Shown here in pieces: positions 1 to 32,000 of a stretch of DNA of 32,000 nt. Source of the stretch: an uncultured Clostridia bacterium (GTDB lineage: Bacteria; Bacillota; Clostridia; TANB77; RGIG9151); the NCBI GenBank assembly GCA_934500865.1, contig CAKSUD010000008.1, positions 1 to 32,000 of the forward strand, read 5' to 3'. Positions within the stretch are counted from its first letter, which is position 1. Each line of letters opens with the position of its first letter. Both the position numbers and the translations under genes were made by a program. The notes below the pieces were generated by a model. The model had not been told where the DNA came from and did not search any database. It was given only the letters and a program-made list of their open reading frames with translations.

Positions 1-69
1 ATATATATGTATACAAATGGGCATTTTTTTGGTAAAATACATAATGTAATTGGGATGGAGGAATGTTTT

Positions 70-909
70 ATGGATAGATTAATAAAAGGTTTTGCCTTTG
101 ATGGACAAGTTAGATTAGTGGCTATATCTTCAGCCGATTTAGTTCAAAAAGCACTTGATATACATGGGTTGTCACCTGTTGCGACTGCTGCGCTTGGAAG
201 ACTTTTGACTGGTGGTGCGATAATGGGAGCAATGCTTAAAAATGAGGATGATAAGCTTACCCTTATACTAAAGGGTGATGGGCCTCTTGGAAACGCAGTT
301 GTTTGTGCAAATAAGAATGCTATTGTAAAAGGGTATGTTCAAAATCCGGTTGTAGATTTGCCTTTGACAGAAAAAGGGAAGCTAGATGTTGGAAATGCAG
401 TGGGAAAGAATGGTTTACTTACAGTTGTTAAGGATATTGGACTAAAGCAACCTGAGGCTGGAAGTATTGAAATAACTACTGGTGAAATTGGAACTGAACT
501 AGCTGATTATTATCTTACTTCTGAACAAATACCTACTGCAATTGAAGTTGGGCTTTCTGTTACAAAAGAGGCTAAGATAAGTTCGGCTGGTGGATATTTA
601 GTACAACTTATGCCGGGAACAGATTCCGCCATTATTGATATGATAGAGGGAAGAATTAATAATATGCTTCCGACTGAGGAATTAATAAAGAAAGGTTTTA
701 CTTTAGAAGAAATATTAATGGCGGTTTCTGGAGATGATAATATTACTGTTTTAGAGGAAATGGTTCCTAAATTTTCTTGTGATTGTTCAAGAGAAAGAAT
801 GGAACAGGCACTAAAAACTATATCTGAGGAAGAACGTAAAAAAATGATTGAGCAAGATGGATGTATTGAAATGAAATGTAGTTTTTGCGGAAGAGTAGAA
901 AAATGGTAG
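70..909 (+). CDS. hslO: Hsp33 redox-regulated chaperone
   Basis: The N-terminus MDRLIKGFAFDGQVRLVAI... and GRLLTGGAIMGAMLK are typical of Hsp33. The C-terminus carries the CxC...CxxC zinc/redox switch (CDCSRE...CSFCG). GGAGGA lies 7 nt upstream of the ATG at 70, so this start is preferred over the ORF-track start at 7. Confidence 0.9.
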   Translation: MDRLIKGFAFDGQVRLVAISSADLVQKALDIHGLSPVATAALGRLLTGGAIMGAMLKNEDDKLTLILKGDGPLGNAVVCANKNAIVKGYVQNPVVDLPLTEKGKLDVGNAVGKNGLLTVVKDIGLKQPEAGSIEITTGEIGTELADYYLTSEQIPTAIEVGLSVTKEAKISSAGGYLVQLMPGTDSAIIDMIEGRINNMLPTEELIKKGFTLEEILMAVSGDDNITVLEEMVPKFSCDCSRERMEQALKTISEEERKKMIEQDGCIEMKCSFCGRVEKW

Positions 910-941
910 TATGAATTTTGGAAAAAGGGGAGAGTTAAGCT

Positions 942-1421
942 ATGGAAGAAATGATTGAAATTTTGAAAAAACAATATGAAATTTATCAAGAAATACTTAA
1001 GATTTCTGAAAAGAAAACCGATATTGTTGTGAAGGATAAAGTGGATGAATTGAAAGAATTAGTTGATAGTGAAGAAGAACTGATTGGTAAGTTCATTGTC
1101 CTTGAAAAACGTAGACTTTCCATAGTTAAAGAGTTTGGAAAATCAAAGGGAATTACCGGAGTGTTAAAAATTCCGGAATTGTGTGAATATTTTCCAGAAA
1201 ATAAGGAAGAGTTAATGAGGCTTAGGGAAGATATTTTAAGCATTACTAAGAAAATAAATGAAAAGAACAAGTTAAATGAAAAATTAATTAAAAACTCACT
1301 TGATTATATTAATTTCTCTGTTGGACTTATTACCGGAACAGGTAGTGAGCCGCTTACTTATGGAAAGTACGGGGAAGCTAATAAGAATGAAGCAAAGAAG
1401 TTTTTGGATATATCGCTATAA
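942..1421 (+). CDS. flgN: FlgN-like flagellar export chaperone
   Basis: 159-aa protein with helical, coiled-coil-like composition. It sits immediately upstream of flgK, as in the Firmicute flgM-flgN-flgK-flgL order. The call rests on position and composition, not on a strong motif. Confidence 0.55.
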   Translation: MEEMIEILKKQYEIYQEILKISEKKTDIVVKDKVDELKELVDSEEELIGKFIVLEKRRLSIVKEFGKSKGITGVLKIPELCEYFPENKEELMRLREDILSITKKINEKNKLNEKLIKNSLDYINFSVGLITGTGSEPLTYGKYGEANKNEAKKFLDISL

Positions 1422-1495
1422 GAAGTTTAATTTAAGTGATTTAGGAAGTGCAAGTTTTAAGTAAAAGGTCGTTTAAAAAAGGGGTTGAAAGAATA

Positions 1496-3904
1496 ATGAT
1501 AGCATTTAGCAGAGCTATTAGCGGACTTAGGGTAGCAGAACAAAACTTATATGTTACAAGTAATAACATATCTAACGTTAATACTGAAGGTTATCATAGA
1601 CAACGCTTAGTTCAAAGCGAATTGCAAAAGACGTCAAGGGGTAATTTTAGCGTAGGACTTGGTGTAGATGCCAGTCATGTTAAACAGGTAAGGTTAGAGT
1701 ACTTAGAAACTAATTACAGAAATGAATTACCGGCTCTTGGTGAATATAAAATGGAATCTCAAGTATATAATAGCTTACAGTCTATTATAGGGTCTGATGG
1801 TTCTTCGCTCCAAGATACACTAAGTAACTTGTGGGAATCTTTTAATGAGCTTTCAAAAGAATATACAACGTCTGTTGCGGGTGGATATTTGAGAGAAAAT
1901 GCAGTTGCATTGGTTGGAGAATTTAATGGAATAGAGGACCAACTTATAAAAATGCAAAATGAGTTGGATATAGAAGTAGATAATGTTGTTGAAAAAATAA
2001 ATGATTATGCTAAACGAATAGCAAATTTAAATGACAGAATAACAAGTGGCGAGGCAGGCGGAGTTTTGTGCTGTGAACTTAGAGATAGCAGAGAGAGCCT
2101 TATTGCTGGACTTGCTGAGTTAATAGATATTCAGGTTGAAGATTTTTCTGATACTGCGGTTAATATAAGATGTGGAAATGGACATTTAGTTGTAGGAACT
2201 AATACAAATAGACTTTCTACAGCACAAAATATAGATAAAAGTACCTTTAGAAATCCGGTTTGGGAAAGCACAGGTCAAGCGGTAGAAGTTAATTCCGGTA
2301 CATTAAAAGGCATATTAGATATGCGTGGAGAGAATGTAGTTGGAAACTATGCTTCTTCTACAAACGGTAGCCCTAAAGAGAAAATGGATGTTGTTGTTAG
2401 CATTGATAAAGATTTATCATTAGCTAATATAGAGCGTATGAGAAATAACATAACTACAATGATGAGTACACTAGATAGACAAGGAGCTAACTATCAGTTT
2501 TATACAAATAACGGCGAAAAAATTGATGGAAATACATTAAAACTATATACAGACTATTTATATGGCTCTAAGATGTCTGAGATTTTAGATGGTTATGCGG
2601 GAGATAACAAGTCATTTACAGATTTTATCGATTCGGTTAAAGGTACTGTTAATCCTGAACAGGTAATAAAAGAATATATGGAAGATAAGGGAGTTACATT
2701 AGATTTATTAAAAAATCAGTTTGCCGGTGACGAAGAAATGCTCTCTCAAATCGAAGCTTATGAATTAGCGGGTGGGGATTCGGTTATTGGTTTCCAAATG
2801 TATGTGAGAGATATTCCTGGAAAAGAAACCTTATCAGATGAAGTTCAAGATTACTTAAATGGAACAATTCTTACTGTTGATGGACTAAAAGGTTACATAG
2901 AAGACGAAATGGTAAATATTCCGGTTAAAAAGGTAGGTGAAATAGATAAATTAATTAATTCTAGTTCATCTAAAGTGTTAGATAATATTGATAAATATGA
3001 TACGTTTATAAAATACAGAGAAGACAGTAATAAATATATGTTGGTATTTACTGATCAAAGGATAGACCCAGGTACAGATATTGAGCATACTACTGCTATG
3101 TTAAATAAGATAGATATGAGATTAATTACTATTACTAATGAGGCTTCTTCTAAGGACTGGATGAAGTTAGCACAGGACACAGGTGGAAATGTTTTAAGTA
3201 TTGAAGATTTTGATAGTAAAGATGGCGCTGAGAATTTGGGTCTTGCAATTTCTAGAGATTTTAATTCGAGATTAGATGCAACCGAAAATACAGATGGAAT
3301 TCCGGCTTTCCGTGCGGGTTTAAATAAGATACTAAATGGATTGACCAATGAAGTTAATGCTATTTTCCGTCAAGGAGCTAATATTTACGGCAATAGGCAC
3401 GGAGATGTAATTAAAGATGAATTTGGGAATGATGTAATAGATGATGAAACGGGAAAACCTTCTACATATAATTTAGATTTATTCTTAAAAATTGATGAAA
3501 AGCTTCCTTTACAGATGGGAAATATTAAAATTAATCCGTTATTTTCCGATTTAAATAATATGCCTTTATCCTTGACTGGGGATACGGGAGATTTCCAAAT
3601 AGGAAGAATGTTAGTTGATTTGACTAATACTGATGTATTTAATAATGGTAATAGTTATTCTACTGTTGATGAACAATATGCAAGTTTCATTTTGAATTTT
3701 GGACAGGCGGCGAACATTGCCATAAGTGGAGCCGAGACGCAAGAAAATGTTCTTACTGCGGCAAGTGAGAAACTAAGTGCTGTCAGTGGTGTATCTATGG
3801 ATGAGGAACTTAGCAATATGGTTAAGTTTCAATATAGTTATACAGCCGCTTCAAAAATGATTAAAATAGTTGATGAAATGTTAGAGACGGTTATAAATAT
3901 TTAA
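1496..3904 (+). CDS. flgK: Flagellar hook-associated protein 1 (FlgK), long paralog with a large central insertion
   Basis: N-terminal axial-protein motif (SGLRVAEQNLYVTSNNISNVNTEGYHRQ). C-terminal FlgK motif (MDEELSNMVKFQYSYTAASKMIKIVDEMLETV). The ATG at 1496 follows a GGGG-rich RBS. The ORF-track GTG at 1448 is a possible alternative start. Confidence 0.85.
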   Translation: MIAFSRAISGLRVAEQNLYVTSNNISNVNTEGYHRQRLVQSELQKTSRGNFSVGLGVDASHVKQVRLEYLETNYRNELPALGEYKMESQVYNSLQSIIGSDGSSLQDTLSNLWESFNELSKEYTTSVAGGYLRENAVALVGEFNGIEDQLIKMQNELDIEVDNVVEKINDYAKRIANLNDRITSGEAGGVLCCELRDSRESLIAGLAELIDIQVEDFSDTAVNIRCGNGHLVVGTNTNRLSTAQNIDKSTFRNPVWESTGQAVEVNSGTLKGILDMRGENVVGNYASSTNGSPKEKMDVVVSIDKDLSLANIERMRNNITTMMSTLDRQGANYQFYTNNGEKIDGNTLKLYTDYLYGSKMSEILDGYAGDNKSFTDFIDSVKGTVNPEQVIKEYMEDKGVTLDLLKNQFAGDEEMLSQIEAYELAGGDSVIGFQMYVRDIPGKETLSDEVQDYLNGTILTVDGLKGYIEDEMVNIPVKKVGEIDKLINSSSSKVLDNIDKYDTFIKYREDSNKYMLVFTDQRIDPGTDIEHTTAMLNKIDMRLITITNEASSKDWMKLAQDTGGNVLSIEDFDSKDGAENLGLAISRDFNSRLDATENTDGIPAFRAGLNKILNGLTNEVNAIFRQGANIYGNRHGDVIKDEFGNDVIDDETGKPSTYNLDLFLKIDEKLPLQMGNIKINPLFSDLNNMPLSLTGDTGDFQIGRMLVDLTNTDVFNNGNSYSTVDEQYASFILNFGQAANIAISGAETQENVLTAASEKLSAVSGVSMDEELSNMVKFQYSYTAASKMIKIVDEMLETVINI

Positions 3905-3929
3905 GGTCGTATAAGAGGAGTGAAAGATA

Positions 3930-5504
3930 ATGAGGACAGGTTCTTTTGCAGGACTGAATTTATCGCTTAGAGCATTATATTCTAGCACAAAGGCAATGGA
4001 TGTTACATCTCAAAATATTGCCAATGTTGGAACTAAAGGTTACACAAGACGTGTTGCACAGTTTAAGACTTTTGGACAGGACGCAACAGGTATTACAGAA
4101 CCTATTTTTGGATTAGGAGCTGATTGTGTTAGTGCTGAGCGAATGAGAGATGAATATTTAGATACTAAGATGTGGAATCAAAGTTCTATTTCTAGTGAAT
4201 GGTCTACAAAGAATGAGTATTATCTTGAACTTGAGAAGATTATAAACGAATCTTCTGTTTCGGGTTTGGTTGGAGCGATTGATGAGTTTAGTGCGGCTAT
4301 GAATGATTTTGCAAACAATCCGTCAAGTACTACATACAGGTATTTAGTTCAAAACAAAGGCGTTCAGCTTACAAATTATTTTAATGAAACTGCGGTGCAA
4401 TTAGAAGAACTTCAAGTTGAATTAAATAATAAGGTAAAAGAACAAGTCGATGAAATAAATGATTTAGCTAAGCGAATTGCAGATTTGGATGTTAAGATAA
4501 GGAATAATGAAATAACAGGCAGAGAAAGTAATTTGTTAAGAGATGAAAGAGACTTATTAATAGACAGTCTGGCTGAATTTGGAGATATAGAGGTTACTGA
4601 AAAAACATACGGAAAGCTTATAAACGGAAGCGATGATGTTAGAATAACCGTAAAATTTGCTGGAACTGTTATGATAGACCATGGTAATTATAGAGAACTT
4701 GAGATTTCAAAGCGTGTAGATAAGAAAAATGCCGAGGATGTTGAGGGACTATATGATGTAGGTTGGAAAGATGGTGCAACTCTTACTTTATCATCCGGTA
4801 AACTAAAGTCCACAATGGAATTAAGAGATGGTAATGGAAGCGATGATACTGGTTGGGTAAAAGGTGTACCTCATTATATAGATGAGCTTAACAAGATAGC
4901 TAGAAATTTTGCAATGGCATTTAATGAAGGAATTGTAAATGGTCAAAAAGTAAGTAAGGGGTATGCAGAAGGTTATACTTTTAATTCGGCAGAAGATGCA
5001 ACTCAACCTGCAGGATTAAGGTTTTTCTGTACAAACGAAAGATATTCTAATGAATTTGCTAATGGATGGCAGACAAATGCCGATATAATAGATGGATACC
5101 AAGAATTGAATGCAAAAAATATTTCTCTTTCTAAAGAAACTTTAGATGATGTAGGAAATTTATTTAAGTCATTTGATAGCCCACTAAATAATAATGATAC
5201 AGAGTCAATAAAGAGCCTTCTTGATTTTAAGGAAAATAGGGAGCTGTTTGGTACATCAAATTTAGAGGATTATGTATCCGGAATGATTACCAATTTGGGT
5301 GTTGATGCGGATGTTTCTAAGAAACTTTATAAATCGCATACATCTATAATGACTCAATTAGAAAATCAAAGAGATGCGTATTCTGGAGTTTCTTTAGATG
5401 AAGAAGCGACTAACTTAGTTAGATACCAACAGATGTATAAGGCTGCTGCTAAGGTAATGTCAACATTTTCTGAGATATATGAGGTATTGGTAAACACGAT
5501 TTAA
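3930..5504 (+). CDS. flgK: Flagellar hook-associated protein 1 (FlgK), standard-length paralog
   Basis: N-terminal motif LRALYSSTKAMDVTSQNIANVGTKGYTRR. C-terminal motif LDEEATNLVRYQQMYKAAAKVMSTFSEI. RBS AGAGGAG lies upstream. Confidence 0.85.
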   Translation: MRTGSFAGLNLSLRALYSSTKAMDVTSQNIANVGTKGYTRRVAQFKTFGQDATGITEPIFGLGADCVSAERMRDEYLDTKMWNQSSISSEWSTKNEYYLELEKIINESSVSGLVGAIDEFSAAMNDFANNPSSTTYRYLVQNKGVQLTNYFNETAVQLEELQVELNNKVKEQVDEINDLAKRIADLDVKIRNNEITGRESNLLRDERDLLIDSLAEFGDIEVTEKTYGKLINGSDDVRITVKFAGTVMIDHGNYRELEISKRVDKKNAEDVEGLYDVGWKDGATLTLSSGKLKSTMELRDGNGSDDTGWVKGVPHYIDELNKIARNFAMAFNEGIVNGQKVSKGYAEGYTFNSAEDATQPAGLRFFCTNERYSNEFANGWQTNADIIDGYQELNAKNISLSKETLDDVGNLFKSFDSPLNNNDTESIKSLLDFKENRELFGTSNLEDYVSGMITNLGVDADVSKKLYKSHTSIMTQLENQRDAYSGVSLDEEATNLVRYQQMYKAAAKVMSTFSEIYEVLVNTI

Positions 5505-5519
5505 GGACGGTGAAGAAAA

Positions 5520-6431
5520 ATGCGTTTAACGAATAATATGGTTATAAGGAATTTCGTGAGAAATGTGGGTATAACAGCCGGAAATGTTAATAAATATCAA
5601 ACACAAATTCAAACGGGGAAATCATTTCAATATGCATCAGATGCACCTATTTCTGCTGCAAAGTCTATAAGATATAAATCGAAAATTGCTCAGCTAGAGC
5701 AAAGCGAAAAGAACATAGAGGATGCAAACGAATTAATGAAGGTAACTGAATCTGCATTAAATAGTTATAATGACATCTTACAAAGAATAAGTGAGCTTGC
5801 TGTTGATGCTGCTAACGGTACAAGAGGCGATGAAGAAAGAGAAGCTATTGCTACCGAGATTAATCAGCTAAAAAGTGAGATTGTAAGTATAGCAAATACA
5901 AAATATAACGGAAGATATATTTTCTCCGGATTTGAAACAGAAAAAACCTTGTTAAATGACGACGGAACTTATAATATGGACGTTACAACAATGGGATTGG
6001 GAAAAGAGGCTATTAATTACAGCATTGGTTTTGGAAGTTCAATTCAAGTAAATACCCTAGGACCCGATGTTTTTGGTGGAAGGGGCGAAGAGGGCGAGAA
6101 AGCCGGTGTAATAAACAATATAGATAATTTGATTAATGCAATGAAAAATGGTGACAGCCCTGAGATAAGAAAAGCAGGAGCAGCACTTGAGGATGACTTG
6201 CAGATATGTTTAGATTCTTTGGCGGATATCGGTGCAAAGATGAATAGACTAGAGCTTACAAAAAATAGAGTTGCAAACAGCTTAACTAATATTACTGAAT
6301 CTTTAAGCTTAAATGAAGATGCCGATTATGCAGAAGCGGCTACTAACCTGGCTAATTCTAAAACAATATATGAAGCGGCTTTAGCTGCAGGCGCAAAGAC
6401 ACTTTCTATTTCATTAATGGATTACATTTAA
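5520..6431 (+). CDS. flgL: Flagellar hook-associated protein 3 (FlgL)
   Basis: Flagellin-like N-terminus (MRLTNNM...NVNKYQTQIQTGK) and C-terminus. 303 aa. Located directly after flgK. Confidence 0.85.
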   Translation: MRLTNNMVIRNFVRNVGITAGNVNKYQTQIQTGKSFQYASDAPISAAKSIRYKSKIAQLEQSEKNIEDANELMKVTESALNSYNDILQRISELAVDAANGTRGDEEREAIATEINQLKSEIVSIANTKYNGRYIFSGFETEKTLLNDDGTYNMDVTTMGLGKEAINYSIGFGSSIQVNTLGPDVFGGRGEEGEKAGVINNIDNLINAMKNGDSPEIRKAGAALEDDLQICLDSLADIGAKMNRLELTKNRVANSLTNITESLSLNEDADYAEAATNLANSKTIYEAALAAGAKTLSISLMDYI

Positions 6432-6436
6432 ACTAT

Positions 6437-6465
6437 AAAAAGGACTCCGTCTGGAGTCCTTTTTT
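6437..6465. terminator. Bidirectional intrinsic terminator shared by flgL and the convergent ORFan
   Basis: aaaa-AGGACTCC-gtct-GGAGTCCT-ttttt: a perfect 8-bp stem flanked by an A-run and a T-run. Confidence 0.75.
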
Positions 6466-7225
6466 AATGGAATTTATATCTTAATGTTTCTGAGCTTTTT
6501 TGCTTAATTAAAGCTTTATAGTATTTTATATCCGGATTTTTATATTGCATATATTCTAAATCTTTTATTATTCCACTGGCTACAAAGTAGTCTTTTTTTA
6601 TTATAGATAAATCTAAGTTTAATTTTTTTGAGTACACATATACATCAGGCAACTCTAGTGCAGCAGATAAATAAGTAAGCAACTTTGCTAATTCGGAACT
6701 TAATTCGACATCGGGTAGTACATCACTTCCAAGTACACTACAAATGTCTTTTAGGGCATTTTCTAAATCATTATTGTATATTTTCTTTAATATTTCAGGA
6801 TATTCAAGTAAAAATTCAACACTATTTAAATCATATAGATAAACATTGTGATGCATAACATCAAGTAATTTATCTGTACATTCAGAATCTCTTTCACAAA
6901 TGGTATATGCATCTAACATTTTACTAAATACATTAGAATAAAAAGTATTAGATGATATATTTTTAAATGTTGTTGAGCGTCTGTTTCTTGAAATATAAGC
7001 TAAAATCTTTTGTGTGATTTTTGAATTAACTATGTTATATAAAGTAGGTATTCTTTGACCGAGAGAAAGAGGAGAGCCAGTTAGTTCATTTATAAAATCA
7101 CAGATTATGTTGTAGGTGTTTAGGTATACTTCTTGCTCTTCAACAGGGCTATTTGCATTTTTTATGCCTGCTTCAAGCATTAATCTTGCAGTTTCTAAGT
7201 TTGAATTATAGTCAAATAATTTCAT
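6464..7225 (-). CDS. Hypothetical protein (253 aa), no recognisable family
   Basis: Long ORF with strong RBS (GGAGGTGGG, 7-nt spacing) and A/T-rich codon usage typical of the window. It ends in the shared terminator. Confidence 0.6.
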   Translation of the reverse strand: MKLFDYNSNLETARLMLEAGIKNANSPVEEQEVYLNTYNIICDFINELTGSPLSLGQRIPTLYNIVNSKITQKILAYISRNRRSTTFKNISSNTFYSNVFSKMLDAYTICERDSECTDKLLDVMHHNVYLYDLNSVEFLLEYPEILKKIYNNDLENALKDICSVLGSDVLPDVELSSELAKLLTYLSAALELPDVYVYSKKLNLDLSIIKKDYFVASGIIKDLEYMQYKNPDIKYYKALIKQKSSETLRYKFH

Positions 7226-7319
7226 TTTCCCACCTCCAACATAATTTATTCTATGATATTTTTTTTAGAAAAAAAAGACTTGACTTTTATATTTTTTTGC
7301 AGTCCCTCCAAAAACATTC

Positions 7320-7348
7320 TTTACTTTATAACAAAATTAAGATAGAAT
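7320..7348 (+). promoter_or_regulatory. Candidate sigma-A promoter for the GNAT-ANT(6) operon
   Basis: TTTACT, 17-nt spacer, TAGAAT, about 48 nt upstream of the start codon. Confidence 0.3.
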
Positions 7349-7395
7349 ATGTTAAACGAACTAATTAAATGTAGAAGTATACAGAGGTGTTAAAA

Positions 7396-8742
7396 ATGTT
7401 AATTAATATAAAGAAAATCACATTGAATAAAAATGACTATATGGATTTATTACTACTTGCAGACCCTTCTAAAAAAATGGTTAATTCATATTTAAATAAA
7501 GGAGATATGTTTGTCTTAAGTGTAAATGGTGAGGCGGTTTGTGAGGCTGTTGTTATAAAGATTTCTGATAATGTTTGTGAACTTAAAAATCTAGCTACTA
7601 AAAAAGAATATCAAGGTAGTGGTTTTGGCAAGCAAATGCTACAACATTTGTTCCAATATTATAAAAATACGTTTAATACAATGCTTGTTGGAACATCTTC
7701 ACCGACATTTTATGAGAAATTTGGTTTTGAATATTCACATACAGTTTCTAATTTCTTTGTTGATAATTATGATGAGCCAATTATAGATAATGGTGTAAAG
7801 TGCATAGATATGACCTATTTGAAAAAGGATTTGCATACAAAGACTAAAGCTGTTACAAGGTCGGAAGAATCGGTTATGTCATTAATTCTTGATGTAGCCA
7901 AGAAAGATACACGTGTAAGGGCAGTTTGTATGAATGGCTCTAGGGTAAATCCTAAAGCTCCTAAGGATTTTTTCCAAGATTATGATATTGTATTCCTAGT
8001 TGATGATTTTGATAGTTTTGTTGCAACATCTGCGTGGTTAAATGTATTTGGAAGAAGACTTATTATGCAAGTTCCGTCACAAATGGGTGACAATATGAAA
8101 GAAGTGCAAGAAAAAAAGAAAATCACATATTTAATGCAATTTGTTGATGGAAACAGAATAGATTTAACTGTTTTATCATATGATAAACGAAATGAATACT
8201 TAAAGTCTGATTCACTTACACAAATACTTTTGGATAAGGATAATAAACTTCCTAAAATCCCTGAGGCATCTGACAAGGATTATTGGATTAAAAAGCCGAC
8301 AGAAAAGGAATACAACGATTGCTGTAATGAGTTTTGGTGGATTTGTACTTATGTTGCTAAGGGACTTTGGAGAAAAGAATTATTATATGCAACATATCAT
8401 CTTGAAATGAATATTAGAAAAGAATTATTAAAAATGCTTAGATGGAAAATTGCAATTGAAAATGATTTTGAAGTAACAACCGGGAAATGTGATAAGTATA
8501 TTGAAAATTATTTGCCAAAAGAGATGTTCGATAAACTTATGAGAAGCTTTGATATGTCAGACAGCGAAAGATGTTGGGATTCAATGTTCCTAATGATAGA
8601 CTTATTTAGACGTGCGGCAAGTTTTGTTTCTGAAAAAATCGGATATGAATATAATTCGGAAGATGACAAGAATGTGTATGCATTTTTAAGACATGTTCGT
8701 ACATTACCTAGAAATGCTAGGGCTTTATATGATAATAACTAG
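7396..8742 (+). CDS. Fusion protein: N-terminal GNAT N-acetyltransferase plus C-terminal aminoglycoside 6-nucleotidyltransferase (ANT(6)/AadK family)
   Basis: The N-terminal ~150 aa has the GNAT acetyl-CoA motif region (KKEYQGSGFGKQML...YEKFGFE). The C-terminal ~285 aa aligns by eye with B. subtilis AadK (NGSRVNPKAPKDFFQDYDIVFLV; YWIKKPTEKEYNDCCNEFWW). AGAGG lies 8 nt upstream of the ATG at 7396. Confidence 0.8.
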   Translation: MLINIKKITLNKNDYMDLLLLADPSKKMVNSYLNKGDMFVLSVNGEAVCEAVVIKISDNVCELKNLATKKEYQGSGFGKQMLQHLFQYYKNTFNTMLVGTSSPTFYEKFGFEYSHTVSNFFVDNYDEPIIDNGVKCIDMTYLKKDLHTKTKAVTRSEESVMSLILDVAKKDTRVRAVCMNGSRVNPKAPKDFFQDYDIVFLVDDFDSFVATSAWLNVFGRRLIMQVPSQMGDNMKEVQEKKKITYLMQFVDGNRIDLTVLSYDKRNEYLKSDSLTQILLDKDNKLPKIPEASDKDYWIKKPTEKEYNDCCNEFWWICTYVAKGLWRKELLYATYHLEMNIRKELLKMLRWKIAIENDFEVTTGKCDKYIENYLPKEMFDKLMRSFDMSDSERCWDSMFLMIDLFRRAASFVSEKIGYEYNSEDDKNVYAFLRHVRTLPRNARALYDNN

Positions 8743-8751
8743 GAGGTTCTG

Positions 8752-9642
8752 ATGGATTGGGAACTACTAAAGAAAAGGATTGTTTTTTGTGTGCTTATGT
8801 TCATAAATATAGTTATTTCAGCAATGTTTATTTCTTATATAATAAGCTTGTTTAAAATAGATGTGTCGAAGTATGAAGTGGCATCGGTAAAAGTTCCAAA
8901 GGCTTTTGACGGATTTCGTATACTTCAGCTTTCAGACTTACACAACAGAAGATTTGATAAGAATAATAAAAAGATTGTGAAAATAATTGAAAAGCAGAAG
9001 CCGGATATAATTGTTATGACGGGGGATATGGTAAGCTCTAATAGTGTTGGTTTTAGTAATTTCTTTTCATTGGTGGAGGAGCTAGATGGGAAGTATCCTA
9101 TTTACTATATTTTTGGTAATCACGAACAAAGACTTAGTGTAGAAAAACAAGCCATAATTATAGGAAAACTTCGAGAATACGGGGTTAAAGTCTTAAATAA
9201 TCAGCATGAGTTTATTACTAAGGATGACGAGAGTATAGAGATTTTTGGCTTAAAACAAGAACTTATTTATTATACGAATTATTTAAAGAGCAAGAAGACA
9301 TATTCCTATGAACAAAAAGATATGGAAAATGCTATTCGCAAATCAGATAGTAAAAAGTTTAATATTTTACTTGCACATAACCCTTTATATTTTGAAACAT
9401 ATGAAAAATGGGGAGCAGACTTAGTTTTTTCCGGACATGTACATGGCGGAATAATACAAATTCCTTTTATCGGCGGCTTTTTATCTCCTGAAAGAAAATT
9501 GTTCCCTAAGTATAGTGGCGGAGAATATGAAATAAATGATTCAAAGATGATAGTAAGTAGAGGACTTGGCTATACAAAGATAAATTTAAGATTTTTCAAT
9601 AATCCTGAAATTTGTGTTGTAGAGTTAAAGAATAAAAAATAA
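8752..9642 (+). CDS. Membrane-anchored metallophosphoesterase (calcineurin-like)
   Basis: N-terminal TM helix. Motifs LSDLHN, MTGDMV, GNHE, LAHNP and SGHVHGG. The AGGAGG RBS overlaps the stop codon of the upstream gene, suggesting an operon. Confidence 0.8.
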   Translation: MDWELLKKRIVFCVLMFINIVISAMFISYIISLFKIDVSKYEVASVKVPKAFDGFRILQLSDLHNRRFDKNNKKIVKIIEKQKPDIIVMTGDMVSSNSVGFSNFFSLVEELDGKYPIYYIFGNHEQRLSVEKQAIIIGKLREYGVKVLNNQHEFITKDDESIEIFGLKQELIYYTNYLKSKKTYSYEQKDMENAIRKSDSKKFNILLAHNPLYFETYEKWGADLVFSGHVHGGIIQIPFIGGFLSPERKLFPKYSGGEYEINDSKMIVSRGLGYTKINLRFFNNPEICVVELKNKK

Positions 9643-9643
9643 A

Positions 9644-9857
9644 TAGCACAGACGCAGTATATATAAATTAAGCGACTTTACGGAGTTTTTTACCGGTTCT
9701 CCAAATTTGCCGAAGGCAAAACCGTCAAAATTTCGCGGATGAAATTTTGAGCGAGAGTCGACAGGGATGTCGACTTTGAGCGACGGTTGGCAATTTGGAT
9801 AGAACCTCTAAAAACGTAGTCTTCGGAGCGGAATTTATATATGCTGCGTCTGTACTA
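9644..9857. repeat. 214-nt imperfect palindrome / structured element between convergent genes
   Basis: A 26-nt outer stem pairs 9644-9669 with 9832-9857 (24 Watson-Crick pairs, 1 G-U, 1 mismatch). Inner pairings include ggttct/agaacc and accgtc/gacggt. Three local hairpins sit at 9706-9720, 9726-9749 and 9756-9775 (the last has a GGGA tetraloop). The element is visibly richer in G/C than its flanks. Confidence 0.7.
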
Positions 9858-9874
9858 CTTTAAATACTTTTAGT

Positions 9875-12046
9875 TCAATTTTCACAAATCATTTCTTTTA
9901 GGTTCGAAAACCTATCTATTTTATTTAAATTTCGTACCATATATTCTATACTTGACATATTTCCTACAAATACCAGCATTTCTTTAGCACGTGTCATAGC
10001 TGTATATAGTAAGTTTCTTGTCATAAGTCTTTGACCGCCCATAAATACAGGGATAACGACTATTGGGAATTCACTTCCTTGACTTTTATGAACAGTTGTT
10101 GCAAATGCATGGTCTAATTCTTCCATTTGAACACTATCATATTCAACTTCTTTTCCATCATCAAAAATAACTCTAATCATTTCAGCTTCACTGTCAACCG
10201 CGATAATTCTGCCAATGTCTCCATTAAAAACACCGCTTCCTCGCTCAGAACCATTTACCCATTCTAAGTCATAATTATTTTTTATTTGCATAACTTTATC
10301 GGTTACTCTAAAAATTCTATCCCCTAAGGCAATTTGTTTTTTATATGAAGCGTAAGGATTAAGAACTTTTTGCAATTCTTTGTTCAAATTATTTGCACCA
10401 AGCACACCCTTTCGCATAGGAGTAATAACTTGAATGTCATCAATTGCATTACATTCTTTGAAATTAGGCAGTCTTTCGGACACTAGATTAATTACTTTTT
10501 TTATTATTTCGTCTGAGTTTCGTGCGTTTACTAAAAAGCTGTCTGTGTTTTCTTTGTTAAAAACAGGCAATTCTCCAGAATTAATGCTGTGCGCATTAAC
10601 AACAATCATACTTTCTCCTGCTTGTCTAAAAATTTTAGTTAGAGCAAATGTGCTTATTTTGCCTGATTCAATTAGGTCCTTTAAGACGTTTCCGGGGCCA
10701 ACTGATGGAAGTTGGTCGACATCTCCAACTAAAATTAAAGTCGTGGTGAGGGAAACTGCTTTAAGTAAATTACTCATTAAAATTACGTCTAGCATCGAAA
10801 CTTCGTCTACAATAACAACATCAGCTTCAATAGGAGTTACGTCTATTTCGACTAAAGCATTTCTATCATCGTCGTCGATATGTTTAATCTCAAGTAAGCG
10901 GTGGATAGTTTTCGCATCAATGCCGGAAGTTTCGCTAAGTCTTTTTGCGGCCCTTCCTGTTGGAGCACAAAGTACAACTTTTGCATCAAAGCTTTCTAGT
11001 GTTTTAATAATCGCCTTAACGATTGTTGTTTTACCTGTACCCGGTCCGCCTGTTATGATTGAGACTTGAGAGTCTAGTACACCTTTTACACAGTTTAATT
11101 GTTCTTCGGTTAATACAATTCCGTTTTCTAAAGTGTTTGCATATTCTGTAACTTTAAACTTAGAATTTATTTCTGTCATTTGAGTAAGCTTTAATGCTAT
11201 ATTTCTTTCAGCATTAAATAAAGAAGAAAGATATATTTTATCGTTATTATATATTCTTGTTTTTCCCTCTATTGCCATTTTCGCGATTGCGGAATCAATT
11301 GCTTCCGGATCTACTGATAAAAATTCAGTTAAGTATTCAACAATATTATTACGAGGTAGATTTGTGTGTCCTTCAAATGATGCCAAAGATAGCACATACT
11401 TTATACCGGCACAAATTCTTGTTTCGTTATTGTCGTCGATTCCAACATTTCTTGCGATTTGGTCTGCTACTTTAAATGAAATTCCATTACATACGTCAAG
11501 TAAAACGTATGGGTTCGATTTTACTGTATCTAAAGAATTAACTCCGAATGCTTTATATAATTTTACAGCATTTTTGTTTCCTATTCCGTAGTTGCCAAGG
11601 AATGAGATTAGCTTCCATAAATCCCATTGTTCATTTAGTGTACTGCTCATACTAAGAGCTTTTTCCATATTTATGCCACGAACTTCTGTGAGTCTTTCTG
11701 GTGTGTTTTTTATAACTTCTATTGTGTTTTCACCGAATTTTGTAACGAGTTTTCTTGCAGTAACTAATCCAACTCCTTTTATGATGCCGGATGCAAGATA
11801 TTTTTCGATAGCAGGAACTCCTTCGGGAAGGAATTTTTCAAACGTTTCTGCTTTTAGTTGCTTACCGTAGTCGGGATGATTTACCCAGTTACCGTTTGTC
11901 TTTATTTCTTCACCTACTTGAATGTACGGCAAAAAACCAACGACAGTGATTTCTTCATCGTCTTTGGTTAGGATATTGCATATTGTGTATCCATTTGTTT
12001 CATTTTTATATATAACTTCTATTATTTCTCCGCGTACTTCTATCAT
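9875..12046 (-). CDS. recD2: RecD2-type SF1 ATP-dependent DNA helicase (YrrC-like)
   Basis: 723 aa. Walker A (GGPGTGKTT), DEVSM, further SF1 motifs and N-terminal HhH-like modules. Length and architecture fit RecD2. Confidence 0.9.
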   Translation of the reverse strand: MIEVRGEIIEVIYKNETNGYTICNILTKDDEEITVVGFLPYIQVGEEIKTNGNWVNHPDYGKQLKAETFEKFLPEGVPAIEKYLASGIIKGVGLVTARKLVTKFGENTIEVIKNTPERLTEVRGINMEKALSMSSTLNEQWDLWKLISFLGNYGIGNKNAVKLYKAFGVNSLDTVKSNPYVLLDVCNGISFKVADQIARNVGIDDNNETRICAGIKYVLSLASFEGHTNLPRNNIVEYLTEFLSVDPEAIDSAIAKMAIEGKTRIYNNDKIYLSSLFNAERNIALKLTQMTEINSKFKVTEYANTLENGIVLTEEQLNCVKGVLDSQVSIITGGPGTGKTTIVKAIIKTLESFDAKVVLCAPTGRAAKRLSETSGIDAKTIHRLLEIKHIDDDDRNALVEIDVTPIEADVVIVDEVSMLDVILMSNLLKAVSLTTTLILVGDVDQLPSVGPGNVLKDLIESGKISTFALTKIFRQAGESMIVVNAHSINSGELPVFNKENTDSFLVNARNSDEIIKKVINLVSERLPNFKECNAIDDIQVITPMRKGVLGANNLNKELQKVLNPYASYKKQIALGDRIFRVTDKVMQIKNNYDLEWVNGSERGSGVFNGDIGRIIAVDSEAEMIRVIFDDGKEVEYDSVQMEELDHAFATTVHKSQGSEFPIVVIPVFMGGQRLMTRNLLYTAMTRAKEMLVFVGNMSSIEYMVRNLNKIDRFSNLKEMICEN

Positions 12047-12132
12047 TTAAAAATCCTCACTTTATTCTGACTAGATTTTATCACACAATTTTGTGCTATT
12101 CAATTAAAAAATATTAAATAAGAAGGAAAATG

Positions 12133-12161
12133 TTGACAAAAGCTTAACATATGTATATAAT
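12133..12161 (+). promoter_or_regulatory. Consensus sigma-A promoter driving a short non-coding transcript
   Basis: TTGACA, 17-nt spacer, TATAAT (exact consensus). No ORF or RBS lies downstream before the terminator. Confidence 0.6.
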
Positions 12162-12167
12162 ACAATT

Positions 12168-12241
12168 ATAGAGCGAGAGCTCTATAAATCGTATACATGA
12201 CAAATGCCAAAAGAAAAAGCGAGGGGGAGACCTCGCTTTTT
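12168..12241 (+). ncRNA. Candidate ~75-nt antisense sRNA (type I antitoxin-like)
   Basis: Runs from the predicted TSS to the intrinsic terminator. The 5' hairpin is TATAGAGC-gaga-GCTCTATA. A single-stranded 16-mer at 12184-12199 is perfectly complementary to the start-codon region of the convergent peptide mRNA. The 3' end overlaps that mRNA at the shared terminator. Confidence 0.45.
12214..12241. terminator. Bidirectional intrinsic terminator
   Basis: aaaaa-GCGAGG-gggaga-CCTCGC-ttttt: a G/C stem flanked by an A-run and a T-run. Confidence 0.7.
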
Positions 12242-12254
12242 CTTGTTTATTGTA

Positions 12255-12326
12255 CTAATAACATTGTGATGTAAGAAGAATAAATAGGATAAGTACAAAA
12301 AACAATATACGATAAATCGTATACAT
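12255..12326 (-). CDS. 23-aa hydrophobic peptide MYTIYRILFFVLILFILLTSQCY (type I toxin-like)
   Basis: GAGGAGGTGA RBS with 7-nt spacing to the ATG. A single predicted TM-like segment. The stop codon lies 14 nt before the bidirectional terminator. The longer ORF-track versions (12182-12424, 12255-12470) lack an RBS. Confidence 0.5.
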   Translation of the reverse strand: MYTIYRILFFVLILFILLTSQCY

Positions 12327-12369
12327 GCAATCACCTCCTCGTGGAAAGATTTGGCAATGCCATAAATAA

Positions 12370-12398
12370 TATATACCATATATGTAATAAAATGTAAA
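12370..12398 (-). promoter_or_regulatory. Candidate promoter for the 23-aa peptide mRNA
   Basis: On the minus strand: TTTACA, 17-nt spacer ending in TGg (extended -10), then TATATA. Confidence 0.4.
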
Positions 12399-12417
12399 TA
12401 GGTTTCTTTTAAAAATG

Positions 12418-12446
12418 TTGACAAAGGTTACATAATATGATACAAT
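12418..12446 (+). promoter_or_regulatory. Sigma-A promoter for the 86-aa ORF
   Basis: TTGACA, 17-nt spacer ending in TGa (extended -10), then TACAAT. It shares the 14-mer aaaatgttgacaaa with the promoter at 12133. Confidence 0.55.
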
Positions 12447-12529
12447 AAACTGTCTGTTCTTTATATACATATTTTGCAGTCTTTTTTGCGAAACAAAATT
12501 CTAATTCATTTCTTGAGGAGGAAATTATT

Positions 12530-12790
12530 ATGAAAAATTTTAGCAAAATCGATCGCGAGTTACGGCGTATGCTAGTTTGCACTTTTGGCTATTCTGAGGT
12601 CGAGGATGAGGTCAGAAAGCGATGCATTGAAGCAATTTGCAAAAAGGATATGAAGTATTTAAAGAGAGACTTAAATGTTTATTGCAGTAGTGAGGGAATT
12701 GATTATGAATTAAAAGCCGTGAGTGTGTGCCTTATCTTGTATAGATATGGGATTTGGCAATACGTTAAGAACAAGGTCTTGTATGGCTAA
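12530..12790 (+). CDS. Hypothetical small protein (86 aa)
   Basis: Strong RBS GAGGAGG, an upstream promoter and a downstream terminator. No family recognised. Confidence 0.6.
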   Translation: MKNFSKIDRELRRMLVCTFGYSEVEDEVRKRCIEAICKKDMKYLKRDLNVYCSSEGIDYELKAVSVCLILYRYGIWQYVKNKVLYG

Positions 12791-12794
12791 GAAT

Positions 12795-12838
12795 ACAGAG
12801 ATAGTGGAAAGTTTTTTCTGCTATCTCTGTATTTTTTT
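12795..12838 (+). terminator. Intrinsic terminator
   Basis: ACAGAGATAG...CTATCTCTGT: a 10-bp stem followed by a T-run. Confidence 0.75.
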
Positions 12839-12890
12839 AGAGATAAAAGAGAAAATAGTTAGTAATTAAGAACATTTATGGAGGAAAATT

Positions 12891-13541
12891 ATGAGGAGAA
12901 AAATTGCTATACTAATTATTTTTATTTATCTTTTTACAGGTACTAATTTTATAAAAGGTATTAATATGGAAACCGTTTCTTACTGGGGGTCGAGCGGAGA
13001 TGAGGTAATTCAAATTCAAAATAAGCTAAAGCAGTGGGGATACTATAATGGCGCGATAGACGGAAGTTACGGAAGTAAAACTTACCAAGCTGTAAAAAAC
13101 TTTCAAGCTAAAAATGGTTTGACGGCCGATGGGGTAGCGGGTACGAAAACTCTAGAAGCACTTGGAATATCTACGAAAAAGACAACTGCTAACAATAACG
13201 TAAATTTACTTGCACGAGCAATAAGTGGGGAGGCTAGAGGAGAGCCATATGAAGGGCAGGTTGCTGTTGGGGCAGTTATATTAAATAGAGTAAATAGCAG
13301 CAAATTCCCTAATACGCTTGCCGGAGTAATTTACCAATCGGGAGCGTTTGATTCTGTAAAGGATGGACAGATTAATATGGAGCCTACGTCAACAGCTCTA
13401 AAGGCAGCGCAAGATGCACTTAGTGGTTGGGATCCGACAGGTGGCTGCATTTACTTTTTTAATCCTTCAACTAGTACGAGCAAGTGGATATGGAGCAGAC
13501 CGATTGTACGAACAATTGGTAAACATTGCTTTGCCAAGTAA
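12891..13541 (+). CDS. sleB: Spore cortex-lytic enzyme, SleB-like (PG-binding domain plus Hydrolase_2)
   Basis: N-terminal signal/anchor sequence. PG_binding_1-like repeat (GYYNGAIDGSYGSKTYQAVKNFQAKNGLTADGVAG). SleB/CwlJ catalytic domain (ISGEARGEPYEGQVAVGAVILNRV...). Confidence 0.85.
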   Translation: MRRKIAILIIFIYLFTGTNFIKGINMETVSYWGSSGDEVIQIQNKLKQWGYYNGAIDGSYGSKTYQAVKNFQAKNGLTADGVAGTKTLEALGISTKKTTANNNVNLLARAISGEARGEPYEGQVAVGAVILNRVNSSKFPNTLAGVIYQSGAFDSVKDGQINMEPTSTALKAAQDALSGWDPTGGCIYFFNPSTSTSKWIWSRPIVRTIGKHCFAK

Positions 13542-13615
13542 TAATTGAAATGGAAGCCAAAATATGATAAAATTAGTAATGGATGTTGCAAATTATATAG
13601 TAAGAGGGAGAATAT

Positions 13616-14854
13616 ATGAAAAAAGTTATTGTTATTGGCGGTGGCGCGTCCGGCCTTATGGCTGCTGGGATTGCGGGAAAAAATGCTGATGTTTTAGTTT
13701 TGGAAAAGAACGATAGAGTTGGCAGAAAACTGGCTATTACAGGAAAGGGTAGATGTAATGTTACTAATTCTGCGGATATTAGTGAGTTTATAGAAAATAC
13801 TCCTGGAAATGGAAGGTTTTTATATAGCGCTTTTTATTCTTTTACAAATGATGATACAATTAACTTTTTCAATAAATTAGGTGTGAAGACTAAGGTGGAA
13901 CGTGGAGGAAGAGTATTTCCTGTATCAGATTCCGCTAAGGATATTGTTAATGCTCTTAGTAGGGTTCTACGAGAAAACAATGTAAAAATTAGATATAATG
14001 TGGTGGCTAAAGAAGTTATTACTGAAAATGGTAAAGTAGCAGGTGTTAAATTATCAAGCGGCGAGATTATAAATTGTGATAAGGTAATAATAGCTACAGG
14101 TGGGAAAAGCTATCCTGCAACAGGTTCTACCGGAGATGGATATGAGATTGCTAAAAAGCTTGGACATAAGATAATACCGCCTAAACCGTCGCTTGTAGGA
14201 TTAGTTTCATATACTGAATGGATACCTAAGTTACAGGGCTTATCGCTAAAAAACGTTGGATTTAGTTTATTTGATTCTAAAAATAAAGAAATATATTCGG
14301 ATTTTGGTGAAATGTTGTTTACACATTTTGGAGTTTCAGGGCCGATAGTCCTTAGTGGAAGTAGAGTGCTTCACAAGTATATGGATGAAAATAGATGTGT
14401 AAACGGAATAAAGGCAAGAATTGATTTAAAACCTGCATTAGACAATAAAAAACTTGATTTGAGAGTTCAACGTGATTTTCAAAAATATATAAATAAGGAA
14501 TTAAAAAATTCTTTGTATGATTTACTTCCTGAAAAGTTAGTGCCTGTTATAATTTCTCTGACAAAAATTGATGAGAGCAAAAAAGTGAATGTTATAACGG
14601 CTGAAGAAAGAAAGAGAATAGTCGAATTATTAAAGGGATTAGAGTTTGAAATAAATGAGCTTAGACCTATTGATGAGGCAATTATTACGGCCGGCGGAGT
14701 TTGTACTGATGAAATTAATCCTTCTACAATGGAATCGAAGATAGTTAATGGATTATACTTTTGTGGCGAAGTAATTGATGTTGATGCTTATACCGGTGGA
14801 TTTAATTTACAGATTGCATTTTCTACGGCATTTTTGGCAGGAAATAATATTTAA
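13616..14854 (+). CDS. NAD(P)/FAD-dependent oxidoreductase, HI0933/YhiN (BaiN-like) family
   Basis: GxGxxG Rossmann start (VIVIGGGASGLMAAG). Family-typical motifs (GKGRCNVTN, ATGGKSYP, GGFNLQ). Confidence 0.85.
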   Translation: MKKVIVIGGGASGLMAAGIAGKNADVLVLEKNDRVGRKLAITGKGRCNVTNSADISEFIENTPGNGRFLYSAFYSFTNDDTINFFNKLGVKTKVERGGRVFPVSDSAKDIVNALSRVLRENNVKIRYNVVAKEVITENGKVAGVKLSSGEIINCDKVIIATGGKSYPATGSTGDGYEIAKKLGHKIIPPKPSLVGLVSYTEWIPKLQGLSLKNVGFSLFDSKNKEIYSDFGEMLFTHFGVSGPIVLSGSRVLHKYMDENRCVNGIKARIDLKPALDNKKLDLRVQRDFQKYINKELKNSLYDLLPEKLVPVIISLTKIDESKKVNVITAEERKRIVELLKGLEFEINELRPIDEAIITAGGVCTDEINPSTMESKIVNGLYFCGEVIDVDAYTGGFNLQIAFSTAFLAGNNI

Positions 14855-14872
14855 TGGCTGACTAAATATAGA

Positions 14873-14906
14873 CTCTTTTGGAGATACTACTCCAGAAGAG
14901 TTTTTT
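14873..14906 (+). terminator. Intrinsic terminator after the flavoprotein gene
   Basis: CTCTTTTGGA-gatactac-TCCAGAAGAG (10 bp including one G-U) followed by TTTTTT. It overlaps the ORF-track start of the next ORF, which argues for a later start codon. Confidence 0.7.
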
Positions 14907-14925
14907 CTTTGGGAGGCAGATTGAG

Positions 14926-16152
14926 TTGAGTGAAAATGTGAAGAAAAATAATTTTTTAAGAATATGTGTTATAACGATTTTAATGCTTTTGTACTTATAT
15001 ATTACTGTTTATTCAGCGGTTCCGGACAAGATTACTATGATAGAGGGTAAGGAAATTTCTTATCCTTTTCATAATTTTATAACCATGTCACTTGATGCAG
15101 AATGTAGCGTAAAAGCAACAGGTGGCAAGCTTGTATCGTCTAAGGTAGGAAAAGAAAATGTAAAACTTTCATTGTTCGGAATTATACCATTAAAAAATGT
15201 GGACATAAATGTTATATCGGCCAATACAGTTATTGCTGGGGGAAATGTTATTGGGATAAAACTTAATACTCCTGGTCTTACGGTTGTTTCTCTTGAAAGC
15301 TTTGTGACAAGGGATTACTCTAAGGCGAAGCCATATGAAGGTAAGAACATTCAAAGGGGAGATATAATTTTAAGTATAAATGGCAAGGAAATAGAAAGTG
15401 TTGATGAATTTATAAATGAGTTACAAGTTTCTAAGGAAAATAAAATAACTTTAGAAATGATGAGAAATAATACTAAGTTTTATGAGACTTTTTGTGCAAA
15501 AATTGACAGAAATGACGGAAAGTATAAATTAGGAATTTGGGTAAAGAACGTTACTTCTGGTGTGGGAACTGTTACGTATATTAATCCGGAAAATGGCGAG
15601 TTTGGTGCACTCGGACATGGTATAAATGATATTGATGAAAGTGGTTTGCTAAAAATTAATGGCGGTAAGGCTTATGACGCTGTCGTTTTGTCTGTTAACA
15701 AAGGGAAAAAAGGAGCGCCTGGAGAGATAAGAGGAGCTATGAGAGAAGGAAGCGTTTTTGGAAGTGTTACTCAAAACACAACTCAGGGTATATTTGGATA
15801 TTTAACGGAAAATGTGGATGTGGAAAATAAGCAATATGAGATTGCGTTAAAGAACGAAGTGGTCCTGGGAGAGGCTAAAATTCTATGCACTGTTTCCGGA
15901 AATGAATGTACGGAGTATAAAATAAGAATTGAAAAAGCAAATTACAGTAACGAATTAGATTCAAAGGATATGGTAATTAGAGTGACGGATAGAAAGTTGC
16001 TAGAGGAAACCGGTGGAATTGTGCAGGGAATGAGTGGTAGCCCAATTATCCAAAATGGTAAAATAATAGGGGCTGTAACGCATGTGTTAATTAATGACCC
16101 GACGCGAGGGTATGGAATATTTATTGAAAATATGTTGGAAAATGCTGCTTAA
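14926..16152 (+). CDS. spoIVB: SpoIVB sporulation signalling serine peptidase (S55) with PDZ domain
   Basis: PDZ region (GDIILSINGKEIESVDEF). S55 catalytic region (GTVTYINPENGEFGALGHGI; GMSGSPIIQNGKIIGAVTHV). The TTG at 14926 lies 9 nt after GGGAGG. The GTG at 14938 is an alternative start. Confidence 0.9.
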   Translation: MSENVKKNNFLRICVITILMLLYLYITVYSAVPDKITMIEGKEISYPFHNFITMSLDAECSVKATGGKLVSSKVGKENVKLSLFGIIPLKNVDINVISANTVIAGGNVIGIKLNTPGLTVVSLESFVTRDYSKAKPYEGKNIQRGDIILSINGKEIESVDEFINELQVSKENKITLEMMRNNTKFYETFCAKIDRNDGKYKLGIWVKNVTSGVGTVTYINPENGEFGALGHGINDIDESGLLKINGGKAYDAVVLSVNKGKKGAPGEIRGAMREGSVFGSVTQNTTQGIFGYLTENVDVENKQYEIALKNEVVLGEAKILCTVSGNECTEYKIRIEKANYSNELDSKDMVIRVTDRKLLEETGGIVQGMSGSPIIQNGKIIGAVTHVLINDPTRGYGIFIENMLENAA

Positions 16153-16188
16153 CCTAAATGACCAAAAGGGACAGGTCTAAAAAATATA

Positions 16189-16231
16189 ACAGCTGTAATT
16201 TAGATATAATGGAAATTACAGCTGTTTTTTT
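16189..16231. terminator. Bidirectional terminator between spoIVB and dpaB
   Basis: ACAGCTGTAATTT...AAATTACAGCTGT: a 13-bp stem with T-runs on both strands. Confidence 0.75.
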
Positions 16232-16270
16232 GTGTGACCAAAAAGAACCGTCCCTAATGGTCAGAATTTA

Positions 16271-16861
16271 TTACTTTAATATTGGTTGGATTTGTTTGCC
16301 TTCTAGTGCTAGCTCTATTGTTGGTACTATTTTCTCTACGTCAAATGTGAGCGAGTTTGGTTTTGCGTCGGGTGCGTCTTGACCAAATGGAACAAAGTAG
16401 AAGTTTTTTGTTGCGAGTAATGTTCCTATATTTTTTGCACTTAAGCCTAGGGCATCATTTGTGGAAATACCTAAAACTACTGGTTTGTTGTTTCTAAGGT
16501 GTGATTTTGTTGCCATAAGAATTGTGTCATCTATTATTGAATAAGTAAGTTTTGCAACGGTATTTCCTGTGCAGGGTGCTATTAGCATTAAGTCTATCAT
16601 ATTTTTAGGTCCTATTGGTTCTGCGTCTACAATTGTTAAGACTGGTTCATTTTTTGTTAATTCTTTTATGTTTTCTTGAAATTCAGTGGCGTCATTGAAA
16701 CGCGTATCATATACTTGGACATGAGACGAGAGTATTGGAATGACTTCGGCTCCTGCTTTTTGAATAGAAGTTATAATTTCTGGTACTTTTGAGAAATTGC
16801 AAAAAGAACCTGTGATTCCAAGTCCTATTTTCTTTCCTTCAAGTGTCATATATTTCACCAT
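16271..16861 (-). CDS. dpaB: Dipicolinate synthase subunit B (SpoVFB/DpaB flavoprotein)
   Basis: Close by-eye match along the full length to B. subtilis SpoVFB (GKKIGLGITGSFCNF; AEPIGPK; NNKPVVLGISTNDALGL; FVPFGQD). Confidence 0.85.
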   Translation of the reverse strand: MVKYMTLEGKKIGLGITGSFCNFSKVPEIITSIQKAGAEVIPILSSHVQVYDTRFNDATEFQENIKELTKNEPVLTIVDAEPIGPKNMIDLMLIAPCTGNTVAKLTYSIIDDTILMATKSHLRNNKPVVLGISTNDALGLSAKNIGTLLATKNFYFVPFGQDAPDAKPNSLTFDVEKIVPTIELALEGKQIQPILK

Positions 16862-16998
16862 CCTTTGTTAATTAGTATATGAATGATAGTTAAAAAACGA
16901 CAATTCAAAGTATGAATTTGCGTTTTTTGGCTTTATTATTTTTGTGGTTTATGGTAGAATAGTAGGGTAATTGAGATTATTTAGTAGAGAGTGATAAT

Positions 16999-17577
16999 AT
17001 GTTGGAAGAGATGCGACTTTTTGCTAGGCAAAGTTGGATTCCGGTAATCCTAGATGATTCACTGGAATACATAGAAAACCTCCTTAGCAAGAAAAGTGTG
17101 AAAAATATACTTGAAATTGGTACTGCAATTGGATATTCGGCTATATGTTTTTCAAAGTTTTTGACGGATGATGGGAAAATTGACACTATTGAAATTGATA
17201 AGCAGAGAATAATGTTGGCGAAGGCTAATATTGATATGTATAAGTTGAATGACAAAATTAATATTATTGAGGGAGATGCGCTAACGGTACTTCCTAAGTT
17301 AAATAAAAAGTATGATTTTATATTTATAGATGGACCTAAGAGTCATTATATTGAATATTTGCCACTGTGCCTTAAAATGTTAAATGATTATGGAGTAATT
17401 ATTGCTGATAATGTAAATTACAAAGGTATGGTAAAAGGTGAAGAAAAGGTTAAACATAAACAAAGAACAGCAGTGATGAGATTACGAGAATTTATTGATA
17501 AAGTAAAAAATGATGAAAGTTTAAATAGCGAGTTAGTTGATATTGGCGATGGAATTTTAGTTATAACTAAAAAGTAG
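16999..17577 (+). CDS. trmR: Class I SAM-dependent O-methyltransferase, YrrM/TrmR-like
   Basis: SAM-binding motif ILEIGTAIGYSAI matches B. subtilis YrrM. It lies directly upstream of a U32 peptidase gene, as in the yrrM-yrrN-yrrO locus. Confidence 0.75.
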   Translation: MLEEMRLFARQSWIPVILDDSLEYIENLLSKKSVKNILEIGTAIGYSAICFSKFLTDDGKIDTIEIDKQRIMLAKANIDMYKLNDKINIIEGDALTVLPKLNKKYDFIFIDGPKSHYIEYLPLCLKMLNDYGVIIADNVNYKGMVKGEEKVKHKQRTAVMRLREFIDKVKNDESLNSELVDIGDGILVITKK

Positions 17578-17591
17578 AAGGAGAATGAATT

Positions 17592-18824
17592 ATGAAAAAA
17601 CCAGAATTACTTGCCCCAGCGGGTACATTTGAACGTGCAAAAATTGCATATTTATATGGAGCGGATGCAGTATATGCAGGAACTGCTGATTTATCTTTAA
17701 GAACAAGGGTTAACATTAATAATGATGAGTTTGTTAAGATTGTTGAACTTGCAAAAAAAATGAACAAAAAGATTTATGCTGCCATGAATATATATGCATT
17801 TGATAAGGATTATGAAAAGGTTAAAACTCAAGCTAAGATTTTAAATGATATGGGTGTTGACGCTGTAATTGTTAGTGATGGCGGAGTTTTAGACATAGTC
17901 CGTGAATATGCTCCGAATGTTGATGTCCATATTAGTACACAAGCTAACACAGTAAGTTTAGGTACTTGTGAATTTTGGAGAAGAAATGGTGCAAAGAGAG
18001 TTATTTTGGCTCGTGAGCTTTCAAGAGATAAAATTAAATATATGATGGAGAATAAATCTCCCGATTTGGAGTTAGAAATGTTTATTCATGGCGCTGTTTG
18101 TGTTGGTTATTCCGGAAGATGCATTTTAAGTAATTATTTAATCGGACGTGCTTCAAACCAAGGTGACTGCGCACAACCTTGTAGATGGAACTATAATGTG
18201 TATATTGAAGAAAAGAATAATCCTGGGAAATTGTTACCCGTCGAGGAAGATGGAAGAGGTACATACTTACTTTCTGCTAAGGATTTATGCTTAATTAATA
18301 GAATCCCTGAAATAGTGGATATGGGTGTTGAAAGTTTAAAAATTGAAGGAAGATTAAAGACAGAATATTATCTTGCAACAGTAGTTAATGCGTATAGATG
18401 TGCTATTGATGACTATTTAGCTAATAAGGCTAGTTGGAGTCCTGAAAAGTACCAAGTAGAGTTAGATAAGGCTATGAGCAGGAAATACAGTGAGTTATTC
18501 TATGACAGAGAGGATAACAAAGATATTCAAAATTACGATGATGATGGCAGAAGTACTGTTCCGTATGAATACGGCGCTAAAGTTTTAGAGAAAAAAGACG
18601 GATTGTCCATAGTAGAAGTTAGAAATAAACTTCAAGTTGGTTCACAATACGAAATGATTATTCCTGGAAAAATTGAACCTGAAATTATTACTATTGGTGA
18701 ATTGTATAACATTGATACAAATGAAAAAATTGATGTTGTAAATCCGGGAAAGGCGGAGCAAAAAGTTCTAATGAAGTTACCGGATAGCGCCGAAAATAAT
18801 TATATAATTCGCAGAAGGAAGTAA
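17592..18824 (+). CDS. Peptidase U32 family protein (YrrO/TrhP-like, tRNA ho5U-associated family)
   Basis: U32 N-terminus (KPELLAPAG...GADAVY). Conserved Cys cluster (GDCAQPCRW). Synteny with the trmR-like gene. Confidence 0.85.
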   Translation: MKKPELLAPAGTFERAKIAYLYGADAVYAGTADLSLRTRVNINNDEFVKIVELAKKMNKKIYAAMNIYAFDKDYEKVKTQAKILNDMGVDAVIVSDGGVLDIVREYAPNVDVHISTQANTVSLGTCEFWRRNGAKRVILARELSRDKIKYMMENKSPDLELEMFIHGAVCVGYSGRCILSNYLIGRASNQGDCAQPCRWNYNVYIEEKNNPGKLLPVEEDGRGTYLLSAKDLCLINRIPEIVDMGVESLKIEGRLKTEYYLATVVNAYRCAIDDYLANKASWSPEKYQVELDKAMSRKYSELFYDREDNKDIQNYDDDGRSTVPYEYGAKVLEKKDGLSIVEVRNKLQVGSQYEMIIPGKIEPEIITIGELYNIDTNEKIDVVNPGKAEQKVLMKLPDSAENNYIIRRRK

Positions 18825-18838
18825 TTTTGGAGGTTACT

Positions 18839-19999
18839 ATGAAATTTAACAAAAGAAAATTTTTTAAGAATATATTTTTATTAATTTTATTTATCGCTTT
18901 GGTTGTGTGTGGAATTTATTTGTGGAAGACTCCTGAGGCGAGAAATAATATTTATGAGTATTATTCAAAGATACTTGCAAGTTTTTCTGAGGAAGAAGTT
19001 ATAGATGCAACAGAAATCTTTTCTATATCATATGATCCCGCTATTCAAACAGCGATAGTTCCAGGCAAAGATGGTATGCTTGTTATAAATAAGAATGGTA
19101 TTTCTGAATACACTTCTACTAAAAATCCTGTATGGGTTAAAGAAATGAATATATCTAATCCACTTATTGATGCTAATAATAACAGATTTATTATTGCAGA
19201 GTCAGGTGGAAAGAAAATTATGTCTTTCCAAAATAGAACTATGTTATGGGAGACAGAACTTCAAAATGATATTAAGAAAATTACTGTAAATAAAGATGGA
19301 TATGTTGGTGTTATATTTTCACAGGTTGGATACAAAAGTGGATTTTTATTTTTAGATCCAACGGGCAAAGAAATATTTAGAAAATTATTTGCTAATACGA
19401 CTTTGGTTGATGCAGACATATCTCCAAAGGGCGATTTGGTGGCTATGATTGAGGCTGATGTTAGTAGCGCAATTATTAATTCTGCGATTTCCTTTATGTC
19501 TAGTAATGGTCAAATTGTGTATTCTGAAATAGAGGATGACGTTTTGATGTCTGGAATAAGATTCATTGATAGCTCTAATGTTATTGCAGTTGGTGATAAT
19601 AAATTAGTTAAAATTGATAAAAACTATCAAAAGACAATATTTGATGATTTTTCTAATAAGACTGTTTCCGGAATTAACCTTGAAAATGAGGGGAAGATTA
19701 TAGAGACATATAGAGAAGCAACTAGTATATTTGCAAATAAGTCAACAATTGACATTCTTAATGTAAACAATAAAAAAACCGGAACGGGAGAGGTTGCCGG
19801 AGTGGTAAAGTCTATTGAAAGTTCGGGGAAAACTATAGCTGTTGTTTTGGCTGACAGAGTTGATTTTTTTGATATTAGTGGTAAATACTTAAACACATTA
19901 AATATTTCAGGTAAATATAAGTCAATAAAGTTATATAATAAAGGTAATTATGCTTGTATGGATTTAACTGACGTTTTAAGATTTGTAAAAATAAGATAG
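18839..19999 (+). CDS. Membrane-anchored hypothetical protein, possibly beta-propeller-like
   Basis: The ATG at 18839 lies 5 nt after GGAGG. N-terminal TM helix. Recurrent N/D-x-x-G-x-hydrophobic segments (NKNGISEY, NKDGYVGV, SPKGDLVAM, SSNGQIVY). Confidence 0.7.
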   Translation: MKFNKRKFFKNIFLLILFIALVVCGIYLWKTPEARNNIYEYYSKILASFSEEEVIDATEIFSISYDPAIQTAIVPGKDGMLVINKNGISEYTSTKNPVWVKEMNISNPLIDANNNRFIIAESGGKKIMSFQNRTMLWETELQNDIKKITVNKDGYVGVIFSQVGYKSGFLFLDPTGKEIFRKLFANTTLVDADISPKGDLVAMIEADVSSAIINSAISFMSSNGQIVYSEIEDDVLMSGIRFIDSSNVIAVGDNKLVKIDKNYQKTIFDDFSNKTVSGINLENEGKIIETYREATSIFANKSTIDILNVNNKKTGTGEVAGVVKSIESSGKTIAVVLADRVDFFDISGKYLNTLNISGKYKSIKLYNKGNYACMDLTDVLRFVKIR

Positions 20000-20021
20000 A
20001 AGTAAAGGAATGATTTTGACT

Positions 20022-20630
20022 ATGTCATTTACATCTGAAATTAAAGAAGAATTAACCAAATTAAATAGTTTAAAAGATGAGAAAAAAGACTTTCTTAGGA
20101 GAGTCTTTTTATTAGATGGATATATTGCTAACCCTGAAAAAGAGTATCATCTTGAAATATTAACTGACGAGAAAAGTTTAGCGGATATTATTTGCGAAAT
20201 ATTAAAAGAATATAATATAAATGCAAAGGTTATTGAAAAGAAATATAAGTTTGCTACTTATGTTAAAGAGGCGGACAGTATAGCACTTTTCTTAAATATA
20301 ATTGGTGCTCACAATTCGTTATTTAAGTTTGAGGATGCCAAAGTAGTTCATGAAATGAATAATCAGATTAATAGAGTGGTTAATTGTGAAACTGCTAACT
20401 TATCTAAAATAGTAAATACAGCTGTTAGGCAGGTTGAAGCTATAAAGAAAATAAAAAATAAACTTGGTTTTAATAATTTGCCGGATAATTTAAAAGAAAT
20501 TGCCGAAGTACGTTTGAAAAATCCGGAAGTTAGTTTGATGGAACTGGGTAAATTGTTAAATCCTCCACTAGGAAAATCCGGGGTTAATCATAGGCTAAAG
20601 AAACTTGAGGAAATTGCTGAGAGTTTATGA
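20022..20630 (+). CDS. whiA: WhiA-family DNA-binding protein, short form (~202 aa)
   Basis: The MSFTSEIKEELTK start matches the WhiA N-terminus. FLNIIGAHNSLFKFEDAKVVHEMNNQINRVVNCETANL and the C-terminal HTH (KSGVNHRLKKLEEIA) match WhiA. About 110 aa of the usual first LAGLIDADG-like domain are absent. Confidence 0.8.
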   Translation: MSFTSEIKEELTKLNSLKDEKKDFLRRVFLLDGYIANPEKEYHLEILTDEKSLADIICEILKEYNINAKVIEKKYKFATYVKEADSIALFLNIIGAHNSLFKFEDAKVVHEMNNQINRVVNCETANLSKIVNTAVRQVEAIKKIKNKLGFNNLPDNLKEIAEVRLKNPEVSLMELGKLLNPPLGKSGVNHRLKKLEEIAESL

Positions 20631-21101
20631 AGGATTTACCCCAATTATATGTAAAAATCTTATTTTTTCGAATGAATAGGTGTTAAGATTTCTCATATAG
20701 GCATCGAAATCGTGCGAGGCAACGAAAATATTATCTTTGGTTATGGCATTTACAAATAACGAGTGATAAAACCTTTCTGAGTTTCCTAGTTGAATTATAT
20801 CTGCAACTTGTATTTCGTTTTTTGGTACTTCTGTTGCAAATGGACCGGGACCGGTATTATTAACTAAAAAGTTATATAGATATTGTACTCCTGTCCAAGA
20901 GGGGCTACGTTGAGTTGAGTTTATGTAGTACCAACCAAATGTAGGTGTGAAATTCATAACTTTACTTCCGGCATAGATACATTGAGACACAAAACTTGTA
21001 CAGTCTCCACCTACTTTATCGAAAGCATAGTAAGCCGGATTTCTTGAGTATGCCCACTTTTTTGCGTAGGCGAGTGCATCTTTACGAATATATTCTTTCA
21101 T
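20625..21101 (-). CDS. Putative amidase-domain protein (Amidase_6 / NlpC-P60-like Cys-His)
   Basis: GGDCTSFVSQCIYAG and downstream YHSLFV are typical of the putative-amidase-domain family. Its stop region overlaps the whiA stop by 6 nt (convergent). Confidence 0.65.
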   Translation of the reverse strand: MKEYIRKDALAYAKKWAYSRNPAYYAFDKVGGDCTSFVSQCIYAGSKVMNFTPTFGWYYINSTQRSPSWTGVQYLYNFLVNNTGPGPFATEVPKNEIQVADIIQLGNSERFYHSLFVNAITKDNIFVASHDFDAYMRNLNTYSFEKIRFLHIIGVNPS

Positions 21102-21175
21102 AGTTATTTCTCCTTTGAAATATTTTAGAATATACTATGAAATAATATTTTAGAATGTTAAGGAGGTTCTTTTAA

Positions 21176-22102
21176 TTGGATAAAAAAAGATTAATAATTC
21201 CAATAATATTTTTAATTATATGTATAGCAATTGTTTCAGTATTTTCATATAAAAAGGAAGTGTATGAAAAATCTCCAACTTTAAGTGTTTTAATGATGCA
21301 TGTTGTGTGCGATGAAATGCCGGAAGATAGGTCTTTATCCGGACTATATATAACAACAGATATGCTAGATAGATATTTGAAGTATTTTAAAGAACGCGAT
21401 TATAATGTTGTGACATTGGATGAGGCTTATAATATTTTTAAAAATGATATTCCTGTTGAAAATAATAAGTTGTTGGTTTATACATTTGATGATGGATATA
21501 TGGATAACTACACAAAAGGTTTTGATATTTTAAAAAAGTATAATGCAAAGTTTAATTTAAATATTATTGCTAGATATACTGATGAACAGTATCCTAATTA
21601 TTTAACTTGGGAACAGGTAGAAAAGATGAATGAGTCTGGTTTAATGGAGCTCGGAAATCATACTTACGATTCACACATATATACCGAGGATTATAAAGGG
21701 GACAGTGTTCCGATTTTGAAGGCGCTTTTACCCGGAGAGAGTAAAGTGGAGCGGGAAGTAAGAATATTATCTGATTTAAAAAAGGCTGATGAATATATCA
21801 GCCAAAGAGGAAACAATGGTAAAAAGATTAATGTGATGGCATATCCTTATGGAGTACCGCCAAAAGATATGCAAGGTAAAATCGCGGACACATTAAATTA
21901 TTATATAGAACTTATGGTGACACCTGGAGTAAATAGAAGTGTTAATGATTTTGACGGACTTCACAGGTTTGTCGTGGATGGGTTCGAGACTCCTGAAAAA
22001 TTAGAACAAAGAATGGAATTCTATAAGGGACTTAATTTCCTTAATAAGAAAAGCACTTCTTTGCGTGAATTAGTTAAATCGTTAATTTATTTTAATTTTT
22101 AA
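21176..22102 (+). CDS. Polysaccharide deacetylase (NodB homology domain), membrane-anchored
   Basis: TTG start 9 nt after AGGAGG. N-terminal TM helix. Motifs TFDDGY, GNHTYDSH and YPYG. Confidence 0.8.
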   Translation: MDKKRLIIPIIFLIICIAIVSVFSYKKEVYEKSPTLSVLMMHVVCDEMPEDRSLSGLYITTDMLDRYLKYFKERDYNVVTLDEAYNIFKNDIPVENNKLLVYTFDDGYMDNYTKGFDILKKYNAKFNLNIIARYTDEQYPNYLTWEQVEKMNESGLMELGNHTYDSHIYTEDYKGDSVPILKALLPGESKVEREVRILSDLKKADEYISQRGNNGKKINVMAYPYGVPPKDMQGKIADTLNYYIELMVTPGVNRSVNDFDGLHRFVVDGFETPEKLEQRMEFYKGLNFLNKKSTSLRELVKSLIYFNF

Positions 22103-22372
22103 TTCTTGACCTATCTGGATATTAGAGCTAATTTGATTTAGCTCTTTTATTTCGCTAATTTTACTTCTTATATCTATATTATCATAGTTATATTTTTTAG
22201 CTATATTCCATAAAGTATCACCTTTAGCAATTACAATTGTGTCATACTCCGGCATATTATTTCCGGAAGCGGAGTCATGAAAAATTAGCAAAAAAGCAAA
22301 TGACGTTGCTAATACAAAAACGACAGCTAAAAATAGTCTTAATGGATTTTTTAGATAAATTCTTTTTTTCAT
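22082..22372 (-). CDS. TM plus LysM protein, YneA-like candidate SOS cell-division inhibitor
   Basis: 96 aa with an N-terminal TM helix and a C-terminal LysM domain (IVIAKGDTLWNIAKKY...IQIGQELKI). Two LexA-type boxes lie in its promoter. Confidence 0.7.
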   Translation of the reverse strand: MKKRIYLKNPLRLFLAVVFVLATSFAFLLIFHDSASGNNMPEYDTIVIAKGDTLWNIAKKYNYDNIDIRSKISEIKELNQISSNIQIGQELKIKIN

Positions 22373-22388
22373 ATGTATCTCTCCTTTG

Positions 22389-22402
22389 CGAACGATTGTT
22401 CT
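22389..22402. promoter_or_regulatory. LexA (Cheo/SOS) box 1
   Basis: CGAACgattGTTCt fits the Gram-positive consensus CGAAC-N4-GTTCG. It sits at the predicted TSS of the LysM gene. Confidence 0.7.
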
Positions 22403-22410
22403 AAATATAT

Positions 22411-22437
22411 ATTATACGAACATCGATTCGATGTCAA
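22411..22437 (-). promoter_or_regulatory. Candidate promoter of the LysM gene
   Basis: On the minus strand: TTGACA, 15-nt spacer, TATAAT. The hexamers are consensus but the spacer is short. Confidence 0.45.
22417..22430. promoter_or_regulatory. LexA (Cheo/SOS) box 2
   Basis: CGAACatcgATTCG (one mismatch in the right half-site). It lies in the spacer between the -35 and -10 of the LysM gene promoter. Confidence 0.55.
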
Positions 22438-22460
22438 GAGAAAAACGAAAAAATATTCGA

Positions 22461-22494
22461 AAAAGAAAATCTGCCCGGATAAATCCGAGCAGAT
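22461..22494 (-). terminator. Intrinsic terminator (minus strand) after the small basic ORF
   Basis: An 11-bp stem (one mismatch), ATCTGCCCGGA/TCCGAGCAGAT, followed on the minus strand by TTTCTTTT. Confidence 0.6.
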
Positions 22495-22505
22495 AATATA
22501 GTTTT

Positions 22506-22733
22506 TTAGCGGAATGCCTTAAATCGCAGGTACTTCGTGTGATTTTGTCTAAATCTTTTATCAACAGTCATTTTTCTTTCATATTGTCTATTTAAACTTC
22601 CGTTTTTCAAACGCCTAAAATGGTTCTTCCTGTTTGAACAGCAAGGGTGGTTGTAATACCGAGGGGGAAGTGCAACCATAAAGTAGATGCAAAGGACGAA
22701 GATGGGTGTTGAGTGGGCTGTAGAAGATGCCAT
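22506..22733 (-). CDS. Small basic protein (75 aa) of uncertain reality; may instead be, or overlap, a structured RNA
   Basis: AAGGAGG lies 8 nt upstream of the ATG. Promoter-like TTTACA-17-TATATT sits at 22791-22819 and a terminator lies downstream. However, the first ~35 codons are rich in C-ending codons, unlike neighbouring genes. Confidence 0.35.
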   Translation of the reverse strand: MASSTAHSTPIFVLCIYFMVALPPRYYNHPCCSNRKNHFRRLKNGSLNRQYERKMTVDKRFRQNHTKYLRFKAFR

Positions 22734-22836
22734 TTGTTTTTCCTCCTTAAAATAGAAAAAGAGTAATCATTGTATTATTATCGCACCCCTAATATATCAT
22801 ATATTTATTTTTTTGTAAATAAAAATAAAAAAACTG

Positions 22837-22863
22837 TTAAGTTTATAAATTTAAAGCCGATAA
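22837..22863 (+). promoter_or_regulatory. Sigma-D (sigma-28)-type promoter upstream of fliK
   Basis: tTAAg, 14-nt spacer (15 nt if the -35 is read as TTAA), GCCGATAA. The B. subtilis SigD consensus as I recall it is TAAA-N15-GCCGATAT. Confidence 0.5.
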
Positions 22864-22909
22864 GTGTAGAGTAAGAAGGATGTATAAAATTCGGAAGGTG
22901 GTGATAGGT

Positions 22910-24211
22910 ATGGATGCCGCCTTGGTTACAAGGATGTTTAATGTTGGGTACAGTGTTAAGAGTGAACCTCCCAAGGACGTTTTAGTAAAAAAGGATTCTG
23001 ATTTTAAAGATGTATTATCTAAGAATATGAAAGATGTAAAAAGTGAAGATAATAAAGTAAATAAGGATGTTAAAAAAGAAGATACTGAAAAAATAAAGAC
23101 GGATGAAAACAAGGATATTGATAAGAAAGACGTAAAGAGAAAAGATAAAAAGGATGATAAAAAAGTTAAAGACAGTGAAGATAACGAGACGGAAAAAATT
23201 AATGGATTGATAGAACAAAGATTAGAGAATGTTAAAAATGAACAGGATTTGGATATTAAGGTTGAGGAAGTTGAAAAGATAGATATTGAAATTAAGGACG
23301 TAGATTTACAGGAAGATGAAAATATAGGATTTGGAGAAAATATTGACGAAGTTGGCCCACAAAGCGTGGAAACGGAGAAAATAACGTTAAATGAATTTGA
23401 GAAGTTGGAAAGTAAGTTGGATTCTTTGTCGGAAAGGTTAGGGAGAACCAATGAGGATATTAATAATAAATTAAAGACAGATGAAGCGGGAGAAGAAGAG
23501 CCTACTGAAGAGGAAAACGAGGAAGATGCTTTTTCGTCTGTTAATATTAATGAGGATGTTAACTATGCAAATAGCAAGGACGTAGAAGACAAGACTGTTA
23601 AAAATAAGGAAAGCAAGATTAAAATAACGGATTTTAGAGGAAGTAAGACGTTTAATGATGAGTTTAAAATGACAGAAATGGATGTTAAAAATGAAAATAT
23701 AGAAATTCCAAAGTTTGATATAACGGGTACAAATAATGTAATAATGAGTAAGGCTGATAAATTACAAGAGCAAATTGACGTTTTAAAGCAAATTACCGAG
23801 AAGGTTGACGTTAATATTCTTGAAGATAAGTCAGAGATGCTTATTAAACTTAAACCTGATAATTTAGGAAAAGTTACGATGCAAATTTCAGTGGAAAATG
23901 GAAATATATCCGCTAAATTTTTAGCTGAGAGTCAAAAGGTTAAAGAGATTTTAGAATCTAATATGCAAGAACTAAAAGATCAATTGGCTAAGCAAGGAAT
24001 GGCTGTTCAAGAAATGAGCGTTTCTGTTGGAAATGATAATAGGGAACGTCAAATGTTTGAAGGAAGAAATTTCGGCACATTTAATAGACACAGCCGAATT
24101 AATAGAATTGAGAACAATTCGTATTCTATTAATGGGGAAGTATATGATGATGCAAATGACGAAAATTTAGCACATTATTGGCCAGATAGTACTGTTAGTT
24201 TTTCGGCATAG
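22910..24211 (+). CDS. fliK: Flagellar hook-length control protein FliK
   Basis: C-terminal Flg_hook domain (LIKLKPDNLGKVTMQISVENGNISAKFLAESQKVKEILESNMQELKDQL). Long K/D/E-rich N-terminal region. The ATG at 22910 is preceded by GGAAGGTGGTGA. Confidence 0.8.
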   Translation: MDAALVTRMFNVGYSVKSEPPKDVLVKKDSDFKDVLSKNMKDVKSEDNKVNKDVKKEDTEKIKTDENKDIDKKDVKRKDKKDDKKVKDSEDNETEKINGLIEQRLENVKNEQDLDIKVEEVEKIDIEIKDVDLQEDENIGFGENIDEVGPQSVETEKITLNEFEKLESKLDSLSERLGRTNEDINNKLKTDEAGEEEPTEEENEEDAFSSVNINEDVNYANSKDVEDKTVKNKESKIKITDFRGSKTFNDEFKMTEMDVKNENIEIPKFDITGTNNVIMSKADKLQEQIDVLKQITEKVDVNILEDKSEMLIKLKPDNLGKVTMQISVENGNISAKFLAESQKVKEILESNMQELKDQLAKQGMAVQEMSVSVGNDNRERQMFEGRNFGTFNRHSRINRIENNSYSINGEVYDDANDENLAHYWPDSTVSFSA

Positions 24212-24235
24212 GCTTTAGATAGGAGGACGTGTAAT

Positions 24236-24781
24236 ATGGCGGTTGATGGTGTTAGCAGTAATTTTGATGTAACTCCAAGTGAATATACTGAAGGGAAAGC
24301 TAAAGTTAGTAGCTTGGGAAAAGATGAGTTTTTAAATTTATTAGTTACTCAGCTACAATATCAAGACCCCTTAGACCCTTCCAATGATACTGAATTTATA
24401 GCACAAATGGCTCAGTTTTCATCTCTAGAACAAATGCAGAATTTGAATAATACATTTTCTAATTTTATGTCATATTCATTAGTTGGAAAGTATGCGACTG
24501 CTGAATATGGTACTGGTTCAATTGATGGGTACATAGAGAGTGTTGTAAATGCCGGTGATACCATATATGCGGTTATAGATGGTACAAGCGTAAATATTAA
24601 AGATATATATAAAGTTACAGATGTTGCTGAAGAATTACAAGTGTTAGTTAATATATTAAACGAATTAATAAAGGGAAATAAAGGTACAGAAGGAAACGGA
24701 GAAACAGGAGATAAAACAGAAGATACAGAAAACAAAACAGATAATATTGAAAATAAGACTGAAGACGTGACGACAGAATAG
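24236..24781 (+). CDS. flgD: Flagellar hook assembly/cap protein FlgD
   Basis: Signature LGKDEFLNLLVTQLQYQDPLDPSNDTEFIAQMAQFSSLEQMQNLN. Confidence 0.9.
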   Translation: MAVDGVSSNFDVTPSEYTEGKAKVSSLGKDEFLNLLVTQLQYQDPLDPSNDTEFIAQMAQFSSLEQMQNLNNTFSNFMSYSLVGKYATAEYGTGSIDGYIESVVNAGDTIYAVIDGTSVNIKDIYKVTDVAEELQVLVNILNELIKGNKGTEGNGETGDKTEDTENKTDNIENKTEDVTTE

Positions 24782-24799
24782 AGTAAAACAAACTATGGG

Positions 24800-25198
24800 G
24801 TGGATTTGATGATAATAAATAATAGAATAATTCCTGGAGTTGGCGGTATAGGGAATATCACTTCAGGTAGTCAACCAGCTCACAATGTTACAAAACCTAA
24901 CTCTAATTTTGAAGATATTTTTGCCAAAAAACTTTTTGAAAATAAGGAAGTTAAGTTTTCAAAACACGCAGAGAGCAGGTTGCAAACGAGAAATATTAAT
25001 CTTACCGAAGAACAAAAGGGTAAGTTGAATGACGCTATTAATAAAGCAGGAGAAAAGAATGTTAAAGATTCATTAATTATGTTGGACGACATTGCTTTCG
25101 TAGTTAATGTGAAAGATAAAAATGTTGTTACGGTTATGAATAAGGACGAAATGAAAAATAATGTTTTCACAAATATTGATGGGGCAGTGATAGCATAG
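24800..25198 (+). CDS. Small flagellar operon protein (the family typically found between flgD and flgE in Clostridia and spirochaetes)
   Basis: Position between flgD and flgE. FSKHAESRLQTRNINLTEEQ...IAFVVNVKDKNVVTVM resembles the conserved flagellar operon protein. The start is ambiguous (GTG 24800, TTG 24806 or ATG 24809). Confidence 0.6.
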   Translation: MDLMIINNRIIPGVGGIGNITSGSQPAHNVTKPNSNFEDIFAKKLFENKEVKFSKHAESRLQTRNINLTEEQKGKLNDAINKAGEKNVKDSLIMLDDIAFVVNVKDKNVVTVMNKDEMKNNVFTNIDGAVIA

Positions 25199-25239
25199 GA
25201 CGGTTATTTTTTGCACCTCTTTAAGGAGGAATTTTACAG

Positions 25240-27138
25240 ATGATAAGATCAATGATGTCTGGTATTTCAGGACTTAGAAATCACCAAACTGCAATGGATG
25301 TTATAGGAAATAATATTTCAAATGTAAACACAGTTGGGTTTAAAGCTTCTAGAGTAACATTTAGCTCTGTGTTTTCCAGTACTGTTGCTAATGCTACAGC
25401 ACCTAACAGTGATACAGGTACAGGTGGTACAAATCCTATGCAAATAGGCATGGGTGCTGCAATGGCTAGTATAGATATGCTTTATACCGGTGGTAACATT
25501 GAGAGAACAGATAATCCTCTTGATGTTTCAATTGACGGAAATGGTTTATTTATAGTTAAGTCGAGTGATGTTTCAAGTTATACATTCACAAGAGCAGGAG
25601 CATTTGGAATTGATAAACAAGGAAATTTAATAACATCTAGCGGCGCTTTGGTTTGTGGTTGGACAAAGAGAACGCAATCTGAAGATGCAATTGAAGCAGA
25701 TGGATTTGATTCTACAATGGATGTTGAGCCAATAAATGTTTATATAGATAAATATAATGGCGATAAGAGAACAATTAAGCCACAACCAACAACTGATGTT
25801 GAATTTTCTGGCAACTTAAATGCAAATAGCAATAAGGATGATGTTGTAAATATACCAATGAGTTTGTATGACAACTACGGTTATGAAGTACAAGCAAATT
25901 TAAAATTAGTTAAAAAGGAAAATTTATCTTATTCTAATACAGTTATAAAGGGAGCAGGTAATCCGCTTATAAATGGATACCAAACTGGGGCTTACGTAAA
26001 GCCAGTAACTCAAACTAATACAATATATACAGAAGTTGTAAGTGGAGAATTCTATTCTATTCCTACAAGGTATCTAGGAAATACTGTTGAGGCGACTGGT
26101 GCTAATGGATTTACTCCAGGTACTATTGTGAATAGGAAATTTATCGTGCCTGAAGGTGTAAAATTAGCTGACGTAGTAGAAGAAGGAGCTGCAAATAACG
26201 GAACAGTTGGTGGATATGATGATGACGGAAAATATGTTGTTCCTAATGGTACAGGTAATATGATAATTGAAGCAACAGCAGCAAACGGTTTAACTCATGG
26301 ACAGTTAGATGATGGAACTTATGTAATACCTTATGGGGTTACTACAATTGGGACTGCTGAATGTGGTATTGCACCTGGAAAATATGTTAAGGTTGAAACA
26401 GAAACAGAAATAGTAGGTTATACAGAGGTTTCATCTACTACAACAGGAGCATTAAAAGTTTTAGATGATGATACACAACTTTCTATAAATGCTTGGACAT
26501 ACGCTATTACCGTAAATGACGAGCCGGTAAAGGATGCTATGGGTAATCCGATAACCGGTGAGGTTGTATTTGGAAATGGTGAAAATGAAGCTGACGATTA
26601 TGGTAAGGTAGTATCTTTAACTGATGGACTTGGAAATAGGGTTGGAGATTTTAAATTAGAACTTGATGTTAATTATGATAATAAACCTGACAATGTTGCA
26701 AAAGTTAACTTTGACTTCTCAGCAATAACTCAATATGCTGCAAAGAATTCGGCATCAGTTTATAAGTCAAATGGTTATCCAACAGGAAAATTACAAGAAT
26801 ATAGTATTGGTAATGATGGTGTTATTACTGGTATTTATTCAAACGGAAAGCAACAAGCATTAGGAATGATAGCACTTGCTAATTTCGACAATCCGGCAGG
26901 GTTAAAGAGTATAGGAGATAGTTCATATACGCAAACAGCTAACTCAGGAGACTTTAGAGCTACTGTTCCTGGAGCTGAAGCAGGTAGTTTAGCATCTAAC
27001 ACATTGGAAATGTCAAATGTAGACTTATCAACAGAGTTTACAAACATGATAGTTTTCCAAAGAGGATTCCAAGCTAATAGTAGAACAATAACTACTGCTG
27101 ATGAAATGCTACAAGAATTAGTCAATTTGAAGAGATAA
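25240..27138 (+). CDS. flgE: Flagellar hook protein FlgE with an enlarged central region
   Basis: N-terminus MIRSMMSGISGLRNHQTAMDVIGNNISNVNTVGFK. C-terminus LEMSNVDLSTEFTNMIVFQRGFQANSRTITTADEMLQELVNLKR. Confidence 0.9.
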   Translation: MIRSMMSGISGLRNHQTAMDVIGNNISNVNTVGFKASRVTFSSVFSSTVANATAPNSDTGTGGTNPMQIGMGAAMASIDMLYTGGNIERTDNPLDVSIDGNGLFIVKSSDVSSYTFTRAGAFGIDKQGNLITSSGALVCGWTKRTQSEDAIEADGFDSTMDVEPINVYIDKYNGDKRTIKPQPTTDVEFSGNLNANSNKDDVVNIPMSLYDNYGYEVQANLKLVKKENLSYSNTVIKGAGNPLINGYQTGAYVKPVTQTNTIYTEVVSGEFYSIPTRYLGNTVEATGANGFTPGTIVNRKFIVPEGVKLADVVEEGAANNGTVGGYDDDGKYVVPNGTGNMIIEATAANGLTHGQLDDGTYVIPYGVTTIGTAECGIAPGKYVKVETETEIVGYTEVSSTTTGALKVLDDDTQLSINAWTYAITVNDEPVKDAMGNPITGEVVFGNGENEADDYGKVVSLTDGLGNRVGDFKLELDVNYDNKPDNVAKVNFDFSAITQYAAKNSASVYKSNGYPTGKLQEYSIGNDGVITGIYSNGKQQALGMIALANFDNPAGLKSIGDSSYTQTANSGDFRATVPGAEAGSLASNTLEMSNVDLSTEFTNMIVFQRGFQANSRTITTADEMLQELVNLKR

Positions 27139-27153
27139 AATAAGTTATAAATG

Positions 27154-27177
27154 AGGGTGGGTATATCCCACCCTTTT
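27154..27177 (+). terminator. Hairpin/terminator after flgE
   Basis: AGGGTGGG-tatat-CCCACCCT followed by only TTT, so the T-run is weak. Confidence 0.5.
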
Positions 27178-27201
27178 AAACTAATCGAAAGGAACTTTAT
27201 T

Positions 27202-28599
27202 ATGAAAAAAATAATCATACCATTTTTGGTAGGTTCTTTATTACTTTCAAATTCTTTTGCGTATACTGATGAAAATTCGTATTTTTGGGCGAGAGACGCC
27301 GTCAACCGTTGGCAAACTAGAGGAATAATTTCTGGATATCCCGATGGTACATTTAGGGGAAATAGCTACATAACTAGAGCAGACCTAGTTATAATAGCGA
27401 ACAAATTGAATAATTCTGTTAAAAAAAATAATAAAAGAGTTTCGACAGATATGTTTGAATACGATTACTTCTTTAATGATATCTGTACGGCTGTAAATAA
27501 AGGAATAATAAAGTTGGATGATGATGGTAGAATAAGACCACGGGAGTATGCAACTAGAGAAGATGCAATGGCGATTTTTGCAAAATTGTTTAATTTATCA
27601 TATGGCAGCAACGCGTACGGGTATTTAACAGATAAATTTTCAGACGGAAAAGATGTAGATTATAATAATTCAAAGCTTGTAGCAGGATTTATTGATGCAG
27701 GATTTATTACAGGGTATGAGGATGGAACTCTAAGACCAAAGAATAATGTTACACGTGCTGAGATAATTGCGATGCTTGATAAGGTAATAAAGTGTGTATA
27801 TAATAGTGGGAAATATAATGATGTTGTTATTGAAGGAAGTTTAATTATAAATGGAGAAGATGTAAAAATCAGAAATTCTGAAATAAAGGGCAGAATTTTC
27901 GTTATGGATGGCGTTGGAGAAATGAAGCCTATAATAAGTGATACTAATGTAGGTCAAGGTATTTCATCTAGAGTTGGAACTATTACCGTAGAGAAAACGG
28001 ACGGATTAGCTACATTAACACAAACCGGTGATAACGACGACATTTATAATGAACAAGTATTAGGGTATATAAGATATGATGAAAAAAATTGGACTAATTC
28101 AGATGTTAGAGCCACTTTAAAGTTAGACGATAGTGATTATGAAATTGTAAATAATAAAGGGAAAAAATATTATGATTTTACTAGAAACGGCGAGTTTATT
28201 TTTGAATGTGAGAAAGATGGGCATGTAAAGAAGTTTATAGCAGAGGTTAGTAATATAGATAAAGTTGTGCCGGTTATAAAAGCCGAAGTTACTGCATCAC
28301 AAGTAACTATAACTGTAAGTGATGATGGCTTAAGTCCGATAGAAAGAATTGCTTACGAAAAAGGAAAGGTAGATGCTGACGAAGCAATTGAAGGAACTAA
28401 GATTGAAAATAATACATTCTCTGTGACGGAAATTGGTAATTATACAATTGCGGCAGAAGATGAGGCCGGAAATATAGGAAGATTAGTAGTGAAAGTAAAA
28501 GAATTATCTACCACGACAAAAGACGAAGATGGAGGTACTAATACCGACAAAGAGGATACGGAAAATAAAGATGGAAATACAAGTGGGAGCACCAACTAA
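27202..28599 (+). CDS. Secreted SLH-domain cell-wall-associated protein
   Basis: Signal peptide MKKIIIPFLVGSLLLSNSFA. Three SLH repeats (RWQTRGIISGYPDGTFRGNSYITRADL; ...GIIKLDDDGRIRPREYATREDA; ...GFITGYEDGTLRPKNNVTRAEI). The ATG at 27202 follows AAAGGA. Confidence 0.85.
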   Translation: MKKIIIPFLVGSLLLSNSFAYTDENSYFWARDAVNRWQTRGIISGYPDGTFRGNSYITRADLVIIANKLNNSVKKNNKRVSTDMFEYDYFFNDICTAVNKGIIKLDDDGRIRPREYATREDAMAIFAKLFNLSYGSNAYGYLTDKFSDGKDVDYNNSKLVAGFIDAGFITGYEDGTLRPKNNVTRAEIIAMLDKVIKCVYNSGKYNDVVIEGSLIINGEDVKIRNSEIKGRIFVMDGVGEMKPIISDTNVGQGISSRVGTITVEKTDGLATLTQTGDNDDIYNEQVLGYIRYDEKNWTNSDVRATLKLDDSDYEIVNNKGKKYYDFTRNGEFIFECEKDGHVKKFIAEVSNIDKVVPVIKAEVTASQVTITVSDDGLSPIERIAYEKGKVDADEAIEGTKIENNTFSVTEIGNYTIAAEDEAGNIGRLVVKVKELSTTTKDEDGGTNTDKEDTENKDGNTSGSTN

Positions 28600-28800
28600 A
28601 AGTACTTTAATTGATTGCTAATGTTTGTGGTTTTAGGTGTCGAAAAGGGTCGATAAATAAGGGAAAATAATAGTCCTTGATTTATTGACTTTTTTCTATT
28701 TAAATAGTTAAAATTAAGGTGAAAAATGTATTGCTTTTAATTTAAAATTAATATAAATTAAAAATGTAGTTAAATAAAGCGAAAATTTTTTCGAAAAATA

Positions 28801-28829
28801 TTGACAAACCGAAAAAATAAAAATATAAT
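28801..28829 (+). promoter_or_regulatory. recA sigma-A promoter
   Basis: TTGACA, 17-nt spacer, TATAAT (exact consensus). Confidence 0.65.
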
Positions 28830-28835
28830 CTTTTT

Positions 28836-28849
28836 AGAACAAATGTTCA
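28836..28849. promoter_or_regulatory. LexA (Cheo/SOS) box of recA
   Basis: aGAACaaatGTTCa, 6 nt downstream of the -10 hexamer. Confidence 0.75.
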
Positions 28850-28892
28850 ATACAAATGATTATTACTGACACGCGTCAGAACGGAGGATACT

Positions 28893-29948
<1,056 letters not shown>

Positions 29949-29962
29949 TATAAATACAGTGG

Positions 29963-29990
29963 TAGGTGGGGGAAACCCCACCTGCTTTCT
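29963..29990 (+). terminator. Intrinsic terminator after recA
   Basis: AGGTGGGG-gaaa-CCCCACCT followed by gcTTTCTTTT. Confidence 0.7.
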
Positions 29991-30004
29991 TTTAGGAGGT
30001 AAAT

Positions 30005-30460
30005 ATGGAAAAGACACCTGAATATATAAATGCCAGGTCTAGAGCAATAAAGTACATAATGTATAGGCTGAGAACAAGTAAAGAAATTTATGATAAACTG
30101 CTAGAACTCGGATTTAGCACTGAGATTATAAATCGAGTTATAGCTGATTTAGAACAGTTAGAATATATAAATGATGAAGAATATGCAAAAAAATTTATTG
30201 AAAGTAATAAAAAAAGTAAAAAAATTTCAAAAAGTATGATAAAATTAAAACTGAAAAATAAAGGTATTGATGGAGAAATTATAGAAAAATATCTTGAAAT
30301 GTTGGGGTTTAGTGATTTTGACGCAATAGAGAACTTCCTTGTAAAGAAGAAATTTAGTAACGACTTATCTTTTGAGGAAAAAAACAAAATAATTGCATAT
30401 TGTGTGCGGAAAGGTTTTTCCCTAGAAGAAGTATTAAAAGTGGTTAAAGAATTTAAGTGA
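30005..30460 (+). CDS. recX: RecX regulatory protein
   Basis: Located directly after recA. Repeated three-helix modules (...SKEIYDKLLELGFSTEIINRVIADLEQLEYINDEEYAKKFI...). Confidence 0.8.
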   Translation: MEKTPEYINARSRAIKYIMYRLRTSKEIYDKLLELGFSTEIINRVIADLEQLEYINDEEYAKKFIESNKKSKKISKSMIKLKLKNKGIDGEIIEKYLEMLGFSDFDAIENFLVKKKFSNDLSFEEKNKIIAYCVRKGFSLEEVLKVVKEFK

Positions 30461-30467
30461 GGTAATA

Positions 30468-31331
30468 ATGATGCTTTATTATGAAAGATATTTAGAGGCA
30501 GTAAGTTATATTAATGCAAGGATAAGAGAACCTATCCCTGAAACGGCGATAATACTTGGCTCTGGTCTAAGTAGTATAGTTGAAAAAATGGATGATAAGA
30601 AAGTAATCCCTTTTAGTGAGATACCGCATTTTCCGGTAACTACTGTTAAGGAACATGCCGGGGAGCTAGTATATGGACATATAAATTATGCACCTGTCCT
30701 TGTTATGAATGGAAGAGCACACTATTACGAAGGGTATGATATGGAACAAATAACATTCCCGATAAGAGTGTTTTATAAATTAGGAGTTAAAAATTTAATA
30801 CTTACCAATTCGGCTGGTGGCATTAATTTAAATTATGTGCCGGGTGATTTTATGATTATAAATGATCATATAAACTTGTCAGGTGTTTCGCCACTAAGAG
30901 GTAAGAATTATGATGAGTTTGGACCTAGATTTCCGGATATGACTAATGTTTATGATAAGAAATTGATAAATTTGATGTATGATATTGCACGTGAGATAGC
31001 TTTACCTATTAATGAGGGGGTTTATGCCTATCTGCAAGGGCCGAATTATGAGACACCGGCTGAAATTAAAATGCTCAGAACGTTAGGGGCTGATGCTGTC
31101 GGGATGTCTACTGTTCCGGAAGCTATTATAGCTCGCCATTGTGGACTTAGGGTTTTGGCGTTATCTTGTATAACTAATATGGCAGCGGGCATATCAAATT
31201 ATGAGCTTTCTCATGAAGAAGTAAAAGAAAATGCCCAAAAAGTTAGAGAACAATTTTTTATGGTTATTCAAAAATTAACAGCATCACTTTATATAAAGAA
31301 CTCAAATCATATGCGTGAATTAGGGGAATAA
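30468..31331 (+). CDS. punA: Purine nucleoside phosphorylase (PNP family I, PunA-type)
   Basis: Motifs GSGLS, HAGELVYG, GRAHYYEGY, TNSAGG and GMSTVPE. Confidence 0.9.
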   Translation: MMLYYERYLEAVSYINARIREPIPETAIILGSGLSSIVEKMDDKKVIPFSEIPHFPVTTVKEHAGELVYGHINYAPVLVMNGRAHYYEGYDMEQITFPIRVFYKLGVKNLILTNSAGGINLNYVPGDFMIINDHINLSGVSPLRGKNYDEFGPRFPDMTNVYDKKLINLMYDIAREIALPINEGVYAYLQGPNYETPAEIKMLRTLGADAVGMSTVPEAIIARHCGLRVLALSCITNMAAGISNYELSHEEVKENAQKVREQFFMVIQKLTASLYIKNSNHMRELGE

Positions 31332-31332
31332 A

Positions 31333-32000
31333 ATGAATACTTTGTTAGATTTAAATTCAGAGACTAATAAGTACAAGATTAAGATTGAAAATTTCGAAGG
31401 ACCTCTTGACTTGTTGTGTCATTTGATAGAAAAAAATAAAATGAATATATATGATATTTCAATAAGCGAAATTACAGACCAGTATGTAGCGTATATTAAT
31501 TCTATGCAAGAAATGAGTTTGGAGGTAACCGGAGATTTCTTGATTATGGCATCTAATTTGTTATATATGAAGTCTAAAATTTTACTTCCGGTAGAAAAAG
31601 ACGAAGATGAAGAATCTGAAGAGGATATGAAGGAAGAACTTATTTCGAGAATTATTGAATACAAAAAGATAAAGGAGGCTACTGAAGCCCTAAAACTTAA
31701 TAATGAAAAGTTTTCGTTACTTCATTACAAGTTACCGGAAAAAATTACTTTTGATAAAGTACGCCCAAAACTGGAAAAGGAATATCCAAATGACTTATTA
31801 CCTAATGTATTTATGAAAATTGCAACTGACAATATGAATAAAATAAACCATAGAGCAAGTGACGTAAACCGACTTATAGAAAGCGAAAAGGTGACTGTAA
31901 AGAGTAAAATAAAAGATATATTAAGGGGAATATTAAAAAATGGTAAGGTAGTTTTTAATAAAATGTTTAATGTAGAGAAAAAGAGTAAGATTGAAGTTAT
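31333..32000 (+). CDS. scpA: Segregation and condensation protein A (ScpA), 5' partial, running off the window
   Basis: FEGPLDLLCHLIEKNKMNIYDISISEITDQYVAYI...GDFLIMASNLLYMKSKILLP is the ScpA N-terminal signature. It is absent from the ORF track because no stop codon falls inside the window. Confidence 0.85.
   Translation, partial: MNTLLDLNSETNKYKIKIENFEGPLDLLCHLIEKNKMNIYDISISEITDQYVAYINSMQEMSLEVTGDFLIMASNLLYMKSKILLPVEKDEDEESEEDMKEELISRIIEYKKIKEATEALKLNNEKFSLLHYKLPEKITFDKVRPKLEKEYPNDLLPNVFMKIATDNMNKINHRASDVNRLIESEKVTVKSKIKDILRGILKNGKVVFNKMFNVEKKSKIEV

Follow-up and report, generated by a model that had tools for sequence, protein, structure and literature searches.

Organization of the recD2 intergenic region

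The DNA analysed here (the window, a stretch of 32,000 nt) stems from an uncultured, low-G+C (33%) bacterium represented in human-gut metagenomes. A unit of 285 bp (12141-12425), bounded by 14-bp direct repeats, is located between recD2 on one side and an 86-aa ORF on the other. The setting is a core-gene neighbourhood, and the nearby genes for an S55 SpoIVB-type peptidase and for a SleB-like hydrolase are spore-related. Genes of this kind in the window indicate that the host belongs to Clostridia. Gene calls between recD2 and the 86-aa ORF are absent in >20 contigs. [quoted passage not shown] All elements it listed were found where it had put them. The features are, in order of position:

12127-12140, plus strand: left copy of the 14-mer AAAATGTTGACAAA; holds the -35 element of the sRNA promoter; left boundary of the unit
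12133-12161, plus strand: putative promoter of the antitoxin sRNA, TTGACA-17-TATAAT, 12/12 consensus match
12168-12250 (about), plus strand: predicted antitoxin sRNA of ~80 nt, deduced from its fold with inferred ends
12184-12199, plus strand: sRNA copy (seed) of the 16-nt repeat, ATAAATCGTATACATG, exact
12200-12210, plus strand: sRNA segment ACAAATGCCAA, near-invariant in relatives (1/11 positions variable)
12211-12244, both strands: putative bidirectional intrinsic terminator with a 14-bp stem and loop 12225-12230, A-run on one side and T-run on the other
12255-12326, minus strand: putative toxin ORF of 23 codons plus stop (ATG 12326-12324, stop 12257-12255), product MYTIYRILFFVLILFILLTSQCY
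12312-12327, minus strand: toxin-side copy of the 16-nt repeat in the initiation region, ATAAATCGTATACATG, exact
12340-12331, minus strand: Shine-Dalgarno sequence (SD) GAGGAGGTGA, 7 nt from GGAGG to ATG
12347-12343, minus strand: anti-SD UUUCC upstream of the SD; the predicted SD-sequestering hairpin spans 12331-12347
12398-12370, minus strand: putative toxin promoter TTTACA-17-TGgTATATA (TTTACA 12398-12393, TGgTATATA 12378-12370)
12412-12425, plus strand: right copy of the 14-mer AAAATGTTGACAAA; holds the -35 element of the promoter of the 86-aa gene; right boundary of the unit

The minus strand carries the promoter-like element TTTACA, 17 nt, TGgTATATA at 12398-12370 and the strong ribosome binding site GAGGAGGTGA at 12340-12331, both as proposed, and the ORF of 23 codons is likewise confirmed with the product MYTIYRILFFVLILFILLTSQCY. 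This peptide has a GRAVY of 1.73 with a hydrophobic core of 15 residues scoring 2.9. It contains no Pro, Gly or Trp and ends in the tail TSQCY. Hence one generic feature of type I systems is present, namely a short hydrophobic peptide for which a transmembrane segment is predicted. In the mRNA the UUUCC/GGAGG hairpin is predicted for 3/4 of the cassette types found in relatives (see below), and another pairing of the SD is predicted for the fourth. A further, small hairpin (GGCAUUGCC) is predicted at the inferred 5' end of the mRNA, the end which in par is sequestered by an upstream helix (5'-UH); substitutions break this hairpin in the loci L002 and L021.

The plus strand carries the exact-consensus promoter claimed by the sequence-only reading (12/12 match at 12133-12161), which is the top promoter-like site in a scan of 2 kb. 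In the predicted sRNA a 5' hairpin (12168-12185) whose loop is GAGA is followed by an unpaired segment for target recognition, and this in turn by the terminator. Its predicted fold has -31.8 kcal/mol (z = -6.2) and leaves the seed unpaired between two hairpins. The GAGA-loop hairpin assumed earlier is thus reproduced in the predicted fold, while the length of ~75 nt has to be revised to roughly 80 nt. That the sRNA lacks an ORF holds insofar as no ORF is conserved. The plus-strand ATG within the sRNA has no SD, and its frame is not conserved because it crosses a terminator loop of variable length (6, 7 or 8 nt). A covariance model of the sRNA matches in cassettes only.

Since an A-run and a T-run flank the stem-loop at 12211-12244, either strand would see it as a terminator. 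A G/C hairpin shared by both RNAs, as suggested before, is therefore borne out by this 14-bp stem-loop, and the proposed complementarity across it amounts to ~38 nt at the 3' ends of sRNA and mRNA.

The order of ORF, terminator and recD2, all on the minus strand, would also suit a leader-peptide attenuator of recD2, in which the terminator and the ORF, with its many Phe, Leu and Ile codons, control read-through. In line with this, Rfam yields a weak match to Phe_leader (RF01859; 12210-12318, minus strand, E = 0.03); its 26.3 bits have to be compared with a gathering score of 55, and the Rfam search of 12050-12530 returned terminator-driven matches alone, far below the gathering scores. Moreover none of the predicted folds contains an antiterminator that competes with the GC stem, and recD2 has a promoter-like site of its own (TTGAAT-17-TGnTAAAAT, 12103-12075) outside the cassette. 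The promoter-side flank is conserved in the relative L030, where recD2 adjoins the 86-aa gene with no cassette in between. Finally, attenuation offers no explanation for the conservation of the promoter on the plus strand or for the co-variation of the repeat described below. We consider this explanation extremely improbable.

The 16-nt repeat

The perfect direct repeat ATAAATCGTATACATG noticed by the sequence-only reading is indeed present at 12184-12199 and 12312-12327. As the transcripts converge, the seed in the sRNA is exactly complementary to the toxin-side copy, and the complementarity begins, just as had been stated, 1 nt before the ATG and extends through codon 5. The second generic feature of type I systems, an antisense sRNA that can pair with the toxin mRNA, is therewith present in the form of a predicted sRNA with a seed of 16-17 bp in addition to the 3' overlap.

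An exact 16-mer direct repeat within 300 nt arose in 3/300 simulations based on a first-order Markov model of the 32-kb window. Allowing for up to 3 mismatches, the window contains only one further occurrence of ATAAATCGTATACATG (5329-5344, 2 mismatches). Given its position exactly over a start codon and its co-variation in relatives, the repeat is beyond chance.

The adjacent segment ACAAATGCCAA is predicted by duplexfold to lengthen the duplex toward the 3' part of the SD (CAA:UUG, UGCC:GGUG). Both partners of this pairing are invariant, so that it lies outside the reach of covariation. A full-length cofold of sRNA and mRNA shows the 3' duplex alone, because seed pairing together with terminator pairing forms a crossing topology which is beyond the program.

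Conservation is selective within the unit

Because no gene caller annotated the gap between recD2 and the 86-aa gene, relatives were sought through the 86-aa neighbour. In a set of 5.8 billion proteins it is represented by no more than 14 clusters. The respective contigs were fetched and yielded 17 full-length cassettes with 11 distinct sequences.

Both -35 and both -10 hexamers, the extended -10 TG, the SD and both terminator arms are invariant in the 11 distinct cassettes. The sRNA promoter spacer varies at 13/17 positions at a constant spacing of 17 nt, the toxin promoter spacer at 3/14 positions, and half of the positions are variable in the 3' UTR of the toxin gene. The terminator loop varies at 6/6 positions as well as in length and differs in nearly every strain. 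Compared with L021, the most distant cassette, the unit of the window is 88% identical, the flank of ~2.9 kb, which is mostly coding, 83%; the 285-bp unit is hence at least as constrained as its neighbours. Constraint falls on those elements that a convergent gene pair would need. The overall architecture put forward by the sequence-only reading, with convergent promoters, a common bidirectional terminator and a start-site repeat, is supported by these comparative data.

The toxin ORF of L021 differs from that of the window by 5 synonymous nucleotide changes, the conservative exchange F15L and I4F. In several strains TCA is replaced by TCG (Ser20). The first copy of L018 has a clean deletion of 3 nt by which one Phe codon is gone and the frame kept. 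The C-terminus ILLTSQCY is invariant among the cassettes, and a start variant with TTG instead of ATG occurs among them. These changes are small in number, but point uniformly in the direction expected for a translated ORF.

Co-variation of the repeat pair

Three seed types (A, B and C) occur in five distinct combinations of seed and target. Type A, with the sRNA seed AUAAAUCGUAUACAUG, is that of the window. Type C (L021) exhibits T>A in both repeat copies, and the match is one base longer at the other end. Type B belongs to the second tandem copy in L018 and L020 and is changed at three positions, two of them identically in both copies. The third position reads G in the seed and A in the toxin-side copy, so that the two RNAs would form a G·U pair there. 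In 3/18 pairs of the intermolecular helix both partners have changed (U-A>A-U twice, U-A>G-C, C-G>G-U).

The covariation score of this helix is 0.178, compared to 0.059 +/- 0.030 in shuffles (1/500 reach 0.178) and to at most 0.039 with slid partners. The underlying rows are five, of three types, and come from one narrow clade in which they are related by descent. For this reason, few rows of kin from one clade, the statistics are suggestive, not decisive. The sequence-only reading had named a repeat that is neither conserved nor co-varying in homologous loci as an observation speaking against it; in the relatives the repeat does co-vary. This suggests that an sRNA:mRNA duplex of 16-17 bp over the start codon is kept. 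Copying between the DNA direct repeats could mimic compensation; the G/A difference in type B argues against plain copying. Owing to the seed changes the peptide differs at residues 2 and 4, so that pairing would be maintained at a cost to the N-terminal sequence.

Predicted duplexes reach -26 to -37 kcal/mol for cognate and -20 to -27 kcal/mol for non-cognate pairs, ranges that touch. For the A and B mRNAs the cognate sRNA is the best partner by 7-15 kcal/mol. The C mRNA pairs with the B sRNA (-27.0 kcal/mol) as well as with its cognate C sRNA (-26.0 kcal/mol).

In principle the unit might be a repeat without function or a miniature mobile element in decay, with an ORF and promoters that are fortuitous in AT-rich DNA and repeats left over from duplication. 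Promoter-like hexamers are indeed common (10 found vs 8.2 expected), and the 14-bp direct repeats bounding the unit together with its varying copy number (see next section) would agree with such an origin. We nevertheless regard it as very improbable, since conservation is feature-specific and not uniform, the reading frame is kept and the changes in the two repeat copies compensate each other, in one case by a G·U pair which is meaningful at the RNA level only. Terminal inverted repeats are lacking, a second copy is found neither elsewhere in the window nor elsewhere in the relatives' loci, and the cassette is inherited vertically together with its flanks.

Copy number and history of the unit

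The unit is present once in the window, L019, L021 and L033, and as two tandem units in L018 and L020. L030 has no cassette; here recD2 and the 86-aa gene are 217 nt apart, and the toxin -35 region is left as a relic. L011/L029 have no cassette within the 195 nt before the contig end, and at the junction the left flank is followed by a single 14-mer and then by the 86-aa promoter. The unit has hence been duplicated in tandem (L018/L020) and lost (L011, L030) in a single intergenic region, which is a third generic feature of type I systems. Lineage-specific duplication and loss have been reported for type I loci (PMC2887945).

In neighbour-joining trees of the flanks L011 falls inside the cassette-bearing clade (100/100 bootstrap, 2.9 kb), and so does L030, here with a short alignment. 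L021 is basal. Ancestral presence and vertical descent with the flanks, followed by two losses and one duplication, would be the simplest history.

As the sequence-only reading had pointed out, the 14-mer AAAATGTTGACAAA is common to the promoters of the sRNA and of the 86-aa gene. Its presence is evident, and in the two-copy locus L018 it is found at every unit junction, including the one between the tandem units. It does not follow that the 86-aa ORF is functionally linked to the cassette; such a link was rejected, as ORF, promoter and 5' UTR are conserved beside the SleB-like gene in cassette-less relatives. In distant relatives an HU gene is located upstream of the 86-aa gene with no cassette, and promoter and 5' UTR of the latter are kept. 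Since the 86-aa promoter persists without the cassette, the 14-mer is to be seen as a recombination joint and not as a sign that the 86-aa gene is a member.

We also considered that a mobile element had inserted and duplicated a 14-bp target. The data do not support this, given that terminal inverted repeats and further copies are both missing. It is further disfavoured by the 14-mer identity missing in the basal L021 cassette and by cassette-less loci nested in the cassette-bearing clade.

Comparison with known type I systems

In the layout of par the promoters converge on a bidirectional terminator, direct repeats cover the initiation site, a hairpin lies over the SD, and the peptide is small and hydrophobic (PMC7472228). 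The cassette resembles par of the Enterococcus faecalis plasmid pAD1 in each of these respects: it has putative convergent promoters whose hexamers are invariant in the 11 cassettes, one putative bidirectional intrinsic terminator for both RNAs, oppositely transcribed direct repeats making the sRNA complementary to the toxin initiation region, a predicted intramolecular hairpin over the SD, and a small hydrophobic peptide. Differences exist in the repeats, where the cassette has one repeat of 16-17 nt with a short imperfect extension and par has DRa and DRb, and in the length of the sRNA, which is predicted with ~80 nt in contrast to ~40 nt for RNA II of par (PMC7472228). Moreover the cassette has no consistent YUNR U-turn, the terminator loop of the mRNA (UCUCCC in the window) being hypervariable; some par homologues are missing this motif, too (PMC7472228).

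The peptide itself is different. It has 23 residues compared to 33 in Fst, and PXXXG, Trp and a charged tail are all lacking. No Pfam match of MYTIYRILFFVLILFILLTSQCY to Fst or Ldr was obtained at E <= 10, and none to Ibs either. The earlier remark that the peptide does not obviously resemble Fst is thus well founded. The designation as Fst-like stands for the regulatory layout and falls for the peptide sequence. The cassette would work like par, yet it should not be filed under the Fst family.

SprA1/SprA1AS of Staphylococcus aureus, which encodes PepA1, consists of convergent genes with a 3' overlap whose non-overlapping 5' domains pair and thereby block ribosome loading (PMC4885055). The cassette is similar in being convergent and 3'-overlapping, with predicted pairing away from the overlap. 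In contrast PepA1 is an Fst-family peptide of 30 residues with an Arg-rich C-terminus and no similarity to the cassette peptide, and the SprA1 locus is situated on a pathogenicity island, not in a core-gene neighbourhood.

Ibs peptides comprise 18-19 residues with an aromatic residue in the last position. The cassette shares with Ibs/Sib and Ldr/Rdl of Escherichia coli a very short and extremely hydrophobic peptide, tandem duplication and differences in copy number; in E. coli, too, tandem duplication takes place in one intergenic region, and copy number varies between strains (PMC2887945, PMC4147584). Sib covers the whole ibs ORF and the ribosome binding site in cis, whereas the start-site pairing of the cassette would come from a separate repeat. 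The host phylum of Ibs and Ldr is also different from that of the cassette.

The modules of Clostridioides difficile (CD0956.2-RCd10, CD2517.1-RCd8 and others) consist of convergent overlapping genes with an unannotated toxin which has an N-terminal transmembrane segment (PMC6563280). They share with the cassette a Clostridia-type host, convergent overlapping genes and the lack of toxin annotation. Their toxins are longer (34-59 residues, Lys-rich C-termini) than the 23-residue cassette peptide and show no sequence similarity to it. The modules are located in prophages or beside CRISPR arrays, and their antitoxins act through the overlap. Gram-positive type I toxins usually exhibit a cluster of charged or bulky residues at the C-terminus (PMC6563280), which the cassette peptide does not have.

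No family in Pfam or NCBIfam matches the peptide, and in Rfam no family of toxin or antitoxin RNAs matches either RNA. The back-translated pattern xILLTSQCY-stop had 0 matches in GTDB representative genomes and chance matches alone in JGI metagenomes (3) and IMG/VR (1). A conserved 21-nt word of the sRNA had no match in IMG/VR, and blastn and tblastn revealed no homologue in plasmids and phages. When the in-frame ORF of 71 aa was used as protein query, one copy of 99% identity was retrieved and nothing else. The peptide sequence had no match in a string search of the literature.

A candidate type I toxin-antitoxin cassette

Based on this analysis, the 285-bp unit likely represents a chromosomal type I toxin-antitoxin cassette with par-like logic. 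It probably constitutes a new family of type I systems rather than a new kind of system. Against this it counts that the peptide has no clustered charged or bulky C-terminal residues, that the cassette was lost without obvious consequence in two lineages, and that the searched databases contain no homologue outside this locus.

Alternatively, MYTIYRILFFVLILFILLTSQCY could be a non-toxic small membrane protein with a physiological role in the membrane, for instance as modulator of a transporter or of the sporulation/germination machinery, the antisense sRNA tuning its level. The regulatory evidence fits equally well with such a protein, which would also agree with the lack of a charged tail and with the core-gene setting beside the SleB-like hydrolase and the S55 SpoIVB-type peptidase. 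However, presence/absence and duplication among very close relatives correspond to the pattern of dispensable type I loci (PMC2887945), and such a polymorphism is unusual for a housekeeping membrane subunit. In addition, an antisense promoter matching the consensus at 12/12 positions opposite a weaker toxin promoter, combined with dual complementarity, is the layout of an addiction module (PMC7472228), and a GRAVY of 1.7 is an extreme hydrophobicity as seen in Ibs and other toxic peptides. We therefore judge a non-toxic membrane protein to be rather unlikely and favour the toxin-antitoxin cassette.

For such a cassette we propose the following mechanism. The minus strand would give rise to an mRNA of ~155 nt for a single-span membrane peptide of 23 residues, the plus strand to an sRNA of ~80 nt from the consensus promoter, and both RNAs would converge on one terminator. 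A local hairpin in the toxin mRNA might partly mask the SD until the sRNA pairs. Because the 16-nt repeat is read in opposite directions, the middle of the sRNA would pair over the AUG through codon 5, with weaker pairing extending toward the SD. The duplex at the start site would block ribosome loading, and the sRNA:mRNA duplexes may also serve as substrates of RNase III. Once the sRNA level falls, the peptide would be made and the membrane damaged. Complementarity and its maintenance in evolution are observed; the steps themselves we infer from the anatomy and from the precedents par and SprA1 (PMC7472228, PMC4885055).

A bolder reading, which we put forward tentatively and hold to be less probable than its opposite, takes the cassette as an undescribed family with a 23-residue toxin lacking a charged tail, par-type dual complementarity independent of Fst, a seed re-coded in L018 and 14-mers that recombine. 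If this is true, the toxin would be among the shortest candidates in Gram-positive bacteria. The tandem copies of L018 would then be a natural case in which the sRNA-mRNA seed was re-coded and paralogues insulated from cross-talk, by three compensated positions and at the cost of two N-terminal amino acid changes. The 14-mers holding the promoter -35 elements would act as recombination joints by which the unit is amplified or deleted.

To our knowledge few type I systems are known in Clostridia outside C. difficile, and with the cassette an uncultured lineage of the human gut would contribute a new candidate family. The cassette indicates that the par layout of a common terminator and a start-site repeat can accompany a putative toxin unrelated to Fst. 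The mechanism as such is not surprising, and the view of how such systems work is unchanged by it. The candidate is nonetheless well supported computationally, and the natural variants are useful: three seed types, a G·U pair, a TTG start and copy numbers of 0, 1 and 2 provide a ready-made mutational series for the specificity of sRNA-mRNA pairing.

Terminator loop and toxin mRNA

The stem-loop predicted to terminate both the toxin mRNA and the sRNA is highly variable in its loop. Nearly every strain has its own sequence at this position, considering the window and the equivalent site in the related metagenomic contigs L002, L005, L018, L019 and L021.

12225-12230 (and same position in relatives), terminator loop: GGGAGA, TCAGTC, GGTTGA, TCAGCC, GGTGTGA, TCCATACA

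In contrast, both stem arms of 14 nt each are unchanged in all strains. The loop variability could reflect neutral drift. Alternatively it could represent a diversifying kissing-loop contact, one in which the two RNAs are always complementary to each other.

Folding of the minus-strand toxin mRNA in silico predicts that codons 8-12 (UUGUUUUUUGUACU) pair with the 3' UTR directly past the stop codon (AGUACAAUAAACAA), giving a long-range helix that encloses most of the toxin ORF.

12245-12254 with 12296-12309, minus-strand RNA, long-range helix of the toxin mRNA (fold prediction)

The 3' UTR variants TTTATT and TTATTT show no clean co-variation with the toxin codon deletion. The start codon of the toxin is changed from ATG to TTG in one metagenomic variant (contig L033, 205-215, corresponding to 12320-12330 of the window), which also creates a U·U mismatch against the sRNA of the same contig. 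The toxin of this variant may be attenuated, or the change may stem from faulty assembly.

The 86-aa neighbour gene

The gene next to the cassette encodes a genuine protein of very restricted distribution: a set of 5.8 billion proteins holds just 14 clusters of it, and in GTDB it occurs in a single species. It contains the invariant motifs CTFGY.EVE and GIWQYVK, and no family in Pfam or NCBIfam matched. A SleB-like cell-wall hydrolase gene always follows directly downstream, regardless of whether the cassette is present. On the L033 contig (945 nt) the 86-aa gene appears to be damaged.

12530-12790, plus strand, 86-aa ORF
12418-12500, plus strand, promoter TTGACA-17-TGaTACAAT and 5' UTR hairpin of the 86-aa gene
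about 12476-12497, plus strand, the 5' UTR hairpin itself, TTTTGCA...TGCGAAA

Promoter and hairpin are kept in relatives with as little as 70% protein identity, and one change in the hairpin stem (U·G to U-A) maintains pairing. The stretch may have a regulatory role.

A 15-nt inverted repeat (14 of 15 positions matching) with arms at 12146-12160 (AACATATGTATATAA) and 12461-12475 (TTATATACATATTTT) joins the spacer/-10 region of the sRNA promoter to the 86-aa gene's 5' UTR; its right arm is also found in loci lacking the cassette. Two words of 11-12 nt in the toxin 5' UTR, read as DNA (12341-12365), recur at 12751-12768 and 12804-12815, i.e. at the 3' end and terminator of the 86-aa gene. This sharing is near chance level, and the conserved GIWQYVK codons dictate the sequence of one of the words.

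Other annotations

A TwoAYGGAY RNA (RF01731) matches with 59.4 bits against a gathering score of 43.

9678-9822, plus strand, TwoAYGGAY RNA, flanked by the metallophosphatase gene and the recD2 3' end

In L018, which carries two tandem cassettes, a gene caller predicts a 143-aa ORF (2370-2801, minus strand) that spans both of them in a reading frame that has nothing to do with that of the toxin, exemplifying how such loci get mis-annotated.
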